Source: an uncultured Actinomycetes bacterium (lineage in GTDB: Bacteria; Actinomycetota; Thermoleophilia; UBA2241). From it: a DNA stretch of 64,000 nt. Positions 1-64,000 of this stretch are shown here, piece by piece. The stretch lies in NCBI GenBank assembly GCA_963767005.1, contig CAVYCN010000012.1:109089-173088 (forward strand), given 5' to 3'. The first letter of the stretch is position 1; the number at the start of each line of letters is the position of its first letter. Under the pieces are notes generated by a model. The model searched no databases. It saw only the letters and a list, made by a program, of their open reading frames with translations, and was not told where the DNA came from. The position numbers and the translations under genes are program-made.

Positions 1-312
1 GTTGGCGTTCATGTTGTGCGACGTGCCCGCGCCCGCCTGGAACGGGTCGACGCGGAACTGCTCGAGGTGCGCGCCGCCGAGCACCTCGTCGGCGGCGCGC
101 ACGATCGCCTCGGACCGGTCGGCCGACAGCAGACCGAGCTCGCGGTTCACGAGTGCCGCGGCCTTCTTGACCAGCACGATGGCCTCTACCAGCTCGGGGC
201 GCGGCGGCAGTCCCGAGATGGAGAAGTTCTCGATCGCGCGCTGCGTCTGGATGCCGTACAGCGCCTCGTCGGGCACGTCCCGGTCGCCCAGCGCGTCGTG
301 CTCGCGTCGCAT
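1..312 (-). CDS. aspA: Aspartate ammonia-lyase / class II fumarase family, 5' part (truncated by window edge)
   Basis: Manual minus-strand translation from ATG at 312 (SD AAAGGA): MRREHDALGDRDVPDEALYGIQTQRAIENF...VKKAAA...DPFQAGAGTSHNMNAN, the family signature. Not in the ORF track. Confidence 0.8.
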   Translation of the reverse strand, partial: MRREHDALGDRDVPDEALYGIQTQRAIENFSISGLPPRPELVEAIVLVKKAAALVNRELGLLSADRSEAIVRAADEVLGGAHLEQFRVDPFQAGAGTSHNMNAN

Positions 313-372
313 CGTTTGTCCTTTCGTCTGTCGGGCCGGGCGGGCGGCTATGCCGCCCGCCCGCGCGCCGGG

Positions 373-822
373 TCAGCCTCCCCAGATCTCCCCGGCGACC
401 GCCAGCACCTCGGCGGCGTGACCCGCGGCCGAGACGTTCTCGAACACCCTGCGGACGGTGCCGTCGGGCTCGAGCAGAAAGGTCGTGCGCCGGGCCGACG
501 GCTTGTCGGGCTTGTCGACCCCGAAGCCCAGGATCAGCGCGCGATCGGGGTCGCAGAGCAGCGGGAACCGCAGATCGTACTTCGTGGCGAAGCTCTGGTT
601 CGCGTCCGGCTTGTCGACGCTTGCCCCGATCACCTGCACGCCGAGGGCCGCGAACTCTCCGAGCAGGCCGTTGAACTCAACGGCTTCCGTCGTTCAGCCC
701 CCGGTGTTGGCCTTGGGAAAGAAGTAGAGGACGGTGCGGGCCCCCGGCGCTCCCAGGTCGAAGCTGCGTCCGTCGTGTGCTGTGCCGGTGACGGCCGGCG
801 CCCTGTCGCCCTCTCTGAGCAT
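373..822 (-). CDS. bcp: BCP/PrxQ peroxiredoxin, probable selenoprotein (Sec at in-frame TGA 694-696)
   Basis: ORFs 694..1104 and 373..639 are one frame: MLREGDRAP...LYFFPKANTGG*TTEAVEFNGLL...VIGASVD...FPLLCD...RRTTFLL. The TGA replaces the peroxidatic Cys of PxxxTxxC. Confidence 0.9.
667..696 (-). promoter_or_regulatory. Candidate bacterial SECIS element
   Basis: Minus strand reads TGA ACGACGGAA GCCGTTGA-GT-TCAACGGC: a perfect inverted repeat starting 9 nt after UGA, with GU at the apex. Confidence 0.7.
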
Positions 823-942
823 CGTGCCCTCCGATCGCGGCCGGCCCCCGCCCATGCGGGCGACCTGTCGCCACCTTCGTACCCAGGGCACAGCTGCGCC
901 TATCGTCGACGCCCGGCGTTGCCGCTGGCATAGACTCCGCGC

Positions 943-1146
943 ATGAGTATGCGCGTCCGCATCGACTACGACCGCTGCACCGGCGTCGCCGCCTGCGAGG
1001 CGGTCTGTCCCGAGGTGTTCGTCATCCGCGAGTCCGACGGCCTGGCCGACGTGCTCGAGCCGGAGCCGCACGCCACCCTGTGGGAGTGTGTGCGCCGCGC
1101 CCAAGAGGCGTGCCCCGAAGAGGCGATCCTCATCGAGGAAGACTAG
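943..1146 (+). CDS. Monocluster ferredoxin
   Basis: CTGVAACEAVCPEVF...CPEEAI; leaderless -10 TAGACT at 931-936. Confidence 0.9.
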   Translation: MSMRVRIDYDRCTGVAACEAVCPEVFVIRESDGLADVLEPEPHATLWECVRRAQEACPEEAILIEED

Positions 1147-1266
1147 GCGCGCGACGTAGTCACGCCTGCCTGAGCGGCGACGACGCAGTCGCTCGACGGC
1201 CTAGGCGCGCGACGTAGTCACGCCTGCCTGAGCGGCGACGACGCAGTCGCTCGACGGCCTAGGCGC
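1143..1266. repeat. 58-bp exact tandem duplication (2 copies + 8 bp)
   Basis: CTAGGCGCGCGACGTAGTCACGCC...GCTCGACGGC begins at 1143 and 1201; CTAGGCGC recurs at 1259. Confidence 0.95.
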
Positions 1267-1891
1267 TCTTGGGCAGGATCTCGACCGGCAGCCGGCAGAG
1301 CTCGGCCAGGCGCTGGGCATCGGCGATCGAGCCCACGATCGTGTCGTAGTGCATGGGCACGACGACCCGTGCGCTCAGCTTCTCGCAGGCGCCGGCTGCC
1401 TCGTCGGCGGTCATCACGTAGGTGCCGCTCACCGGGATCATGGCCACGTCGACGTCGATCTCGGCCATCTCGTCGATCGCGTCGGTGTCGCCGGAGTGGT
1501 AGTAGGTCGTGCCGTCGAGCTCGACCACGTAGCCGACCTTGCCGTCGCGCTTGGGATGGAACGGCACACCCGGCTCGCGGAACTTGTCGAGGTTGTAGGC
1601 CGGCACGGCGCGCACCGTGACGCCGGCGATCGTGACGGAGTCCCCGGGCGCCACCGTCCGGGTATCGCCCTCGACCTGGCGCGTGACCTCGGCGGGGCCC
1701 ACGAGCACCGTCGACGACTGCCACAGGCGCTCGACGTCACCCTTGTCGAAGTGGTCGAAGTGCTCGTGGGTGACGAGGATGAGATCGGCCGGAGGCGCCC
1801 CGGGAGCGATGTGCCAGGGGTCGATGTAGACAGTCTTCGAGCCGGTCAGGCGGAACGAGTCGTGCCCGAGCCAGGCGACGTGGTCGACCAT
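1259..1891 (-). CDS. MBL-fold metallo-hydrolase (UlaG/UPF0173-like)
   Basis: WLGHDSF, THEHFDH, HSGDT and PMHY motifs. Confidence 0.9.
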   Translation of the reverse strand: MVDHVAWLGHDSFRLTGSKTVYIDPWHIAPGAPPADLILVTHEHFDHFDKGDVERLWQSSTVLVGPAEVTRQVEGDTRTVAPGDSVTIAGVTVRAVPAYNLDKFREPGVPFHPKRDGKVGYVVELDGTTYYHSGDTDAIDEMAEIDVDVAMIPVSGTYVMTADEAAGACEKLSARVVVPMHYDTIVGSIADAQRLAELCRLPVEILPKSA

Positions 1892-2042
1892 CGTCGTGCC
1901 CTCCTTGTCGTTGAGCGGGCCACCGTGCCGGCCGCCGGCGCCGCCTGCCTGCGACGGTACGGGGGCGAAAACGGCGACGGGGCCGGCCGCCCGCGGGCGA
2001 CCGACCCCGTCGGCTCGATCGTCGATCGAACCCCTGGGCGCC

Positions 2043-2243
2043 TTACGACGCCGGCTTGACGTCGGTCGCCTGGGGGCCCTTGCGGCCTTCCGTGAGCTCG
2101 AACTCGACGCGCTGGTTCTCGTCGAGGCCCGTCGTGCCGGGCGCGAGGCCGGTCACGTGCACGAAGATGTCGCCGCCTTCGTCCTGTGTGATGAACCCGT
2201 AGCCCTTCTGCGTCGAAAACCACTTGACTGTACCTTGAGGCAC
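2043..2243 (-). CDS. cspA: Cold-shock protein
   Basis: GTVKWF...KGYGFI...DIFVH...GPQA; GTG start at 2243 after SD AGGAGG. Confidence 0.92.
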   Translation of the reverse strand: MPQGTVKWFSTQKGYGFITQDEGGDIFVHVTGLAPGTTGLDENQRVEFELTEGRKGPQATDVKPAS

Positions 2244-2544
2244 CTGTTCCTCCTGTTTCGTGGAGCGTGCCCGCATGCCGACGTGAGCGAGGGCCACGGT
2301 TGCGCTCGGCCGGGGTGGCGCACCTGTGCGTCCGGCCATTCCTATCTTGAGTGCGCCACCCGGTAGTGTACGCAGAGACTCAGCCGATTGAAACCCACCC
2401 GGCCCGTTGACGCCAGAGGGCCCCGAGAGGTGACGCCGCCACGCTCGCGGCGAGCTCCGGGAGCGGGTCCGACGCTCGCGCGGCACGCGCGACCGCCGCT
2501 CCCGCCCCCGCCATCGGACCCGCCTCTCGCGAGCCCCGGCGCGC

Positions 2545-3177
2545 TCAGCCGGCCAGTGCCGGCCGCGAGATCGCGAAGATGGCGATACGCGCGGTGAAAT
2601 TGGGCCGCCGCAGGGTACGGGCCGGGCGGTCGAAGCGGTCCAGATAGGCCTCGCGGATGATGTGCAGGCCCTCGCGGCGGCACAGGTCGCGGAAGTCGTT
2701 CACCGTGCACAGGTGGATGTTCGGCGTGTCATACCAGTGGTAGGGCAGCTCCTTGGAGACCGGCATGCGGCCCTGCGCGAAGAGCTGGCCGCGCACCGAC
2801 CAGTGGGCGAAGTTCGGGAAGCTCACGATGGCGGAGCGCCCGACCCGCGCCATCTCGCGCACGAGCATGCGCGGCCGGCGCAGCTGCTGCAGGCTGAAGC
2901 TCAGGATGACCACGTCGATCGAGCCGTCGAGGTAGTCGGCGAGGCCCTCGTCGAGGTCGCCGTGGAACACCGACAGGCCCCTGCCCACGCAGGCTTCGAC
3001 CGCGGCCGGGTCGATCTCGACGCCGCTGCCCCGCACGTGCTTGTCGCGCACGAGCGCGGCGAGCAGCTCGCCGTCGCCGCAGCCCAGGTCGAGCACGGTG
3101 GCGCCATCGGGCACCATCTCCTCGATCAGCCGGTAGTCGTAGCGGTCGAGGATCGTCGGCGCGCGCTCCGTCTCCAC
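2545..3177 (-). CDS. metW: Methionine biosynthesis protein MetW
   Basis: VLDLGCGDG, SFPNFAHW and WYDTPNIH motifs; follows metX. Confidence 0.92.
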   Translation of the reverse strand: METERAPTILDRYDYRLIEEMVPDGATVLDLGCGDGELLAALVRDKHVRGSGVEIDPAAVEACVGRGLSVFHGDLDEGLADYLDGSIDVVILSFSLQQLRRPRMLVREMARVGRSAIVSFPNFAHWSVRGQLFAQGRMPVSKELPYHWYDTPNIHLCTVNDFRDLCRREGLHIIREAYLDRFDRPARTLRRPNFTARIAIFAISRPALAG

Positions 3178-3181
3178 AGCT

Positions 3182-4420
3182 CTAGCCCTCCCCGTCCGCC
3201 GGCCACAACGAGGCGGCGCTGCTCGCCAGGAAGTTGGCGATCACGCCCTCCATCTTGAAGCGCTCGAGCAAGAACGAGTCGTGGCCGAAATCGGACTTCA
3301 CTTCGTAGTAGCTCACGTGCTTATGGGTGGCGCGCAGGGCGCTCACGATCTCCTTGAGCTGGTAGGGCGGGTGGAGGCCGTCGCTCGTGAACGACATGGC
3401 CAGGAAACGCGCCTGTGTGTGACGCAACGCTTCGGCGAGACTTGCCTTGCCGCGCGTCAGGTCGAAGTAGTCGATCGCGCGCGTGATGTAGAGGTAGCTG
3501 TTCGCGTCGAACCGGTCGGTGAAGGCCATGCCCTGGTAGTTCAGGTAGCTTTCGACCTCGAAGTCGGCCGAGAAGGTGAACGAGTAGTCGGGCAGCTCCT
3601 GCAGCCGGCGGCCGAACTTCTCGCGCATGGCGGCGTCGGAGAGATAGGTGACGTGACCGATCATGCGCGCCACCGACAGGCCGCGGCGCGGCAGGCGGTG
3701 GCCGTAGTAGTGGCCGCCACGCCAGTCGGGGTCGGCCATGATGGCCTGGCGACCGACCTCGTTGAAGGCGATAGCCTGGGGCGACTGCTGGGCGGCCGTG
3801 GCTACCGCGATCACCGCCTGGACGCGCTCGGGGTAGGCGACGGCGAGCTGCAGGGCCTGCATGCCGCCCATCGAGCCCCCGATCGCGGCGAGCAGCCTGG
3901 GGATGCCGAGCTCGTCGAGCAGCAGCATCTGCACGTCGACCATGTCGGCGATCGTGACGATCGGAAAGTCGGTGCCGTACGGCTCGCCGGTGGCCGGGTC
4001 GGTGCTGCCCGGTCCGGTCGTGCCGCCGCAGCCTCCGAGCACGTTTGCGCAGATCACGAAGTAGCGGTCGGTGTCGAGCGCCTTGCCGGGACCAACCAGC
4101 ATGTCCCACCAGCCCAGGCGCTCGTCGTCGGGCTTGTTGCGGCCGGCGACGTGGGCGTCGCCCGACAGCGCGTGCAGTACGAGGACGGCGTTGTCACGCC
4201 GCTCGGAGAGCGTGCCGTAAGTCTCGTAGGCGACCGTCACCGGCCCGAGGGTCTGACCGCCCTCAAGGACAAGGCGGTGCGGCGGCGCCGCGACCGTGAC
4301 GAAGCGCGTCTCGACGATGCCGGCGGCGCCGGCCTGCGGATCGGCGACGATCGGCACGTCGCCGATCTGCGACGCGCCGGCGCCGGTCGCGGTCGAGCTG
4401 TCGCTGCGGGGCTTGGCCAT
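3182..4420 (-). CDS. metX: Homoserine O-acetyltransferase
   Basis: HALSGDAH, GGSMGG, RFDANSY and GHDSFL motifs. Confidence 0.95.
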   Translation of the reverse strand: MAKPRSDSSTATGAGASQIGDVPIVADPQAGAAGIVETRFVTVAAPPHRLVLEGGQTLGPVTVAYETYGTLSERRDNAVLVLHALSGDAHVAGRNKPDDERLGWWDMLVGPGKALDTDRYFVICANVLGGCGGTTGPGSTDPATGEPYGTDFPIVTIADMVDVQMLLLDELGIPRLLAAIGGSMGGMQALQLAVAYPERVQAVIAVATAAQQSPQAIAFNEVGRQAIMADPDWRGGHYYGHRLPRRGLSVARMIGHVTYLSDAAMREKFGRRLQELPDYSFTFSADFEVESYLNYQGMAFTDRFDANSYLYITRAIDYFDLTRGKASLAEALRHTQARFLAMSFTSDGLHPPYQLKEIVSALRATHKHVSYYEVKSDFGHDSFLLERFKMEGVIANFLASSAASLWPADGEG

Positions 4421-4482
4421 GAACGGATTCTATGCGGTCGAGGCGGCGGGGCGCCAAGGGCGCCCCGCCGCCTCACGCCCGG

Positions 4483-5778
4483 TCAGGACCTGGCGAGGGC
4501 CTGGTCGATGTCGGCGATGATGTCGTCGAGCGACTCGATGCCCACCGACAGGCGCACGAAATCGTCGGTCACGCCGGTCTCGAGCAGCTCGGCGGGGCCG
4601 AGCTGCGAGTGGGTCGTGGTCGCCGGGTGGATGACGAGCGACTTGGCGTCGCCGATGTTGGCGAGGTGCGAGAAGAGCTCGGTGCTCTCGACGAAGTGCC
4701 GGCCGGACTCGCGGCCACCCTTGATGCCGAAGCCGACGATGGCGCCGTAAAGGTCGCGGTGGTGGAGCCGGCGGGCGACGTCGTGCGAGCCGTGCGACGG
4801 CAGGCCCGGATACGCCACCCACGTGACCTGCGGATGCGCCTCGAGGTGCCGAGCGACGGCCAGGGCGTTCGTGCTGTGACGCTCCATGCGCAGCGGCAGG
4901 GTCTCGAGCCCCTGCAGGAACAGGAATGCATTGAACGGCGACAGCGCGGCGCCGATGTCGCGCAGCAGGCTGACGCGCAGCTTGACGATGTAGGTGGCCG
5001 CCCCGAGCGCCTCGTAGAACCGAAAGCCGTGATAGCTCGCGTCGGGCTCGACCAAGCCCGGGAACTTGTCGTTCTGCGACCAGTCGAAGCGGCCGCCGTC
5101 GACGACCACGCCGCCGATCGACGTGCCGTGCCCGCCGATGAACTTGGTGGCGGAGTGGACCACGATGTCGGCGCCGTGGTCGAGCGGCCGGATCAGGTAC
5201 GGAGTCGGCATCGTGTTGTCGACCACGAGCGGGATGCCGGCTTCGTGGGCGATCGCCGCGACGGCGTCGATGTCGAGCGTGTCGAGCTTGGGGTTGCCGA
5301 CCGTCTCGGCGTAGAGCAGCTTGGTGGTCGGGCGGATCGCCCGCCGGAAGTTCTCGGGGTCGGCCGGGTCGACGAGCTCGACGTCGAGCCCGAACCGCGG
5401 CAGCGTGTGGACGAACAGGTTGTAGGTGCCGCCGTACAGGCTGTTCGCGCTGACCACGTGGTCGCCGGCGCCGGCGATGTTGAGGATGGCGAAGGTCACC
5501 GCCGCCGAGCCCGATGAGAAGGCGAGGGCGCCGACGCCGCCCTCGAGCGCGGCGATCCGCTGCTCGAAGACGTCGTTCGTCGGGTTCATGATGCGCGTGT
5601 AGATGTTGCCGAACTCGCGCAGCCCGAACAGGTCGGCGGCGTGGTCGGCGTCGTTGAACACGTACGACGTCGTCTGGTAGATCGGGACGGCGCGCGCGTT
5701 GGTCGTGGGGTCGGGCTTCTGACCGCCGTGCAGGGCGAGCGTCTCGAAGCCGGGGGTCGTCTGTTTCAGGTCGGTCAT
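4483..5778 (-). CDS. metY: O-acetylhomoserine sulfhydrylase
   Basis: [30 protein letters not shown] and [10 protein letters not shown] motifs. Confidence 0.95.
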
Positions 5779-5805
5779 TGGTCGCTCCAGGAAGTTCGAG
5801 GGTGC

Positions 5806-6219
5806 TCAGATGGCGTAGGTCTGCGCCGACCGCGCGCGTTCCGCGGCCGCGCCGATCGTGGCGCCGGCCAGGACCCGGTCGACCGCCTGCCGCACGTCGC
5901 GCCACACGGGCTCGACGAGGGCGTCGGCCTGGCCGGCGCGGGGCATTCGCACCGCCTCGAAGGGCCCGTCGACGAGTTCCCGCACCTCTGCGAAGGTCAT
6001 AGCGTCGGGCGACCGGGCGAGCAGGTAGCCGCCGTTCTTGCCTCGCATGCTCGACACGAAGCCACCCTGGCGCAGGTCGTGCATGATCTGCTCGAGATAC
6101 TTGCCGGGGATGCCGCCGAAGGCCGCGATGTCGCGCGACTGGACCGGAGCGCCGCCGTACGAGAGCGCGAGGCGTACGAGCGCCTTGATCGCGTAGTGAC
6201 ACCTGGTCGAGATGTGCAC
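5806..6219 (-). CDS. Rrf2-family regulator (CymR-like, lacks the IscR Cys triad)
   Basis: YLEQI...SMRGKNGGYLL; heads the met operon. Confidence 0.88.
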   Translation of the reverse strand: MHISTRCHYAIKALVRLALSYGGAPVQSRDIAAFGGIPGKYLEQIMHDLRQGGFVSSMRGKNGGYLLARSPDAMTFAEVRELVDGPFEAVRMPRAGQADALVEPVWRDVRQAVDRVLAGATIGAAAERARSAQTYAI

Positions 6220-6341
6220 CGCTTTGTCCTTCTTTCCTAGAGAGTTTGCGCACTTTATCTCACGAGATCGGCTCGGTCAACCGCGTGCTCCGCGATGAGA
6301 TAATGCCGGCAAGGAGCCGGGCGCACCGCCCCGGAGACGCC

Positions 6342-7295
6342 GTGGACGACGACTACACAGACAAGCGACGACCCAGGGTCGCGGGGATCCTTGAGCGCGA
6401 GCTACCCGGCCTGCAGCGCGCCGTGCCGATCGCGCAGCACTGCGCCTACCGGGTGGGCGGCCCCGCCGAGTACCTCATCGTCGCCACACGCACAGAGGAC
6501 CTGCGCCACGCCGTGGTCGTCGGCCGTGAGCTCGGCCTCGCCGTCACCGTGCTCGGCCAGGCGACCAACGTGCTCGTGAGCGACCGTGGCGTCGCGGGCC
6601 TCGTCGTGCTCGCCCGCAACGACCGCACGCGGCTCGACGGCGAGCTGTTCACGGCCGGCGCCGGCGCCCTGCTGCCCGAGGTCGTCGGCGACCTCGCCCG
6701 GCGCGGCCTCGCCGGCCTCGAGTTCGCGGGCAACATCCCGGGGTCGGTCGGCGGCGCCGTCGTCGGAAACGCCGGCGCCTACGGGCGCGCCGTGGGCGAC
6801 GCTCTCGTGCGCGCCCGCGTGCTGGCCGCCGGCCGCGAGCATCTGGCGCAGCCGGCCGACCTCGCCCTCGGCTATCGCACGAGCGGACTCAAGGGCGATC
6901 ACGACGCGGTCGTGCTCGAGGCGACGTTCGCGCTGCGGACCGGCCAGGCCGACGCCCTGCTTGCCGAGATCGCCCGCGACGCGGAGCTGCGCCGCGGCAA
7001 GCATCCGCTCGACTACGCGTCGTGCGGCAGCTACTTCAAGAACCCGTCCCGCGAGGTGCCCGCGGCGAAGCTGATCGACGAGGCCGGCCTCAAGGGCATG
7101 CGCCTGGGCCGCGCCGAAGTGAGCCGCCAGCACGCCAACTTCATCGTCGCCCACGCCGGCGCCGGGGCCGAGGACATCAGGCGCGTGGCCGACGAGGTGC
7201 GGCGCCGCGTCTTCGAGCGCTCCGGCGTGCGTCTCGAGGAAGAGGTCGTCCTGCTCGGCTTCGACGAGCCGGCGCGTCCCGGCGTGGCCTCCTAG
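6342..7295 (+). CDS. murB: UDP-N-acetylenolpyruvoylglucosamine reductase
   Basis: VGGPA, IPGSVGGAVVGNAGAYG, GSYFKNP and HANFI motifs; start uncertain (6303 or 6342). Confidence 0.93.
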   Translation: MDDDYTDKRRPRVAGILERELPGLQRAVPIAQHCAYRVGGPAEYLIVATRTEDLRHAVVVGRELGLAVTVLGQATNVLVSDRGVAGLVVLARNDRTRLDGELFTAGAGALLPEVVGDLARRGLAGLEFAGNIPGSVGGAVVGNAGAYGRAVGDALVRARVLAAGREHLAQPADLALGYRTSGLKGDHDAVVLEATFALRTGQADALLAEIARDAELRRGKHPLDYASCGSYFKNPSREVPAAKLIDEAGLKGMRLGRAEVSRQHANFIVAHAGAGAEDIRRVADEVRRRVFERSGVRLEEEVVLLGFDEPARPGVAS

Positions 7296-7329
7296 CCGCA
7301 GCGCTATACTGGCGCCGTCGGGGCGCCGC

Positions 7330-7356
7330 GAACCTTCCGCGGCGGCCGTTGCGTCT
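7330..7356 (+). promoter_or_regulatory. Candidate ECF-sigma promoter (GAACCT-N16-CGTCT)
   Basis: Matches the common ECF AAC/CGTC pattern and lies directly upstream of the ECF gene. Confidence 0.55.
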
Positions 7357-7377
7357 CCCTGGACGAGGAGGACGAGG

Positions 7378-7983
7378 ATCGAAGCCCTTCCCCCGGGTCT
7401 GCTCGAGCGCCTACGGCGCGGCACGCCCGAGGCGCGCGCCGAGTTCTTTCGCCGGTACGCGCCGCGTGCCCGCGAGATCCTCTTCCTGCAGGGCATGTGC
7501 GACGACGTCGACGACGGCGTCCAGGAGGTGTTCGTCAAGGTGTTCCGCGCGACGCTGCCGGGCGAGGAGACCTTCCTGGGCTGGTTCTACCAGGTGATCG
7601 TCAACACGGGGCGCGACCTCGGTCGGCGGCGCGGCAGCCGCCTGCGGCTCCTGCGCCGCCTCACCGACACGGCGCCGTCCGACCTGGCCCCAGCCCCCGA
7701 GCCGCCGAGCGGCGACCGCCGGCTGCGCGAGGCCCTGCAGGGCCTCGCTCCCGAGTTTCGCGAGACCGTCGCCCTGCGCTTCCTGGCCGACCTCTCGCTC
7801 GACGAGATCGCCGCCTGCCAGGGCGTACCGACCGGCACCGTGAAATCGCGCCTGCATACCGCGCTCGCCCGCCTGCGGACGGCGCTGTCCGGCCCGGCGG
7901 CGACGCCTGGCCCCGACGTTCAACGGCAGGGGACTAGCCTCGCCGATTCGGGGGATATGGCGCTTGAGGTCCCCGATCCGTGA
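7378..7983 (+). CDS. ECF RNA polymerase sigma factor (probable ATC start)
   Basis: Region 2 (DGVQEVF, FLGWFYQVIVNTGRD) and region 4 (LSLDEIA...GTVKSRL). The frame is open upstream of ATG 7495, and SD GAGGAGG at 7365-7371 precedes an in-frame ATC at 7378. Confidence 0.88.
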   Translation: MEALPPGLLERLRRGTPEARAEFFRRYAPRAREILFLQGMCDDVDDGVQEVFVKVFRATLPGEETFLGWFYQVIVNTGRDLGRRRGSRLRLLRRLTDTAPSDLAPAPEPPSGDRRLREALQGLAPEFRETVALRFLADLSLDEIAACQGVPTGTVKSRLHTALARLRTALSGPAATPGPDVQRQGTSLADSGDMALEVPDP

Positions 7984-8774
7984 GCGATTTGCACGACAAC
8001 CAGCGCGCGGCTTTCGACGACGACCGTCTGCTCGACTTCGCCCTCGGCCTCGAGGACGATCCGGAGCTCGCGGCGGCGTTGTCGCAGTCGGCGCGCCTGC
8101 GCGAGCGCCTTGCCGACCTCAAGTCCGACCTCGCCGCGATCGACAGCGAGCTGCGGCGTTGCGTGCCGGCCGTCGACGACAGCTGGGCCGAGCCTGCCGG
8201 CGCGGGTTGGCCGCGCCTGCGCGCCGCCTTCGGGCTGCGGCCCGCCACGCGGCCGGCCGGCTGGCGCGGCCGCCGCCTCGTCACGGCCCTGGTGGCCGCC
8301 GCCCTCCTCGTGGCCGTGGTGATCGGCACCGTCGTCGTGCTGCCGCGCGGCGGCTCGAACACTACCTTCAGCGGCTCCGAGAAGAACGCCCCGGCGCCGG
8401 CCGTCCATGCGGCCGGCGCCGCGGCGGGAACCGCCCAGCCGGCGGTGATCGCGACGAAGGCCGCGGGCTACGCGGTGGTCGCCGTGGTGCGCGTCGGTCC
8501 GCTGCGCGGCGCGAGCCAGTCATACACCGTGGTGCGCCGCCTCAAGGGCCGGCCGCCGGCGGTCTTCACGCTCGTGCTCCAGGCCATCGACAACGCGCCC
8601 CAGGCCGGCTCCCTGGCGATCGCATACCTCGACCCCGTCGCCACGTTCGCGCCGAGCGCGGCGGGCTCCTCGTCGGCGACGACGCCGGCGCCGTTCACGC
8701 TCGCCGGCCGGGCGGCGCTCGTGAGCGCGCTGCCGGCCGGCGCCCCGGCCGCGTCGGTACGCCTGCCCCGCTAG
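7980..8774 (+). CDS. Putative transmembrane anti-sigma factor
   Basis: 4-bp overlap with the sigma gene; helical N-terminal domain, one TM segment (LVTALVAAALLVAVVIGTVVVL), then a C-terminal domain. Confidence 0.7.
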   Translation: MSDLHDNQRAAFDDDRLLDFALGLEDDPELAAALSQSARLRERLADLKSDLAAIDSELRRCVPAVDDSWAEPAGAGWPRLRAAFGLRPATRPAGWRGRRLVTALVAAALLVAVVIGTVVVLPRGGSNTTFSGSEKNAPAPAVHAAGAAAGTAQPAVIATKAAGYAVVAVVRVGPLRGASQSYTVVRRLKGRPPAVFTLVLQAIDNAPQAGSLAIAYLDPVATFAPSAAGSSSATTPAPFTLAGRAALVSALPAGAPAASVRLPR

Positions 8775-8894
8775 TCCGTCGAATGACTTCGTCGTCGGCC
8801 GCTCAGGCCGGCGTGACGTCGGCGCGCCCCCAGTGGGCGGGCCAGCCGCCCCGGGTCCTGGCGTTCGACGCGTCCCGCGGTGTATAAGACGCCC

Positions 8895-9665
8895 ATGCCG
8901 GACCTTCTGACGGGCAAGAACGTGCTGGTGATGGGCGTCGCCAACCAGCGCAGCATCGCGTGGGCGGTGGCCCGCGCCGTGCTCGCCCACGACGGCCGCC
9001 TGGCGCTCACCTACCAGTCCGAGCGCAACCGCCCGCGGCTCGAGCGGCTGCTCGCCACCGTCGGCGCCGACGTACCGCTGATCGCCTGCGACGTGACGAG
9101 CGACGGCGGCGTCGCCAAGGCGATGCGCGCCGTCGCCGAGCGCATGCCGGTGCTGCACGGGCTCGTGCACAGCGTCGCCTACGCACCGGCCGAAGACCTG
9201 CAGGGCAGCTTCGTCGAGACCACCCGCGACGGCTTCGCGGTGGCCAACGACGTGAGCTCGTACAGCCTGATAGCGGCGGCGCGCGAAGCGCGCCGCCTCA
9301 TGGCGCAGGGCGGCGCGATCGTGACCATGACCTACGCCGGCTCGCACCGGGTCGTCCCCAACTACAACGTGATGGGACCGGCCAAAGCGTCGCTCGAGGC
9401 CAGCGTCCGGTACCTGGCGGCCGACCTCGGGCCGGCCGAGATCCGCGTGAACGCCGTCTCGGCCGGCCCGATCCACACGGTCGCCGCGCGCAGCATCAAG
9501 GACTTCGCCGGCATGCTCGACCTGCTCCAGACCCACACGCCGCTGCGGCGCAACGTCACGGCCGACGAGGTGGCCGACGCGACCGTCTTTCTGCTCTCGG
9601 ACCTGTCGCGCGCGATCACCGGCGAGATCGTCCACGTCGACGCCGGCGCCCACGCGGTCACCTAG
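8895..9665 (+). CDS. fabI: Enoyl-ACP reductase
   Basis: GVANQRSIAW, YNVMGPAKASLE and NAVSAGPI motifs. Confidence 0.95.
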   Translation: MPDLLTGKNVLVMGVANQRSIAWAVARAVLAHDGRLALTYQSERNRPRLERLLATVGADVPLIACDVTSDGGVAKAMRAVAERMPVLHGLVHSVAYAPAEDLQGSFVETTRDGFAVANDVSSYSLIAAAREARRLMAQGGAIVTMTYAGSHRVVPNYNVMGPAKASLEASVRYLAADLGPAEIRVNAVSAGPIHTVAARSIKDFAGMLDLLQTHTPLRRNVTADEVADATVFLLSDLSRAITGEIVHVDAGAHAVT

Positions 9666-9785
9666 ACTCCCGCGGCGCGCGTTCCCCGCAGTCGACCACC
9701 CTGCCGCGAACGCCGAGTATTTGCATACTTGCTCGATTCGCGCTAATTTGCGACAGTATCGCTCACAACAAGCGAGGAGCCGGTC

Positions 9786-11078
9786 GTGACACGGATCGTC
9801 TTCATCGGCGCCGGCAGCGTCGAGTTCACGCGCAACCTCCTGGGCGACATCCTCACGTTTCCCGAGCTCGCCGACGCGACCATCGTGCTGCACGACATCG
9901 ACGCGCAGCGGCTCGAGACGGCGGCGGCGATGGCGCGCTGGACGAACGCCGCCGTCGGGGCCCACGCCACGATCGAGGCGAGCCTCGACCGGCGCGCCGC
10001 GCTCGACGGCGCCGACTTCGCCATCAACACGATCGAGGTCGGCGGCATCGCCGCGACCCGTCTCGACTTCGACATCCCAGAGCGCTACGGGCTGCGCCAG
10101 ACGATCGGCGACACGCTCGGGGTCGGCGCCGTGTTCCGCGCGCTGCGCACCATCCCGGTGCTGCTCTCGATCGGCCGCGACATGGCCGAGCTGTGCCCGC
10201 ACGCCTGGCTGCTCAACTACACCAACCCCATGGCCATGAACTGCTGGGCCTACGACGCAGGCTCGCCGCACAAGCGCATCGTGGGCCTGTGCCACTCCAT
10301 CCAGAACACGAGCCGCCAGGTCGCCGAGTACGTCGGCGTGCCGTTCGACGAGGTGACCTTCGTCGGCGCCGGCGTGAACCACATGGCGTGGGTGCTGCGG
10401 CTCGAGCGCGACGGGCACGACCTCTACCCGTTGCTCGACGCCGCGATCGCCGCCGACCCCGAGGGCCTCGGCCGGCACGTCCGCGTCCAGATCTACCGCA
10501 CCTTCGGCTACTTCCCGACCGAATCGAGCGAGCACTTCGCCGAGTATGTCCCCTGGTTCATGCGCGACGACGCCGAGATCGCGCGCCTGCGGATCCCGGT
10601 GCGCGAGTACATCGCGCGCAGCGAGGAGAACATCGGCTTCTACGAAGAGGAGCGGCGCAAGCTCGCCGCCGGCGAGCCGTTCGAGATCGAGCGCAGCCTC
10701 GAGTACGCCTCGCTCATCGTCCACTCGATCGTCACCGGCACCGAGCGGGCGATCTACGGGAACGTGCGCAACGCCGGCCTCATCACCAACCTGCCCGAGG
10801 GCGCGTGTGTCGAGGTGCCGTGTCTCGTCGATCGCACCGGCGTGCAGCCGGTCGTGGTGGGCGAGTTGCCGGCGCAATGCGCCGCACTCGATCGCACGTT
10901 CCTGAACGTCGCCGAGCTGACGGTGCGTGCCGCGCTCGAGGGAAGCCGGGACCATGTCCTGCAGGCAGTCCTGCTCGACCCCAACGCCGGCGCCACCCTG
11001 TCGCTGGCGGCGGCCGGCGCGCTTGTCGACGAGATGCTGGCCGCGCACCGCGCGGCGCTGCCCGACGCGCTGAAGTAG
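9786..11078 (+). CDS. melA: GH4 NAD-dependent glycoside hydrolase (alpha-galactosidase type)
   Basis: IGAGS, QTIGDTLG, NYTNPM, GLCHS and GVNHMAW motifs. Confidence 0.88.
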   Translation: MTRIVFIGAGSVEFTRNLLGDILTFPELADATIVLHDIDAQRLETAAAMARWTNAAVGAHATIEASLDRRAALDGADFAINTIEVGGIAATRLDFDIPERYGLRQTIGDTLGVGAVFRALRTIPVLLSIGRDMAELCPHAWLLNYTNPMAMNCWAYDAGSPHKRIVGLCHSIQNTSRQVAEYVGVPFDEVTFVGAGVNHMAWVLRLERDGHDLYPLLDAAIAADPEGLGRHVRVQIYRTFGYFPTESSEHFAEYVPWFMRDDAEIARLRIPVREYIARSEENIGFYEEERRKLAAGEPFEIERSLEYASLIVHSIVTGTERAIYGNVRNAGLITNLPEGACVEVPCLVDRTGVQPVVVGELPAQCAALDRTFLNVAELTVRAALEGSRDHVLQAVLLDPNAGATLSLAAAGALVDEMLAAHRAALPDALK

Positions 11079-11084
11079 GCGACC

Positions 11085-12047
11085 GTGCCCGCCGGTCCCC
11101 GGTTCGACCTGCTCGTGGTCGGCGATCTCAACCCCGACGTCGTGATGGCCGACCTGCCGCCGCGCCTGCGGTTCGGGCAGCGCGAGCAGCTCGTGGCCCG
11201 GGGGGCGCTCACCGTGGGCGGCTCGGCCGGCATCGTCGCCTGCGGCGCCGCGCGGCTGGGCCTGCGCACCGCCCTGGTGTCGGCGGTCGGCGACGACGAG
11301 GCCGGCCGGCTGCTGCTGACCCTGCTCGGCGAGCGCGGCGTCGACACCCGCGGTTGCCACGTCATCGACGCCGCGCCGACCGGTCTCACCGTCTGCCTCG
11401 TGCGCGGCGACGACCGCGCCATCGTGACCGCTCCCGGCTGCGTCGCCCGGCTCGACGGCGCCATGGTCGACCGTGACCTTCTTGGGGCGGCGCGCCACCT
11501 GCACGTCGCCTCGCCGTTTCTGCAGCCGCTCCTTGCGGCCGGGCTACGGGCGCTGCTCGACGAGGCCCGCGGCGCCGGTCTCGGCACGTCGCTCGACTGC
11601 AACGACGACCCTACCGACGTCTGGGACGCCGGCGTGCCGGACGCCCTGCCCGCCGTCGACGTGCTCTTCGCCAGCGGGCGCGAGGCGCTCGCGCTGACCG
11701 GGCGACGGGGCGCGCTGGGGCCCGCGCTCGAAGGCCTCGCGGCTCGCGGCCCGCTGCCGGTCGTCAAGCTCGGCGGCCGCGGTGCCGTGATCCTGCGCGA
11801 CGGCGAGACGACGACGCTGCCGGCGCTGCCCGTCGATGCGCTCGACGCGGTCGGCGCCGGCGACGGCTTCGCCGCCGGCTTCCTGTACGGACGGCTGAGC
11901 GGCGCCGACGCCGTGCGTTGCCTCGCGCTCGGCGTGGCGTGCGGCTCGCTCTCGACGCGGCGGCACGGCGGCGTCAGCGCCCAGGCGACGCTCGACGAGG
12001 CGGAGCGCGGCGCCGACGCCGTGCTGGCCGCAGCGGCGCGCGCGTGA
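11085..12047 (+). CDS. PfkB-family sugar kinase
   Basis: VGGSAGIVA and DAVGAGDGFAAGFL motifs. Confidence 0.9.
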   Translation: MPAGPRFDLLVVGDLNPDVVMADLPPRLRFGQREQLVARGALTVGGSAGIVACGAARLGLRTALVSAVGDDEAGRLLLTLLGERGVDTRGCHVIDAAPTGLTVCLVRGDDRAIVTAPGCVARLDGAMVDRDLLGAARHLHVASPFLQPLLAAGLRALLDEARGAGLGTSLDCNDDPTDVWDAGVPDALPAVDVLFASGREALALTGRRGALGPALEGLAARGPLPVVKLGGRGAVILRDGETTTLPALPVDALDAVGAGDGFAAGFLYGRLSGADAVRCLALGVACGSLSTRRHGGVSAQATLDEAERGADAVLAAAARA

Positions 12048-12063
12048 GCGTGCGCGCTCGGCG

Positions 12064-13362
12064 ATGAACACGGGCGGCGCAAGCGGCCGCCCGGCATCGC
12101 CGTCCGTCGTCCTTCTCGAGACGGCCGCGGCAAACCGCGCCGGCGAGCGCGCCGGTGTGTCCTCTGTGTGCTCGGCGAACAGGTTCGTGCTTGAGGCCGC
12201 CCTCGCTGCGGCGGCGGCGGCCGGCTCCGTGGCGCTGATCGAGTCGACCTGCAACCAGGTCAACCAGTTCGGCGGCTACACCGGCATGACGCCGGCGGCG
12301 TTTCGCGACCACGTGCTCGCGCTTGCCGGCGCGGCCGGCTGCGACCCGGCTCGTGTCATCATCGGCGGCGACCATCTCGGCCCCTACGTCTGGCGCGCCG
12401 AGCCGGCCGACCAGGCAATGGCGCGGGCGTGCGACCTCGTGCGTGAGTGCGTGCAGGCCGGCTACACCAAGATCCACCTCGACGCCAGCATGCGGCTGGG
12501 CGACGACCCGGGGCCGTCCGGGGCTCCGCCCGACACGCGCCTCGCAGCCGAACGCGCCGCCGAACTCGCCGCGGCGGCCGAGTCCGCCCTGGACGGGCTG
12601 CCGGCCGGCAGCCCGCCCCCCGTGTACGTCGTCGGCACCGAGGTCCCCATCCCCGGCGGCGAGCTCGCCGGCAGCGGCGCGATCGCCGTCACACGCCCGC
12701 GCGACGCCGAGCGCACGCTCGTTGCCACCGAGGACGCCTTTCGCCGCCGCGGCCTGGGCGACGCCTGGTCGCGGGTCCTCGCCCTCGTCGTCCAGCCGGG
12801 GGTCGATTTCGGCGGCGAGACGATCACGCGCTACGACCGCGGGCCGGCCCGCGAACTCGTCGCCTGGCTCGAGGGCCTGCCGTCGCCGCTCGTGTTCGAG
12901 GCGCACTCGACCGACTACCAGACGGCCGCCGCCCTGTCCGAGCTCGTGTCAGACCATTTCGCCGTCCTCAAGGTCGGTCCGGCGCTGACCTTCGCCTTTC
13001 GCGAGGCGGTGTTCGCCCTCGAGGCGGCCGAGCAGGCGGCGCTGGCCGACGCGCGCGCCGGCGGCCCGCCCTCGCGCCTGCGCCATGTCCTGGAGCGGGC
13101 GATGCGTGCCGATCCCCGCCATTGGCGGCCGTACGCCGAGAGCGACGACGACCTGGCGCGAGCGGCCTACGGCTTGAGCGACCGGGCCCGATACTACTGG
13201 GCCGAGCCGGATGTAGAGCGCGCCCTCGGGAGGCTGCTGGCCGACCTCGGTCCGGGACGCGTGCCGGCGGAGGGCCTGTCGACCGACGAGCCGCGGTCGT
13301 TCATCCGTCGGTGCGTCGGCGAGGCGCTCGCGCCGTACGAGACGGCCTGCGGCTCACGGTAG
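12064..13362 (+). CDS. gatZ: GatZ/KbaZ family (tagatose-6-phosphate 4-epimerase-like)
   Basis: SVCSA, NQVNQFGGYTGM, GGDHLGP, KIHLDAS, GTEVPIPGG and EAHSTDYQ motifs. Confidence 0.9.
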   Translation: MNTGGASGRPASPSVVLLETAAANRAGERAGVSSVCSANRFVLEAALAAAAAAGSVALIESTCNQVNQFGGYTGMTPAAFRDHVLALAGAAGCDPARVIIGGDHLGPYVWRAEPADQAMARACDLVRECVQAGYTKIHLDASMRLGDDPGPSGAPPDTRLAAERAAELAAAAESALDGLPAGSPPPVYVVGTEVPIPGGELAGSGAIAVTRPRDAERTLVATEDAFRRRGLGDAWSRVLALVVQPGVDFGGETITRYDRGPARELVAWLEGLPSPLVFEAHSTDYQTAAALSELVSDHFAVLKVGPALTFAFREAVFALEAAEQAALADARAGGPPSRLRHVLERAMRADPRHWRPYAESDDDLARAAYGLSDRARYYWAEPDVERALGRLLADLGPGRVPAEGLSTDEPRSFIRRCVGEALAPYETACGSR

Positions 13363-13449
13363 ACGCCTCGCCGGCCCGACCGTCCGTCGCAAGGAAGCAG
13401 AGTTCGAGGAGCGCGCCCGTTCGGGTGGTGGCGGCTCGGCGTCCGCGTG

Positions 13450-14598
13450 TCAGGCGGTCGCCGCGGCGACCGCCTCGACGGCGAGCGACTCCCCGGTCGC
13501 CGGGTCGAACACGTGCACCGCGTCGGGCGCAAGGCCGAGGGGCAGCTTCGCGCCGCACTCGAAGCGCGTGAGCCCCTTGAGGCGCGCGCAGACCCGCGCT
13601 CGCGAGCCCGGCAGGGGGGGCGGCAGCGACGGGTCGATCTCGATCGAGGCGATCTCGCCCGGCACCTCGCCATAGACGAGCGTCTCGTTGCCCAGCTCCT
13701 CGACGACGTCGACCACCATCTCGAGGCCCGGGCGGCCGGGGCTCTCGGCCGCGAGCGCCAGCGCCTCGGGCCGGAAGCCCAGTACGACCGGACCATCGAC
13801 CGCGGCGGTGACCCGGAGCTCGAGGTCGCCGGCGCGCAGGAACCCGCCGGCGACCTCGCCGCGCAGCAGGTTCATGGAAGGCGTGCCCATGAAGGCCGCC
13901 ACGAACAGGTTCCGGGGCCGGCGGAACACCTCGCGCGGCGTGCCGAGCTGCAGCAGCCGGCCGCTGTTCAGCACCGCGATGCGGTCGCCGAGCGTCATGG
14001 CCTCGGCCTGGTCGTGCGTGACATAGAGGCTGGTGACGCCCACCCGGCGCTGCAGCTCAAGGATCTCGGAGCGCATCTGCCCGCGCAGCTTCGCGTCCAG
14101 GTTGCTGAGCGGCTCGTCGAGCAGAAAGACGCGCGGCTCGCGCACGAGCGCGCGGCCCATGGCGACGCGCTGCGACTGGCCGCCCGACAGCTCGGCGGGG
14201 CGCCGGTCGAGCAGCGCGTCGAGGCCGAGGACGGCGCTCATGGCGCGTACGCGCCGGTCGGTCTCGGCGCGCGAGACGCCGTGCTCGCGCAGGCCGAAGG
14301 CGAGGTTGCGGTAGACCGTGAGGTACGGGTAGAGCGCGTAGTTCTGAAAGACCATGGCCACGTCGCGCTTGCGCGGCGGCAGCTCCTGGACCTCGTGGCC
14401 GCCGATCAGGATGCGGCCGCTCGTCGGGCTCTCGAGGCCGGCCACGCAGCGCAGCGCCGTCGTCTTGCCGCAGCCCGACGGCCCCACCATGATCAGCATC
14501 TCGCCATCGCCGATCTCGAGGTCGAGGCCTTCGAGCGCCACGACCGGCGGCTTGCCGCGAAAGACCTTGCGCACGCCCTCGAGTGTGACCGTCGCCAT
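13450..14598 (-). CDS. Sugar ABC transporter ATPase (MalK/MsmX type)
   Basis: GPSGCGKT, VFQNYALYP, LSGGQ and DEPLSNLDAKLR motifs; start MATVTL at 14598. Confidence 0.93.
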   Translation of the reverse strand: MATVTLEGVRKVFRGKPPVVALEGLDLEIGDGEMLIMVGPSGCGKTTALRCVAGLESPTSGRILIGGHEVQELPPRKRDVAMVFQNYALYPYLTVYRNLAFGLREHGVSRAETDRRVRAMSAVLGLDALLDRRPAELSGGQSQRVAMGRALVREPRVFLLDEPLSNLDAKLRGQMRSEILELQRRVGVTSLYVTHDQAEAMTLGDRIAVLNSGRLLQLGTPREVFRRPRNLFVAAFMGTPSMNLLRGEVAGGFLRAGDLELRVTAAVDGPVVLGFRPEALALAAESPGRPGLEMVVDVVEELGNETLVYGEVPGEIASIEIDPSLPPPLPGSRARVCARLKGLTRFECGAKLPLGLAPDAVHVFDPATGESLAVEAVAAATA

Positions 14599-14618
14599 GG
14601 TGAGCTTCCCTTCTCTTT

Positions 14619-15548
14619 CTAACCCTTCAGTCCCTGGGTCGCCAGCGACTGCACGAACCAGCGCTGCGAGACCACGAACACAGCGAGCATCGGTAGCTGG
14701 GTCATCACGGTGCCGGCCATGATCAGGGGCCAGTTGATGTTGTGGGCGCCCTGGAACGTCATGAGGCCGAGCTGCAGCGTGTAGTTCTTCTCGGACTGGA
14801 TGGCGATCAGGGGCCAGAGGAAGTCGTTCCAGGTCCACAGCAGCGTCATGATACCGACCGTGGCGAGCGGAGCGCGCATCGCCGGCATCACCACCTTGAA
14901 GAGCGTGCCGAGCCGGCCGGCGCCGTCGATGCGGGCCGCCTCTTCGATCTCGACCGGCACGGTCTTGAAGAACTGGCGCAGCAGGAACACGCCGAACGGG
15001 GTCACGAGGTTGGGCGCCATGAGCGCCGGCAGCGTGTCGACCAGGCCGAGTCCGCGCACGATCAGCAGCGTGGGCACCATCACCACCTGGAAGGGCACCA
15101 TCAGCGTGGCCAGGATCACGAGGAACAGGGCGCCGTTGCCGAAGAACCGCAGGCGCGCCAGCGCGTAGCCGGCGAGGCTGCAGAACAGCAGGTTGGTGAC
15201 CACGCAGGTGCCCGACACGATCGTCGTGTTGGCGAGCCAGCGGCCGAACGGCGCCTGGGTCCAGGCCGAGACGTAGTTGTGCCACTGAAAGGCGAAGTGC
15301 AGCCCGAACGTGCGCGACTGGGCGAGCGTCTGGAAGCTCGTGACGACGAGCCAGAAGAAGGGAAAGAGCATGACCACGGCGAGCGGGATCAGCACCAGGT
15401 GCCACCAGCTCGGCAGGCGGCGGCGGCGCTCCCGAAGCTCGTCGGGCCGCACCGCGCCGGGGGCCGCCCCCGCGCCGCCGGGCAGCACCCCGGCGCCGGC
15501 CAGGGCCGGTGTCTCGAGCCCGCTGTCGCTGCGCGCGCCCACCGTCAC
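14619..15548 (-). CDS. Carbohydrate ABC permease (MalG type)
   Basis: EEAARIDGA and WNDFLWPL motifs. Confidence 0.92.
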   Translation of the reverse strand: MTVGARSDSGLETPALAGAGVLPGGAGAAPGAVRPDELRERRRRLPSWWHLVLIPLAVVMLFPFFWLVVTSFQTLAQSRTFGLHFAFQWHNYVSAWTQAPFGRWLANTTIVSGTCVVTNLLFCSLAGYALARLRFFGNGALFLVILATLMVPFQVVMVPTLLIVRGLGLVDTLPALMAPNLVTPFGVFLLRQFFKTVPVEIEEAARIDGAGRLGTLFKVVMPAMRAPLATVGIMTLLWTWNDFLWPLIAIQSEKNYTLQLGLMTFQGAHNINWPLIMAGTVMTQLPMLAVFVVSQRWFVQSLATQGLKG

Positions 15549-16534
15549 GAGCGGTAGTGGACGAGCAGGCGGCCGGCCAGGAGCTGGACCACGGTGAGCG
15601 CGAGGATGCCGATGAACAGCACGTAGGCGATCGCCGTGGCGTAGCCCGCGTCGAAGTACGAGAAGGCCTGCTGGAACAGGTAGTAGACGACCACCGTCGT
15701 GCTGTCCAGCGGGCCGCCCCTCGTGATCACGTAGATCTCGTCGAAGAGCTGCAGGGCGTTGATCGTGAGCCACACGACGAGGAACAGGGTGGTCGGTCCG
15801 AGCAGCGGGAACTGCACGCGCCAGAAGGCGCGCCAGCGGGTCGCGCCGTCGATCTCGGCCGCCTCGAGCAGCTCGCGCGGGATGCCCTGCAGCGCCGCGA
15901 GGTAGATCACGACGGCGAAGCCGAGCCAGCCCCAGACGGTCACGACGACGATGCACCAGAGCGCCTGGCCGGGGTCCTGGAAGAAGCTCTGCGAGGCCAG
16001 GCCGACCTTGTTGAGAAAGAGATTCACGATCCCGAAGTAGGGGTCGAGCAGCCAGCTGAACATGATGGCCGTCGCGACCGTCGAGGTCACGACGGGGGCG
16101 AACACGGCGGTGCGGTAGAAGCGCATGCCGGTCAGGCGCCGGTTGAGCGCCACCGCGACGGCGAGCGAGCCGAACAGCGTGATCGGCACGAACACGACGG
16201 TGTACTCGATCGTGCGCCGCACCGACGCGGTGAAGACCGGGTCGTGCAACAGGCGCCGGTAGTTGGCGAGGCCGGCCCACGTGCCGCTCGTGTCGAGCGA
16301 GTTGTGCTGGAACGAGATGACGAACGACCAGGCGATCGGCGCCACGCCGAAGAGCCCGATCAGCACCACGGCCGGCGAGACGAAGAGCCAGCCGGCCAGG
16401 TGGTCCGAGGCGAGCAGGCGGTCCCACAGGCTCGCCCGGGCGCCGCGTCGCGGAGCGCGGCCCCGGCCGGTGGCGCCGGCGGGCGTCGCCGGATGACCGG
16501 CGCCCGCCGCCGTCGCCCCTCGCTCCCCCGTCAT
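15545..16534 (-). CDS. Carbohydrate ABC permease (MalF type)
   Basis: GLANY, LQGIPRELLEAAEIDGA and TRGGP motifs. Confidence 0.92.
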   Translation of the reverse strand: MTGERGATAAGAGHPATPAGATGRGRAPRRGARASLWDRLLASDHLAGWLFVSPAVVLIGLFGVAPIAWSFVISFQHNSLDTSGTWAGLANYRRLLHDPVFTASVRRTIEYTVVFVPITLFGSLAVAVALNRRLTGMRFYRTAVFAPVVTSTVATAIMFSWLLDPYFGIVNLFLNKVGLASQSFFQDPGQALWCIVVVTVWGWLGFAVVIYLAALQGIPRELLEAAEIDGATRWRAFWRVQFPLLGPTTLFLVVWLTINALQLFDEIYVITRGGPLDSTTVVVYYLFQQAFSYFDAGYATAIAYVLFIGILALTVVQLLAGRLLVHYRS

Positions 16535-16544
16535 CGCCCGCGGG

Positions 16545-17852
16545 TCACATGCCCGAGGCGATGTCGCCGTCGACCTGCTGTGCCGCCTGCTGCAGCGCCT
16601 GCTGCGGGGTGTACTTGCCGAGCAGCACGCCCTGGATGGCCTGGCCGAGGTCGGCCGAGATCTTCGGGTAGGCGGCGATGTTGGGCCGCGCCTTGGTCAC
16701 GTTCTTCAGGTTGGCCACGAACACCGCCGCCGCCGGGTACTTCGCCAGGTACGTCTTGTAGCCCGGCAGGCTGGTCTCGGCGGTGCTGAGCGGCAGGTCG
16801 CCGGTCGCGATCGCGAACTGCAGGTGCTGCTGCGGCGCCGTGAACCACTTGATGAACTGCCAGGCGCCGTTCAGGCGGCCCGCCCCGTTGTTCAGCACGA
16901 CGTAGTTGTCGGGCCCCGCGATCGTGGCGTGCGTCACGTCGCCCGGCAGGATCTGCACGCCGAAGCTCACGTCCTTGTTGATCGACGAGATGTCCCAGGG
17001 GCCGGTCCACAGCATCGCGATCTTGCCGGCGTTGAACAGGTTCAGGTAGTTGTCGTTGCCGCTGTCGAGGTAGATCGAGTGGTCCTGGTTGGCCATGTCG
17101 TAGAGCAGCGTCATGGCCTTGAGGCCGGCCGGCGAGTCGAACGCGGCCTTCGTGTTGTCGGGGGTGAGCAGGTCGCCGCCCGCCTGCCAGAGCAGCGCCA
17201 GGAAACGCCAGACGGTGTCCTCGCTGGCGTCGTTCACATAGGCCCAGCCGAACTGCTTGGCCCCCGGGTCGGTCAGCTTCTTGGCCGCGGCGCGGAAGTC
17301 GTCCCAGGTCCACTGCGCCGTCGGGTACGGCACGCCCGCCTTGTCGAAGAGGGCCTTGTTGTAGACGAGCGCCAGGTTGTCGACCAGGGCCGGCACGCCC
17401 AGCACCTTGCCGTTCACCATGGCTGCCAGGCGCACCGCCGGGAAGAAGTCGTTCCAGCCGAAGGCCGGGTCGTTCACCCGCGAGGTCAGGTCGACCACCT
17501 GGGGAAGCTGCGCGAGCAGCGCCATCGACGAGCCGTACTGGTACGAGATGTCGGGCGCCTTGCCGGCGGCGAGGGCGGTGCGCAGCTTGGTCAGGGCGTA
17601 GTCGTTGTTGCCGGCAAAGACGGCCTGCACCTTGTACGGCGGGTTCGTCGCGTCGTACTGGGTGACCATGTGCTCGATCGCGGCGCGCTCGACGTCGGTG
17701 TAGCCGTGCCAGATCGTGACCGTGCCGGTGCTCGAGGCGCCCGACCCGGAGCCGCCCGACGAGGAGCTTCCCCCGCAGCCGGCCACGAAGAGCAGGGTGA
17801 GGACGGCGACGCAGACGACCGTCGCCGCACCTCCGAGGCGAGAGCGTGTCAT
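16545..17852 (-). CDS. Sugar ABC substrate-binding lipoprotein
   Basis: Lipobox VAGC; LVYNKALF and WTWDDF motifs. Confidence 0.92.
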   Translation of the reverse strand: MTRSRLGGAATVVCVAVLTLLFVAGCGGSSSSGGSGSGASSTGTVTIWHGYTDVERAAIEHMVTQYDATNPPYKVQAVFAGNNDYALTKLRTALAAGKAPDISYQYGSSMALLAQLPQVVDLTSRVNDPAFGWNDFFPAVRLAAMVNGKVLGVPALVDNLALVYNKALFDKAGVPYPTAQWTWDDFRAAAKKLTDPGAKQFGWAYVNDASEDTVWRFLALLWQAGGDLLTPDNTKAAFDSPAGLKAMTLLYDMANQDHSIYLDSGNDNYLNLFNAGKIAMLWTGPWDISSINKDVSFGVQILPGDVTHATIAGPDNYVVLNNGAGRLNGAWQFIKWFTAPQQHLQFAIATGDLPLSTAETSLPGYKTYLAKYPAAAVFVANLKNVTKARPNIAAYPKISADLGQAIQGVLLGKYTPQQALQQAAQQVDGDIASGM

Positions 17853-17868
17853 CTCGGTACCTCCATCG

Positions 17869-18792
17869 TCAGGATGGTCCGGTCGCGGTGCGCACGCTCC
17901 GGTCGCCGCTCAATATGACGGAGCGCGTGAGGTGGCGCGGACGGTCGCAGTCGAGCCCGCGGCTCTCGGCCGTCGCCACGGCGAAGCGCTGGGCAAGAAC
18001 GAGCGCGGCCAGCGGCTCGAGCGCGGCGGTATCGGCCAGAGTGGCGCCGGTCGCCAGGATCTCGCCGGCAAGGTCCGCCGGCAGCGGCCCGAACGGCCAG
18101 ACGGCGCGGCCCGGCTGGGCGATGCTGATCGGCCCGTGGCGATACTCCATCGCCGGATACGCTTCGGTCCACGCCTGGGCCGCCTCGCGCAGCTTGAGCG
18201 CCGCCTCGCTGGCGAGGCCGGCCGTCCAGCCGGTACCGAGGAAGGTGACCTGGTCGATCGCGCCCGGCTCGAGCGGGAGCGGCGCGGCGAGGGCCGCCTC
18301 GGCGGCCCTCGCCGCGCCCTCCACGTCGTCACCGAGCGACGCCCGCAGCAAGGCCAGCGCGGTCGTCGCGAAGCGCGTCTGCACGACCGACTCCTCGTCG
18401 GCGAAGGCGAGGTCGACGACGGCCCCGGCACGTGTCGCGCAGGGCGAGTCGACGACCGCCGTCAGCAGCGTCGACCGCGTGCCCGGCGACAGCGCGTCGA
18501 GCAGCGCCGCGATTTCGCTCGTCGTGCCCGAGCGCGAGATGGCGAGGACTCGGGCCCGGCCGCGCGAGGCCGGGAGCTCGGAGGCGGCGAAGGCGTCGGT
18601 GCGACCATCGCCGGCCGCCTCGCGCAACGCCGCGTAGGCCTGCGCCATGTAGAGCGACGTGCCGCAGCCAACGACCGCGACGTCCTCGCCGGGCGCCGGC
18701 AGGGCGGCACGCACGGCGGGCCGCGCCGCGAGGGCGGCGGCCCGGCGCCAGCACGCCGGTTGCGTCGTGATCTCTTCAGCCGTCTTGCTCAT
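17869..18792 (-). CDS. SIS-domain sugar-phosphate isomerase/deaminase (AgaS/GlmS-like)
   Basis: EEITTQP, GCGTS, ISRSGTT, EAALKLRE, EYRHGP and PRHLTRSV motifs. Confidence 0.88.
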   Translation of the reverse strand: MSKTAEEITTQPACWRRAAALAARPAVRAALPAPGEDVAVVGCGTSLYMAQAYAALREAAGDGRTDAFAASELPASRGRARVLAISRSGTTSEIAALLDALSPGTRSTLLTAVVDSPCATRAGAVVDLAFADEESVVQTRFATTALALLRASLGDDVEGAARAAEAALAAPLPLEPGAIDQVTFLGTGWTAGLASEAALKLREAAQAWTEAYPAMEYRHGPISIAQPGRAVWPFGPLPADLAGEILATGATLADTAALEPLAALVLAQRFAVATAESRGLDCDRPRHLTRSVILSGDRSVRTATGPS

Positions 18793-18926
18793 TCTTGCGC
18801 AGATTACGCCCGAATCAATCAGACATCAACAGCAACTCGTCGGCGACGCACCGTCGCGTGTCCGTTCGTGCCCGAAACACGACCAATCGCGCAGAAGGAG
18901 TCACGGCGCTCTGGTACGATGGCGTC

Positions 18927-19688
18927 ATGCGACAGGACGAACGGCTGAGTCTCATCCTCGAGCGGCTGTCCCAGACAGGCTCCATCGGCGTGTCGGAGCT
19001 CGCTCGCGCGCTGCACGTCTCGACGGCGTCGGTGCGACGCGACCTGCGGCTGCTCGAGGAGCAGCATCTGCTCTCCCGCACACACGGCGGGGCGGTCTCC
19101 AACACGACGGCCTACGAGCTGCCGCTGCGCTACAAGAGCGGCAGCCACAAAGAGGAAAAGCGCCGCATCGCCGGCACGGCGGCGGCGCGGCTCGACGGCG
19201 CCGTCGCGACCGTGGGCATGACAGGCGGCACGACCACGACCGCTGTGGCCCGCATGCTGGTCGATCGCACGGCGCTCACCGTCGTCACGAACGCGCTCAA
19301 CATCGCCTCCGAGCTCGCGCTACACCCGAACCTCAAGCTCATCGCGACCGGCGGCACGGCGCGCAGCGAGTCGTATGAGCTCGTCGGCCCCTTGGCCGAG
19401 GCCACCCTCGCCGGCCTCAACCTCGACCTCGCGATCGTCGGCGTCGACGGCATCTCGGTCGACGGCGGCCTTACCACGTACCACGAGGTCGAGGCCGCGA
19501 CCAACCGCATGCTGATCTCGCGGGCGCGCCGGGTGGTCGTGGTCGCCGACGGCTCCAAGGTGGGCAGGCTGGCGCTCGCGCGGATCTGCCCGATCGACCT
19601 GGTCGACGAACTCATCACCGACGCCGGCGCCGAGCCCGCCGAGGTGGCGCGGCTGCGCTCGGCCGGCGTCGTCGTCACCGAGGTCTGA
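18927..19688 (+). CDS. DeoR/AgaR-family regulator
   Basis: VSTASVRRDL...RTHGGA, GGTTT and VTNALNIA motifs; divergent from the sugar operon; leaderless TACGAT-N6-ATG. Confidence 0.93.
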   Translation: MRQDERLSLILERLSQTGSIGVSELARALHVSTASVRRDLRLLEEQHLLSRTHGGAVSNTTAYELPLRYKSGSHKEEKRRIAGTAAARLDGAVATVGMTGGTTTTAVARMLVDRTALTVVTNALNIASELALHPNLKLIATGGTARSESYELVGPLAEATLAGLNLDLAIVGVDGISVDGGLTTYHEVEAATNRMLISRARRVVVVADGSKVGRLALARICPIDLVDELITDAGAEPAEVARLRSAGVVVTEV

Positions 19689-19754
19689 GCGGGCCACGTG
19701 GCTGCGCCAGTGGGGCTGCGCCCGTAGGGCTGCGGCCCGTCACGGCCTGTGACG

Positions 19755-20033
19755 TCACGTACGCGGCTGTTCGGCGCTCTCGCCGGCCTCGCGCTGCTCT
19801 GCCAGGTACTGCTCGTGCGACGCCCGCATCATGCGCTCGACCCGGGGTGACACGCCGGCCCGGCGGCGGCGCTCCCACCACTCGTCGACGGGAATCTTCT
19901 TGAAGTGCTCGTACCGCATCCAGAGAAGCGCCACCAGCACGAGCAGGACGACCTCGATCACCGCCAGGGCGATCAGGCGCACGCTGAGGGGCGGCGACAG
20001 CGGGATCTGGCCGATCAGCGCAACGAGGCTCAC
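19755..20033 (-). CDS. Small single-pass membrane protein, last gene of the Rieske/cyt b operon
   Basis: One TM segment; starts 10 bp after the cytochrome c stop. Confidence 0.6.
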   Translation of the reverse strand: MSLVALIGQIPLSPPLSVRLIALAVIEVVLLVLVALLWMRYEHFKKIPVDEWWERRRRAGVSPRVERMMRASHEQYLAEQREAGESAEQPRT

Positions 20034-20043
20034 GACCGCTCCA

Positions 20044-20913
20044 TCACGGGCTCGCCGACGCCGCCGGTGAGCTCGGCGCCGAGCCGCCGGCCAGCGGCAG
20101 CGCCGCGAACGCCGGCGGCGCGGGCAGCTTGGCGCCGGCCGGCCCGTCCACGAGGTAGGGCAGGACCTTGGCGAGCTGCTGCGTCGACAGGATCTGGCCC
20201 CACGCCGGCATCAGCACCTCGCCGACCTTGCCGGGCGGCGGGATCGAGCCGTCGAGAATCGTCGCCCGCATGTCGGCGAGCGTCACGTCGTCGGCCGGGT
20301 TGCGCAGCAGCGGCACGGCCTTGTCGGGGCTGAGCGGGTTGGGCGCCGGCTTGGGCGTCGCGTTCGCGCCGACCTGGCCGTGGCAGGTGACGCAGCCGAA
20401 CGCCGTGTAGATGTCGCTCGCCGTCGCCGGGTTGGCGTCGTAGGAGGCGCCGGCGACCTGCGGGAAGCCGGCCAGGACGTAGGCCGCGATCGCGCTCGCC
20501 TGGGCGTCGTTCACCACGCCCTTCCAGGACGGCATGTTGATGACGCCCGGCTTCTTGCTCAGGATGCTGCCCTGCAGCATGACCTGCGTGATCTGGGCGG
20601 CGCTGCGGAACTGCTCGCTCGGATCGCGGTAGGTGTTGTTCAGTGCGGGGATGGTGTCGTCGCCGCCGACGTTCAGCCGGTTCGGCACGCCGCCCACCCC
20701 GTTCGGGCCGTGACAGCGGATGCAGGCAAAGGCCACGTACAGGGCGGCGCCGTCCTTCACCTGCTGGCTGACAGCCGCGGTGGTGCTCCCGCCGCTGGTC
20801 ACCGGCGAGCCGCTCGAGGGCGCCTCGGGGGTGGCCAGGCTGGCGCAGCCGGCCGCGATCACGAGGGCCGCCACGAGGGCCGGCAACCCCAGCGCCAGGA
20901 TGGTGCGTCTCAT
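20044..20913 (-). CDS. Dihaem c-type cytochrome (lipoprotein)
   Basis: CIRCH and CVTCH, each followed by MPxW; lipobox AAGC. Confidence 0.9.
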   Translation of the reverse strand: MRRTILALGLPALVAALVIAAGCASLATPEAPSSGSPVTSGGSTTAAVSQQVKDGAALYVAFACIRCHGPNGVGGVPNRLNVGGDDTIPALNNTYRDPSEQFRSAAQITQVMLQGSILSKKPGVINMPSWKGVVNDAQASAIAAYVLAGFPQVAGASYDANPATASDIYTAFGCVTCHGQVGANATPKPAPNPLSPDKAVPLLRNPADDVTLADMRATILDGSIPPPGKVGEVLMPAWGQILSTQQLAKVLPYLVDGPAGAKLPAPPAFAALPLAGGSAPSSPAASASP

Positions 20914-20933
20914 GGGCCTCCCTTTCGGACTGG

Positions 20934-21377
20934 TCACGACACCGCCCCCCAGATCGTGAGCACGACCGTCGCGACGATGATCACGAGCGCGATGGTCGTC
21001 GTCACGGGCTTCTTCAGCGGGTTACGCACCGGGCTGCGGTCGACGAACGGCAGGACGACGAGCAGCACGACGATCACGGCGGGCACGATCAGGCCGATCT
21101 TCTCGGGGACCACCTTGAGGAGCTGGAACAGGCTCAGGTAGTACCAGTCGGGCTTCGTGTTGGCAGGCGTCACGAGCGCGTTGGCGCGCTGGCCGAGCGG
21201 CGCCGGCCAGAGCAGCGCCAGGCCGCCGATCACGGCGAGGAACAAGAAGAGGATCATCACCTGCGAGGTGAACTCCTGCCAGAAGTACGGGATGAACTTC
21301 TCGCCCGGCGAGTGCTCGCGCTCCCAGTAGTAGCGCGACGTGTGCTCCTGGCGGGGCCTGTCGACGATGTCGGCCAT
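20934..21377 (-). CDS. Cytochrome b6f-type subunit IV (C-terminal part of split cytochrome b)
   Basis: TPANTKPDWYYLSLFQLLK and LPFVDR motifs; three TM segments. Confidence 0.88.
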   Translation of the reverse strand: MADIVDRPRQEHTSRYYWEREHSPGEKFIPYFWQEFTSQVMILFLFLAVIGGLALLWPAPLGQRANALVTPANTKPDWYYLSLFQLLKVVPEKIGLIVPAVIVVLLVVLPFVDRSPVRNPLKKPVTTTIALVIIVATVVLTIWGAVS

Positions 21378-21391
21378 CAGGCACGTCCTCC

Positions 21392-22117
21392 CTAGAGCCG
21401 TCCCGAGATGCCGTGCCGGCGGATCATCCAGAAGTGCGCCCCCAGGAACACGACGATGATGACGGGCAGGACCAGCACGTGCAGGTCGAAGAAGCGGCCC
21501 AGCGTCGCGCCGGTCACGTTCTCGCCGCCGCGCAGGGTGACGAGCAGGAAGTGGCCGATAAGCGGTGTGGAGCCGGCGATGTCGGTGCCCACCCGGGTCG
21601 CCCAGTAAGCCTTCTGGTCCCAGGGCAGCAGATAGCCGGTGAAGCCGAAGCCCATGGTCACGAGCAGCAGCACGACGCCGCTCAGCCAGTTGAGCTCGCG
21701 CGGCCGCTTGTAGGCGCCCGTGAAGAAGACCCGCAGCATGTGCACGAGGACGAGGACGACCATGGCGGTCGCCGCCCAGCGATGGATGGAGCGCACCCAC
21801 CAGCCAAACGACACGCCCGTCGAGATGTTCACGACGCTCTGGTAGGCCGCGTCGGGGGTGGGCTGGTAGTAGACGACCAGCATGATGCCGGTCACCGCCA
21901 GGATCAGGAAGAGGATGAAGGCGATGCCGCCGAAGCAGTAGATGTAGTTGGTGGCGTGGATCGGCACGATGCGGTTGAACTGGTCCTCCATGAGCTCCTC
22001 GAGGCCCAGCCGGTTGGCGATCCAGGCGAGCGGCCCGGGCATGCGGCCGTGAGTCGGCGCGCCGGGGGCCGCCGGCGACGCCCCGGTCTCACCTGGCGTG
22101 ACGCCGGGGGCGCTCAC
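21392..22117 (-). CDS. Cytochrome b6-like subunit
   Basis: YCFGG, RSIHRW, HMLRVF, PRELNW, TGYLLPWDQ and HGISG motifs. Confidence 0.92.
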   Translation of the reverse strand: MSAPGVTPGETGASPAAPGAPTHGRMPGPLAWIANRLGLEELMEDQFNRIVPIHATNYIYCFGGIAFILFLILAVTGIMLVVYYQPTPDAAYQSVVNISTGVSFGWWVRSIHRWAATAMVVLVLVHMLRVFFTGAYKRPRELNWLSGVVLLLVTMGFGFTGYLLPWDQKAYWATRVGTDIAGSTPLIGHFLLVTLRGGENVTGATLGRFFDLHVLVLPVIIVVFLGAHFWMIRRHGISGRL

Positions 22118-22578
22118 GAGAACTGCCCCTTGTACCAGGTCGGGTAGCTCGCCCTGGTGAAGGTGACCTGCCCGACCAGGACCGAGCCGCCGCTCACCTT
22201 GGCGCTGTAGAGCGGCAGCGGCAGAGTGGCGGGACCGTGCACGACGGCGCCGGTCGCCGAGTACTGGCTGCCGTGACACGGACAGCGCAGCCCTGTGCCG
22301 CTGGGCGCCACGACGCAGCCGAGGTGCGTGCAGATGGCCGAGAAGACGGTGATCGTGCCGCCGGCGTTCCTTACGATGACGGGCCGGCCGGCCACGGTGG
22401 CCACCGTGAGCTGCCCGGCCGGGAACGACGACACCGGACCGAGGTTCACGACCTGACCGATCGCCGCCGTGCTGGCGGTCGGCGGCTTCAGGAACCGCAC
22501 GATCGGATAGACGATGCCGCCCACGGCCACGACGCCGATGGCGCCGATCAGCCACTTCAGGAAGCCGCCCCTCGTCAC
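22114..22578 (-). CDS. Rieske 2Fe-2S subunit
   Basis: CTHLGC and CPCHGS motifs; N-terminal Tat-like TM anchor. Confidence 0.93.
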   Translation of the reverse strand: MTRGGFLKWLIGAIGVVAVGGIVYPIVRFLKPPTASTAAIGQVVNLGPVSSFPAGQLTVATVAGRPVIVRNAGGTITVFSAICTHLGCVVAPSGTGLRCPCHGSQYSATGAVVHGPATLPLPLYSAKVSGGSVLVGQVTFTRASYPTWYKGQFS

Positions 22579-22781
22579 GCCCACCCTCCGCGGTCCGCCG
22601 CCGGTACGGCCGCGACGGGCGACCGCACCACGGCGGCCGCGACACGCAGCCGCAGCTTGAATCGCATTTAGTGTGACGGGGCGCCCGCCTGTCAACGTTT
22701 TCCCGCTCTTGAGAGTGACAAGCTCTGCGCCGGCCGGCGGCGCGGGCGCTCGCCGCCGCGCGGGTGCTATCATCGCCGCCG

Positions 22782-23513
22782 ATGATCGCCTGGTCGGCCA
22801 GGAGCCTGACGAGCGGCCGCGCGAGCGCGTCGCGCGACGATCTCGTCATGCCCTCGTTCTCCACCATCAAGGTGCTGCTGGCCGTGGCGTTCTGGCGGGC
22901 CGTCGCCGCCGGCGAGCTGCGCGAGACGCAGCCGTACGCGTTCCAGCCGTGGCAGTCCGTCGGCGGGTCGGGCGTGCTGCGCGGCTTTCGCCACGCCGCC
23001 CGCCTGACCCTGGCCGACTGCCTGCACCTCGCCCTCGCGGTGAGCGACAACGACGCTACCAACATCGTGCTCGCCTTCGTCGGCGCCGAGCGCGTCAACG
23101 CGCTGGCAGCCGAGCTCAGCCTGGACGGCACGACGCTGCGGCGCCGCATGATGGACACGCAGGCGGTGGCGGCCGGGCGCGACAACCTGACCTGCGCGCG
23201 CGACCTCGCCCGCCTGCTCGAGCTGCTCACGACCGGCGACGAGCGGATCGGCGCCGCGGCCTGCGACCGCGTGCTTGCGTCGCTCGCCCTGCAGGAGCAC
23301 CGCGACGGCCTGCCGCGGGGCCTGCCGGCCGGCGTCGCCTACGCCGGCAAGCCAGGCGACGACCTGCCCGCGGGGCGCTACTGTCACGACTGCGGCGTGG
23401 TCACGACGCCGGCCGGCGAGACCCTCGTCATGGCCGTCCTGACCGACGGTGAGGACGGCTACGCCGCCGTCGGGGACGCGGCGCGCCGCCTCTACGACGA
23501 GCTGACTGCCTGA
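22782..23513 (+). CDS. Serine hydrolase, class A beta-lactamase-like fold, no signal peptide
   Basis: STIK, SDN and KPG (for KTG) motifs. Confidence 0.85.
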   Translation: MIAWSARSLTSGRASASRDDLVMPSFSTIKVLLAVAFWRAVAAGELRETQPYAFQPWQSVGGSGVLRGFRHAARLTLADCLHLALAVSDNDATNIVLAFVGAERVNALAAELSLDGTTLRRRMMDTQAVAAGRDNLTCARDLARLLELLTTGDERIGAAACDRVLASLALQEHRDGLPRGLPAGVAYAGKPGDDLPAGRYCHDCGVVTTPAGETLVMAVLTDGEDGYAAVGDAARRLYDELTA

Positions 23514-23593
23514 CGCGACGGCTGCCTGCCGGCAGGCAGCCGGACGGACGGCGTCAGGTCCGCGGGCGAGCGGAGCCGCGCCCGCGCCGGGCG

Positions 23594-24613
23594 CTAACGC
23601 AGACCGACCGGCTCGACCCCGAGGCCGGGCGCGTCGGGCGCCGTCAGCAGGTCGCCGTCCGGCTCGAGGCCGCGGAACGGGTCGACGGCGAGCAGCAAGA
23701 AGCCGTCGAGGTCGACGTAGTCGGCCAGGCAGGCGAGCTGCAGGCCGGCGGCGACGCCCAGGCTCGACTCGATCATGCAGCCGAGCAACACCCGGCTGGC
23801 GCGCTCGCGGCAAGCGGTCATGAGCGCGGCCGCCGCGGCGATGCCGCCGGCTTTGGCGAGCTTCACGACGAAGCCGTCGTAGAGCTCGACGACCTCGTCG
23901 AGCTGGTCGAGGCCGAGCAGGGCCTCGTCGCCGAAGAGCTGCACGGGCGAGCGCTCGAGCAGCCAGGCCTGACCCTCGCGGTCGGCGGCCGGCAGGGGCT
24001 GCTCGACGAGCTCGGTGTTGAAGCGGCCGAGCGTCTCGAGGGCGCGCGCGGCCCGCTCGCGGTCCCAGCCCTCGTTCGCGTCGTAGCGAAAGCGGCGCTG
24101 GGGCAGCTCGCGGGCGAGACGCGCCGCGACGTCGAGGTCGCCGTCGAACCCGAGCTTCACCTTGAGCGCACCGAAGCCGGTGGCGGCGCGCGCCTGCGCC
24201 AGCATCGTCTCGGGGTCGCCGATCGGGATGGTGAGCGAGGTGCGCACGGCGGCGCGCTCGAGCCCCAGCAGACGCCAGACGGGCTCGCCGATCTGCTTGC
24301 CGGCGAGGTCCCACGCGGCGGCCGAGAGGGCGTCGCGCAGCGCGGGAAACCCGGGCTGCGCGGCGCAGAACGCCTCGATCGCCGCCACGCCCTCGACGGT
24401 CTCGAGCGCGGCGGCCAGATCGTCGAGCGCGACCTCGTCGTCGGCGCGTGACTCGCCATAGCGTGCATTGGGCGCGCCCTCACCGTAGCCGATCAGGCCA
24501 CGCTCGTCCGTCATCGTGACGCACAGGTTGGCGAACTCGCTGTGGCTCCAGCGCGAGATGCCGAACGGCGTGCTCGTGGCCAGGTCGAGCGGCAGAAGGG
24601 CGATCTCAGTCAT
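23594..24613 (-). CDS. Dipeptide (L-Ala-D/L-Glu) epimerase, enolase superfamily
   Basis: KVKLG, DANEGW, EQP, DE, VKLAKAGG, GCMIES and DLDG motifs. Confidence 0.88.
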   Translation of the reverse strand: MTEIALLPLDLATSTPFGISRWSHSEFANLCVTMTDERGLIGYGEGAPNARYGESRADDEVALDDLAAALETVEGVAAIEAFCAAQPGFPALRDALSAAAWDLAGKQIGEPVWRLLGLERAAVRTSLTIPIGDPETMLAQARAATGFGALKVKLGFDGDLDVAARLARELPQRRFRYDANEGWDRERAARALETLGRFNTELVEQPLPAADREGQAWLLERSPVQLFGDEALLGLDQLDEVVELYDGFVVKLAKAGGIAAAAALMTACRERASRVLLGCMIESSLGVAAGLQLACLADYVDLDGFLLLAVDPFRGLEPDGDLLTAPDAPGLGVEPVGLR

Positions 24614-24693
24614 GACGGCAGGCATATCAACCGGGGGCGGCGGACGTCAAACGCGCGGCGCGGCCGGCGCCGGCTCGGCTTGCCAAAGCCAGG

Positions 24694-25719
<1,026 letters not shown>

Positions 25720-25720
25720 C

Positions 25721-26844
<1,124 letters not shown>

Positions 26845-26848
<4 letters not shown>

Positions 26849-27906
26849 GCGACCGTCTGCCGCCCGACGAGTACGTGCCGGGGATCGACCCGATCGAGCT
26901 CGAGCCGGCGCTCGGCCTCGAGCCCGAGGCCGAGCTTGCGCTCGACGATCAGAGCCCGGCCCGGACGGCCGTCATGGCCGAGACCGAGATCGCGAGCGGC
27001 GAGGCGGCCGTCGAGTGGCTGCCCGAGGCCGAGATCATCGAGACGCGCGGCACCTGGGCCGAGGTCTGGCGCCGCTTCCGCAAGGACAAGTTCGCGGTGG
27101 TCGGCCTGGTCGTCATCATCCTGCTCATCGTGACGGCGGTCTTCGCTCGCTGGATCGCGCCGCACAGTCCGCTCACCCAGTTCGACAGCGGGCTGTCGGC
27201 CAAGGGTCAGCCGCTCGGCCCGAGCCACCACTTCTGGCTGGGCACCGACCTGCTCGGCCGCGACCTGCTCAGCCGGCTCATCTACGGCGCCCGGGTGAGC
27301 CTCATCATCGGCATCCTGGCCAACGGCTTCGCTCTGCTGCTCGGCGTGATCTTCGGCATCGTGGCGGGCTTCTTCCGCGGCTGGGTCGAGACGCTCGTCA
27401 TGCGCGTCACCGACGTCATGCTGGCCTTCCCGATCTTCCTGCTTGCGATCGCCTTGTCGTCGTCGATCGCCCACCCCGGCATCTGGGTGCTCGTCATCGT
27501 GATCGGCATCGTCTACTGGGCGCCCATGACGCGCGTGATCCACGGTGAGGTGCTGTCGATCCGCGAGAAGGAGTTCATCACCGCGGCGCGCCTCACCGGC
27601 TGCACCAACCGGCGCATCCTCGCCAACCACATCCTGCCGCACCTCGTGGCGCCGATCATCGTCTACACGAGCCTCGGCATCGCCACGACGGTGCTCTTCG
27701 AGGCGTCGCTCAGCTACATCGGCCTGGGCGTGCAGCCGCCGACGCCGTCGTGGGGCCAGATGATCTCCGACGGCCAGCCGTACTACACGAGCGCACCCTG
27801 GCTCGTCGTGTTCCCGGGCCTGTGCATCATGATCACGGTGCTCGCCTTCAACCTGGTCGGCGACGGTCTGCGCGACGCCTTCGACCCACAGCAGCGACGC
27901 CGGTGA
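26845..27906 (+). CDS. oppC: Oligopeptide ABC permease
   Basis: [13 protein letters not shown] and [14 protein letters not shown] motifs. Confidence 0.9.
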
Positions 27907-28014
27907 CGGCGCGACGACACACCCGTGCACACCCGCGGCCGTGGCCGCGACAGGCAGAACGTCCACGTCCGCGGCGGGACGGGCCGCGGGCGCACATCCG
28001 ATCGAGGGGGGCCA

Positions 28015-29766
28015 ATGAGCAGTGACAGTGAGTTCCAGCAAGACAGCATGAGCCGCCTCGTGAGCGAGGCCATGGCCGGGCGCCTCACGCGGCGTCAGCT
28101 GATCACCCGCGCCGCGGTGGCCGGCTTGTCGGTCACGGCCATCGGCCAGGTACTGGCGGCCTGCGGCAGCTCGACGAGCGGCGGCGGCTCGTCGCCGGCG
28201 GCGGGCAGCTCGCCCACCCGGGGCGGCACACTCAATGTCTCCTTCGAGGGTGAGCCCACGGGGCTCGACCCGTCGGTCGCCTGGGAGCTCGAGTCGTGGT
28301 CGATCCTGCACTGCGTCTACAACCAGATGCTCACCTACGTCGCCGGTCCCGGCCCGGCCGTGGTGACGACTGACCTCGCGACCGAGGTGCCGAGCGTCGC
28401 CAACGGCGGCGTCACGAACAACGGCAAGACCTGGACCTTCCACCTGCGCCCGGGCGTCATGTTCCACCCGCCGGTGAGCCGCGAGGTCACGGCCGAAGAC
28501 GTCAAGTGGAGCATGGAGCGCATGCTCAACCCGAAGCTCTCGCCACGCGCGCCGGCCGGCTACATGTACACCTCGATCGTCGGGGTCGACGACCTCGCCG
28601 CCGGCAAGGCGACGCACGCCAAGGGCATCAAGGCGATCGACAAGTACACGGTGCAGATCGACCTCACGCAGCCCGACTACGTGTTCGCCTTCGTCATGGC
28701 CCTGCCGTTCACCGCCGTACTGCCCAAGGAGTGGGTGGCCAAGTTCTCGTACGCCCAGATCGCCCGTCATCCGCTCGGCACCGGCCCCTTCATCTTCGAT
28801 CACTGGACCGCCAACCAGGAGATCGTGATGAAGAAGAACCCCGACTACTTCATCAAGGGGCTGCCGTACGTCGACGAGCTGCACTTCGAGTTCGCGGCGA
28901 GCTCGCAGACCGCTCTCTTGCAGCTCGAGGACGGCAAGATCGACGTGCTGGGCAGCGGCGTTCCGTCGGCGCAGTACGTGCAGACGATGAGCAACCCGAC
29001 CTGGAAGAGCCAGATCACGGCCGCCGACATGGTCGCCTGGTACTACATCTTCATGAACGTCACGGTGAAGCCGTTCGACAACCAGCAGGTGCGCCAGGCG
29101 ATCAACTACGCGGTCGACACGTCCAAGATCGAGAAGCTGCTCTACGGGCAGGCGCGGCCGCTCAACCAGATCTACCCGGCCGGCATGACCGGCCACGTCG
29201 ACAACGCGACGTTCTATTCGTACGACCCCGACAAGGCCAAGAGCCTCCTGTCGCAGGCCGGCTTCCCGAGCGGCTTCTCGGTCACCTTCTATCACCACAA
29301 CGTCGACCCCATGCCGAAGCTCGCCGAGAGCATCCAGAACGATCTGTCGGCGGTCGGCATCAAGGCGTCGCTCAAGCAGCTCGCCGAGTCGCCGTACTGG
29401 GCCCTCATCGAGCACAAGGCCAACAAGGTGCCGATCGGCCTGACCGACTGGTACATGGACTACCCCGACCCGTCCGACTGGTTCGGCCCGTTGTTCAGCA
29501 AGTCGTCGGCCATGACCGACGGCGGCGCCAACGATAGCTGGTGGTGGGACCAGCAGGCCGAGGATCTCTATGCGAAGGCCCAGACCATGCCGATGGGCGA
29601 CGCCCGCACCAAGCTGTTCGAGCAGATCCAGGAGATCGTGATGAAGGGGGCGCCCTGCGTGCCGCTCTACCAGCCGATCTACACGACGATGTCCTCCAAG
29701 ACCACGGGCGGCTTCTACACGAGCGTCGCCTGGACCTTCGAGTTCCCGCACTACTGGAAGACGTGA
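28015..29766 (+). CDS. oppA: Peptide ABC substrate-binding lipoprotein with Tat signal
   Basis: LTRRQLI, lipobox LAAC, WTFHLRPGVMF, GTGPF and VRQAINYAVD motifs. Confidence 0.88.
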   Translation: MSSDSEFQQDSMSRLVSEAMAGRLTRRQLITRAAVAGLSVTAIGQVLAACGSSTSGGGSSPAAGSSPTRGGTLNVSFEGEPTGLDPSVAWELESWSILHCVYNQMLTYVAGPGPAVVTTDLATEVPSVANGGVTNNGKTWTFHLRPGVMFHPPVSREVTAEDVKWSMERMLNPKLSPRAPAGYMYTSIVGVDDLAAGKATHAKGIKAIDKYTVQIDLTQPDYVFAFVMALPFTAVLPKEWVAKFSYAQIARHPLGTGPFIFDHWTANQEIVMKKNPDYFIKGLPYVDELHFEFAASSQTALLQLEDGKIDVLGSGVPSAQYVQTMSNPTWKSQITAADMVAWYYIFMNVTVKPFDNQQVRQAINYAVDTSKIEKLLYGQARPLNQIYPAGMTGHVDNATFYSYDPDKAKSLLSQAGFPSGFSVTFYHHNVDPMPKLAESIQNDLSAVGIKASLKQLAESPYWALIEHKANKVPIGLTDWYMDYPDPSDWFGPLFSKSSAMTDGGANDSWWWDQQAEDLYAKAQTMPMGDARTKLFEQIQEIVMKGAPCVPLYQPIYTTMSSKTTGGFYTSVAWTFEFPHYWKT

Positions 29767-29867
29767 CGACGACGGCGCCACAAGCAGGCGTGCAGGCCGC
29801 GCGCGGCGGCGCGGCGGGCGATGCCCGCCGCGCCGCCGCGCCCCCACAGCGAGCGGAGGCCTAGGGC

Positions 29868-30800
29868 ATGGGCAAGTACATCGTGCGGCGGCTCCTGTGG
29901 GCGATCGTCGTCGTGCTCTGCGTGAGCGCGATCACGTTCTTCATCACCTACGTGATCCCGGCCGACCCGGCCAAGCAGATCGCCGGGCCGCACGCCACGC
30001 CGCAGGTGCTCGCCACGATCCGCCACCAGCTCGGCCTCGACAAGCCGGTGTACTACCAGTACGGCCTTTACCTCTGGCACCTCGCGCACGGCAACCTGGG
30101 CTACTCGTACATCAACCAGCTGCCGGTCACGCAGTCGATCATGGAGCGGTTCCCGGCGACCGTCATGATCGCCGTCTTCGGGATCCTCTTCGAGCTGCTG
30201 ATCGGCATCCCGGTCGGCATGATCAGCGCACTGCGTCAGTACCGGGCCGAGGACCGCGCGGCGACCATCTTCAGCCTGGTCTTCGTATCGATGCCGTCGT
30301 TCTTCCTGGGCATGCTGCTGCTCTACTTCCTGGCGTTTCGCGTCAACATCTTCCCGAACATGGGGGCCTATCCGGGCGCCCTGCACCCCGCCTACTTCAT
30401 CCTGCCGGGCCTCACGCTCGGCCTCACCGGCGCCGCCTGGTACTCGCGCATGCTGCGCTCCAAGATGCTCGACATCCTGAACGCCGAGTACGTCAAGGCG
30501 GCGCGTGCCAAGGGCTTGCCGGAGCGCGTCGTCGTCTGGCGCCACATCATGCGCAACGCCTGGTCGCCGATCATCACCCTGCTCGGCATGGACATCGGCT
30601 GGTTCCTGGGCGGTGTCGTGATCGTCGAGATCGTGTTCGGCGTGCCGGGCATCGGCTGGCAGGCCTGGCAGGCGATCCAGAACCTCGACCACCCGGTGAT
30701 CATGGGAACGGTCCAGTTCGCCGCCCTGCTCGTGGTGCTGGCCAACCTGGTGACCGACATCGCCTACACCTGGCTCGACCCGCGGGTGAAGTACAGCTGA
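29868..30800 (+). CDS. oppB: Oligopeptide ABC permease
   Basis: LGLDKP, YVKAARAKGL, EIVFGVPGIG and LDPRV motifs. Confidence 0.9.
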   Translation: MGKYIVRRLLWAIVVVLCVSAITFFITYVIPADPAKQIAGPHATPQVLATIRHQLGLDKPVYYQYGLYLWHLAHGNLGYSYINQLPVTQSIMERFPATVMIAVFGILFELLIGIPVGMISALRQYRAEDRAATIFSLVFVSMPSFFLGMLLLYFLAFRVNIFPNMGAYPGALHPAYFILPGLTLGLTGAAWYSRMLRSKMLDILNAEYVKAARAKGLPERVVVWRHIMRNAWSPIITLLGMDIGWFLGGVVIVEIVFGVPGIGWQAWQAIQNLDHPVIMGTVQFAALLVVLANLVTDIAYTWLDPRVKYS

Positions 30801-30811
30801 TGCTGTTGCCC

Positions 30812-30858
30812 GAAAAGGGCCGCGGCCGCGCCTCGTGGGCGCGGCCGCGGCCCTTTTC
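30812..30858. terminator. Bidirectional intrinsic terminator
   Basis: GAAAAGGGCCGCGGCCGCGCC-TCGTG-GGCGCGGCCGCGGCCCTTTTC, between convergent genes. Confidence 0.9.
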
Positions 30859-30945
30859 TCGTCGAACCCCGACCTCTTGCGGCGCGCCTGGGCCGGTGAT
30901 CGAATTCGTCGTCACCGCTCAGGCATGCTTGACTTCGTGGGCCGC

Positions 30946-31524
30946 CTAGTACTCCGCCGGGATCTGGAAGAACATGACGACGGCTTGGCGCGCGTCGTCG
31001 GGGTTGCGCCACGAATGGGGCTCGCTCGGCGCGTAGGCGATGGTGTCGCCCTCCCCGAGGACCGTGACGTGATCGCCCAGACGCACCTCGAGCCGGCCGG
31101 CGATCACCGTCGCCATGACGAGCTCGCCGGGGTGCGACCAGTGCTCGTGACCCGGCGAGCCGCCCGGCTCGATGCGCGTCTCGATGATCTGCGCCCGGCG
31201 CTCCGTGCGCGGCGACAGCACGTAGTTGACCACGCCCTCGCCGCCGAAGTACGTGCCGCGCACGTCGGCACGGCGCACGACGCTACTGCCCTCACGCCCG
31301 ACGAGCTCGAACAGCGACGCCATCGAGATGCCGAGGGCGTCGCAGATGCGGTAGAGCGAGCCGATCGAGGGCGCGGTCTCGCCGCGCTCGACCGCGCTCA
31401 CGAACGAGCGCGTCACGCCGGCGGCCGACGCGACCGCCTCGAGCGTGCGGTGACTGCGCTGCCGCGCCTCACGCAGGTGGCGTCCCACGATGCGCACCGG
31501 CCATTGGTCTTCCTTCTCGTCCAT
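30946..31524 (-). CDS. XRE-HTH + cupin transcriptional regulator
   Basis: TLEAVA...SAVERGETAPSI HTH; C-terminal cupin (HPGE...PH); start MDEKED. Confidence 0.9.
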   Translation of the reverse strand: MDEKEDQWPVRIVGRHLREARQRSHRTLEAVASAAGVTRSFVSAVERGETAPSIGSLYRICDALGISMASLFELVGREGSSVVRRADVRGTYFGGEGVVNYVLSPRTERRAQIIETRIEPGGSPGHEHWSHPGELVMATVIAGRLEVRLGDHVTVLGEGDTIAYAPSEPHSWRNPDDARQAVVMFFQIPAEY

Positions 31525-31873
31525 GTCGCGAATGTATGCTCGCCGGGCGCGGCGGTCAAAGCGGCGGGCGGCGCTCACGCGTCCCCGCCACCCGAGAACC
31601 CGAGAGCCAGCAACGGCGGCTCGTAGACGACGAGGGCCACGAAGGCGCCCGTGAGCAGGACCGTCGTGGGCAGGACGATGCTGCGGCACCGGGCCAGCCA
31701 GAGGACGAGGAGCGCCACGGTCACGATGCCCAGCTTGCAGGTGACCGTCTCGGCCGAACCGGCCTTGAAGAACGGGCCCGTAAGGCCCGCTCAGGACTCG
31801 ACGTGCAGCGCGGCGCACGACCTGCCGATGACGTGTCGCAGAAGAGCCGGCCGTTCTCCCTCGAAGGGGCGCC

Positions 31874-32938
31874 GTGTCACACGTACCAGTGCTGCATGGG
31901 TTGCGGGTCTCGTGTCGCGAAGCGAGCGTACACCTGGGCTGGCAGTGGGCCGGCGGCAGCCCGCCGCAGGTGCGCGTGCTGCGCTCGACGGAGTGCTTCT
32001 GCGAATCGCCCGAAGCGCACACGACCGGCGACTGGGGTCAGCAGCTCTCGTATGAGGGTAACGGGGGCCAGCTGCTCGACGCCGCGGCCGACCCGGCATG
32101 CGACCTCTTCTACTCGGTCTTCGCCCGCGCGAGCGACCGCGCGCCCTGGCGGCGTCCGGTCCGGATCTGCGCGCGGCGGGTCGGGTACCAGCCGCCCGAT
32201 CTGGGCGCTCTCGCCACCGAGGGGACGCAGGCGGCCGCGCGGTACGCCCCCGGGCGCCTCATGGGCGATCGGTACGTCGAGATCTCCGGCGCCGAGGAGG
32301 CGCCGCCGGTCGTGGGCGGCTCGCGCGACTGGCTGATCCTCGTCATGCCGGTCGTCACGATCGCTCTGCTCACGGGCTTTCTGCGCGGCATGGACGTGCG
32401 CGTGCTCAGCGCCGCGGCGCTCGCCATCGCCGCCTGCTGGCGACTCCTCGACGGGCTCCAGCCCGACCTGCGGCGCTTCCTTGCCTACCTGAAGGTCGTC
32501 GCGGTGGTCGACGGCATGTTCTGGGCGGCGGCGCTGCTGGTCTGGTTCTTCTCGTCGTTCCTGCCGGCGAGCCAAGTCAAGGTCGACGGCTCCGTCCTGC
32601 TGTTCTGGCTCTATCCGCTCCTGCTGCTGGCCGGCATGGCCGGCGTGTGGCTCCTGATGAGCCGGGCGCTGGACGAGCGCGGCAGACCGACCCGGCCGCT
32701 GCCGTATCTCGTGCTGGCCGGCCTGCTCGGCCTCGCCGCTCTGCTGCCTCCGCTCCCGTGCGCGCTCATCGGCGCTTTCGGCGTCTCCGACTACGTTCGC
32801 TCGACGCGGGAGCTCGGCCGGCAGCGCGCCGCTCACCTCGCCGAGCTGCGCGCCTCACGTCGCCGCGAGGTACACGAGGTCTCCACGGCCTGGCGCCGGC
32901 TTGAAGACGACCCGAGGGGCGACACGGCCGAGCCCTGA
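31874..32938 (+). CDS. Hypothetical membrane protein (N-terminal beta-rich domain + about 5 TMs)
   Basis: Long ORF with protein-like composition and hydrophobic segments in the C-terminal half. Confidence 0.6.
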   Translation: MSHVPVLHGLRVSCREASVHLGWQWAGGSPPQVRVLRSTECFCESPEAHTTGDWGQQLSYEGNGGQLLDAAADPACDLFYSVFARASDRAPWRRPVRICARRVGYQPPDLGALATEGTQAAARYAPGRLMGDRYVEISGAEEAPPVVGGSRDWLILVMPVVTIALLTGFLRGMDVRVLSAAALAIAACWRLLDGLQPDLRRFLAYLKVVAVVDGMFWAAALLVWFFSSFLPASQVKVDGSVLLFWLYPLLLLAGMAGVWLLMSRALDERGRPTRPLPYLVLAGLLGLAALLPPLPCALIGAFGVSDYVRSTRELGRQRAAHLAELRASRRREVHEVSTAWRRLEDDPRGDTAEP

Positions 32939-33039
32939 CCCCAGTCGTCGATCACCGCCGGTACCGCCTGACCCCCGGCCCCCTGAACCCCGGTCCCCAC
33001 GCGTCCGGTGGTGACTGCGCTCTGTCAACTCATACTTGA

Positions 33040-34521
<1,482 letters not shown>

Positions 34522-34629
34522 CCGGACGCAGCGACCGGCGCCGTGGCCGAGCGCGGCCAGCGTAGCGCCCGAGCGGCGGCGGCTTATCGTGCGCTTGCCT
34601 CGTACCGGCCGCCACGCCATGCTGATGCC

Positions 34630-36651
34630 ATGACGTCGTGGTGGGACATCGTGCGCGGCGGCGAAGCGCCGCCGCGCTGGCCGTACCCTATTCGCTACGG
34701 CACGCGGACCGTGATCACGGCCGACGTGCTGGTGCTGGGGGGCGGCATCGCCGGCTGCCACGCCGCCCTCTCCGCCGCGGCGGCGGGCGCCACGGTGGTC
34801 ATGGTCGAAAAGGGCGACAGCCGCCGCAGCGGCCAGGGCGGCGCCGGCGTCGACCACTGGCAGGCGGCCTGCACCAACCCCTGCAGCACGGTCTCACCCG
34901 AGGAGTACACCCGGGCGATCGTCGCCGGCTTCGACGGCTACGACTGCGGCCCGGCGCGCTACGTGCAGTGCCGCGAGAGCTGGGACGCGGCCCTCGACTG
35001 CGAGCGCTGGGGCATGCAGCTGCGCGACGCGCGCGGCGAGTTCGAGGGCGCCGAGTTCCGCGACCCCGCCACGGGACTACTGTTCGCCTACGACTACGAC
35101 GCCCGCCACACGCTGCGGGTGTACGGCCACGACGTCAAGCTGCACCTGTGCCGGGCGGTCAAGCGGGCGGGCGTGCAGGTCGTCGATCGCGTGATGGCGA
35201 CCAGCCTGCTGACCGAGGGCGGCCGCCGCGGCGCGCGCGTCGTGGGCGCGACCGGGGTGAGCGTGCGCACCGGCGAGTTCTTCGTCTTTCACGCCGGGGC
35301 CACGATCCTGGCGCTCGCCCACCCGCGGCGCGAGTGGGTCTTCTCGACCGAGCTCTCCGGCGGCGCGGCCACCTTCGCCGACCTGAACATCGTCGGCGAT
35401 GGCCACGCCATGGCCTGGAACGCCGGCGCCGCCTTCGCCGGCATGGAGGGCTCCTATGGCACGGCCGGCGGCTTCGCCTACATCCAGTACGGGGTCGGCT
35501 ACCCCGACAACACCTGGTACGGCTGCTCGATGGTCGACGCCGACGGTCGCGAGGTGCCCTGGTTCGACGCCCGCGGCCACGAGCTCGGCGCGGCGCGCGA
35601 GCGCTTCCACCCGGCGCCGGGACAGCCCTTCGTGCTGATGGGCGGCGGCCTCGTGGGCGGGCCACTGCCGCCCGAGACCGACGGTAACCACCTCGACCCG
35701 TCGCTCGCCGAGCGCGTGCGGCGCGGCGAGGTACGCCTGCCGCTCTACGCCGACCTGCCGGGCCTGCCGGCGCACGAGCGCCGCGCCATCTTCGGCCTCA
35801 TGGTCGGCAACGAGGGCAAGAGCCGGGTGCCGGTCTACGAGACCTACACGCGGGCCGGCTTCGACCCCGACCGCGACATGCTGCAGGCGCCGATCATGCC
35901 GCCCGACGCCTACCAGAGCCCGCACTATCCCGCCGGCGCATCGGTGCCCCAGTTCCGCGAGACCTTCGGCGGCGGCACCGTCGTCGACTGGGACCTGCGC
36001 ACGAGCCTCGAGGGGCTCTACGCGGCCGGCCGCTGCATCTACGGCGGCGGCGACCACTCAGGCGCCGCAAGCACCGGCCGCTACGCCGGCCGGCGGGCGG
36101 CCGCCTACGCGTTGCGCACCGCCGCGGCGGCCGTCGACGAGCGCCAGGTGACGACCGAGCAGGCGCGCGCCTATGCGCCGCTCGACGAGCGGTCCGGGGC
36201 GCTCGGCTGGAAGGAGCTGAACGCCGGCATCTGCCGGATCATGCAGGACCACTGCGGCCGGCACCGCGGCGAGGAGACCCTGCGCCTGGGCCTGCGGCGT
36301 CTCGCCGAGCTGCGTGAGTCGGAGCTCGCCCGCGGCTACGCCGCCAACCCGCACGAGCTCGGCCGGCTGCTCGAATGCCACACCATCCTCACGGTGGCCG
36401 AGCTGATCGTGCACGCCTCGCTCGCCCGCCGCGCGAGCTGCGCGGCCCTCGACTTCGCGCGGCTCGACTATCCCGACGAGCCGCCCGAGTGGCACAAGCT
36501 CTCCACCGTGCGCCGCGACGGCGGGGCCGGGGACGACCCGGCCGACGGCGACGTGACCGCGGGCGAGCTGCCGCTCGACTACTTCTTGCGCGCGCCGTGC
36601 GCCTCGACCTACGAGGACAACTACCGCGCCCGCGAGGAGGCGGCGCGATGA
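34630..36651 (+). CDS. FAD flavoprotein of the AprA/SdhA family (AprA-like)
   Basis: DVLVLGGGIAG, EKG..RSG, TSLEGLYAAG and RxS...RLDYP motifs; paired with an AprB-like ferredoxin. Confidence 0.8.
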   Translation: MTSWWDIVRGGEAPPRWPYPIRYGTRTVITADVLVLGGGIAGCHAALSAAAAGATVVMVEKGDSRRSGQGGAGVDHWQAACTNPCSTVSPEEYTRAIVAGFDGYDCGPARYVQCRESWDAALDCERWGMQLRDARGEFEGAEFRDPATGLLFAYDYDARHTLRVYGHDVKLHLCRAVKRAGVQVVDRVMATSLLTEGGRRGARVVGATGVSVRTGEFFVFHAGATILALAHPRREWVFSTELSGGAATFADLNIVGDGHAMAWNAGAAFAGMEGSYGTAGGFAYIQYGVGYPDNTWYGCSMVDADGREVPWFDARGHELGAARERFHPAPGQPFVLMGGGLVGGPLPPETDGNHLDPSLAERVRRGEVRLPLYADLPGLPAHERRAIFGLMVGNEGKSRVPVYETYTRAGFDPDRDMLQAPIMPPDAYQSPHYPAGASVPQFRETFGGGTVVDWDLRTSLEGLYAAGRCIYGGGDHSGAASTGRYAGRRAAAYALRTAAAAVDERQVTTEQARAYAPLDERSGALGWKELNAGICRIMQDHCGRHRGEETLRLGLRRLAELRESELARGYAANPHELGRLLECHTILTVAELIVHASLARRASCAALDFARLDYPDEPPEWHKLSTVRRDGGAGDDPADGDVTAGELPLDYFLRAPCASTYEDNYRAREEAAR

Positions 36652-36992
36652 GCGACGCCGTCTTCATGACGCCCAACCCGCCGACGCCGAACATTCCGGT
36701 GCGCTTCGACGCGGCCGTCTGCAACGGCTGCAACCTGTGCGTCGAGATCTGCCGCACCGACGTGCTCATGCCCAGTCCGACCCGACAGGCCCCGCCTGTC
36801 GTGCTCTACCCCGACGAGTGCTGGTACTGCGGCTGCTGCGTCGAGGACTGCCCGCGACCGGGTGCGATCACCATGGTGCATCCGCTCAACCAGAGCGTCG
36901 TCGTGGCCTGGAAGCGCAAGGCGTCTGGCGAGCACTTCCGCCTCGGCATGAAGGAGCCGCCGCCGCCCAACCGGCGCCCGCCGGCCGGCTGA
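36648..36992 (+). CDS. 2[4Fe-4S] ferredoxin, AprB-like
   Basis: CNGCNLCVEIC and YPDECWYCGCCVEDCP; ATGA overlap with the flavoprotein gene. Confidence 0.88.
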   Translation: MSDAVFMTPNPPTPNIPVRFDAAVCNGCNLCVEICRTDVLMPSPTRQAPPVVLYPDECWYCGCCVEDCPRPGAITMVHPLNQSVVVAWKRKASGEHFRLGMKEPPPPNRRPPAG

Positions 36993-37232
36993 CCCCCCGC
37001 CGGCCTGCCGCGGGCGCGAGGTAGGCCCGCACCCGCGGGCCCGCGGCACGCCCACGCACGACCGATCCTCAGGTCTTCTCCTCACGTCTTCGTATGCCGC
37101 CGCCACGGGAAACAGCCGGTAGGGACAGATGCCGACGGGACGCACCGATGGCACGTGGCGGGCGATCCTCGCCGGCGGCCGCTGTCGCCGGCGACCACCG
37201 AGGCAGACGGAGCAACGAGAAGGAGAGGACCC

Positions 37233-38747
37233 ATGCACCCCGAGCCCAAGCCGCATGACGATCAGGAGGGCAGCGAGGCACGGCCCGCCGTGCGGCTGGC
37301 CGAGACGCCGGCGCCGGCGCCGCTCGCGCCGCCGCCCGAGTTCGTGCAGCTCAGCGTCGGCAAGCGGGTCCAGCTCGGCAGGGCCGCTCGTCGCGACGCG
37401 CCGCGCGCGAGTCACGGTACGTGGCGCCCGGCGCCCGACCGGCCCGACCCGATCGCGCTCCTCGAGGAGCAGGCGAAGGACCGCGTCCCCGAGCTCGTCC
37501 CCATCCGCTACGGACGCATGCTGGAGTCACCCTTTGCGTTCTTCCGGGGCGCCGCGCTGATCATGGCGGCCGACCTCGCGCCGACGCCGGACTCGGGCAT
37601 CACGGTGCAGCTCTGCGGCGACGCGCACGTCCTGAACTTCGGCGTGTTCGGCTCGCCCGAGCGCCAGCTCGTGTTCGACGTCAACGACTTCGACGAGACG
37701 CTGCCGGGCCCCTGGGAGTGGGACCTGAAGCGTCTGGTCGCGAGCCTCGAGGTGTCGGGTCGCGAGCTCGGGTTCGACCCGGCCGACAGGCGCGAGGTCG
37801 TGATGGCGGCGGTGCTCGAGTATCGCGACGTCATGCGTCAGGCGGCGGGCCTGCCCACGCTCGACGTCTGGTACTCCCACATGAACGTCGACGACGTCCT
37901 CGCCTGGGTGCGCACCGAGGTGCGCGAGCGGCGCCTCGGCAAGCGGGAGGCCAAAGAGACGACCCAGGACATGGCGAGGGCCAGGACCCGCGACAGCATG
38001 CGGATCTTCTCGAAGCGGACCGGCGTGGTGGGCGACGAGCTGCAGATCGTGGCCGAGCCGCCGCTCGTCGTGCCCATCGAGGACCTGGTCGTGCCCGGCA
38101 CGGGCTGGGATGACGTGCGCGGCGTCTTCGAGGAGCTCATCCGCTCCTACCGCCAGACCCTCGTGGGTCATCGCCACCCGATCGAGGAGTTCCGCTACCT
38201 GCACAGTGCACGCAAGGTCGTCGGCGTGGGCAGCGTCGGGACGCGCTGCTGGATCCACCTCTTCGTGGGCCGCGACGACGAGGACCCGCTGTTCCTGCAG
38301 TCCAAGGAGGCTCAGGCGTCGGTCCTCGAACGCTTCCTCAAGCGCAGCCCGTACCGCAACCACGCCCAGCGCGTCGTGGTAGGCCAGCGGCTCATGCAGG
38401 CGGCGAGCGACATCTTCCTGGGCTTCCTGCGCATCACGAGCCTCGACGGCGTGACCCGCGACTTCTACGTGCGCCAGCTCCACGACTGGAAGGGCGGCGT
38501 CGACGCCGACACGCTGCGCGTGCCCGGCGCGACCCTGTACGGACGGATGTGCGCGGCGACCCTGGCCCGAGCGCACGCGCGCCTCGGCGACCGGATCGCG
38601 ATGGCCTCGTACATGGGCAAGGGCGCCGCCCTCGACCGAGCACTCGCCGACTTCGCGGTCGCCTACGCCGACCAGAACGAGCGCGACTACGAGACCTTCG
38701 TCGCGGCGGTCGACCGCGGCCGGCTCGCGGCCGAGAGAGGTCTCTAG
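37233..38747 (+). CDS. DUF2252 family protein
   Basis: RYGRMLESPFAFFRG, CGDAHVLNFG, FDVNDFDE, KVVGVGSVG and FYVRQL motifs. Confidence 0.9.
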   Translation: MHPEPKPHDDQEGSEARPAVRLAETPAPAPLAPPPEFVQLSVGKRVQLGRAARRDAPRASHGTWRPAPDRPDPIALLEEQAKDRVPELVPIRYGRMLESPFAFFRGAALIMAADLAPTPDSGITVQLCGDAHVLNFGVFGSPERQLVFDVNDFDETLPGPWEWDLKRLVASLEVSGRELGFDPADRREVVMAAVLEYRDVMRQAAGLPTLDVWYSHMNVDDVLAWVRTEVRERRLGKREAKETTQDMARARTRDSMRIFSKRTGVVGDELQIVAEPPLVVPIEDLVVPGTGWDDVRGVFEELIRSYRQTLVGHRHPIEEFRYLHSARKVVGVGSVGTRCWIHLFVGRDDEDPLFLQSKEAQASVLERFLKRSPYRNHAQRVVVGQRLMQAASDIFLGFLRITSLDGVTRDFYVRQLHDWKGGVDADTLRVPGATLYGRMCAATLARAHARLGDRIAMASYMGKGAALDRALADFAVAYADQNERDYETFVAAVDRGRLAAERGL

Positions 38748-38796
38748 GCGAAGCGCCGCCCGACCGGAGCGACGCGGCCGCCCGCGCGGGCGCGAG

Positions 38797-39480
38797 TCAG
38801 CGCTTCGCCGCTGCGGCGGGCAGGCCCGACTCGAGCAGCTCGGGCAGCGAGCGCTGCAGCATGAACTCGAGCACGGCGTAGGCGCGCTCCCGGTCGACCG
38901 TGCCGTCGATCAGCTCCTGGATGGCGAGGCCGTCGACCACCGCGGTGGCCAGCTCGGCGACGGCGAGCAGGACGTCTTCCTCGGCGGGCGAGGGCGTCTG
39001 TTCGGGCGGCAGCCAGTTGCGCTTGAGGCGCCGGTACCACTCGTAGACGCGCGCCATGCGGGCGCGCAGGCCGTCGATGCGCAGGGCATATGGGAGGATG
39101 TCGAAGAAGACGCGGAACGAGCGCGACGAGCCGATGGTGCGCAGGCCGTCGACGAACCGGGCCAGGCGCTCCTCGCGCGGCACCGCCGCCATGATCGTCG
39201 CGGCCTCCTCCTGGTCGTCGCGGAAGACCGAGTCGATCATCGCCTCGACGAGCCCGTCCTTGCTGCCGAAGTAGTACTGCACCATCGCCGAGTTGGCGCC
39301 CGACTCCTGGGCGACGGCGCGCAGCGTCAGGCCGGTGAAGCCCTTCTCGACCAGCACCCGCTGGGCGGCGGCGAGGATCTCGAGGGCGGCCGGCGACAGG
39401 CTGGCGCGAGGGTCCGCGACGAGGGGAGCGGTCGCGTCGGGCGTGAGGGACGTCTGGCCGGTGTCGGCGGCGGCGCTCAA
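38797..39480 (-). CDS. TetR-family regulator
   Basis: GFTGLTLRAVAQESG...YYFGSKDGL HTH. Confidence 0.9.
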   Translation of the reverse strand: MSAAADTGQTSLTPDATAPLVADPRASLSPAALEILAAAQRVLVEKGFTGLTLRAVAQESGANSAMVQYYFGSKDGLVEAMIDSVFRDDQEEAATIMAAVPREERLARFVDGLRTIGSSRSFRVFFDILPYALRIDGLRARMARVYEWYRRLKRNWLPPEQTPSPAEEDVLLAVAELATAVVDGLAIQELIDGTVDRERAYAVLEFMLQRSLPELLESGLPAAAAKR

Positions 39481-39506
39481 CGGTGTGGGCAGAAGCTGTG
39501 GTTGCT

Positions 39507-39524
39507 ATCAATCACTTGATTGAT
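39507..39524. promoter_or_regulatory. Palindromic operator, probably for the TetR
   Basis: ATCAATCA-CT-TGATTGAT between divergent tetR and mmsA, abutting -10 TAGACT; a further CAATCAATCA at 39541. Confidence 0.75.
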
Positions 39525-39579
39525 TAGACTCCATTCCGCTCAATCAATCAAGCAGCCGTGACGGCGCGGAGGATTCGAG

Positions 39580-41118
39580 ATGGCACAAGTCAGCGAAGCG
39601 GTGAAGACCCTCGGCTACATGGTCGACGGCGAGTGGCGCGACTCGAAGTCGGACACCTGGGTCGACATCACCGACTCCAACACCGGCAAGGTCATCGCGC
39701 GCACCCCGATGTGCACCGAGGCCGAGGTCACCGAGGCGATCGAGTCGGCCAACGCGGCCTACCCCGCCTGGGCGTCGATGCCCATCCAGAAGCGTACCGA
39801 AGTGCTCTTCACGTGGCGTCCGAAGCTCATCGAGCGCATGGACGAGATCGCCACCCTCGTCTCGACCGAGCTCGGCAAGAGCTTGGACGAGGCCCGCGGC
39901 GAGGTCATCAAGATCATCGAGGCCATCGACATCGCCGTCGGCGCCCCGATGGTGCTGAAGGGCGAGTCGCTGATGAACGTGTCCACAGGGCACGACACGG
40001 TCACCTACCGCGAACCGCTCGGCGTCTTCGCCGGCATCGCGCCGTTCAACTTCCCGGCCATGATCCCGTTCGGCTGGATGCTGCCCATCTGCATCGCCTG
40101 CGGCAACACGTTCGTGCTCAAGTCGGCCAACTTCGTGCCGCTCACGAGCCACCTGCTGCTCGACATGCTGTATGAGTGCGGCCTGCCGAAGGGCGTCGTC
40201 AACATGGTGACGGCCGAGAAGGAGCACGCCGAAGTGCTGCTCAAGCATCCGGCCGTGCGCGGCGTCAGCTTCGTCGGCACCACGCCGGTCGGCAAGCACG
40301 TCTACTCCATCGCCGCCGCCCAGGGCAAGCGCGTCCAGGCGCAGACGCAGGCCAAGAACCACGGCCTCGTGCTGCGTGACGCTTCGCTCGAGCGTGCGGC
40401 CCGCGGCATCATCAACTCGACCTTCGGTTGCGCCGGCATGCGCTGCATGGCGTTGCCGGTCTGTGTGGTCGAGAACGTGATCGCCGACGAGTTCGTGGCG
40501 CTCATGAAGAAGTTCGCCATGGAGCGTGTCATCGGCAACGCCACCGATCCCAAGACGGAGCTCGGCCCGGTCGTCTCCGCCGCCCACAAGAAGTTCGTCC
40601 TGGGCTGGATCGAGAAGGCCATCGCAGAGGGCGCCGAGCTCGTGCTCGACGGCCGCGACGTCTGCGACCGCCTGCCCGAGGAGCTCAAGGGCGGCCACTA
40701 CATCGGCCCGACGATCTTCGATCACGTGACCGAGGACATGGTCTGCGGCCGCGAAGAGGCGTTCGGTCCCGTGCTGTTCATCAAGCGCGTCGAGGACTTC
40801 GAAGAGGGCATCACCCTGATGAACAACAACCCGTACGCCAACGGGTCGTGCATCTTCACCGAGAGCGGCTACTACTCACGCGAGTTCGCGCGGCGCACGC
40901 ATGCGGGGATGGTGGGCATCAACGTCGGCATCCCGGTGCCGGTGAGCTTCTTCCCGTTCGCGGGCCACAAGGAAAGCTTCTTCGGCGACAATCACGTCTT
41001 CGGCAAGGACGGCTTTCAGTTTTTCACCGAGACCAAGTGCGTCACCACGCGCTGGTTCACCGAAGCCGACAAGAAGCAGAAGTTCGTCAGCACCTGGGAG
41101 GGCACGGTCAACCGGTAA
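39580..41118 (+). CDS. mmsA: CoA-acylating (methyl)malonate-semialdehyde dehydrogenase
   Basis: PFNFPAMIP, AKNH, FGCAGMRCMA and GINVGIPVP motifs. Confidence 0.9.
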   Translation: MAQVSEAVKTLGYMVDGEWRDSKSDTWVDITDSNTGKVIARTPMCTEAEVTEAIESANAAYPAWASMPIQKRTEVLFTWRPKLIERMDEIATLVSTELGKSLDEARGEVIKIIEAIDIAVGAPMVLKGESLMNVSTGHDTVTYREPLGVFAGIAPFNFPAMIPFGWMLPICIACGNTFVLKSANFVPLTSHLLLDMLYECGLPKGVVNMVTAEKEHAEVLLKHPAVRGVSFVGTTPVGKHVYSIAAAQGKRVQAQTQAKNHGLVLRDASLERAARGIINSTFGCAGMRCMALPVCVVENVIADEFVALMKKFAMERVIGNATDPKTELGPVVSAAHKKFVLGWIEKAIAEGAELVLDGRDVCDRLPEELKGGHYIGPTIFDHVTEDMVCGREEAFGPVLFIKRVEDFEEGITLMNNNPYANGSCIFTESGYYSREFARRTHAGMVGINVGIPVPVSFFPFAGHKESFFGDNHVFGKDGFQFFTETKCVTTRWFTEADKKQKFVSTWEGTVNR

Positions 41119-41149
41119 GCCGGAACGACCAGACCGCACCGCCTGCGCC

Positions 41150-41189
41150 AAGGGGGCGGGCCCGCAAGGGCCCGCCCCCTTCGCCTTTT
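41150..41189 (+). terminator. Intrinsic terminator
   Basis: AAGGGGGCGGGCCC-GCAA-GGGCCCGCCCCCTT followed by a T-rich tail. Confidence 0.85.
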
Positions 41190-41206
41190 GGTGCGACCCC
41201 TGGAGC

Positions 41207-42532
41207 CTAGTCTCGCCCCTCGCCGGCGCTCGCTGCGGAGTCCGTCGCCGTGTTTCGCCCCTCGCCGGCGCTCGACCGCGCCAGCTCGGCGAGCAGCGCC
41301 GCCTCGTCGGGCACGAAACGGGCGGCGGTGTCGCGCAGCGACACCGCCGCCCCCGTGTGGTCCTGCTCGAGCACGCCGGCCAGCACCCACACCCGCGCGC
41401 CGCGCGCCAGCGCGGCGCGCACCGCGTCGAGGTTGCGCGCGTTGCCGTGGCCGAACGGCACCTCGGACAGCACGACGAGGTCGGCGTCGGCCATGAGACG
41501 CAGGTTCTCGGCGTGGGCCTCGTCGCCGATCGGCGCGAAAGGTGCTTCGACCGCCAGCGGCAGGCCGAGCTCACGCCCGGTCACCTCGTCGGAGTCGAGC
41601 GCATTCAGCACGCCGGCGCTCACGCTGTAGCCGCGATCGGACAGCTCGCGCATGAGGCTCGAACCGGTGCCGCCGCCACAGACCAGGTGGACGCGGCCGT
41701 ACCTGCCGCCGGCCGCCGCGCGGCGCGGCGAGAAGGTGAGGAACGTACGACCGGCCTGGCGGTGGACGAAGGCGTGCACGCCGTAAACCGCCTCGAGCAC
41801 CTCGGGCGACAGCGCCTCTTCGGTCGGCCCCCACGCCGCCACGCTGCCGCGCGAGAGCACGAGCAACCGGTCGAAGTAGGCGAGCGCCAGATTCAAGTCG
41901 TGCAGCACGCAGATCACCGTGAGGCCCTCGGCGTTCAGCTCCTTGAGCAGCTCGAAGAGAGCAAGCTGGTGGGACACGTCGAGGCTCGACGCCGGCTCGT
42001 CCAGGAGCAGCAGGCCGGCGTCCTGCACGAGGGCCTGGGCGAGCACCACCATCTGCTTCTCGCCACCGGAGAGCTGCGGGAAGCGCCGCTCGGCGAGGTC
42101 GGCGATGCCCAGCCGATCGAGCGCCGCCGCGGCCGCGCTGGCCGGCGTGCAGTCGGCGCCGCGGCAGTAGGCGCCCATCTCGACGACCTCGCGCACGGTG
42201 AGGTCGAACTCGAGGGCGAACTGCTGGGGCACGAGGGCAATCTCGCGGGCCATGTCGCGCCGCCGGTAATCGCGTGTCGCGCGGCCGCGCACGAGCACGG
42301 CGCCCTCGACCGGGGCGAGCACGCCGTCGATCAGGTCCAGCAGAGTGCTCTTGCCGCTGCCGTTGGGGCCGACCACACCGACGAAGTCCCCGCCGCGCAG
42401 CGCGAACGAGACCCGTTTGAGCACGGGCCGCTCGGCGTCGTAGGCAAACGACGCCGCCCGCACCTCGACCAGGGCCGGCGCCGCGCCGGCCGGCGCGGCG
42501 CCGGCACGCACCCGCTCGTCGAGGCCGCTCAC
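41207..42532 (-). CDS. btuD: Cobalamin/Fe-siderophore ABC ATPase with C-terminal extra domain
   Basis: GPNGSGKST, LSGGEKQ and LHDLNLA motifs; C-terminal VHLVCGGG domain. Confidence 0.8.
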   Translation of the reverse strand: MSGLDERVRAGAAPAGAAPALVEVRAASFAYDAERPVLKRVSFALRGGDFVGVVGPNGSGKSTLLDLIDGVLAPVEGAVLVRGRATRDYRRRDMAREIALVPQQFALEFDLTVREVVEMGAYCRGADCTPASAAAAALDRLGIADLAERRFPQLSGGEKQMVVLAQALVQDAGLLLLDEPASSLDVSHQLALFELLKELNAEGLTVICVLHDLNLALAYFDRLLVLSRGSVAAWGPTEEALSPEVLEAVYGVHAFVHRQAGRTFLTFSPRRAAAGGRYGRVHLVCGGGTGSSLMRELSDRGYSVSAGVLNALDSDEVTGRELGLPLAVEAPFAPIGDEAHAENLRLMADADLVVLSEVPFGHGNARNLDAVRAALARGARVWVLAGVLEQDHTGAAVSLRDTAARFVPDEAALLAELARSSAGEGRNTATDSAASAGEGRD

Positions 42533-43569
42533 GCCCGCCGCCCCCGCCCGCGGCGCAGCAGGTACACGAACACCGGCGCCCCGATGAAGGTCGTCACGAC
42601 GCCCACCGGGATCTCGGTCGGCGCCACCAGCGTGCGCGCGAGCAGGTCGGCCACCGACAGCAGGGCGGCCCCCATGAGCAGCGAGATCGGCAGCAGGCGA
42701 CGGTGGCTCGGCCCGACCAGCAGGCGCACGACGTGGGGCACGATGAGGCCCACGAAGGCGATGATGCCCGACACCGAGACGGCGATCGCCGTAAGGATGG
42801 CGGCCGTGACGACCAGCACCGCCTTGGTGCGCTCGACGTCGACGCCGAGCTCGAGGGCGCGCTTCTCGCCCTGCAGCAGGATGTTCATCTCCTTCGTGAA
42901 GAAGAGCGGCACGGCCATGAACGGCACCGCGATGAGCGCCGTCTCGACGTCGGTCCAGGTGCGTCCCGAGAAGCTGCCGAGCAGCCAGTACAGGATGGCG
43001 CCGAGGTCGTCGTTAGCGTGGATCATGACGACCGTAATGACGGCGGAGAGCAGGTACGAGGCCGTGATGCCGGCGAGCAGCAGCACGTAGACGTCGATGC
43101 GGCCCCGCCGCCGGGCGGCCGTCCAGACCAGCAGCAGGGTGAGCAGGCCGCCGATCATCGCCATGCCGGTCAGCCACAGCCCGCTCGCCAGGCCGAGGAC
43201 GATGGCGACGGTGGCCCCCAGGGCGGCGCCCGACGAGACCCCGGTCACATAGGGGTCGGTGAGCGGGTTCAGGAACAGGTCCTGCAGGATCACGCCGGCG
43301 ACGGCGAGCGCCGCGCCGACCACGAAGGCGAGCACGACGCGCGGCATGCGGATCTGCCAGAGGATGATGCTGTCCGGGCTGCGCGACGCGGGACCGGCCA
43401 GCAGGTGATGCCAGAGCTGCCCGATCGACAGCGACGCCGGGCCGAGCGACAGCGACACGACCACGCACGCCAGTGAGACGCCGACCGCCAGGGCGACGCC
43501 GGGCCATCCCTGCAGGGCGGCCCGGCGTCGCGGCGCCGGCGTCTCCGCGCGGCTCTCGCTTGCCGGCAC
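42529..43569 (-). CDS. btuC: FecCD/BtuC-family permease
   Basis: RMPR, NPLTDP, GVSSGAALG, FVGLIVPH and EIPVG motifs. Confidence 0.8.
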   Translation of the reverse strand: MPASESRAETPAPRRRAALQGWPGVALAVGVSLACVVVSLSLGPASLSIGQLWHHLLAGPASRSPDSIILWQIRMPRVVLAFVVGAALAVAGVILQDLFLNPLTDPYVTGVSSGAALGATVAIVLGLASGLWLTGMAMIGGLLTLLLVWTAARRRGRIDVYVLLLAGITASYLLSAVITVVMIHANDDLGAILYWLLGSFSGRTWTDVETALIAVPFMAVPLFFTKEMNILLQGEKRALELGVDVERTKAVLVVTAAILTAIAVSVSGIIAFVGLIVPHVVRLLVGPSHRRLLPISLLMGAALLSVADLLARTLVAPTEIPVGVVTTFIGAPVFVYLLRRGRGRRA

Positions 43570-43626
43570 GTCAGCCGTGGCGCCGACTCTCCGCGTCGCG
43601 GTCGAGCCGGCTCAGGACGAGGTCGC

Positions 43627-44619
43627 TCACGGCGCAGCCGTGGGCGACGGCGACCCGAAGGCCTCGGGGTGGATCGCCCTGGCGAGCTGCTCGAGCCCGT
43701 CGACCAAGCGCGGACCGGGACGGTCTAGGATGTTCTGGTCGAGCACGTACACGCGCTGGTCCTGCACCGCCTGCAGCGCCGAGTAGCCCTTGCGCTTGGC
43801 GATCTGGCCGGGGCTCACCATGCTGCCGGTCGTGGCGATGTAGACGGCCGGGTCGTCCTTGAACAGGATCTCCTCGCTGAACGTCGGAAAGCCCGAGCCG
43901 GCGGCGTCGCCGATGTTCGTGCCGCCGGCGAGCGTCACCATGTTGTCGACATAGGTGCCGGTGCCGGCGGTCATGAGCGGCTTGCTGTAGATCTCGACGA
44001 AGACCGACTCCTTGGGCAGGCCCGCGACCTTCTGCTCGATCGCGGTCGTGCGCTGCTTGAGCGAGGCGACGACCGTGTCCGCCGTGGTCGAGACGCCCAT
44101 CAACTTACCGAGCGCGGTAAGGTCCGAGAACACGCCGCTCAGGGACGTCGGGTCGACCACGAAGACCTTGACTCCGAGGTTCTCGAGCTTGCTGCGCAGG
44201 CTGGCCTGGATGCCGCCCGCGGCCAGCACAAGGTTGGGCTGGAACGAGACGATCTTCTCGACGCTCGGGTTTGCGAAGTCGCCGACCTTCGGCAGCTTCT
44301 TGGCGGCCGCCGGGTAATCGTCGTAGATCGTGCCGGCCACCAGCTTGTCGCCGGCGCCGATGGCGAAGGCGATCTCGGTGTTGGCGGGCGCGAGCGACAC
44401 GACGCGCGCGGCCGGGGCGGTGAGCGTGACCTGGTGACCGGAGTCGTCGGTGACGGTGATCGGACCGCCGGTCGCGGACGGGCTGGTCGAGCTCGACACG
44501 CTGGTCGTGCTGCCGCAGGCCGCGGCCAGGAGCGCGAGGACGACGACCAGAGCAAGGACGACGACGAGCGATGCGAGTGATCTGGCGCGCCTCGCGTTGG
44601 CGGGACGGTCGGGGGTCAT
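43627..44619 (-). CDS. btuF: Cobalamin-binding lipoprotein
   Basis: Lipobox AAAC; RVVSLAPANTEI and RPGPRLVDG motifs. Confidence 0.8.
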   Translation of the reverse strand: MTPDRPANARRARSLASLVVVLALVVVLALLAAACGSTTSVSSSTSPSATGGPITVTDDSGHQVTLTAPAARVVSLAPANTEIAFAIGAGDKLVAGTIYDDYPAAAKKLPKVGDFANPSVEKIVSFQPNLVLAAGGIQASLRSKLENLGVKVFVVDPTSLSGVFSDLTALGKLMGVSTTADTVVASLKQRTTAIEQKVAGLPKESVFVEIYSKPLMTAGTGTYVDNMVTLAGGTNIGDAAGSGFPTFSEEILFKDDPAVYIATTGSMVSPGQIAKRKGYSALQAVQDQRVYVLDQNILDRPGPRLVDGLEQLARAIHPEAFGSPSPTAAP

Positions 44620-44645
44620 GGGTTTCCTTTCATCTGTGGCTTCTC

Positions 44646-45395
44646 TCACGAACTGTGACGGCCGTCGGTCGCCGCTGCAGTCGGCGTCGAGGGCTCGTCG
44701 AGGATCTCGATGAAGTGGTACTGGTCGACGTCGATGGTGCCGCGCCAGCTCAGGGCGACCGGCGCCGAGAACAGCGGCGCGGCGGTGACCACCGTGTGGA
44801 ACTCGCCCTCCTCGCCGCAGGCATCGACGCCCGCGGCCTCGAGCTCGTCGACGAGCGCGGGGTCGAGCCGGCGACCGAGAAAGCGCGCGTCGAGGCGGTC
44901 GCCGTTCACCACGACGACCGTGGCGACGACGCCGGCGGCGAAGAGCTCGTCGAGCAGCTTGCGCCGCGGTTCGAGCCAGAGCGGCAGTGCGGCCTCGAGC
45001 CCCGCCTCGCCGCACACCCTCTCGACCCAGTCGCGGTGCGGCTGCAGGTCGATGTCGCCGAACACGCCGAGGCCGAGGCCAAGCCGGTCGCGCAGCTCGC
45101 CGAGGCCGTCGAGGAAGGCGGCCTCATAGTCGTCCCACGAGGCGCCGCGCAGCACGAGCGGCACGCCCAGGGCCGCGGCCTGGCGCGCCACGAGCGACAC
45201 CGGCAGGGCGTGGCTCTTGGTGCGGCGGCCGTCGGGCTCGGTCATGGTGAACAGCGCCGCCGGGCGGCCGCCGCGCGCCACGGCGCGCTGCAGGGCGAGA
45301 TAGCCGTCCTTGCCGCCGCTCCACGAGACGAAGAAGGCGCGCCCGTCGAGCGGCGCGAGCGCCTCGCCGCCGTCGCTGGAAGGTTGCACGATCAT
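44646..45395 (-). CDS. DUF71/Dph6-like PP-loop ATP pyrophosphatase
   Basis: SWSGGKD, FGDI, PLW and CGEEGEFHT motifs. Confidence 0.88.
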   Translation of the reverse strand: MIVQPSSDGGEALAPLDGRAFFVSWSGGKDGYLALQRAVARGGRPAALFTMTEPDGRRTKSHALPVSLVARQAAALGVPLVLRGASWDDYEAAFLDGLGELRDRLGLGLGVFGDIDLQPHRDWVERVCGEAGLEAALPLWLEPRRKLLDELFAAGVVATVVVVNGDRLDARFLGRRLDPALVDELEAAGVDACGEEGEFHTVVTAAPLFSAPVALSWRGTIDVDQYHFIEILDEPSTPTAAATDGRHSS

Positions 45396-45955
45396 GGTCG
45401 CTCCCCGTTCGATCCGCTCGCCCCGCCCGCGGCGGGCTCCCGGCGCCCGGCATCTTCGCCGCGACACTGGGCGCAGGTCCCGTAGACCTCGAGGTGATGG
45501 CCGTAGATGGCAAACCCGGTCTCGGCCGTCAGGCGCGCCTCGAGGGCAGTGAGGTCGCCATCGCCGTCGAAGCGCACGACGCGCCGGCAGCGGCCGCAGA
45601 CGAGCGGGTGGCTGTGGCCGATCGGCGGAGCGGTGAAGCCGATCTCGCCGCGTATGTCCTGCACGCGCACGAGCAGACCGAGGTCGGTGAGCAGCGTGAC
45701 GGTGCGATAGACGGTGGCCTGACCGATGCCCTCGTCACGCAGGCCGTCGGTCGCCTCGGCGATGGTCGCCGCCCGGTCGCCCAGCGCGAAGAACTCCCAG
45801 ACCAGGCGGCGCTGGCGCGTCATCGGGATGCCGCGGTCGCGAAAGACCGCGTCGATGTCGGGACCGCCGCGCGGGTCGGCCGCGGGCGTCGCCGCCGCGC
45901 CTTGGTCCGCGCGGGCGGTGTCTCGTAGCGTGTCGGGGCTGCCGGAGTCGGTCAT
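45392..45955 (-). CDS. Fur-family regulator
   Basis: TRQR, ATVYRT, HSHPLVCGRC and YGTCAQC motifs. Confidence 0.9.
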   Translation of the reverse strand: MTDSGSPDTLRDTARADQGAAATPAADPRGGPDIDAVFRDRGIPMTRQRRLVWEFFALGDRAATIAEATDGLRDEGIGQATVYRTVTLLTDLGLLVRVQDIRGEIGFTAPPIGHSHPLVCGRCRRVVRFDGDGDLTALEARLTAETGFAIYGHHLEVYGTCAQCRGEDAGRREPAAGGASGSNGERP

Positions 45956-45957
45956 CG

Positions 45958-45974
45958 TTGAGAGAAATTATCAA
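45958..45974. promoter_or_regulatory. Fur-box-like site
   Basis: Minus strand TTGATAATTTCTCTCAA, an imperfect 7-1-7 palindrome immediately upstream of the Fur start. Confidence 0.5.
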
Positions 45975-46018
45975 TCAGCCCGCCGGCCGTCAACCGGCGA
46001 GTGGCGACCGGCGGGCCG

Positions 46019-47101
46019 CTAGGGAGTGGCGCCGGCCGCCGGCTGCAGGACGCCGGCCAGGCCGCGGGCGAAGGGCGGCGTCCACTTGTCGCGGCCCGAG
46101 TCGATCAGGTGGAACATGTCGTAGAAGTCGCTCTCGCGCAGGTGGGCCAGCGGTTCGGCGTCCACGTCGGGCACGCCGAGTCGCCGCGCCACGGCGTCGA
46201 CCGCGGCCCTGTAGGCCTCGAGATACGCGTCCCAGGCGGGGCCCGACGCGACCAGGGCGAGGGGCTGCTGGAAGAAGGTGACGGTGTAGCCCTTCTCGCG
46301 GCCGAGACGCACGACGTCGGCGAGCAGGGCGAGGTTGTAGGTGGAGTTGGCGGCGTAGAGCGGCCGCTCACGAGCGAGCTCAACCGGGCTGCCGGCGAGC
46401 TTGGCGGACAGGCTCGCGACCGCGTTGCCCGTGTGGTAGTGGGTGGCGTAGGTGATGGGCGAGAGGTGGGGCGATCTCGTGATGATGCGCTGGTCGGCGT
46501 ACGACACGACGAAGTCGAAGATGCCGGGCAGCAGACCGGGCAGGCTGTGGTGCACCCGCGCGTGACCGGCGAGCGCCGCGGCGAGACGGGCGCTCGTCAA
46601 GGCCAGAGGCGAGCCCGTGATCTGCGTCGCGTCGGCGCTCGGCGCGGTGAGCAGGCGGTTCGGCGACAGGCCGATCGCCAGGAGGCCGCTGCCGCGCGGC
46701 AGGTTGTCGATCACGGCCAGCGTCTGGCCGATGCTCTGGTTGTGGGCGGCCAGGCTGATCACCGTCACCGGCGGGCCGCCGGCCGCCGTGATGGCCGTCG
46801 CGAGGGCGCCGGGGCTGCGCACCATCTCCATAGTGCCGGAGCCGCCGAAGAGGTAGACGACCCGGCCAGCCGGCGGGTGACGGCGGAGCTCCGCGACGCG
46901 GTACGAGAGGTGCACGTAGTCGTCGTTGGGGATGCGCAGCATGAGACGCTCGGGCAGCACCGTGAAGGCGCCGCTCGACACGAACCACTGCACGCCGGCC
47001 AGGGCGGCGACCGTCAGCAGCACGGCGACCACCAGGACGAAGGGCGAGCGGCAGCGCAGGCCGCGCAGCAGGGCGCCTCGTACGGTGCTCGCCTCTTGCA
47101 T
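46019..47101 (-). CDS. Hypothetical membrane-anchored protein (possibly SGNH-like)
   Basis: N-terminal TM, FGGS and DMFHL (DxxH-like) motifs. Confidence 0.6.
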   Translation of the reverse strand: MQEASTVRGALLRGLRCRSPFVLVVAVLLTVAALAGVQWFVSSGAFTVLPERLMLRIPNDDYVHLSYRVAELRRHPPAGRVVYLFGGSGTMEMVRSPGALATAITAAGGPPVTVISLAAHNQSIGQTLAVIDNLPRGSGLLAIGLSPNRLLTAPSADATQITGSPLALTSARLAAALAGHARVHHSLPGLLPGIFDFVVSYADQRIITRSPHLSPITYATHYHTGNAVASLSAKLAGSPVELARERPLYAANSTYNLALLADVVRLGREKGYTVTFFQQPLALVASGPAWDAYLEAYRAAVDAVARRLGVPDVDAEPLAHLRESDFYDMFHLIDSGRDKWTPPFARGLAGVLQPAAGATP

Positions 47102-47319
47102 GTGTCGTGACTCCAGTGGTCGTGGAGCCGGCGCGTCGCCGGCTGCAGGGGGCTGCCACGAAGGCGGCGGCGCGGGCGCGTGCGGCCCGACGGTCCAGCC
47201 GGATAACGGTAGCGACCGGGCGAGCGCCGGTCAAACCAGGGGCGTTGCCGTCGCCGTGCGGCGCCGGCGGCCCGGCCGGCGGCCCGGCCGGCGGCCCGGC
47301 CGGCCCGCGCGTCGCGTCG

Positions 47320-48057
47320 TCAGCGAGAGCGCTCGGCCGCTTCTTCGGCGCGCGCCTCGCCGGCCAGCTCGACGACGCGCGCCGGCGCCTCGACGAGCGA
47401 GGCGCGGTCGTCGCTGGCCAGGCCCCGCAGATGGCTCGTATCGTTCACGAAGCGCACGCTCGTCCAGGCGCCGTCGGTCTCGACCAGGCTGAGGCCGCCG
47501 TGGCTCGTCGACAGCGCCCAGTGCCGCTCGGCAGGCACGCCGAGCAGGTCGTTCAGGATGGTGCGCAGAGGACCGTCGTGGGCCACGAGGCACACGGCCA
47601 TGTCGTCGCCGGCCACGATATCGGCCCAGGCGGCCATGACGCGGTCGCGTACCGCGTTCATCGACTCGCCGCCGGGCAGCGCGGTGCCGAGCGGGTCGCG
47701 GGCGAAGGCGTCGGTGAGCGCGGGGTCGGCGACGAACTCGTCCCACGTGCGACCCTCGAAGTCGCCGAGGTCGATCTCGCGCAGGCGGCGGTCGGGGCGG
47801 GGACCGGCGGTCCCCGCCCCGACCGCCGCCTCGCCGGCCGCGGCCGGCCGCCAGCGCGCCGCGATCAGCTCCGCCGTCTGCAGCGCGCGCGGCAGGTCGC
47901 TCGTGTAGAGCGGCATCGGCCCGAGCGGGGCGAGGCGCGCCGCGACGCGGCGCGCCTGGGCGACACCGAGACGGGTCAGCGGATGGTCGCTCCAGCCGGT
48001 CATGCGCCCCGGCAGGTTGCCGGCCGAGCGACCGTGGCGCACCAGATAGAGCTTCAC
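47320..48057 (-). CDS. cobC: Histidine phosphatase, probable alpha-ribazole phosphatase
   Basis: LVRHG, SDLPRA, GDFEG and AHDG motifs; downstream of cobS. Confidence 0.8.
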   Translation of the reverse strand: MKLYLVRHGRSAGNLPGRMTGWSDHPLTRLGVAQARRVAARLAPLGPMPLYTSDLPRALQTAELIAARWRPAAAGEAAVGAGTAGPRPDRRLREIDLGDFEGRTWDEFVADPALTDAFARDPLGTALPGGESMNAVRDRVMAAWADIVAGDDMAVCLVAHDGPLRTILNDLLGVPAERHWALSTSHGGLSLVETDGAWTSVRFVNDTSHLRGLASDDRASLVEAPARVVELAGEARAEEAAERSR

Positions 48058-49019
48058 CGCACGACCAGGCCGGCGCCGACCAGGGCGAGCACCTCGGCGA
48101 GCTCGACGCCGAGTCCGTAGACGTCGCCGGTGAGGCCGCCCAGGCGGCGGGCTACAAGGGTCTGCACGCCGAGCGTGATCGCCACGACGGCGGCGGCCAC
48201 GTCGAGCCCGAGGAACGGCCCGGCGGCGCCGGAGCGCGCCACCGCACCGGCCGCCAGGGCGACGACCACGGCGCAGACGGCGGCGACAACCACGGGTCCG
48301 CTGGTGGTGCCGGCGCCGGCGAACGCCGCGCCGGTGCCTTCGCGCCGGGCGTAGCCGAAGAAGCGCACGTCGATCGCCGGCAGCAGACGCGCGACCGTGA
48401 GGCCGGCGACCAGGCCGAGGGCCGCGCCGGGGCGCGCGAGCGCAGCGAGCGCGCTCACCTTGACGACCACCACGGCGATCGCGGCGAACACACCCATCGC
48501 GCCCACGCGGCTGTCCTTCATGATCTCGAGCGCGCGCTCGCGCGGGGCGCCGCTCAGGCAGCCGTCGGCGGTGTCCATGAGGCCGTCCAGGTGCAGCGCC
48601 CGCGTGGCGAGCTCGAGGCCGACGACGACGAGCGCGGCGGCGACCAGCGGCGTGAGGCGGTAGAGCAGCAGCGCGTAGACGCCCCAGCCGGCGAGCCCCA
48701 GCAGCAGGCCCACCACCGGGTAGAGCCCCATGCTGGCCCACAGGTCGGCGGGGTCGGCCGCGCCGCTCGTCGGCAGGCGCACGGCGGTCAGGAAGGTCAC
48801 GGCCAGCGCGAAGCGGCGAGCCCGGACGGCGAGCCAGCCGCCCCCGTCGCCGGGCGCCGGCGCGTCGGGCCCGGCGCCGTTCGGCGGCCGCGGCGCCGCG
48901 CCGGGCGCCGCCGGGCGCGTGGGCCCGCCGTCGTCCGGCGCAGCGGGGGTGGTCGTGTCGTGGGGCTCGTCGGTCATCGTCACAGTCGCGTCTTGGTCCG
49001 TCCCGTCTGGTTTCGCCAC
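48054..49019 (-). CDS. cobS: Cobalamin synthase
   Basis: FLT, LHLDGLMDTADG, IMKDSRVGAMG and GGLTGDVYG motifs. Confidence 0.93.
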   Translation of the reverse strand: MAKPDGTDQDATVTMTDEPHDTTTPAAPDDGGPTRPAAPGAAPRPPNGAGPDAPAPGDGGGWLAVRARRFALAVTFLTAVRLPTSGAADPADLWASMGLYPVVGLLLGLAGWGVYALLLYRLTPLVAAALVVVGLELATRALHLDGLMDTADGCLSGAPRERALEIMKDSRVGAMGVFAAIAVVVVKVSALAALARPGAALGLVAGLTVARLLPAIDVRFFGYARREGTGAAFAGAGTTSGPVVVAAVCAVVVALAAGAVARSGAAGPFLGLDVAAAVVAITLGVQTLVARRLGGLTGDVYGLGVELAEVLALVGAGLVVR

Positions 49020-49052
49020 GCCGCGGCGCCCGCCTGCTCGGCCGGCCGCCGG

Positions 49053-50138
49053 CTAGCGGTGCAGGTCGGCGTCGGCGCCGTGGGGATCGCCGGCCACGCC
49101 GGCGCTCTCGAAGGTCGCCATCTCGTCGAGGATACGGGCGGCCGCCTCGATGATGGTCATGGCGAGCGCCGCCCCGGTGCCTTCGCCCAGGCGCATCTCC
49201 AGGTCGAACAGGGCGACCAGGCCGAGCTCGTCGAGCACCGCCTGGTGGCCGATCTCGATCGACACGTGGCTCGGCATGACGTAGTCGACCGCCTCGTGGC
49301 AGAGGCGCACCGCGCAGAGCACGGCGGCCGCCGAGATGAAGCCGTCCATGACCACAGGCACGCGGTGGGCGGCCGCGCCCAGCACGACGCCGGCGAGGGC
49401 GGCGACCTCGAGGCCGCCGACCTTAGCGAGCACGTCGACCGGGTCCCTTGGGTCGGGCGCGTTCACCGCCAGGGCGCGCTCGATCACGGCGATCTTGCCG
49501 GCCAGGGCGTCGACCGTGATACCGGTGCCCCGCCCCGTGACCTTGGCGACCGGCAGGCCGGTCAACGCCGCGATCACGGCCGAGCTCGCCGTCGTGTTGC
49601 CGATGCCCATGTCGCCGGTGGCGATCAGGTCGAGGCCGCTCGCCAGCTCCTCGTCGACCACGTCGATGCCCACGCCGATCGCCTCAAGGGCGTCGTCGCG
49701 GCTCATGGCGGGACCGACACTCATGTCGTCGGTGCCCATGCGGACCTTGCGGTGCCGCACGCCGGCGACGTTCGACAGGTCGGCGTCCACGCCAACGTCG
49801 GTGACCACGACGTACGCGCCGACCAAGCGTGAGAGCACGTTGATGGCGGCGCCGCCGGCGACGAAGTTCATGACCATGCCGGGCGTGACCTCGGCCGGAA
49901 AGGCCGACACGCCCTGGGCGACGACGCCGTGGTCGGCCGCCATGACGGCCACGACCTTGCGTCCGATCTGCGGCCGCGCCTTGCCGGTGATGCCCGCGAG
50001 CTGCGTGGACAGCGTCTCGAGGCGCCCCAGCGCGCGCGGCGGCTTGGTGAGCAGGCGCTGGCGCGCCTCGGCGGCGTCCATCGCCGCGCGGTCGAGCGGC
50101 TGGATGGCGGCGATCGTCCGGGCGAGCTGGTCGGTCAT
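49053..50138 (-). CDS. cobT: Nicotinate-nucleotide:DMB phosphoribosyltransferase
   Basis: LTKP...LGRLE, AADHGV, GDMGIGNTT and MRLGEGTGA motifs. Confidence 0.95.
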   Translation of the reverse strand: MTDQLARTIAAIQPLDRAAMDAAEARQRLLTKPPRALGRLETLSTQLAGITGKARPQIGRKVVAVMAADHGVVAQGVSAFPAEVTPGMVMNFVAGGAAINVLSRLVGAYVVVTDVGVDADLSNVAGVRHRKVRMGTDDMSVGPAMSRDDALEAIGVGIDVVDEELASGLDLIATGDMGIGNTTASSAVIAALTGLPVAKVTGRGTGITVDALAGKIAVIERALAVNAPDPRDPVDVLAKVGGLEVAALAGVVLGAAAHRVPVVMDGFISAAAVLCAVRLCHEAVDYVMPSHVSIEIGHQAVLDELGLVALFDLEMRLGEGTGAALAMTIIEAAARILDEMATFESAGVAGDPHGADADLHR

Positions 50139-50875
50139 GAGTCGTGCTCCTCTTCTTCCGGCGTCGACGGCGCGGACGTGCGCGGCGCGGCGAGCGCGCC
50201 CTCCTGCGGCGACGACGCGAACGTGAACGGGTCGGCGGCGAGCGCCTTGAGCTCGATCGGGATGCCGGCGACGAGCAGGTAGACCTCGGCGGCGTCGTCG
50301 GCCAGGCGGTGGTTGGCGCGGCCGAGCTCGTCGCGGTACAGGCGGCCGATGGGGTACTCGGGCACGACTCCGAAGCCGACCTCGTTGGAGACCGCGACCA
50401 TGCTCGAGTCGGTCTCGCGCACGGCGGCGAGCAGGTCGTCGACCGCGGCGCCGATGCGCGCCGCGACCGCCGCTTCGACCTCGCGCGCGATGAACGCCTT
50501 GTCGAAGTTTCCGAGTCCCTCGGGCGTCGTGCCGCCCAGGTCGCCCGCCGCGAACAGCAGGTTGCTCACCCAGAAGGTGACGCAGTCGAGCAGAAAGGCG
50601 GGCGGCCCGCTCGAGCTGGCGGCGGCGGCGCTGCGCACCGCCGCCGCCAGCTCGAGCGGGCACTCCACGGTCGTCCAGGCGCCGGTCCGGGACTGCTGGT
50701 GGGCGGCGACGCGCGCCGCCATCTCCCGGTCGTTGGCTTCGGAGGTCGCGAGGTAGACGACCGGCGCGTCGCCGGCGCGCGCCGCGACCAGGCGCTCCGC
50801 GAACGTGCTCTTGCCGCCGCGCGCACCGCCCAGCACGAGCGCGAGGCGGGGCGGGTGTTCGGACGATGAGACCAC
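50135..50875 (-). CDS. cobU: Adenosylcobinamide kinase/guanylyltransferase
   Basis: GGARGGKS, YLAT, LLDC and VSNEVG motifs. Confidence 0.93.
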   Translation of the reverse strand: MVSSSEHPPRLALVLGGARGGKSTFAERLVAARAGDAPVVYLATSEANDREMAARVAAHQQSRTGAWTTVECPLELAAAVRSAAAASSSGPPAFLLDCVTFWVSNLLFAAGDLGGTTPEGLGNFDKAFIAREVEAAVAARIGAAVDDLLAAVRETDSSMVAVSNEVGFGVVPEYPIGRLYRDELGRANHRLADDAAEVYLLVAGIPIELKALAADPFTFASSPQEGALAAPRTSAPSTPEEEEHDS

Positions 50876-50917
50876 CGCAGCCCTCCCACGAGGCCAACAA
50901 ACGCAGTGACCCCCGGA

Positions 50918-51068
50918 CCCTGGTGTCCTGGCTTGCCGCTTCGTCCTACTGGCCGCGCCTTCCCACCCCGCGGGGCAGTGGCGGTGTGCGGCGTTCGTCG
51001 GCGGTCACAGTTGCGGGGCAGCGCCGGCCTTGCACCGGCTTCCCGTACGACCGGGGGGACCCGCCAAC
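50918..51068 (-). ncRNA. Cobalamin riboswitch
   Basis: Minus strand GGGAAGCCGGTGCAAGGCCGGCGCTGCCCCGCAACTGTGA...GCCACTG...GGGAAGGC...AAGCCAGGACACC upstream of cobU; boundaries approximate. Confidence 0.95.
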
Positions 51069-51178
51069 AGTATGCGACGCCCCCGGTGCCGTCAAACGAC
51101 CGGAGGCGCGGCGCGCGGCCGCCGCGAGCGCGCCGGGCGGCGACCGGAGGGGCGCCGGCCGCGGCGCGCGACGACATC

Positions 51179-51796
51179 TCAGCGGACCACGAAGACGGGG
51201 CAGGGCGCCCGGCGCACGACCTCGGCCGTCACGCCCGGCGCGAGCACGGCCGCGAGCCACGAGCTGCGCCCGCCGCCGAGCACGATCACCTGGGCGCCGA
51301 TCTCCTCGGCCTCCCACACGATGTGGCGCGCGACCTTGTCCTGCGGCGCGCAGCGGAGCTGTCCGCGACAGGTCACGCCGTGGGCGCGCAGCTCGCCCAG
51401 CACGGGCTCGAGCAGGGCGGCGCCTTCGGCCCGGGTCTCGCCGGGCAGTGGGCCGGCCCAGCGCCCGGACAGGCCGTGGCAGCAGACGTGGAGCGCCTCG
51501 ACGACACCGGTCCCGCGCAGCGCCAGAGCGAGAGCGGTCCGCGTGGCTCTGCGCGTCGACGAGCACCGGTCGACCGCGAGCAGGACGCGCCACGACTCGG
51601 CGGCCAGCAGGTCGTCGGCGTCGGCGCCGTCCGCGAGCAGCCCGGCGAGCTCCCCCTCGAGGCCGCCGAGCTCGCTCTCGAGCGCGCTGCAGCGCTGCCG
51701 CAGCTCGGGGCGCGCGCGGACGGCCTTCAGCAGCCGGACGTCCGAGCCCAGGCCGAGCACGAAATCGACGAGCTCCTCATCGGTGAAGTCGTTCAT
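51179..51796 (-). CDS. Universal stress protein with an N-terminal anti-sigma-like helical domain
   Basis: USP part: RVLLAVD...IVLGG...VTAEVVRRAPCPVFVV. The first ~55 aa resemble the N-terminus of 7980..8774. Confidence 0.8.
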   Translation of the reverse strand: MNDFTDEELVDFVLGLGSDVRLLKAVRARPELRQRCSALESELGGLEGELAGLLADGADADDLLAAESWRVLLAVDRCSSTRRATRTALALALRGTGVVEALHVCCHGLSGRWAGPLPGETRAEGAALLEPVLGELRAHGVTCRGQLRCAPQDKVARHIVWEAEEIGAQVIVLGGGRSSWLAAVLAPGVTAEVVRRAPCPVFVVR

Positions 51797-51935
51797 CGCG
51801 CCCGCCGTGCCGCGGTGGTCGCAGGTCGAGCCACGCGCCGACGACGACGCCGCCGGCGGCGATCAGCACGACGACGATCGCGGCGAGCACGTCCACGGCG
51901 CTCACGGCGCCGGCCGCCGCCGCTGCCACGTTCAT
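51777..51935 (-). CDS. Small single-TM protein (52 aa)
   Basis: MNVAAAAAGAVSAVDVLAAIVVVLIAAGGVVVGAWLDLR...; ATGA-coupled to the upstream gene. Confidence 0.5.
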   Translation of the reverse strand: MNVAAAAAGAVSAVDVLAAIVVVLIAAGGVVVGAWLDLRPPRHGGRDERLHR

Positions 51936-52246
51936 CGTGCCGCCCCCCCTCGAGCCATCCGTCCACGCTCCGGACGGACGACCTCGCCGTCGGTGGCGTC
52001 GTCGCGGTCGCCGGCGTCGTCGTCGGGCCAGGCGTCGACGCCGGCTCCCCAGGCGATCCAGCGCGCGTACACGAGGTCCCTGCGCGCCACCATCACGCGC
52101 AGCTCGTCGCCGTGGAACCCGCGACCGCGGCCGCAGGCCCACCCTCCCCAGACCTGAACGTCGACCCCGCGCGCGACCAGCGCCTGGCGCACGTCGAAGG
52201 CCCGCGCGATGTCGGTAGAGCAAAAGAGCTCGCACAGCTCGTCCAT
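51932..52246 (-). CDS. Hypothetical protein (DUF2007-like)
   Basis: SD GAGGAGG; pattern A..VRQALVARGV...LRVMVARRDL..AR. Confidence 0.55.
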   Translation of the reverse strand: MDELCELFCSTDIARAFDVRQALVARGVDVQVWGGWACGRGRGFHGDELRVMVARRDLVYARWIAWGAGVDAWPDDDAGDRDDATDGEVVRPERGRMARGGAAR

Positions 52247-52285
52247 GACCTGGCCTCCTCGATCGGCGCGGCCTCGCCCACGGCC

Positions 52286-52738
52286 TCAGGCCGACTGGGC
52301 CGCGGGCGGCGTCCCCGCCTCGCCCGCCGCGGCGGTCACCGGCTTGACCACCATGACCGGGCAGTCCGCAAGCTGGATGACCTTGTAGGCGACACTACCC
52401 AGGAGAAGGCCGGCGAAGGCGCCGAGCCGGCGGGAGCCGAGGACGATGGCGTCGGCCTCGAAGCCTCCGGCGGCCAGCAGGATCTCGCGCGCGACCCCGC
52501 CGGCGCGAGACGCCCGGATCTCGGTCTGCACCGGCACACCCTGTCTTCTGACGCCGCCGACCACACTCGCCACGAGCCGGGTGCCGTCGGGCGCGGCGCC
52601 GGCGTGCGCCGCGCCTTGATCGTCGACGTGCACGACGAGGACCTCTCCGCCCGATTTGCGCGCCAGGTCGATCGTCGCGGCGATCGCTCCGCCGGCCTCG
52701 TCTGCTCCGTCGATCGCCAGGACGATCCGCTCGAACAT
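52286..52738 (-). CDS. Universal stress protein
   Basis: MFERIVLAIDG...IVLGSR...LLGSVAYKVIQLADCPVMVV. Confidence 0.93.
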   Translation of the reverse strand: MFERIVLAIDGADEAGGAIAATIDLARKSGGEVLVVHVDDQGAAHAGAAPDGTRLVASVVGGVRRQGVPVQTEIRASRAGGVAREILLAAGGFEADAIVLGSRRLGAFAGLLLGSVAYKVIQLADCPVMVVKPVTAAAGEAGTPPAAQSA

Positions 52739-52924
52739 GCTGCCACCGCCTTGCCGCGCATCACGGCGACGCGTCGCTCCGGCGTCTGCTCGGGACCTGG
52801 GGTCGCCCGGCTAACGCCTGCGCCGCCACCCCAAGGCTACGCGGCAAACGGGACGCCGCCATCGGGCCTTCGGTCGGTCTTGGGCTCGGCCGAACGGCCG
52901 ATGCGCGCGTGGGCCGCGCGGCGC

Positions 52925-53584
52925 CTAGATGAGGCGGTGGCGCACCGCGATCGCGGCGGCCTCGGTGCGGCTCGACGCGCCCAGCTTGGTGATCACGCTG
53001 CTCACGTGCGTCTTCACCGTGGACAGGCTGATCACGAGGCGCTCGGCGATGCCGGCGTTCGACAGCCCCTCGGCCACGAGGGCCAGCACCTGGCACTCGC
53101 GCCGAGTGAGGTCGGCGCCGACCGCCGCGGGCGCCGCGAGCTCGCGGATCAGCACCTCGGCCACCTCGGGTGCGAGCGTCGAGCGCCCGGCGTGGGCGTC
53201 GCGCACGGCGGCGGCGAGCTGCTCGCCGGTGACGTTCTTGAGCAGGTAGCCGATCGCGCCGGCGCGCAGGGCGCCCTGGATCAGCTCTTCGTCGGAGAAG
53301 CTCGTGAGCGCCAGCACCCGGGTGGCGGGGCACTCGCGCAGGATCTCCGCGGTCGCCTCGACGCCGCTCATGCCGGGCATGACGAGGTCCATGAGCACGA
53401 CGTCGGGGCGCAGCTCGCGGGCCGCCGCCATGGCCGTCGCGCCGCTGTCGGCCTCGCCCACCACCGCGATGTCGTCGCAGAGCCGCAGGATGCCCTGCAG
53501 GCCGCGGCGCACGAGCTCGTGGTCGTCGACGATCAGGACGCCGATCGTGCCGGTCGACGTGGCCTCGTCGCTCACCGCGATCAT
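52925..53584 (-). CDS. NarL/LuxR-family response regulator
   Basis: VDDHELVRRG, PDVVLMDL, LTRRE and TVKTHV motifs. Confidence 0.95.
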   Translation of the reverse strand: MIAVSDEATSTGTIGVLIVDDHELVRRGLQGILRLCDDIAVVGEADSGATAMAAARELRPDVVLMDLVMPGMSGVEATAEILRECPATRVLALTSFSDEELIQGALRAGAIGYLLKNVTGEQLAAAVRDAHAGRSTLAPEVAEVLIRELAAPAAVGADLTRRECQVLALVAEGLSNAGIAERLVISLSTVKTHVSSVITKLGASSRTEAAAIAVRHRLI

Positions 53585-55059
53585 CCCCCTCCCGACGGCC
53601 AGCAGGCCGTGACCAGCGTACCACCGCCGGCCTCGCTTGCGACCACGAGCGAGGCCTCGACCGCCGCGGCGCGCTCCCGCATGATGCGCAGCCCGAGCTG
53701 CTCCGGGCCCACGGCGGCAGGGTCGAAGCCGCGGCCGTCGTCGCCGACCACGAGGCGCACCTGGGTATCGGAACCATCCAGCGCGATCCAGGCTCGCCCG
53801 GCGTGCGCGTGTCGCACGATGTTGTTCATCGCCTCCTGAGCGATCCGGTACAGGGCGATCGTGACGTCGGCCGGCAGCGGCGGCGCGGGCCCGACCGACA
53901 GCTCCACCGCCGTATGCGTACGCGCCTGGGTCGCCTGCGCCACGTGGTCGAGCAGGTCGGTGAGCGGCGACTGGCCCAGGGCGCCGGGGCGCATCTCCAT
54001 GAGCATGGCGCGCATCTCGGCGAGAGCGCCACGTGTGAGGCGCTGCACGTCGACGAGGCCCTCGCGCGACCCGGGAGACGTGCAGTCGGGCGCCTTGAGC
54101 AGCGCCTCGGCCGTGAGGCTGGCCGCGAACAGCGACTGCGTGACCGAGTCGTGCAGCTCACGCGCCAGCCGCGAGCGCTCGGCCGCCACGGCGGAGGTCT
54201 CGACCTGCTCGCGCAGCCGCGCGTTCTCGATCGCGAGGGCCGCCTGATCGGCGAACGACGACGCCAGGCCGAGATCGTCGGGCGAGAACGAGACCGCTCG
54301 CGCGTAGGGCAGGGCGATCGCGCCGAACGTGTCGCTGCGCACGGTCAGGGGCAGCACCAGCAGGTGGGACGAGCCGAGCGGCCGGCGGGCCACGACGGCG
54401 CGCTCGAGCGCGCCGTCGCGCAGCTCGGCCGCGATCTCCGCTGCCCTCTCGTCGCTCAGGTCGACGGCGGCGAGCAGGCGCGGCCTGTCGTCGCCTGACT
54501 CGACGCGAAAGAGCCCACCGCCGTCGGCCGCCAGCAGCTGGCGGGCCTGCGTCACGATGTCGAGGAGCAGCTCCGACAGCGGCCGGTCCGAGTCGAGCAC
54601 CGACACCTCCTGCAGGCGCTGGACCTGCGCGGTGAGCGAGTGCAGGCGGGCCGTGATCGTGCGTTCCCGCTCGTAGAGGCGGTCGTAGCGGTTGTAGAGC
54701 GAGCCGAGGGCGATCAGACCGGCGCCGGCCAGGGCGCCGAAGACGATGAGGAGGATGTTCTGCAGGTTGGCGCGGCCTTGGAGGACCATCACGTACACGG
54801 TGAGCGCCAGGCAGACGGCGCTGACCGCGACGACGGCCCAGCGCTCGCGCAGCGCGAACGTGACGAGCAGCAGGGGAAGCAGGTAGAAGCCGGCGATGGC
54901 GTAGCCCGGTATCAGCAGGTCGAGCACGAACGCCATGGCGATGCCGACCGCGGCGAGAGCGAGCACCACCTCACGGTGCAGGCGCAGCCAGTCGACCGTG
55001 AGCAGCGCACGCCGGAAGCTGCGTCCGGCCGCACCTGCGCCGGTTTCCGACCACGACAT
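53581..55059 (-). CDS. Membrane GAF-containing HisKA_3 sensor kinase
   Basis: 4 TMs, GAF region (AALAIENARL), RLARELHDSV, QEAMNN and DDGRGF motifs. Confidence 0.92.
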   Translation of the reverse strand: MSWSETGAGAAGRSFRRALLTVDWLRLHREVVLALAAVGIAMAFVLDLLIPGYAIAGFYLLPLLLVTFALRERWAVVAVSAVCLALTVYVMVLQGRANLQNILLIVFGALAGAGLIALGSLYNRYDRLYERERTITARLHSLTAQVQRLQEVSVLDSDRPLSELLLDIVTQARQLLAADGGGLFRVESGDDRPRLLAAVDLSDERAAEIAAELRDGALERAVVARRPLGSSHLLVLPLTVRSDTFGAIALPYARAVSFSPDDLGLASSFADQAALAIENARLREQVETSAVAAERSRLARELHDSVTQSLFAASLTAEALLKAPDCTSPGSREGLVDVQRLTRGALAEMRAMLMEMRPGALGQSPLTDLLDHVAQATQARTHTAVELSVGPAPPLPADVTIALYRIAQEAMNNIVRHAHAGRAWIALDGSDTQVRLVVGDDGRGFDPAAVGPEQLGLRIMRERAAAVEASLVVASEAGGGTLVTACWPSGGG

Positions 55060-55174
55060 GAGGACCGCCCCCTCGCGCCCTCTCGCCGGACCGCGCTGCC
55101 GCGACATCCCAAGGCGCGGCCGGTCCGGCCTCGACCCTACGGGCCCATCATAGCGCCCCCGGCTTATACTCGCC

Positions 55175-55852
55175 GTGATGGCTCCGACCACGGTCACAGA
55201 CGACCTGCGGCTCTCGCCGCTGCTGGCCGGTCTTGCCGACGCCCAGATCGCGTCGCTTGCCGAGCTGGCGGCGCCGGTGACCCTGCCGGCCGAGACCGGT
55301 GTCTTCTTGCAGGGTGACCCCGGGGAGGCCTTCTACCTGCTCGCCGCGGGCGCGGTGAAGGTCCTCAAGTCGTTCCGCGACGGGCGCACGGCGACCATCC
55401 GCCACGTGCGGCCCGGCGAGACCTTCGGCGAGTCGGTGCTCTTCAACGACACCTATCCGGCGAGCGCCGAGACCATGGCGACGTCGCGCCTCTACCGCTT
55501 CGGCCGCGACGACTTCCGCGCCCTGGTGCTCAACGAGCCCGAGCTCGGCCTGCGCCTGATCGCCACCATGGCCCACCTCCTGGTCATGCTCAACCAGCGC
55601 GTCGAGGAGCTGCTCCTGCCCGTGCCGGCTCGGCTGGCGCGCTACCTGCTCGAGCTCTGCGGCGAACAGGGCACGCCGGGGCAGTGCAGCCTGAGCGTGC
55701 CCAAGCACGAGGTCGCGGCCCGGCTGGGCACCGTGCCCGAGACCCTGAGCCGCACCCTGGGCCGCCTGGAGCGCGGCGGCCTGATCGCCGCGCGCGGCGC
55801 CACCTACACGGTGATCAACCGCGCCGGTCTCGAGCGCCTCGCGCAGCAGTAG
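55175..55852 (+). CDS. Crp/Fnr-family regulator (DNR/HcpR-like, no Fe-S Cys cluster)
   Basis: cNMP-like domain (GETFGE) and HTH GTVPETLSR carrying the FNR-type ExxSR. Confidence 0.92.
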   Translation: MMAPTTVTDDLRLSPLLAGLADAQIASLAELAAPVTLPAETGVFLQGDPGEAFYLLAAGAVKVLKSFRDGRTATIRHVRPGETFGESVLFNDTYPASAETMATSRLYRFGRDDFRALVLNEPELGLRLIATMAHLLVMLNQRVEELLLPVPARLARYLLELCGEQGTPGQCSLSVPKHEVAARLGTVPETLSRTLGRLERGGLIAARGATYTVINRAGLERLAQQ

Positions 55853-55951
55853 CGGGCCGCCCCGCGGCCGCTCTCCTAGCCGCGCGTTTCGACCGGTCGA
55901 CTCCACGACGTGGCCTTGCGGCGGCCGGAAGGGCCCGGGCCGAACGGCCGC

Positions 55952-55965
55952 TTGATGCAAGTCAA
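55952..55965. promoter_or_regulatory. FNR/DNR-type box
   Basis: TTGATGCAAGTCAA (consensus TTGAT-N4-ATCAA, 1 mismatch), centred about 30 bp upstream of -10 TACGGT (55989), i.e. class II spacing. Confidence 0.75.
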
Positions 55966-56093
55966 GGGAACGTTGCCGCGCAGGCGGGTACGGTTGGCTC
56001 GAGCGCAGGGAGCGCGGCCCGAGACCCCCTCCTCACCCTGACTGACCACAAGCGAGCCGCCGCGCGGCTCCTCGAACGAAAGCGAGCGCGACC

Positions 56094-56483
56094 ATGGCGA
56101 TAGTGACCCGCAGCATCGTCCACATCGACGAGGAGAAGTGCACCGGCTGCGGCCTGTGCGTGCTGCCCTGCGCCGAGGGGGCCATCGAGCTCGTCGACGG
56201 CAAGGCGAAGGTTGTGAAAGAGGAGCTGTGCGACGGCGCCGGCTTCTGCCTGGCCGTCTGTCCCGAAGGGGCGCTCACCGTCGAGCACCGCGAGGCGCCG
56301 GCGTTCGACGAGGACGCGGCGGCCGAGCGCACGGCCGCCAAGCTCGCGTCCGGCGCCGTCATGGTCCAGACCTGCTTCGCCTGCGGGCGCAGCGAGATGG
56401 ACAGCCCGCTGCTGCCGGTGCGCACCGAGGGCCGCAGCACCTGGGTGTGCGTCAAGTGCCTGCCGCAGCTCATCCACGGCTGA
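56094..56483 (+). CDS. 4Fe-4S dicluster protein with C-terminal CxxC...CxxC
   Basis: CTGCGLCVLPC, CDGAGFCLAVCP, CFAC and CVKC motifs. Confidence 0.9.
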   Translation: MAIVTRSIVHIDEEKCTGCGLCVLPCAEGAIELVDGKAKVVKEELCDGAGFCLAVCPEGALTVEHREAPAFDEDAAAERTAAKLASGAVMVQTCFACGRSEMDSPLLPVRTEGRSTWVCVKCLPQLIHG

Positions 56484-56587
56484 CCGACCTTACGGGCGGG
56501 TGACCGTCGCCGACGGCGCCGCTCCCCGCCCGCACCGCACGACCGACGGCCGCGCGCCCCGCGCGACGAGCCCCGACAAGGAGGACC

Positions 56588-58477
56588 ATGGAGACCACAG
56601 GGACACGTGACAGCCTGCACGGCTCGGTGAACGCCGTGCTCGAGCGCACCCGCGCCGCCGGCGAGGACACCGTCTTCGACCGCATGCAGGCGCAGGGCGA
56701 GCGGCGCTGCCAGTTCTGCGAGGGCGGCATCCGCTGCTCGATCTGCTCGCAGGGCCCCTGCCGCATCACCGCCAAGGCGCCGCGCGGCGTCTGCGGCATC
56801 GACGCCGACGGCATGGCGATGCGCGGCTTCCTGCTGCAGAACACGATGGGCGCCGCCGCCTACACCTACCACGCCGGCGAGGTCATGAAGACGCTGGCGC
56901 AGGCCAAGCCGGGCGGCACCTACGAGATCAAGGACTGGAGCAAGCTCGAGCTGCTCGCCCGCGGCGCGGGCGTCGAGCTCGAGCCGCGCGACACGCTGGC
57001 CAAGCGCGTCGCCGACACGATCTGGGCCGAGTTCAACCGCGACCATCACGAGGAATCGCCGCTCATCGCGGCCTTCGCGCCGGCCCCCCGCGTCGCGGCC
57101 TGGCGCAAGCTCGGCGTCATGCCCGGCGGCGTGCTGCACGAGAACAACCGTTGCACCACGAGCTGCATGACCAACATCGACGGCGACTACGTGTCGCTCG
57201 CCGTCAAGGGCCTGCGCCTCGGTCTCGCCACCGCCTACGGCGCCCAGGTGCCGCTCGAGCTCGCCCAGGACGCCCTGTTCGGCACGCCCACGCCGCACGC
57301 CATCAAGGTTGACCTCGGCATCCTCGACGCCACGTATGTGAACGTCGTCGTCAACGGCCACGAGCCCATGCTGGGCGCCGCCCTGATCGACGCCGCGCAC
57401 GCCGACGCCGTCCAGGCCGCCGCCCGTGCCGCCGGCGCCCAGGGCTTGCGCATCGTGGGCAGCATCGAGACCGGCCAGGAGCTCGTGCAGCGCTTCCCGG
57501 TCGACGACGTCTTCGTCGGGCTCACCGGCAACTGGCTGGCGACCGAGATGGTCGTGGCGACCGGCGCCGTCGACGTGTTCGCGGCCGACATGAACTGCAC
57601 CGTGCCGACCCTGGCCGACACCTGCAAGGCCCACGGCACGCTGCTCATCCCGGTGAGCGACCTCATGGGCATCCCCGGCGCCGAGCCGGCCGTCGTGTTC
57701 GATCCCGCCAAGGCGGCCGAGCAGGCGCGGACACTCATCGACCGGGCGATCGCCAACTTCCCGTCGCGCAAGGCGCGTCTGAACGGCAACGGCGTGACCG
57801 GCCTGCGCACCGGCGACGCCGTCGCCGGCTTCTCGACCGAGAGCATCCTCGCCGCGCTCGGCGGCAGCCTCGACCCGCTGCTCGACGTGATCAAGAACGG
57901 CACGCTGCGCGGCGTCGCCGGCCTGGTGAGCTGCACCACGCTGCGCGACTCCGGCCAGGACAGCATGACGGTGGCCGTCGCCCGCGAGCTCATCAAGCAC
58001 GACGTGCTCGTGCTCTCGATGGGCTGTGGCAACGCCGCCTGCCAGGTCGCCGGGTTGCAGGACCTGAAGGCCAAGGAGCTCGCGGGCCCCGGCCTGCAGG
58101 CCGTCTGCGACCTGCTCGGCATCCCGCCGGTGCTGTCGTTTGGCACCTGCACCGACACCGGCCGCATCATGCTGCTGGTCGGCGCCATCGCCGACGCCCT
58201 GGGCGTCGACGTGCCGGCGTTGCCCGTGGTGGCAACGGCGCCCGAGTACATGGAGCAGAAGGCGACGATCGACGCCATGGCCGCCCTCGCCTTCGGCCTG
58301 TACGTGCACGTCAACCCAGTCCCCTTCGTGACCGGCGCGCCGCGCCTGGTCAAGCTCGTCACCGAGGACCTGCCCGGCGTGACCGGCGGCAAGCTCGCCG
58401 TCGAGACCGACCCGATTGAGGCCGTCGCGGCCATGCTCGCGCACATCGAGGCGAAGCGGACCGCGCTCGGCATCTAA
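56588..58477 (+). CDS. cooS: Ni-CODH (CooS) family protein with non-canonical ligands
   Basis: CSICSQGPC...CG B-cluster, NGHEP, DMNC, SC, MGC, GTCTD and EQKA motifs; D-cluster is CxxC; GSIETG replaces GxCCTG. Confidence 0.88.
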   Translation: METTGTRDSLHGSVNAVLERTRAAGEDTVFDRMQAQGERRCQFCEGGIRCSICSQGPCRITAKAPRGVCGIDADGMAMRGFLLQNTMGAAAYTYHAGEVMKTLAQAKPGGTYEIKDWSKLELLARGAGVELEPRDTLAKRVADTIWAEFNRDHHEESPLIAAFAPAPRVAAWRKLGVMPGGVLHENNRCTTSCMTNIDGDYVSLAVKGLRLGLATAYGAQVPLELAQDALFGTPTPHAIKVDLGILDATYVNVVVNGHEPMLGAALIDAAHADAVQAAARAAGAQGLRIVGSIETGQELVQRFPVDDVFVGLTGNWLATEMVVATGAVDVFAADMNCTVPTLADTCKAHGTLLIPVSDLMGIPGAEPAVVFDPAKAAEQARTLIDRAIANFPSRKARLNGNGVTGLRTGDAVAGFSTESILAALGGSLDPLLDVIKNGTLRGVAGLVSCTTLRDSGQDSMTVAVARELIKHDVLVLSMGCGNAACQVAGLQDLKAKELAGPGLQAVCDLLGIPPVLSFGTCTDTGRIMLLVGAIADALGVDVPALPVVATAPEYMEQKATIDAMAALAFGLYVHVNPVPFVTGAPRLVKLVTEDLPGVTGGKLAVETDPIEAVAAMLAHIEAKRTALGI

Positions 58478-58711
58478 GCGACTCCCGGACCTTCCGCCCG
58501 CGTCGGCTTCCGGGCGCACCCCCGGCACCCGGCGCGGGCGGGAGTAAGGGCATCCGCCCTCACCCCCGCCCTTCCTGTGCCTTGGCTCGCGCTTCTCACC
58601 CCCGATCTCTTTGCGCCTGGGGGCTCCCTCCCGAGTTGGCGAAGTCCGTTGCGGGGGGTGACGCTCTCCCTGGACGGTTGCGCCGCGCCGCCGACGCCGC
58701 AAGATGAGGCC

Positions 58712-59716
58712 ATGGGCCTCGAGACCCCGCATCCGGCAGAGGCGCCAGCCCCCACGGGCGCCCCCAGGCTCATGGACCAGCTCCACGCCGCCCTGCGCTC
58801 GCGCCAGTACAGCCGGCGCACCGAACAGGTCTACTGTCTCTGGGTCCGCCGCTACATCCGCTTCAACGGCCTGCGCCATCCGCGCGACATGGCGGCGCCC
58901 GAGATCAACGCCTTTCTCACCCATCTGGCGACCGTCGACGGGGTCAGCGCATCCACACAGACGCAGGCGCTGTCCGCCCTCCTGTTCCTGTACCGGCACG
59001 TGCTCGGCATGCAGGTGGGCGAGCTCGGCGATGTGGTGCGGGCACGCCCGTCGCGCCGCGTACCGGTCGTCCTCACCAGGGATGAGGTGCGCAGAGTCCT
59101 GGCCCACCTCGATGGCGAACCCTGGCTCGTCGCGTCGCTTCTGTACGGCTGCGGGTTGCGCTTCAACGAGTGTCTGCGGCTCCGCGTCCAGGACGTCGAC
59201 TTCGAGCGGCACGAGATCACGGTGCGCGCCGGCAAGGGCAACAAGGATCGGCACACCATGCTGCCGCACTCGCTTGCGGGCCCGCTCAGCGACCAGATCG
59301 AGAGGGCCAGGTGGGTGCACCGGCGTGACCTGGCCGACAGCTGGGGGGCCGTCGTGCTGCCCGACGCGCTCGACCGCAAGTACCCCGCCGCATCGCGAGA
59401 CTGGCGCTGGCAGTGGGTCTTTCCGCAGGCGCGGCGCTGGCGGAACCGACGCACCGGCGAGCAGGGCCGTCACCACGTGCACGCCGGCCTGGTGCAGCGC
59501 GCAGTCCACCAGGCGGTGCAACGGGCCGGCGTGGCCAAGCGCGCCTCCTGCCACACGCTGCGACACTCGTTTGCGACCCACCTGCTCGAATCGAGCTACG
59601 ACATCCGCACGATCCAGGAGCTCCTCGGCCACCGCAGCGTGAGCACGACCATGATCTACACGCATGTGCTGAACGCCGGCGGCCAGGGCGTGCGCAGCCC
59701 ACTCGACGCCCTGTGA
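58712..59716 (+). CDS. intI: Integron integrase
   Basis: [36 protein letters not shown], the IntI-specific insertion [10 protein letters not shown]...[29 protein letters not shown] and TTMIYTHV. Confidence 0.97.
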
Positions 59717-59771
59717 TCCGCCGCTGCTTTCACAAACCACATACCACGCACCCGCGAGCGCTCGCCTTCCC

Positions 59772-59833
59772 CTTATCAACAAGGGCGTATGATGAAACCG
59801 CTTCTTATCAACTCAGTAGAATCACTGTTAGGC
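59772..59833 (+). other. attI-like site and candidate Pc
   Basis: GTTAGGC core at 59827, complementary to the first cassette's GCCTAAC. No upstream attC hairpin seen. CTTATCAAC direct repeats at 59772 and 59804; -10-like TATGAT (59788) and TAGAAT (59817). Confidence 0.7.
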
Positions 59834-59849
59834 GCACGGGAGGCGGGGC

Positions 59850-60227
59850 GTGGACCTGACGCGGCTTCCTGAACCGCTCGTTGCTGCAGCGATCGTGAAC
59901 CAGCCTGAGGGGTGCGAGCATGTCGCTTGGCTCCGCGCACATGCCCTGGAGGTGCTTCGGTACCTGGCCGGGTTCGATGTGGCCGTGCTCGGCGGTGACG
60001 TCTTGGTGCACGACGTTCACGGCTTCCGCCACGCCTACGACAACTGGACCTGTGCGCATCAGGTTGGCGAGAGCTGGCCCGACTACGCAACGCGAAGCCG
60101 GCACGAGGCCGAGGCATACGTGGTCCGCTACCCGGAGCGCGGAGAGACCGCCTACGTGCTCGTGCTGCAGGAGGAGCCGTCAGCCCGCGACCTTCTACTC
60201 TCAAGGGGAGTCGATGCCGGCGCCTAA
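59850..60227 (+). CDS. Cassette 1: Imm40-like immunity protein
   Basis: AW...LGGDV...YDNW...RS...A..Y pattern; SD GGAGG; TAA lies inside attC R''. Confidence 0.65.
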   Translation: MDLTRLPEPLVAAAIVNQPEGCEHVAWLRAHALEVLRYLAGFDVAVLGGDVLVHDVHGFRHAYDNWTCAHQVGESWPDYATRSRHEAEAYVVRYPERGETAYVLVLQEEPSARDLLLSRGVDAGA

Positions 60228-60308
60228 CAAGCAGTTAGAGTTGACTACTCAGTGGCCGCGCCAAGGACTATCGTCTGTCTGCGCAGCTCAACTGCAACCC
60301 CGTTAGAC
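60222..60308 (+). repeat. attC1 (87 bp)
   Basis: GCCTAAC...GCAGTTaGAG/CTCAACTGC...GTTAGAC. Confidence 0.92.
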
Positions 60309-60325
60309 GTACTCAAGGGGGGAGC

Positions 60326-60886
60326 GTGGGCAGCTTCTACACGAACGTCACTCTCGCGAGAGCAACGCCGCAGGCGACGCTCGACGCGCTCGGCTCGCGC
60401 CGGGCCCTCCTGGCCGGCGTCGGCGAACGGGTGCTGGTGTTCGACAAGGCCTGCGAATCGCAGGACCCTCAGGTTCTCGCGGCGCTGTGCGCAGAGCTTT
60501 CGTCCCGGGTCGGCTGTGCTGCGCTCGGTGCGTCGAACCATGACGACGACGTGCTCATGCTGTTTCTGTTCAACGACGGTCGCCCCGTCACCGACTACAA
60601 CTCCTGTCCAGGCTACTTCGGGGGTGACGAACGGCCGCCCTCCGTCGTCGATGCGGCCGCGCTGTGCAAGGCGTTCGGCGTCGAGCAGGCTGCCTCACGC
60701 CTCGCAGCGATCCTGGCCTCCGAAGATGATGACATGCTGTTTGCCACCGACCGTCACCAAGCCGTAGTCGACGCACTCGGGCTGCCGACCGCGAGTGTCG
60801 GGTTCGGCTTTGAGTACCTCATGGCCGGCGAATTGCCCGAGGGCCTCGACGCGGCCGATTTGGTTGCGAGTGGTGGAGACGTCTAA
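60326..60886 (+). CDS. Cassette 2: hypothetical protein
   Basis: 186 aa with SD; TAA lies inside attC R''. Confidence 0.8.
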   Translation: MGSFYTNVTLARATPQATLDALGSRRALLAGVGERVLVFDKACESQDPQVLAALCAELSSRVGCAALGASNHDDDVLMLFLFNDGRPVTDYNSCPGYFGGDERPPSVVDAAALCKAFGVEQAASRLAAILASEDDDMLFATDRHQAVVDALGLPTASVGFGFEYLMAGELPEGLDAADLVASGGDV

Positions 60887-60973
60887 CAAGCACATCGAGC
60901 AGACCGGCCGCCAAGGTGGGCTCCGCGTGAACCGTCATCCACGGCCGACAGCTCATGTGCCAACCCGTTAGGT
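60881..60973 (+). repeat. attC2 (93 bp)
   Basis: GTCTAAC...GCACATcGAGC/GCTCATGTGC...GTTAGGT. Confidence 0.92.
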
Positions 60974-61043
60974 GCGGCAACGTCACCCTCCCCGCCGGCC
61001 CAGCCGCGTAGTATCCTTCGCGTAGGGTCTTCAGGAGGTCGCC

Positions 61044-61256
61044 TTGTCCGTCCATTTCCGAATCGAGCTTGAACAAGAGACCGACGGGCGCTGGATCGCC
61101 GAGGTCGTCGAACTGCCGGGCGTGCTCGCCTACGGTGCCTCGCAAGACGAGGCCGTCGCCCACGTCCAAGCGCTCGCCCTGCGCGTGGTAGCCGACCGCC
61201 TTGAACACGACGAGGCCGGCCGCGAGTACCTGGACATCTCCTTCAAGGCCGCGTGA
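61044..61256 (+). CDS. hicB: Cassette 3: short HicB-like antitoxin
   Basis: EQETDGRWIAEVVELPGVLAYG.S.DEA; SD AGGAGG. Confidence 0.85.
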   Translation: MSVHFRIELEQETDGRWIAEVVELPGVLAYGASQDEAVAHVQALALRVVADRLEHDEAGREYLDISFKAA

Positions 61257-61468
61257 GCGACTGGCCGTCCACCCGTGCTCGCACGGTGTTGGCGGCCCTC
61301 TTGCGTCTCGGCTGGACGGTCAAGCGTCAGACGGGCTCGCACAAGACCCTCTCCCGCCCCGGCTGGTCCGATCTGGTCTTCGCTTTCCACGACCGTGACG
61401 AGATCGGCCCGAAGATGCTCGCCCGCATCGCCAAGAACAGTGGTCTTCGCCCCGAGGACCTGCGATGA
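61253..61468 (+). CDS. hicA: Cassette 3: HicA mRNase toxin
   Basis: LLRLGW..KRQTGSH...FH...EIGPKML; 4-bp overlap with hicB. Confidence 0.88.
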   Translation: MSDWPSTRARTVLAALLRLGWTVKRQTGSHKTLSRPGWSDLVFAFHDRDEIGPKMLARIAKNSGLRPEDLR

Positions 61469-61472
61469 GCGC

Positions 61473-61559
61473 ACCTAACAAGCATTTCGAGCAGACTCGC
61501 CGAATGAGTACGCCAAGAGCGAGCGCCTCCCTCGCAGCTCAAATGCAGCCCCGTTGGGC
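61473..61559 (+). repeat. attC3 (87 bp)
   Basis: ACCTAAC...GCATTTcGAGC/GCTCAAATGC...GTTGGGC. Confidence 0.92.
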
Positions 61560-61628
61560 CTACTCCTCCACTCGTCGCGTGGCTCCCAGCGTCTTGCGCG
61601 GGTAGTATTCGCGACGGAGGTCCTCTTC

Positions 61629-61937
61629 ATGGTCGACGTGCTCCACGACAAGCAGCAGGCCATCGCCGAGTTGTGTGCCCGCCACGGCGTGGCGCGCCTC
61701 GACGTCTTCGGTTCGGCTCTGCGCGACGACTTCCGCCCCGGTGAGAGCGACATCGACTTCTTGGTCGAGTTCGCACCGCACGAGGGCTACGCGCTCGTCG
61801 ACGCCTACTTCGGCCTGCTCGACGACTTGCGGGCCCTGCTGGGCACGGATGTCGACCTCGTCATGGCCGACGCCGTCAAGAACCGCTACATCGCCCGCGA
61901 GATCGAGAACACCAGGCAACCGCTCTATGCAGCGTGA
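61629..61937 (+). CDS. Cassette 4: minimal nucleotidyltransferase antitoxin (MntA-like)
   Basis: FGSALR...SDIDFLVEF and VDLV motifs. Confidence 0.9.
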   Translation: MVDVLHDKQQAIAELCARHGVARLDVFGSALRDDFRPGESDIDFLVEFAPHEGYALVDAYFGLLDDLRALLGTDVDLVMADAVKNRYIAREIENTRQPLYAA

Positions 61938-62280
61938 GGTAGGCGCCTACCTGCAGGACATCATCGACGCCTGTGCGGCGATCGAGTCAGACCTTGCCGA
62001 CCTTACCTTCGATGCCTACCTTGCCACACGGGCCGTGCGCTCAGCCGTCGAGCGCGAGTTCATCATCGTCGGTAAGGCAGCCGCCGCGCTTGCTCACCTC
62101 GACGCCGATCTGTTCGACAAGATCAGCCACGGCCGACGCATCGTCGACTTTCGCAACCAGCTCACGCATGCCTACCAGCTCGTCGACGATCGTATCGTGT
62201 GGTTGATCGCCGCCAACGACGTGCCTGTGCTCAGGCGGGAGTGCGAGGAGCTTCTTCGGGGCTTTGCGGGAGAGGCCTAA
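61927..62280 (+). CDS. Cassette 4: HEPN/DUF86 RNase toxin (HepT-like)
   Basis: YLQDI...AVER...FRNQLTHAY (Rx4HxY). Confidence 0.9.
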   Translation: MQREVGAYLQDIIDACAAIESDLADLTFDAYLATRAVRSAVEREFIIVGKAAAALAHLDADLFDKISHGRRIVDFRNQLTHAYQLVDDRIVWLIAANDVPVLRRECEELLRGFAGEA

Positions 62281-62361
62281 CAAGCATTTCGAGCAGACTC
62301 GCCGAATGTCTCTGCCAAGAGCGACCGCCTCGCTCGCAGCTCAAATGCAAGACCGTTAGGC
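62275..62361 (+). repeat. attC4 (87 bp)
   Basis: GCCTAAC...GCATTTcGAGC/GCTCAAATGC...GTTAGGC. Confidence 0.92.
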
Positions 62362-62377
62362 CTACAGAAGACTCGGC

Positions 62378-62841
62378 ATGGCATTGATTACAGATCGGGT
62401 GGCACAGGCCCGCGTCGGCACCAACGACCGCGTCATCGCGCGTCTTCGCTCGGCTGAGCGGTCCTGGGTGACGACCAGCGTCTGCCCGGCTACTGCCTGT
62501 TGCTCCCCGATCCCGTGGTCTCCAGCCTCAACGATCTCTCCGAGCCAGCTCGCGCCGAGTTCCTTTCGGACATGGCGCGGATTGGCGACGTGATCCTCTC
62601 GGTGACCGGAGCCGAACGGGTGAACTACGAGATCCTGGGCAACTCCGAGCCCGAGCTTCATGCCCACATACATCCCCGGTATGCCGACGAACCGGCCGAG
62701 GGCCGCCGCTTGCCGGTGTGGTTCTACGAGCTGCAGGACGCGGTAACGTACTCGCGGCGACGGCCTGCCCGACCTCTGGAGCAGCTTCGTGCGGCCCTGC
62801 AGTCTGAGACCCAACAGGCATTTCGAGCAGGCTCGCAGTAG
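62378..62841 (+). pseudogene. Cassette 5: HIT-family hydrolase pseudogene
   Basis: MALITDRV...IARLRS continues in another frame after a 1-bp loss near 62451, with a TGA at the expected Trp (G*AVLGDDQRLPGYCLLLPDP...NYEILGN..PELHAHIHPRY). Confidence 0.8.
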
Positions 62842-62895
62842 GGTTGCGCCAAGAGCGGGCGTTTCGCTCGCAGGTCAAATGCAATCCCGTTAAGC
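62809..62895 (+). repeat. attC5 (87 bp, partly degenerate)
   Basis: ACCCAAC...GCATTTcGAGC/GGTCAAATGC...GTTAAGC. Confidence 0.88.
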
Positions 62896-62927
62896 CGATG
62901 CGGCCACCGTTGGACCAGGGGCACAGC

Positions 62928-63518
62928 GTGACCATCGGAATCTCGAAGCTGGAGACGTGTCACCGAGACGCCTTCCTTGGGGTGCTGGACGACTGCGACG
63001 CTCACGACCCGAGAAACGGCGAGTTCTACCTGGCCGGGCGCGCCGACTTCAATGCCTATGTGCAGGGCCTGCACGACATGGAGCGTGGTATCAACCTGCC
63101 GCAGGGCTGGGTTCCCAGCTCCAACCGCTGGCTGTTCGACGACGCCGGCGAGATCTGCGGCGTGGTTCGAGTCAGGCACAACATCGACACGCCGTTTCTA
63201 GCCGGGGAGGCGGGTCACATCGGCTACGACGTGCCGCCGAGCAAGCGCGGGCGTGGCTACGGTGTAGCAAGCCTGCGCGCGGGACTGGCCGAGGCGCGAC
63301 GGCTCGGGCTGATGCGGGTGCTGCTGTGCGCGAACACGGGTAACCCCGCATCCTGGCGCACCATTGAAGCCTGCAGCGGTGTGTTCGAGCGCGAGTTCCA
63401 CTCGGAGTTCTTTGGCTGTCTGGTGCGCCGCTACTGGATCGACGTTTCCCAGGCACAAGGTCACGGTGCACTGGCCCAACAAGCAGTTAGAGCAGACGCC
63501 GCCCGCAGGTATGCTTGA
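62928..63518 (+). CDS. Cassette 6: GNAT-family acetyltransferase
   Basis: GWVP...VRH...GHIGYDVPPSKRGRGYG...NPASWRTIE..G; reads through attC R''. Confidence 0.85.
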   Translation: MTIGISKLETCHRDAFLGVLDDCDAHDPRNGEFYLAGRADFNAYVQGLHDMERGINLPQGWVPSSNRWLFDDAGEICGVVRVRHNIDTPFLAGEAGHIGYDVPPSKRGRGYGVASLRAGLAEARRLGLMRVLLCANTGNPASWRTIEACSGVFEREFHSEFFGCLVRRYWIDVSQAQGHGALAQQAVRADAARRYA

Positions 63519-63567
63519 GTTCGCAACGCAACCGGCGCGGCGCAGCTCAAGTGCAGCGACGCTAGAC
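63474..63567 (+). repeat. attC6 (94 bp, degenerate core)
   Basis: GCCCAAC...GCAGTTaGAGC/GCTCAAGTGC...GCTAGAC (GTT changed to GCT). Confidence 0.8.
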
Positions 63568-63581
63568 CAACACGAGGTGAA

Positions 63582-64000
63582 GTGAAGTGAAGCTGGACAC
63601 GGGTGGCAGCGGTGGCTGCGGCTTTGGCCACCCTCAGCCTCGCCGCCTGTTCGAACCACGGCGGGACCGCGCAGTCACTCCCGCACGCCCGTTCCTACCA
63701 GACCCTCCGGGCGCTGTGGCGTGCGTCCGCCACCGCCGGTGGTCCGCGGAACCAGCCCCATGTTGTCCACGCGCCATTCTCCAAGACGGCAGCCCTGGGT
63801 CGACTGTTGCCGACGGCCTCGCCGTATGGCGCAGTGCTCGTCGCCACGCCGGGCGGTGGCTTCGCGCTCAAGGACGGCACCCCGGCCGCCAACGCGCTCT
63901 GCGCCCTCTTCCCGGGGCGTGTGCCGAGGGCCGAATGCGACGCGTTCGCCGGCTCGTTCTACGGCGGCGCCGGCTGGCGCACCGTCGTGCAACGGATACG
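63582..64000 (+). CDS. Cassette 7: putative lipoprotein, partial, possibly with an early nonsense codon
   Basis: GTG AAG TGA AGC TGG ACA CGG GTG...: SWTRVAAVAAALATLSLAAC lipobox; frame open to the window end. Confidence 0.5.

Follow-up and report, generated by a model that had tools for sequence, protein, structure and literature searches.

The UGA at catalytic codon 43 of a small peroxiredoxin (Prx) gene from an uncultured Thermoleophilia bacterium is very probably decoded as selenocysteine (Sec). The gene lies on the minus strand at positions 373–822 of the window, i.e., the whole 64,000-nt stretch of DNA that was analysed, and its product is of the BCP/PrxQ type. A preliminary description of this DNA had claimed a 149-aa Sec-BCP whose frame is interrupted only by a TGA at the peroxidatic Cys and which annotation would split. 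That reading was confirmed: there are 149 codons with a single internal TGA, this TGA is codon 43 and aligns with the catalytic Cys of solved BCPs, and in public protein collections the gene appears as two separate entries, of 42 and 88 aa.

The gene and its product

The features of the locus, all on the minus strand, are these:

373–822, minus: CDS of a 149-aa BCP/PrxQ peroxiredoxin with one in-frame TGA read through; ATG at 822–820, stop TGA at 375–373 (translation, Pfam, structure model)
694–696, minus: in-frame TGA, codon 43, the peroxidatic position, predicted selenocysteine (in alignment, the Xanthomonas and Burkholderia BCPs have their catalytic Cys here; TGA in 93/114 homologous genes)
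694–717, minus: active-site motif P36-x-x-x-T40-x-x-U43 (PKANTGGU), read from the sequence; PxxxTxxU as in PMC13188914
667–684, minus: bSECIS-type hairpin within the CDS, stem GCCGUUG/CAACGGC, loop AGUU at 677–674 (folding, fixed rare codons, loop G, one compensatory pair)
679–681, minus: Val48 (GTT) where an alpha2 resolving Cys would stand (+5); its codon is part of the hairpin's 5' arm (sequence and codon comparison)
553–555, minus: Cys90, the sole Cys (FPLLCD), on a beta strand (strand E88–90 in the model; Ser in solved BCPs)
484–486, minus: Arg113, the conserved catalytic Arg of peroxiredoxins (ARRTTF versus ERSTF; alignment to PDB 5iph and 5enu)
827–832, minus: Shine-Dalgarno-like GGAGGG ending 4 nt before the ATG, read from the sequence

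Translation of the minus strand from 822 to 373 places codon 43 in the context YFFPKANTGG*TTEAVEFNG, the asterisk being the TGA. Read with table 11, the gene becomes two ORFs, one upstream that ends at 694 and one of 88 aa at 373–639. The read-through form was not found in public protein collections by a look-up that reads U as C and is blind to U-bearing records. The plus strand of 373–822 also has a stop-free frame, which lacks a start of its own in that range and was taken as a shadow of the minus-strand gene. A promoter scan gave 0 sigma-70-like sites, the single terminator-like match lay inside the CDS and was ignored, and none of the 20 sequencing runs listed for the gene is an RNA run.

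With the TGA read through, residues 5–125 matched Pfam AhpC-TSA (PF00578) with an E value of 1.2e-29 and 103.2 bits, the cut-off being 26. The AlphaFold model, made from a 39-sequence alignment, had a pLDDT of 96.9; BCP/PrxQ structures filled its top 16 Foldseek ranks, and its TM scores to Prxs were 0.83–0.91. The top 12 PDB sequence matches were all BCP-type entries, the best being Xanthomonas and Burkholderia BCPs, on whose catalytic Cys the TGA falls. The Prx superfamily is defined by a Pxxx(T/S)xxC/U motif and a conserved Arg (PMC8945050, PMC13188914), and P36, T40, U43 and R113 are present here on a thioredoxin-like Prx fold. Placement in the BCP/PrxQ subfamily follows the nearest solved relatives, the length of about 150 aa and the lack of a Prx1 C-terminal extension. 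The two best NCBIfam models, the PrxQ/BCP equivalogs NF053650 and NF006960, scored below their curated cut-offs (79.6 versus 260 and 74.9 versus 140 bits); these are narrow models, and on these scores the protein does not count as an equivalog of the enzymes of the E. coli or Deinococcus type.

Among the best PDB sequence matches is the BCP/PrxQ of Xanthomonas campestris (PDB 5iiz, 3gkk, 5iph; E about 1e-22), which has the motif FYPKDSTPGCTTEGLDFNALL compared to FFPKANTGGUTTEAVEFNGLL here, and differs in having Cys84 in helix alpha3, where Ala79 aligns here. The top Foldseek match, the 1-Cys BCP of Burkholderia ambifaria (PDB 5enu; TM 0.85, 35% identity), shares the TTExxxF helix and likewise lacks both an alpha2 and an alpha3 Cys, but carries Cys where Sec is predicted here. 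The absence of a resolving Cys at +5, as first described, also held, Val48 occupying that position, and with Ala79 at the alpha3 site the protein fails as a 2-Cys BCP; none of 39 family genes has a Cys at +5 or at +34 to +38. A resolving Cys is missing from roughly a third of PrxQ proteins (PMC4749874), so the architecture, Sec aside, is of the usual 1-Cys type.

Conservation of the TGA and of a hairpin downstream

A BCP match was found in 59 of 61 genomes, i.e., the source genome and 60 relatives, and in the best 30 loci fetched from them TGA stood at the catalytic codon in 30/30. These 30 loci plus 80 loci from a GTDB scan, minus 3 exact duplicates, gave 114 distinct genes from 110 loci. At the catalytic site 93 have TGA, 16 have Cys (TGC/TGT) and five have Ser or Ala, counts that are not independent, since the homologues are related, and that come from a scan of genome contigs seeded with words of this Prx protein itself. 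TGA is common to the 39 family genes, at 50–99% identity, and to 54 more distant genes, many of them from Acidobacteriota; the closest named records are uncultured Thermoleophilia or Actinomycetes. A selA match was present in 35 of the 36 genomes with TGA in their best BCP match (position checked in 30), the exception being 51% complete, and TGA occurred in any listed BCP match of 0/10 selA-negative genomes at ≥96% completeness; since these genomes are kin, the counts are given without a statistical test.

The inverted repeat GCCGTTGA-GT-TCAACGGC begins exactly 9 nt past the TGA (684–667) and covers codons A47-V48-E49-F50-N51-G52. The preliminary description had this repeat and its position right but not the loop: since a 2-nt GT loop cannot form, GCCGTTGAGTTCAACGGC (684–667) folds with a 7-bp stem and a 4-nt AGUU loop, 16 nt from the UGA. 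For a bSECIS, PMC13188914 gives a loop of 3–9 nt and a stem of 4–16 bp (Fig. 2 legend), together with a G in the first two loop positions, a distance of 16–37 nt from the UGA and an MFE of −7.5 or lower. The AGUU loop, 7 bp, 16 nt and −15.7 kcal/mol found here lie within these bounds. Energy as proof was rejected: the z score was −1.54, 17 of 200 shuffles being equally good in this genome of 71% GC, and synonymous recoding gave a median z of −0.39. Judged by sequence comparison, the hairpin is beyond chance by its conservation, not by its energy.

That conservation is plain at the codon level. Within the hairpin, Val is GTT in 39/39 family genes, compared to 14 of the 506 Val codons that these genes have outside it and 1.2% genome-wide; Glu is GAA in 37/39, compared to 16/210 Glu codons elsewhere in those genes; and Ala is GCC in 39/39. 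The loop G is present in 92 of the 93 TGA genes, in 2 of the 16 Cys genes and in none of the five Ser/Ala genes, and an approximated bSECIS model (after PMC13188914) fits 87/93 TGA genes versus 3/16 Cys genes. One Cys gene, L061, is nested in a well-supported clade of 25 TGA genes and has its loop G replaced by A. The tree was a quick, unrooted IQ-TREE run on 111 of the 114 genes (three were omitted, two for frameshifts and one for excess length), so no direction of Sec gain or transfer is claimed beyond the nested L061. Six of the 54 non-family TGA genes retain a resolving Cys (UxxxxC); a SECIS thus does not forbid one. Most of the BCP homologues retrieved from Acidobacteriota (L059–L122) have TGA too, and their hairpin, with a GUU loop, is paired in another way.

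An alignment of orthologues had been proposed as a check, for alternation of Cys with TGA and for covariation in the hairpin. TGA was kept, and distant homologues alternate between TGA and Cys; the covariation was weak, in one pair. Eight distinct actinobacterial hairpins had 91% of cells paired versus 29–59% in slid controls, and in these a C-G/G-C swap at one stem pair accompanies a change of Gly to Arg, Gln or His. The covariation score, matched by 30 of 500 shuffles and resting on one pair in eight sequences, is only suggestive, and in 11 mostly acidobacterial hairpins, taken in a single register with bulge positions differing, covariation was not above slid controls. An ordinary Cys BCP turned into a pseudogene, or misread in sequencing, by a change of TGC or TGT to TGA would account for the splitting of the gene by gene callers, but this reading is refuted by the conservation of the TGA across genera and phyla, and with the frame intact on both sides of the TGA, the rare hairpin codons frozen and the TGA tracking selA, its probability is practically nil.

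In 40 family loci, a cold-shock/metallo-hydrolase cluster lies upstream in 35 and a fumarase/aspartase gene downstream in 15. A 67-aa single-cluster ferredoxin, encoded at 943–1146 on the plus strand of the window and divergent from the Prx gene, stands beside Prx in 21/40. Between the convergent ferredoxin and metallo-hydrolase genes, at 1141–1262, are two tandem copies of a 58-nt GC-rich repeat that has 135 blastn matches genome-wide at E ≤ 1e-3, often in tandem arrays, and is REP/BIME-like.

Five relatives have a tandem BCP paralogue directly upstream of the Sec gene (L051:2486-2935, L033:994-1443, L044:1978-2427, L057:2504-2947 and L063:2525-2935). These paralogues have Ser or Ala at the catalytic site, lack the PxxxTxxC motif and the SECIS G, and form one clade (SH-aLRT 99) inside the family's Sec genes; a tandem copy in L043/L056 retains TGA. 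On sequence grounds, the Ser/Ala copies look like a pseudo-peroxiredoxin that arose from the Sec gene and has been conserved. The Prx locus of the window has no such copy.

Selenium machinery and the decoding of UGA

The source genome (3.44 Mb, 19 contigs) is rated 100% complete with 4.87% contamination. It was expected at the outset that selABCD would be found elsewhere in it, and they were. The selD, selA and selB genes are clustered at C4:372008-376397, all over curated cut-offs, and 13 kb away is selC, the tRNA-Sec gene, with 68.1 bits against a gathering threshold of 47. A heuristic scan for selenoproteins, in which 244 TGA candidates were judged by eye and 16 inspected, and which may miss Sec near protein ends and double-Sec proteins, gave four convincing genes: the Prx gene and the following three, whose Sec motifs are catalogued ones.

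C4:372038: SelD, with its own in-frame TGA (UASK, UxxK motif) and a downstream hairpin
C19:163121: FdhA, identified by motif alone (UHAP, UHxP motif), with a downstream hairpin
C7:106937 (L138:2220-2888), minus: TIGR02187 protein disulfide oxidoreductase, above cut-off (UPHC, UxxC motif), with a downstream hairpin

The UGA might instead be read as Cys or Trp, through a Cys-inserting tRNA or a general reassignment of UGA. Cys insertion at UGA by SelB-type systems does occur, and homologues of the Prx gene have Cys at the codon 43 site. Against this, TGA is the normal stop of the same gene and ends many reading frames in the genome, the sole tRNA with a TCA anticodon among the 50 found by ARAGORN is tRNA-Sec, and selA and selD are intact. 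Reading of UGA as Cys or Trp is therefore extremely improbable, and decoding as Sec is retained.

A 2006 survey placed Actinobacteria among the selenoprotein-rich phyla (PMC1794560). The preliminary description held the Sec trait to be uncommon in Actinomycetota, which does not fit this lineage: selA gave a match in 34 of the 36 genomes of the same family, and in 49 of the 61 sampled across the class, and Sec is the norm in this Thermoleophilia lineage, not rare. The standing of Actinobacteria in the 2006 survey mainly reflects Symbiobacterium, which has since been transferred to another phylum.

The genome also encodes complete pyrrolysine machinery, all above NCBIfam cut-offs, with pylS at C3:236183-236905, tRNA-Pyl at C3:242986-243058, and pylB, pylC and pylD at L136:15106-18497 on the minus strand. 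Because of this, the source organism likely uses 22 amino acids. Within the family, 32 of 36 genomes gave a pylS match, and in the rest of the class 1 of 24 did; in PMC9630628, PylRS is listed for only two Actinobacteria. At least 13 methyltransferase genes have an in-frame TAG at the Pyl position, as judged by motif, an unusually large pyrroproteome. They are MtbB-like (C2:297308, C3:158114, C6:54765, C11:80586 and C18:98244, 102308, 96682 and 36346) or MttB-like (C3:159499, C4:146370, C4:256092, C6:53360 and C18:34861); two TAG methyltransferase genes were tested, and both were above the TIGR02368 MtbB cut-off.

Recycling, known relatives and significance

From established bacterial Sec biology, the hairpin just downstream of the UGA would be the SECIS element, and SelB carrying Sec-tRNA would bind its G-containing loop 16 nt past the UGA and deliver Sec43. 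The Sec43 selenolate, held by Thr40 and Arg113, would then reduce H2O2 or organic peroxides and be oxidized to a selenenic acid. As neither helix alpha2 nor helix alpha3 has a resolving Cys, the protein would be a “1-Sec” enzyme that requires an outside thiol to resolve this acid. In the absence of selenium, translation would presumably end after 42 residues, and a Cys-type AhpC would remain; the genome encodes an AhpC-like Prx of the Cys type, along with two more PF00578 proteins.

Candidate donors can be named. Two thioredoxins (Trx) and one thioredoxin reductase (TrxR) scored above cut-off, one pair being adjacent on C8, while gshB and bshC were not found in the genome and an MshC-like match was below cut-off. 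The B. cenocepacia 1-Cys BCP can be reduced directly by Trx, and is recycled best by GSH/Grx (PMC8945050). Because Trx and TrxR are encoded, gshB and bshC were not found and Trx can reduce a 1-Cys BCP, Trx/TrxR would be the likeliest donor, with the Sec-containing TIGR02187 oxidoreductase as second candidate. We lean somewhat towards Trx as the physiological reductant of the Sec-BCP.

The protein might be a selenoprotein with a different cycle, with resolution of the selenenic acid by Cys90 or by a partner chain, or it might serve in a redox relay or as a chaperone and not be a bulk peroxidase. What is at stake here is the recycling step, and Sec insertion fits either case. Cys90 is found in 14 of the 39 family genes, five relatives have the catalytically dead BCP paralogue beside the Sec gene, and the searches for gshB, bshC and MshC suggest that the genome may lack the small-thiol route by which 1-Cys BCPs are usually recycled. 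However, 19 of the 39 family genes lack any Cys (two of these are frameshifted), Cys90 lies on a strand and aligns with Ser in solved BCPs, the dead paralogue is missing from the Prx locus of the source genome, and Trx is reported to reduce a 1-Cys BCP directly. Cys90, which is not conserved, is unlikely to be a resolving Cys, and a different cycle as a whole is unlikely as well. Less likely still is a composite picture of a family-wide “1-Sec” BCP with no glutathione, mycothiol or bacillithiol route, recycled by the TIGR02187 UxxC protein in a Sec-to-Sec relay, with a regulatory Ser/Ala-site dead copy in some relatives, all in a 22-amino-acid actinobacterial family. The preferred reading remains a peroxidatic Sec-BCP that depends on an external thiol for its resolution.

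“Peroxiredoxin (Prx)”, COG1225 (Bcp)/PF00578, with the motif TxxU, is a listed bacterial selenoprotein family (PMC9312934, table; PMC13188914, Table 1). In the Sargasso Sea set, Sec-Prx ranked second in abundance among the families, with 43 genes (PMC1088965), and in 2016 it comprised 91 proteins in 78 organisms (PMC5029168). Like the members of this COG1225 family, the Prx protein described here matches PF00578, belongs to the BCP subfamily and has TxxU with one Sec, and its gene has an in-frame bSECIS with the loop G 16 nt past the UGA and a host with selABCD. It differs from the common Sec-Prx in having Thr-Gly-Gly-U, compared to Thr-Pro-Gly, and in lacking a resolving Cys, and its host lineage, uncultured Thermoleophilia, did not come up in the literature searched on selenocysteine. 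Like PrxU of Eubacterium acidaminophilum it is a peroxiredoxin with Sec at the peroxidatic site, but the PrxU model NF040737, with 233 positions, gave only a weak match (26.9 bits versus a cut-off of 270), and identity with PrxU was rejected, as was identity with Prx-SUH (NF045827, 21.6 versus 298 bits). The report of Sohling et al. in 2001 on PrxU of E. acidaminophilum is the reference that reviews give for the experimentally verified Sec-Prx family. No report of a Sec-BCP of Thermoleophilia was found among the open-access articles listed on selenocysteine, BCP/PrxU and pyrrolysine.

In sum, the Prx gene is a well-supported further member of the already catalogued Sec-BCP family, and the known picture of bacterial selenoproteins is unchanged by it. 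The family genes and their relatives offer a small natural set of sequences on which SECIS rules can be tested, since loop G and UGA go together almost without exception and the Cys revertant has lost that G, and a small Sec-BCP lacking a resolving Cys is a convenient model for the recycling of a lone selenenic acid. The annotation is corrected as well: because public collections hold the gene as a 42-aa and an 88-aa fragment, an antioxidant enzyme of a whole Thermoleophilia family and of many Acidobacteriota is being missed.

Follow-up and report, generated by a model that had tools for sequence, protein, structure and literature searches.

A CooS-V-type protein (clade D, structural group D-1) and a ferredoxin lie behind a box of the HcpR1 type in the window analyzed here, a 64,000-nt stretch of contig CAVYCN010000012.1 (GCA_963767005.1); all coordinates below are positions in this window, the site C3:106653 excepted. 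The protein is predicted to be Ni-free and not to oxidize CO, and it may well stand in for Hcp in this lineage by reducing nitrogen oxides under stress. A role in nitrogen-oxide stress defense is likely because the protein carries the active-site residues of CooS-V and stands behind the same box that precedes hcp in relatives.

The enzyme type is an already described kind. An HcpR-type wiring of D-1 was not found in the literature searched, which was mostly non-subscription (HcpR with CODH or CooS; CooS with nitrosative induction; Cys295, hybrid cluster, and NO since 2022): there was neither a link between D-1 and HcpR nor D-1 expression under NO. As of 2026, what clade D CODH look-alikes do in the cell was described as unproven, and a survey of clade D neighborhoods gave no clear pattern (PMC13056359). 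The wiring provides a testable lead on the role of D-1, as the conserved box, the partner ferredoxin, and a distribution opposite to that of hcp name a signal (NO/nitrite), an electron donor, and a genetic test.

The CooS-V-type protein

The cooS gene (56588..58477, plus strand, 629 aa) has a GGAGG ribosome site 5 nt upstream of its ATG. The GAG codon at 57467..57469 (plus strand) encodes Glu294 in a GSIETG motif, which aligns to Glu295 of CooS-V (PDB entry 7B7Q) at the position of Cys295 in true CODHs, and Y92 in the motif YTYH (residues 92-95) replaces the catalytic His. A canonical Ni,Fe-CODH requires full C-cluster ligands and an acid-base His, and CooS, with E294 and Y92, lacks both. The D-cluster motif is a type III CxxC (C41/C44), the B-cluster comprises C50/C53/C58/C69, and the remaining cluster ligands are H258, C337, C449, C480, and C521. 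The original prediction had named Glu294, YTYH, CxxC, the B-cluster, and most C-cluster ligands, with coordinates and motifs that all proved correct. It overlooked E556, an additional Glu of the Hcp type that corresponds to Glu556 of CooS-V, and the kept Lys K558 two residues beyond. Across the 41 aligned relatives, none of these cluster and active-site residues, C41/C44 included, varies, and every residue that defines D-1 (CooS-V), as tabulated in PMC6344411, is present. The protein is predicted to be a homodimer with [2Fe-2S], [4Fe-4S], and Ni-free Fe/S/O hybrid clusters.

A phmmer search scores CooS against 7B7Q at 684.6 bits, compared with 401 bits for the next PDB entry. The best Foldseek matches of the predicted structure (pLDDT 90.4) are CooS-V (7B7Q/7B9A; TM 0.96–0.97, 52% identity), whereas true CODHs are only 30–35% identical. 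Placement among the CODH clades, suggested as a check in the original prediction, positions CooS within a 39-row, all-Glu subclade of clade D (support 100) in a FastTree tree that omits the C. hydrogenoformans CooS-V sequence itself. CooS nevertheless passes the TIGR01702 cut-off for CODH (727 vs. 478 bits), and misses the TIGR01703 cut-off for Hcp (37.3 vs. 360.8 bits). In 11 of 40 genomes of the source genome's family (f1), the source genome included, the D-1 gene is the only CODH HMM match; since such D-1-only genomes pass the cut-off, they would be miscounted as CO oxidizers.

CooS is the one PF03063 match, and the sole CODH/Hcp-family gene, in the source genome (completeness 100). The cooC gene is not adjacent, as had been noted, and whole-genome tblastn gave no match to the queries used for ACS, AcsD, CooC (two queries), or Hcp; a CooA-type box (TGTC-N8-GACA) was not found within 54500-58600. 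NrfA, NarG, qNor, Ric, and NnrS were not found in this genome either. With all D-1 residues in place, 7B7Q/7B9A as best match, and CooC, ACS, and the CooA box not found, the original view of a CooS-V-like protein that is not a CO dehydrogenase is supported, as a prediction from sequence and model. Plasmids yielded no D-1 relative and two distant CooS only.

Regulator, box, and ferredoxin

The elements predicted upstream of cooS, a Crp/Fnr protein with an ExxSR helix and no FNR Cys cluster, an FNR-type box, and a ferredoxin, were all recovered. The Dnr/HcpR1-like regulator (224 aa; 55178..55852, plus strand, with GTG at 55175 as an alternative start) is the one Crp/Fnr transcription factor found in the whole genome. 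Its recognition helix, P187-E188-T-L-S-R192, is encoded at 55736-55753, and P187 and E188 are kept in 120 of 120 homologues. The N-terminal Cys cluster of FNR is absent, and both Cys residues of the protein (161 and 170) lie in the DNA-binding half. In Dnr, the His before the recognition helix is a haem ligand; here, Arg182 occupies its place. Regarding candidate haem ligands, the alignment of the 120 homologues contains no invariant His or Cys, and Met131 is present in 119. The JGI label of the regulator's relatives is often “dissimilatory nitrate respiration regulator.” A tree places the regulator, hcp-linked regulators, and a Thermus nar regulator in one group (support 84/83), and an AU test on a clade of the regulator with the hcp-linked regulators (p 0.34) neither rejects nor shows that clade; their putative orthology is weakly resolved.

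At the FNR-type palindrome TTGAT-N4-GTCAA (55952..55965, TTGAT-GCAA-GTCAA), the regulator encoded upstream is predicted to bind as an activator. The consensus of this box across f1, TTGAC-N4-GTCAA, is the one published for HcpR1 (wyTTGACnnnnGTCAArw, Pro/Ser occupying helix position 180; PMC1274295, PMC545781), and CooA's motif is not matched. A -10-like hexamer, TACGGT (55989..55994, plus strand), follows 23 nt after the box; we infer class II activation geometry, in which the box center would lie at about -42 of the predicted start. Each of the 41 boxes scored has a TAnnnT that begins 22–24 nt past it, and the hcp promoters of f4, another family of the same class (Thermoleophilia), have the same box-to-hexamer spacing. 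A scan with the sigma-70 consensus found no promoter here, which is expected if the promoter is activator-dependent. The box is real: its motif turns up five times in the whole source genome (3.44 Mb; 0.0004 per 260 nt), yet it precedes the ferredoxin in every one of the 40 related loci whose upstream DNA is long enough. Across 40 f1 genomes, a reversed-pattern control gave 41 sites against 144 box sites, the latter averaging 3–4 per genome. A TTGA-N6-TCAA site at C3:106653 scored low and was left out of the counts.

The ferredoxin (129 aa; 56094..56483, plus strand) is encoded between the box and cooS. Its second cluster motif has three Cys only (C46, C52, and C56), and an extra C-terminal CxxC...CxxC-LIHG domain (C94/97/119/122) has no match of at least 0.9 in the ESM Atlas. 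The N-terminal Fe-S domain is 51% identical over 78 aa to a longer FrdX-like ferredoxin (“FrdX” being a name assigned in this analysis) that adjoins hcp and other D-1 genes, and in one genome (G014) directly precedes hcp. In family f6 the C-terminal domain is a stand-alone protein, encoded after a regulator and together with a COX1-like membrane protein; one f6 locus also has a TIGR03980 Hcp-associated domain. The f6 regulator was rejected as an orthologue, having an R-E-T helix, mostly no box, and a different position in the tree. Four metatranscriptomes contained contigs of relatives only, most 85–95% alike, some of which, in three runs, span the ferredoxin stop to the cooS start; this is at most a weak hint that ferredoxin and cooS share one transcript.

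Distribution and other box targets

Hcp is rare in f1 (2/46) and common in f4 (37/44), whereas D-1 is common in f1 (29/40) and rare in f4 (1/42), a single lineage contrast rather than many independent events. In f4, 18 of 20 regulator matches are divergent to hcp, and 12 of 13 divergent loci read combine hcp, a VPETLSR helix, and the box between them. Both f1 Hcp genomes lack a box at hcp in the regions read; two genomes (G020 and G016) carry both D-1 and Hcp genes. The D-1 gene is dispensable in f1, an intact copy being missing in 11 of 40 genomes. Six of these retain the box and ferredoxin, which makes the ferredoxin the steadier target.

Further afield, an Rrf2 gene and the FrdX-like ferredoxin adjoin D-1 in five loci of other lineages. 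Locus L238 has a regulator-box-cooSV arrangement, and the box also lies upstream of cooSV in L080. The cultured Desulfitobacterium hafniense has D-1, COG0664, and COG2846, which we take to be Ric, in one directon. Hcp co-occurs with clade D more than with any other clade, and 64% of clade D genes stand without operon neighbors, so substitution for Hcp is not general.

Gene-first box tests were run in 50 f1 genomes. All four qNor genes found have an exact box, compared with none of 29 flavodiiron control genes and a background of 0/1500. The ric gene has an exact box in one of eight cases (two of eight with one mismatch), and narG has one exact and one one-mismatch box among four genes with enough upstream DNA; with the box at so few of the genes, neither was accepted as a consistent regulon member. 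Matches to a “narG second gene” proved to be cross-matches inside a Mo-enzyme gene and were ignored. Among the additional targets, a cupin (14 genomes) and a Mo oxidoreductase (9 genomes) are the most frequent; hemerythrins are targets in 4 genomes, and Rrf2-NifU-like, ric, feoA, and narG genes also occur. The other boxes of the source genome lie ahead of the operon of that same Mo oxidoreductase, of a hydrogenase resembling group 3b, and of an unknown protein. The conserved HcpR1-type box, its presence before f4 hcp and f1 qNor, and the distribution complementary to hcp support the HcpR-style locus originally proposed; that the enzyme substitutes for Hcp, also proposed, is what we infer from them.

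Function and relation to known systems

In the mechanism preferred here, the adjacent Crp/Fnr protein would sense NO, probably by means of haem, like Dnr/HcpR proteins, and activate ferredoxin-cooS from the box at about -42. The ferredoxin would deliver low-potential electrons via [2Fe-2S] and [4Fe-4S] to the hybrid cluster, which, once reduced and open, would reduce either NO, yielding N2O as has been suggested for Hcp, or some related N-oxide. The C. hydrogenoformans CooS-V is an Fe/S/O enzyme without Ni or CO oxidation, and it turns over hydroxylamine with a kcat of 0.13 per s, about 100-fold less efficiently than Hcp; its midpoint potentials lie about 300 mV below those of E. coli Hcp, which its authors read as pointing to a different function (PMC9311411). 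In that paper, NO reduction was undetected by two methods against a high background, and artificial electron donors were used at least for hydroxylamine. A broader proposal, which we regard as doubtful, is that CooS-V-type proteins are a second, convergent family of ferredoxin-driven NO/N-oxide reductases, which entered HcpR/Dnr-type regulons on more than one occasion and replace Hcp throughout a family of anaerobic Thermoleophilia; the negative in vitro NO result would then come from the high background and from assays that lacked the cognate ferredoxin.

The same Ni-free enzyme could instead act on another low-potential substrate or in oxidative stress under a general anaerobic-respiration or redox activator, its likeness to the hcp regulon reflecting shared DNA-binding specificity only. 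TTGA-N6-TCAA boxes are common to FNR, Dnr, and HcpR1, the Thermus nar regulator shares the tree group of the regulator studied here, and the source genome's other targets include the Mo oxidoreductase and hydrogenase operons; some D-1 genes (L225) lie near glutaredoxin and ferredoxin-thioredoxin-reductase-like genes, and the undetected NO reduction and un-Hcp-like potentials of CooS-V also fit. However, the box marks qNor and not the flavodiiron controls, the equivalent f4 regulator is divergent to hcp, and a mean of 3–4 sites per genome is too few for a global anaerobiosis regulator; we consider this reading rather unlikely. A smaller chance is given to an NO-induced operon in which CooS-V is non-catalytic, as a stoichiometric NO/hydroxylamine sink or a donor of Fe or sulfur for repair of nitrosylated Fe-S clusters, with the ferredoxin as the main regulated product. 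The very slow turnover of CooS-V, its reversibly formed persulfide, the persistence of box and ferredoxin after cooS loss, and the Rrf2-NifU-like, ric, feoA, and hemerythrin targets would suit such a role, but the intact electron-transfer chain and the redox-gated substrate channel of CooS-V point to a reductase, the ligands do not vary, and the slow rates come, at least for hydroxylamine, from artificial donors.

It is very improbable that the protein functions as a Ni,Fe-CO dehydrogenase that a CO sensor controls and that a Ni chaperone encoded elsewhere matures. Its TIGR01702 score, the box at a hydrogenase operon in the source genome, and a possible D-1 role in CO oxidation, suggested by M. 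acetivorans genetics as cited in PMC6344411, could be read this way. Against it stand Glu for Cys295 and Tyr for the catalytic His, the loss of both Ni and CO oxidation in the CODH-II C295E variant, the lack of both in CooS-V, and the failure to find CooC, ACS, or a CooA-type box.

Canonical Ni,Fe-CODHs (CODH-II, D. vulgaris CooS) share the fold, the B-cluster, and five of six C-cluster ligands with this protein, and D. vulgaris CooS also its CxxC bridging motif; they differ in overall identity and at the two exchanged residues, and those that occur with CooA and CooC differ in context. Hcp (TIGR01703) has an active-site residue set reported to be identical to that of D-1 and the same box in f4, but the present protein scores 37 against a cut-off of 361 bits and has a CODH scaffold with a bridging cluster. 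The HcpR1 regulon (hcpR, frdX, and hcp of Desulfuromonas, Geobacter, Desulfotalea, and cyanobacteria; PMC1274295, PMC545781) likewise unites a Crp/Fnr protein with Pro-Glu at helix positions 180-181, a TTGAC-N4-GTCAA box, a ferredoxin like FrdX, an enzyme with a hybrid cluster, and further targets, nar and hemerythrin among them, a likeness based on motif and helix. In contrast to that regulon, the source genome lacks the core target hcp, the C-terminal domain of the ferredoxin is of another kind, and the regulated hybrid-cluster enzyme is built on a CooS scaffold. The C. hydrogenoformans CooS-V (7B7Q/7B7T/7B95/7B97/7B9A) matches the protein in length (629 aa), in predicted fold (TM 0.97, 52% identity), in hybrid-cluster ligands at corresponding positions (H258, E294, C337, C449, C480, C521, and E556), in the Tyr for the catalytic His, and in the CxxC motif. 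The B-cluster spacing here is two residues shorter, and whereas CooS-V relatives have been described only beside another CODH, this one is its genome's sole CODH/Hcp-family gene and is accompanied by a ferredoxin of its own, a regulator, and the conserved box.

The locus and its CooS-V-type enzyme

Open reading frames and domain readings place three genes on the + strand, in the order originally described: a Crp/Fnr regulator (55178-55852), a ferredoxin (56094-56483) and CooS (56588-58477). The FNR-type palindrome also claimed, a predicted regulator site (the box), was located at 55952-55965, with the hexamer TACGGT 23 nt after it. Within CooS, Glu294 is encoded by GAG at 57467, YTYH occupies residues 92-95, and the D-cluster (C41/C44) and B-cluster (Cys 50/53/58/69) cysteines are all there, as anticipated. 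Together with the CxxC D-cluster, residues H258, E294, C337, C449, C480, C521, Y92 and K558 bear out the proposed likeness to CooS-V of C. hydrogenoformans, being those of structural group D-1 in the available part of PMC6344411; E556 is an additional Hcp-type Glu. The D-1 residues and E556 are unchanged in 41/41 aligned relatives.

The closest relatives, 72–96% identical, come mostly from uncultured Thermoleophilia or Actinomycetota. CooS-V is the best PDB match at 684.6 bits (runner-up 401), and the AlphaFold model (pLDDT 90.4) lies closest to 7B9A and 7B7Q (TM 0.96–0.97, 52% identity; true CODHs, 30–35%). Placement by tree, as had been proposed, united 39 Glu-type sequences in a single clade with support of 100 (FastTree, 54 rows), in which CooS proteins of the window's family (f1) form a subclade apart from L080 and L238, loci of other lineages. 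Membership of the D-1/CooS-V group is secure, making the enzyme a new member of an already described group; by analogy, it would carry a Ni-free Fe/S/O cluster.

The window genome (3.44 Mb in 19 contigs, completeness 100) contains a single PF03063 match, this cooS, and a single Crp/Fnr-sized cNMP-domain protein, this regulator; a second cNMP match sits in a 996-aa frame. Searches of the genome with tblastn found one flavodiiron protein and no relative of ACS, AcsD, CooC, Hcp, NrfA, Ric, NnrS or DUF1858; in this search the originally noted lack of an adjacent cooC holds genome-wide. While the available text of PMC9311411 describes the CooS-V group as occurring only with another CODH, D-1 is the sole match in 11/40 f1 genomes.

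Several neighboring features were also recorded. Divergent from the regulator gene, 51182-55059 (-) encodes a sensor kinase (HisKA_3, GAF), a response regulator of the NarL/LuxR type and a pair of universal stress proteins; the kinase holds the same position in four of the closest loci. Directly 3′ of cooS is an integron integrase (58622-59716, +; TIGR02249, 462 bits, cut-off 265), an integrase being present 3′ of cooS in loci L001 and L002 too, and at least six attC-like repeats with small cassette-like ORFs follow on the same strand (60223-63565). A cobalamin riboswitch (50922-51044, -; RF00174, 77.8 bits) precedes a cobU gene and a cobT-like ORF. Elsewhere in the genome, which has no ACS match, a lower-GC region (G000 C3:103000-110000, L145) encodes an MtmB-like monomethylamine methyltransferase and a corrinoid protein.

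The box, its ferredoxin and the wider regulon

Among 45 Thermoleophilia-type loci, ferredoxin is present in 44, and TTGAY-N4-RTCAA lies upstream of it in all 40 with at least 260 nt of upstream sequence (genome-wide motif rate, 0.0004 per 260 nt). TAnnnT begins 22–24 nt past the box in 41/41 boxes scored. The regulator gene falls inside the fetched 6 kb in 24/45 loci, immediately before the box in 10, and a close regulator match occurs in 40/46 f1 genomes. Six f1 genomes (G008, G038, G110, G122, G138, G168) keep box and ferredoxin without an intact cooS, which is therefore a dispensable partner.

Over residues 5–82 the ferredoxin shares 51% identity with a family of 260-aa ferredoxins whose genes adjoin D-1 at unrelated loci and sit immediately before hcp in genome G014, a context that leads us to call the family FrdX-like. 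The C-terminal CxxC...CxxC-LIHG domain (56373-56480; L159:3838-4026) has no Pfam or NCBIfam family; in f6, another Thermoleophilia family, a 47% identical version of the domain forms a small protein of its own, encoded behind another kind of Crp regulator.

Across 40 f1 genomes there are 144 box sites, against 41 for a reversed control. From 66 non-ferredoxin sites inspected, mostly picked for the strict TTGAC...GTCAA form, 39 were assigned: by genomes, cupin (14), Tat-exported Mo oxidoreductase (9), hemerythrin (4, in one case as the second gene), qNor (3), Rrf2 (2), group 3b-like hydrogenase (2), an uncharacterised protein (2), and narG, ric and feoA (1 each). Gene-first tests in 50 f1 genomes gave an exact box ~100 nt upstream of qNor in 4/4, three of the four having first been met via the box; ric has an exact box in 1/8, and 2/8 within one mismatch. 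For narG, four loci with enough upstream DNA yielded one exact and one one-mismatch box, a fifth being too short. The flavodiiron control had the box in 0/29 (taken as the first 29 usable loci among 55 matches), and the background was 0/1500 exact and 0.7% with at most one mismatch. The regulon leans toward nitrogen oxides, though not purely.

Other box members in the window genome are the Mo enzyme (two copies), the hydrogenase and the uncharacterised protein. The two copies look identical (G000 C6:238000-244512 and C15:3000-12000; L142, L143) and are probably an assembly duplicate. This enzyme, whose box is kept in nine genomes, is a Tat-exported DMSO-reductase family member with Fe-S and NrfD-like subunits, not NarG. 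The commonest extra target is a small Cupin_2 protein (L314:1069-1437 and 13 other f1 genomes); cupins like it (L056:10438-10803; L089:207-581) occur near D-1 at loci of the Methanoculleus type and, in one genome of f4, a further Thermoleophilia family, adjoin hcp.

Distribution against hcp and in other lineages

By TIGR01703, Hcp is found in 2/46 f1, 37/44 f4 and 2/21 f6 genomes. D-1 occurs in 29/40 f1 genomes, 23 of them with a full-length gene and 6 with a partial or fragmented one, and one more has a remnant; it is found in 1/42 f4 genomes and 0/21 f6 genomes. The f1–f4 pattern is a single lineage contrast. Four f6 matches (42–43%) were placed outside the Glu clade. The fragmented or remnant D-1 genes seen in several genomes of f1 (G143:C56, G233:C6, G218:C9, G138:C4) may reflect either decay or sequencing error. 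By coordinates, 18/20 f4 regulator matches are divergent to hcp. Among 13 divergent f4 loci inspected, picked for presence of a regulator match, hcp is found in 12, VPETLSR helix and box in all 13, and the −10 spacing is mostly the same; some f4 hcp genes adjoin a TetR gene, with the box absent.

In a regulator tree (IQ-TREE, 48 rows), f1, f4 and two cooSV-linked regulators of other lineages fall in one group (84/83), which also takes in a nar regulator of Thermus and a protein of Microbacterium. Constraining f1 and f4 regulators together was not rejected (p 0.34), which does not itself establish a clade.

The suggested survey of E-type cooS neighborhoods took in 35 loci from non-Thermoleophilia genomes and 80 from metagenomes. 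At L238 (44% GC), the regulator gene, the box and cooSV follow one another. In L080 (a Deltaproteobacteria record) the box is 88 nt upstream of cooSV, and that genome, of completeness not given, has no Hcp match. Rrf2 with an FrdX-like gene occurs in five loci, and Methanoculleus-type loci carry cupins and DUF488; most archaeal loci surveyed have none of the regulator, box, Rrf2, FrdX-like, cupin or DUF488 features.

We take COG2846 to be Ric and COG0426 flavodiiron proteins. In the accessible portion of PMC6344411, Supplementary Table 2 lists a COG0664 neighbor in 8 of the 60 D-1 rows examined (304 occurrences in all); three D. hafniense D-1 rows also list COG2846, and two C. beijerinckii rows list two COG0426 genes. 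In Table 5 the similarity between COG0664 and D-1 is 0.13, by column count, and the paper treats COG0664 as CooA. Regulator–D-1 adjacency is already latent in the published supplement. The 2026 eLife survey, in its available part, reports 64% of clade D genes alone and 9.9% beside transcription regulators, finds co-occurrence with Hcp highest for clade D, considers a stress role unproven and does not mention HcpR (PMC13056359).

Possible function and relation to known systems

Under the reading we prefer, NO would activate the Crp/Fnr regulator, which would switch on ferredoxin and CooS-V; ferredoxin would reduce the hybrid cluster of CooS-V, and the reduced cluster would reduce NO or a related N-oxide, substituting for Hcp. 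We give this chain an even chance. Haem sensing by the regulator may be expected by analogy with the Dnr-HcpR group (PMC12750200, available in part); its homologues have no conserved His to support it. According to the available part of PMC9311411, CooS-V is without Ni, has a bridging [2Fe-2S] cluster as well as a [4Fe-4S] cluster, and carries a redox-morphing Fe/S/O hybrid cluster whose channel opens only in the reduced state. It has activity with neither CO nor CO2, hydroxylamine is turned over with a kcat of 0.13 per s, and its potentials lie ~300 mV below those of E. coli Hcp.

The original prediction of an HCP-substituting enzyme that is not a CODH stands in its second half, given the D-1 residues and the lack of CooC or ACS matches; a window CooS acting as a true CODH is highly improbable. 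Its first half remains a hypothesis, and the lack of detectable NO reduction by CooS-V counts against it (PMC9311411, as available). An NO-induced CooS-V with a non-catalytic or repair role is rather doubtful. It is somewhat unlikely, though a credible alternative, that the box marks a general redox or respiration regulon in which CooS-V acts on another substrate.

HcpR1-type wiring makes the acknowledged open question of the role of CooS-V testable; on the other side stand a negative in-vitro NO result for CooS-V and an uncultured host. We found no printed description of this variant, in which CooS-V occupies the usual place of hcp under such wiring. The window motif and Pro-Glu recognition helix conform to the HcpR1 rule, which pairs box motif and Pro-Glu helix (PMC1274295, PMC545781, each in its available part), whereas the site of CooA, TGTC-N8-GACA, is not matched by the window motif.

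Follow-up and report, generated by a model that had tools for sequence, protein, structure and literature searches.

Can the chromosome of an actinobacterium carry a complete integron of its own? The question is raised by the end of the window (the whole stretch of 64,000 nucleotides analysed here), in which an integrase gene is followed by a cassette array. Passages of the main surveys say that complete integrons are absent from Actinobacteria, which they find intriguing (PMC4889954, PMC9024848), and a 2026 soil-metagenome study counts about 0.2 integron-type recombinases per genome, a ‘virtual absence’ (PMC13323075). For the scarcity of integrons in Gram-positive bacteria, one review passage gives the proposal that host factors are missing or divergent there (PMC8946536). 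Our literature search found no published work on integrons of this lineage. Comparison of the locus with related genomes leads us to conclude, with a probability of roughly 80%, that it is a complete Treponema-type chromosomal integron in a Thermoleophilia host, inherited within the genus at the cooS locus and belonging to a family-wide integrase lineage, and that it probably still captures and reorders cassettes.

The original prediction took the host to be an actinobacterium, which proved correct. A Thermoleophilia protein is 96% identical to the RpoB of the integron-bearing genome, and all organism-named RpoB matches among the best 120 are from Thermoleophilia, Gaiellaceae or Actinobacteria, placing the genome in Thermoleophilia, a class of Actinomycetota. 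No 16S gene is present among its assembled contigs.

The integrase gene intI (58712..59716, plus strand) encodes 334 amino acids with no internal stop and is co-oriented with the array. Its product scores 462 bits against TIGR02249 (cut-off 265) and matches the solved IntI4 chain 2A3V with E 3e-81. Alignment to 2A3V and residue positions account for R150, K175, H281, R284, H307 and Y316, and the IntI-specific insertion (LDRKYP...WRWQWVF...RHHVH, at about residues 220–257) is kept, confirming the full-length integron integrase that had been read from the DNA. IntI is 55% identical to IntI1 and 57% identical to a Treponema denticola record, and falls below the cut-off of the IntI1 equivalog NF011946 (362.7 versus 435 bits); neither the IntI1 sequence nor the transposase at the left flank that would mark a class 1 mobile integron was found. 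The gene had also been described as host-like in composition, which is true only in part: its GC of 0.70 is near the 0.71–0.73 of three flanking host genes, but its GC3 is 0.90 compared with 0.95–0.97.

A leaderless intI promoter is predicted at 58678..58705 (plus strand; −35 TTGCGC, 16-bp spacer, −10 CAAGAT, ATG 6 nt on). It scores below the threshold of a generic sigma-70 scan, but the same geometry (a TTG-hexamer, 16 bp and nAnnnT, with the start about 6–7 nt later in many relatives) is matched in G004, G010 and G021 by eye and at 19 family loci, which supports the host-style promoter that had been proposed. No LexA box (GAAC-N4-GTTC) occurs within 58400-60000, and the box is absent from 47 of 48 family intI loci, the single exception lying about 205 bp upstream. 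The host genome does have LexA and boxes of this type, which is the type found at lexA; the LexA box that places IntI1 and IntIA under SOS control is thus not found in this intI promoter.

Just 5′ of the −35 lies a degenerate copy of a family palindrome, GTGACGTT-N4-GTCAC (58657..58675, plus strand), with the left half kept. With at most one mismatch the palindrome is present at 32 of 48 family loci and at 0 of 100 loci outside the family; the copy in this genome scores only 3.7 bits. In five relatives the exact palindrome occurs at intI only (three), at intI and one other place (one) or nowhere (one). We rejected a host regulon site, as weight-matrix matches in this genome fall mostly inside coding sequences and none lies at lexA or recA. 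A left crossover of a self-excising integron was ruled out because the G of the palindrome is mirrored by C in the other arm and GTTGACG is unlike the family core. Two tandem WYL genes are present in the host genome, and a WYL activator of the DriD/SiwR type was considered for the palindrome. This candidate is kept as a tentative lead: the DriD site likewise ends just 5′ of the −35 (PMC9186387), but the published DriD sequence does not match, and SiwR binds between −35 and −10 (PMC10693628).

Downstream of intI, the attI-like GTTAGGC first noticed 110 bp past the stop codon (59827-59833) is conserved in relatives. It forms the R site of an attI core (59804..59833, plus strand), after box C, the L site. 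Sequence comparison places the predicted crossover between positions 59827 and 59828: the attI region is conserved as far as GTT and divergent beyond in 45 family and f4 loci, and G011 shares 34 of 36 attI bases with this genome and has a different first cassette. This conservation break and the pairing of the cassette 1 core point to an array headed by an attI whose crossover lies at GTT. A putative accessory region (59728..59793, plus strand) contains box A (59728-59743) and box B (59772-59785), and ends in a candidate −10 for a cassette promoter, TATGAT (59788-59793, plus strand). Repeated TTAYRCAG boxes with TANNNT at the same distance from the crossover were seen by eye in G004, G010, G021, G016, G025, G114, G019 and G092. 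The candidate promoter Pc, with TANNNT 39–34 bp before the crossover in several genera, has a weak −35 in this genome, from which a generic promoter scan returned no Pc. The repeated GTTAYGC-like boxes resemble the DR1 and DR2 sites of attI1.

Six attC sites on the strand of intI, delimiting at least seven cassettes, had been described, and all six were recovered (60222-60308, 60881-60973, 61473-61559, 62275-62361, 62809-62895 and 63474-63567, all plus strand). A rule-based finder detects five of them and nothing on the minus strand; 300 shuffles gave a mean of 0.14 and a maximum of 2. The sixth, with the core GCT rather than GTT, was recovered by a hidden Markov model and by a covariance model built from these sites (attC6 included) and those of relatives. 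The sites are imperfect inverted repeats of the form R''-L''-VTS-L'-R' with extrahelical bases, co-oriented with the open reading frames. Across an alignment of 61 sites, 93% of cells are paired, 11 of 18 pairs show two-sided changes, and covariation is 0.36, compared with 0.13 in shuffles and at most 0.08 in slid controls. Columns 16 and 23 are unpaired, presumably matching the extrahelical bases of canonical attC. The 5′ core of a cassette and its own inverse core pair at 7/7 positions for cassettes 1–3 and at 6/7, 5/7 and 5/7 for cassettes 4–6; the R boxes of attC3 and attC6 are hardly paired in the fold ensemble (pR below 0.01). The sites are homogeneous and lineage-specific: lengths are 80–99 bp in 194 of 209 family sites, mean column identity over the 61 sites is 65%, the right spacer is 8–9 nt in 237 of 245 family sites, and the model matches 23/26 genomes of f1, 8/26 of f4, 2/21 of f6 and 0/77 of other families. 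No Rfam family matches in the array. The replication-strand orientation of the attC bottom strand gave no call, GC skew being weak and mixed on all 19 contigs.

All cassettes lie on the plus strand. Cassette 1 (59828..60308, 475 bp) carries an open reading frame (59850-60227) that is likely to encode an Imm40-type immunity protein (Pfam Imm40 E 0.01, below the cut-off; Imm40 as first Atlas match, score 0.90). Cassette 2 (60303..60973, 665 bp) encodes a 186-amino-acid protein (60326-60886) of no named family, with no match in Pfam or NCBIfam and unnamed Atlas clusters (score 0.95). Two genes each are present in cassettes 3 and 4. Cassette 3 (60968..61559, 586 bp) has its own −10 candidate, TAGTAT, and pairs a HicB-like antitoxin (61044-61256; weak UPF0150/DUF7387 matches only) with a HicA toxin (61253-61468; PF07927, E 5e-13); homologues occur in 7 other arrays. 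Cassette 4 (61554..62361, 802 bp), also with homologues in other arrays, is a toxin–antitoxin pair of an MNT nucleotidyltransferase (61629-61937; PF01909; PADLOC PDC-S09, E 1e-33) and a HEPN/HepT-like RNase (61927-62280; PF01934). Cassette 5 (62356..62895, 534 bp) holds a HIT-like gene (E 0.037, below the cut-off) with a frameshift near 62460-62480, and cassette 6 (62890..63567, 672 bp) holds a GNAT acetyltransferase (62928-63518; PF00583 and PF13302) that reads into attC. Cassette 7 (63562..64000) is cut by the contig end; its open reading frame, from 63603, matches no family, but a homologue that is 47% identical is present in the array of G108. No resistance gene was identified among the cassettes.

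Is this integron still at work? We consider recombination likely, given the intact integrase, the conserved attI, the covarying attC stems, an attI that is followed by different first cassettes in relatives, and the family-wide spread. It is unlikely, but has some evidence in its favour, that the integron is real and native yet a frozen relic, in which intI is intact by recent chance and barely expressed and the array is eroding. Of 7 genus genomes inspected, 5 have lost intI at the cooS locus or keep it in broken form; the palindrome, the presumed operator, is degenerate in this genome; the distal cassettes show damage (the frameshift in cassette 5, the missing GTT of attC6 and weaker core pairing); and promoters without a LexA box often accompany non-functional integrases, according to a passage of one review (PMC8946536). 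By contrast, 47 of 89 family genomes have an IntI match above the family cut-off, nearly all without stops despite the missing LexA box, the cores of the three proximal cassettes are fully paired, and the closest remnant-bearing relative has another first cassette behind the same attI.

The left flank consists of host metabolism genes, in keeping with the earlier remark that no transposase is visible there: a Crp/Fnr-family regulator gene (55175-55852) and a ferredoxin gene (56094-56483) lie 5′ of cooS, which encodes an anaerobic CO dehydrogenase (56588..58477, plus strand; TIGR01702, 727 bits). Homologues of cooS with 89–96% identity occur in 8 of 11 genus relatives, the gene order Crp–ferredoxin–cooS–intI is common to the host genome and G004, and decayed integron remains lie 3′ of cooS in G011, G010, G008 and G007. 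Beyond the genus, IntI was found in 50 and attC in 81 of the 89 family genomes. Four other Thermoleophilia families gave 0/90, 0/86, 0/33 and 0/47 for IntI and 0/26, 0/24, 0/12 and 0/11 for the attC model, and intI was found in 20 of 400 other Actinomycetota genomes, across about 11 families. The integron, first described as lying in a lineage where none is expected, is the rule in its family and not an isolated case. Other genera carry intI at loci other than cooS; ‘sedentary’, as originally predicted, consequently holds at the genus level only, where the locus is conserved and the left flank clean.

In the phylogeny, all 45 family IntIs and one Coriobacteriia sequence form one clade (0.92, FastTree) beside a clade that contains T. 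denticola, Chlorobiaceae, Desulfuromonas and Planctomycetia records, so that IntI falls in the known Treponema-type group. This sisterhood has a support of 0.91 in FastTree and a weak 81 in IQ-TREE, where six Coriobacteriia-type rows fall within the family clade and deep nodes have weak support (81–91); monophyly of 28 family IntI rows was not rejected (p-AU 0.63). The inverted-integrase group has been described as paraphyletic (PMC4889954), and grouping with Treponema-type IntI is therefore no strict criterion. Its layout, with intI 5′ of attI and on the same strand as the cassettes, is present here as first described, but is not unusual, being normal for this integrase clade: of 52 family loci, 30 are co-oriented and none is divergent. 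Agreement between the integrase and RpoB trees is partial: distances correlate over 31 genomes (Mantel rho 0.46, p 0.0002), but several genomes are placed differently in the two trees, indicating that transfer among relatives has occurred.

These data also bear on a recent acquisition of the integron with a transposon, island or plasmid, which we regard as very unlikely. The window ends with the contig, which hides the right end of the array; flanks differ between genera, the closest IntI from outside the genus belongs to a Coriobacteriia record and, by eye, tRNA genes or a phage-type integrase adjoin some satellite platforms. Transposon boundaries nevertheless fail to appear on the left, where no transposase was called among the 47 window open reading frames (E<=1e-40, an insensitive threshold) or found by domain-profile searches of the three flanking genes; the locus is common to the genus, with IntI at 75% identity, GC is near that of the host, and the best plasmid matches of IntI are 57% identical or less. 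A chimeric cooS–intI junction or a mis-binned contig from a non-actinobacterial organism can be set aside, as the draft status of the genome (4.87% estimated contamination, rpoB on another contig) and the failure of the contigs listed from four public DNA runs (short contigs only) to bridge the junction, or of the listed pieces to show an alternative cassette order, are outweighed by the recurrence of the junction, intact or decayed, in separately assembled genomes of other species (G004, G011, G010 and G008), by the conservation of cooS in the genus and by intI on rpoB-bearing contigs in four family genomes (G100, G030, G032 and G029).

The integron is accompanied by further attI sites. This genome has three, and the family has 148 attI pattern matches compared with 54 intI loci, with up to 9 per genome. 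Many arrays lack an integrase and begin with a near-complete attI/promoter module about 100 bp long. At least 8 of 39 secondary sites retain fragments of intI or of its promoter (6 by hidden Markov model, 2 by eye), which makes it less likely that attI modules spread solely by clean mobilisation. In one array (G079:C135), the end of an attC is formed by the GTTACGC box of an attI core that is duplicated; a G before box A, seen by eye at 6 secondary sites compared with 1 of 18 primary sites, is only suggestive. Tentatively, and with doubt, we raise an undescribed distributed system in which one LexA-independent integrase, switched through a palindromic operator, serves scattered attI-plus-promoter platforms and spawns some of them by recombination of attC with GTTAYGC boxes of attI.

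For the chromosomal integron itself, integron biochemistry suggests that IntI would bind the folded bottom strand of attC and excise a cassette circle (attC × attC), which would be inserted at G/TT of attI (attI × attC), so that the newest cassette would adjoin intI. Conservation suggests that a promoter lying between the end of intI and attI may drive the cassettes, with read-through from intI as a possible second source, and that intI itself has a weak leaderless promoter, not under LexA, whose activity probably requires a factor that binds the palindrome 5′ of it. Array loss is probably limited by the two toxin–antitoxin cassettes. Over longer times, whole platforms may be copied to new loci and then lose intI by deletion, and the resulting attI-headed arrays could be served in trans by a single intact integrase.

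If the distributed system exists, integrons would be old native elements, still active, in several uncultured Actinomycetota lineages, and their reported lack in the phylum would be a sampling effect and not a host barrier; the presence of intI in 50 of 89 family and 20 of 400 other genomes indicates that the gap arises at least partly from which lineages have been cultured. The family supplies natural integrase–attI–attC sets for testing the host-factor idea, an example of an integrase regulated independently of LexA in a LexA-bearing host and, from high-GC bacteria, a large pool of cassettes.

Among known systems, class 1 integrons share the enzyme family and an attI with repeated GTTAYGC-like boxes, but here no transposon lies at the visible flank and no cassette is an identified resistance gene; integrons of class 1 type have been noted occasionally in Corynebacterium and other Gram-positive bacteria (PMC8946536). 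The closest likeness is to T. denticola-type integrons, described in passages of two reports as chromosomal, with intI transcribed toward attI and the cassettes and with gains and losses at the lineage level (PMC3607928, PMC4889954); the present integrons differ in their Actinomycetota host, their own IntI clade, a locus that varies by genus and many attI sites per genome. Their attC sites are 87–90 bp with a right spacer of 8–9 nt, compared with mostly 5–6 nt in the divergent arrays sampled. With the sedentary integrons of Vibrio and Xanthomonas, as portrayed in parts of two accounts, they share homogeneous lineage-specific attC, toxin–antitoxin cassettes, mostly unknown genes, frequent intI decay, CALINs at other loci and arrays that run to tens of cassettes (attC counts of at least 49 in G080 and G108), but they are co-oriented, lack a LexA box at P_int and have no single family-wide locus like ilvD (PMC8946536; bioRxiv 10.1101/2025.06.18.660453). 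CALINs and Delta-attI cassettes, in the sections concerned with them, likewise comprise arrays without an integrase of their own, which one acting in trans can serve, and attI pieces as cassette borders (PMC4889954; PMC12901181). The arrays described here are instead headed by a near-complete attI/promoter module, and secondary arrays that mostly start with a full attI platform are not described in the corresponding part of the Xanthomonas CALIN study (bioRxiv 10.1101/2025.06.18.660453).

The window carries an intact integron integrase gene, intI, at 58712–59716. In a profile search its product scored 462 bits against TIGR02249 (cut-off 265), residues 26–333 aligned with the IntI4 structure 2A3V (E = 3e-81), and the IntI insertion is kept along with the full set of six catalytic residues. 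A GTTAGGC motif lies 110 bp beyond the intI stop, followed by six attC sites of 87–94 bp each on the same strand as intI. Five of the six were recovered by a rule-based finder, against a mean of 0.14 in 300 shuffles; the sixth, which has a GCT core, was recovered by an HMM and by a covariance model. The original prediction of a full-length IntI with its specific insertion, an attI-like GTTAGGC and six co-oriented attC sites is thus borne out, and we conclude that this is a real and complete inverted-integrase chromosomal integron. Across 61 attC sites from this array and those of relatives, canonical pairing held in 93% of cells, a figure that is partly circular owing to the selection of the sites by a complementarity rule. 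Two-sided changes were found in 11 of 18 pairs, and the covariation score was 0.36, compared with 0.13 for shuffled and ≤0.08 for slid controls. Cassettes 1–6 are 475, 665, 586, 802, 534 and 672 bp in length, and the window ends with its contig (C12) inside cassette 7. Each core pairs with its own inverse core at 7/7 positions in cassettes 1–3 and at 6/7, 5/7 and 5/7 in cassettes 4–6, as expected if the newest cassettes adjoin attI.

The host is actinobacterial, as proposed. Its RpoB (contig C10) shares 96% identity with a protein recorded as Thermoleophilia bacterium, and the organism-named entries in the best 120 RpoB matches are all Thermoleophilia (a class within Actinomycetota), Gaiellaceae or Actinobacteria. 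What ties the integron-bearing contig to this lineage is cooS, the left neighbour of intI, whose homologues in 8 of 11 genus relatives are 89–96% identical. Seven genomes, including our own (G000), have sequence downstream of cooS. G000 and G004 have attI and intact intI genes that are 75% identical to each other; G011 has lost intI, with a nearly unchanged attI core and a different first cassette; G010 and G008 retain intI remnants, attI and cassettes; in G007 a short piece of intI (identified by eye only) and one attC are left; and G006 has a toxin–antitoxin pair with an attC-like remnant. An integron therefore sat at cooS in the common ancestor of these seven and has since decayed in five of them. 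The shared arrangement also excludes a chimeric assembly at the cooS–intI junction, which had been raised as a possible explanation. In other genera the left neighbours differ, for example rplM–rpsI-like genes (named by eye) in three genomes of genus g6. A unit of Crp/Fnr regulator, ferredoxin and CO dehydrogenase (55175–58477) is conserved in the genus; by analogy, the regulator may be a CooA-like sensor. Farther upstream, an ordinary cobalamin riboswitch (50922–51044, minus strand) precedes an operon for corrinoid salvage and transport that begins with cobU.

That integrons are unexpected in this lineage agrees with the available portions of published surveys, which report no complete integron in any Actinobacteria genome and a paraphyletic inverted group (PMC4889954), still none complete in Actinobacteria among RefSeq genomes (PMC9024848), and a virtual absence, at around 0.2 per genome, with the inverted type recognised (PMC13323075; Thermoleophilia has no match in three of its supplements). 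A type A integron is recorded in one Actinobacteria species, marked as pathogenic, in the part of PMC6054849 available; that of PMC11089894 holds nothing relevant. Titles and opening abstract lines, covering few subscription papers, contained no description of native integrons in the host lineage, and survey supplements may list such genomes.

Within the family itself integrons are the rule: among its 89 genomes, which like all those counted here are drafts and mostly metagenome-assembled, IntI was found at E ≤ 1e-40 in 50 (47 above the cut-off), from 8 of 11 genera. A 400-genome sample of the class had IntI in 34 of 62 genomes of this family (f1), 13 of 47 of family f4 and 1 of 21 of f6, and in 0 of 270 from nine other families; a 400-genome sample of the phylum had 20, spread over 11 families, one match being partial only. 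The attC covariance model matched 81 of the 89 family genomes, with at least 49 sites in the top genomes, and in the class sample 23 of 26 (f1), 8 of 26 (f4), 2 of 21 (f6) and 0 of 77 from the remaining families. Co-oriented arrays with at least two downstream attC sites were present at 30 of 52 loci in the family, 6 of 10 in f4 and 8 of 21 in other actinobacteria, many of the remainder having little sequence downstream of intI. Divergent arrays were absent from the family and f4 loci and occurred at one other actinobacterial locus. Four genomes of the family have intI on the contig that also carries rpoB. Three small, near-complete family genomes (G020, G024 and G027; 1.7–2.5 Mb) have no intI; two retain a few attC sites and the third none, which suggests loss accompanying genome reduction.

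In a phylogeny that includes inverted-integrase clades, as the original prediction had proposed, the family IntIs fall beside a Treponema-containing clade. The FastTree set comprised 154 sequences, made up of full-length, single-piece matches (split and short matches excluded) and two Xer-like outgroups from our own genome; named comparison sequences were the best 80 of at least 589 matches. Here one clade (0.92) unites 45 family IntIs with a single Coriobacteriia record and adjoins another that holds, among the matches listed, Treponema, Chlorobiaceae, Desulfuromonas and Planctomycetia records, with f4 and further Coriobacteriia sequences adjacent to them. A Treponema layout with gains and losses is described in PMC3607928, as far as its available text goes. 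Closely related inverted integrases with 64–70% identity occur, among the matches listed, in Coriobacteriia-named records (L032, L036, L042, L043, L045 and L053), three of which show co-oriented arrays. An IQ-TREE analysis of 81 sequences, from which 17 family and many named sequences had been dropped, gave one 46-member Actinomycetota clade with weak support (81) and six Coriobacteriia-type sequences interspersed within the family clade; a constraint grouping 28 family sequences was not rejected and had a better likelihood. IntI and RpoB tree distances are correlated (rho = 0.46, P = 0.0002; 31 genomes, in which kin are not independent), despite clear mismatches between the trees. We read this as a probable old acquisition, inherited mostly vertically with some exchange. 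Integrases of f20, f22, f56 and f68 (L223–L233) form a second, separate inverted-integrase clade (1.0 in FastTree), pointing to at least two integrase lineages within the phylum. Their attC right spacers are 9–10 nt long, and standard attC models may overlook such sites.

The cassettes encode a likely Imm40 immunity protein, a protein of no named family, HicBA-like and MNT–HEPN toxin–antitoxin pairs, a broken HIT-like gene and a GNAT. Both toxin–antitoxin cassettes reappear at other positions in relatives' arrays (68–81% DNA identity).

By analogy with established integron biochemistry, the integrase would recombine its own att sites. At 45 family and f4 loci, the attI core TTAYRCAG-CTGCA-AAT-N4-GTT stays conserved as far as the GTT, after which the sequences diverge, and two further TTAYRCAG boxes lie upstream; an archaeal attI directly downstream of intI is noted in the part available of bioRxiv 10.1101/2022.02.06.479319. 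In genera g1, g6, g9 and g11 a TANNNT hexamer sits 39–34 bp ahead of the crossover, and g10 has an extended −10 about 55 bp ahead of it (both by eye); these are likely candidate cassette promoters. A sequence scan of the plus strand between intI and attI found no terminator-like site, so read-through from intI into the cassettes may be possible. At five loci (L120 in G032, L129 in G013, L121 in G030, L003 in G034 and L133 in G028), toxin–antitoxin-like pairs, named by eye, separate the intI stop from attI and are not part of the array of cassettes.

At 19 loci the intI promoter shares a conserved shape of TTG-hexamer, 16-bp spacer and CAnnnT-like −10; the start codon frequently follows some 7 nt further on. 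PMC8946536, in the part available, covers LexA control and a host-factor idea. G000 encodes LexA and has clear GAAC-N4-GTTC boxes, one at lexA; of the 48 family intI loci, a single one carries such a box. A palindrome, GTGACGTT-N4-GTCAC, lies three bases before the −35 at 32 of these 48 loci and at none of 100 non-family loci, and is confined almost wholly to intI in five genomes searched (the G000 copy is degenerate). Our best guess is a putative activator or autoregulatory site. On contig C2 of G000 (45412–46821, 234538 and 389737) there are PafBC-like tandem WYL genes and a LexA with standard Gram-positive boxes, but the 420 bp preceding recA contain no LexA box.

A weight matrix built from 40 primary attI cores, those beside intI, identified three attI sites in G000: at intI, at C2:324494 (downstream of a gpsA-like gene; mini-array 324390–325204) and at C4:271773 (mini-array 271670–272888, beginning one base past a thioredoxin-reductase-like stop; both genes named by eye). 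The latter two have cassettes and attC sites downstream and no integrase. The C4 mini-array contains a frameshifted HicB/HicA-like pair. A degenerate attC-like sequence, unscored by the covariance model, lies at C4:1–150, and might represent the degraded distal end of an array, perhaps the window's. Around relatives' attC clusters, 15 of 19 regions had an attI match (the 15 include two overlapping regions and two at intI or cooS), with up to 14 attC sites downstream of one integrase-less attI. Xanthomonas CALINs are described in the available part of bioRxiv 10.1101/2025.06.18.660453. A degenerate attI pattern matched 148 times in 61 of 89 family genomes, at least twice in 38, compared with 2 matches for a reversed control and 54 intI loci; 148 is a lower bound because the pattern misses G000's own sites. 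Pieces of intI or its promoter survive at 8 or more of the 39 secondary sites examined, which shows one route to secondary platforms, namely arrival of the whole platform followed by intI deletion. Most others start at box A of attI, without a remnant.

The inverted-integrase type is already known; new here are the hosts that carry it, an intI promoter with a palindrome in place of a LexA box, and the presence of several attI sites per genome. At one locus (L304; G079:C135:15176–16046), an MNT–HEPN cassette lies between two identical 22-bp attI cores, its attC running directly into the GTTACGC box of the second, duplicated core. This junction appears to be a footprint of recombination at the GTTACGC box and resembles the Delta-attI cassettes that the abstract of PMC12901181 describes from mobile integrons.
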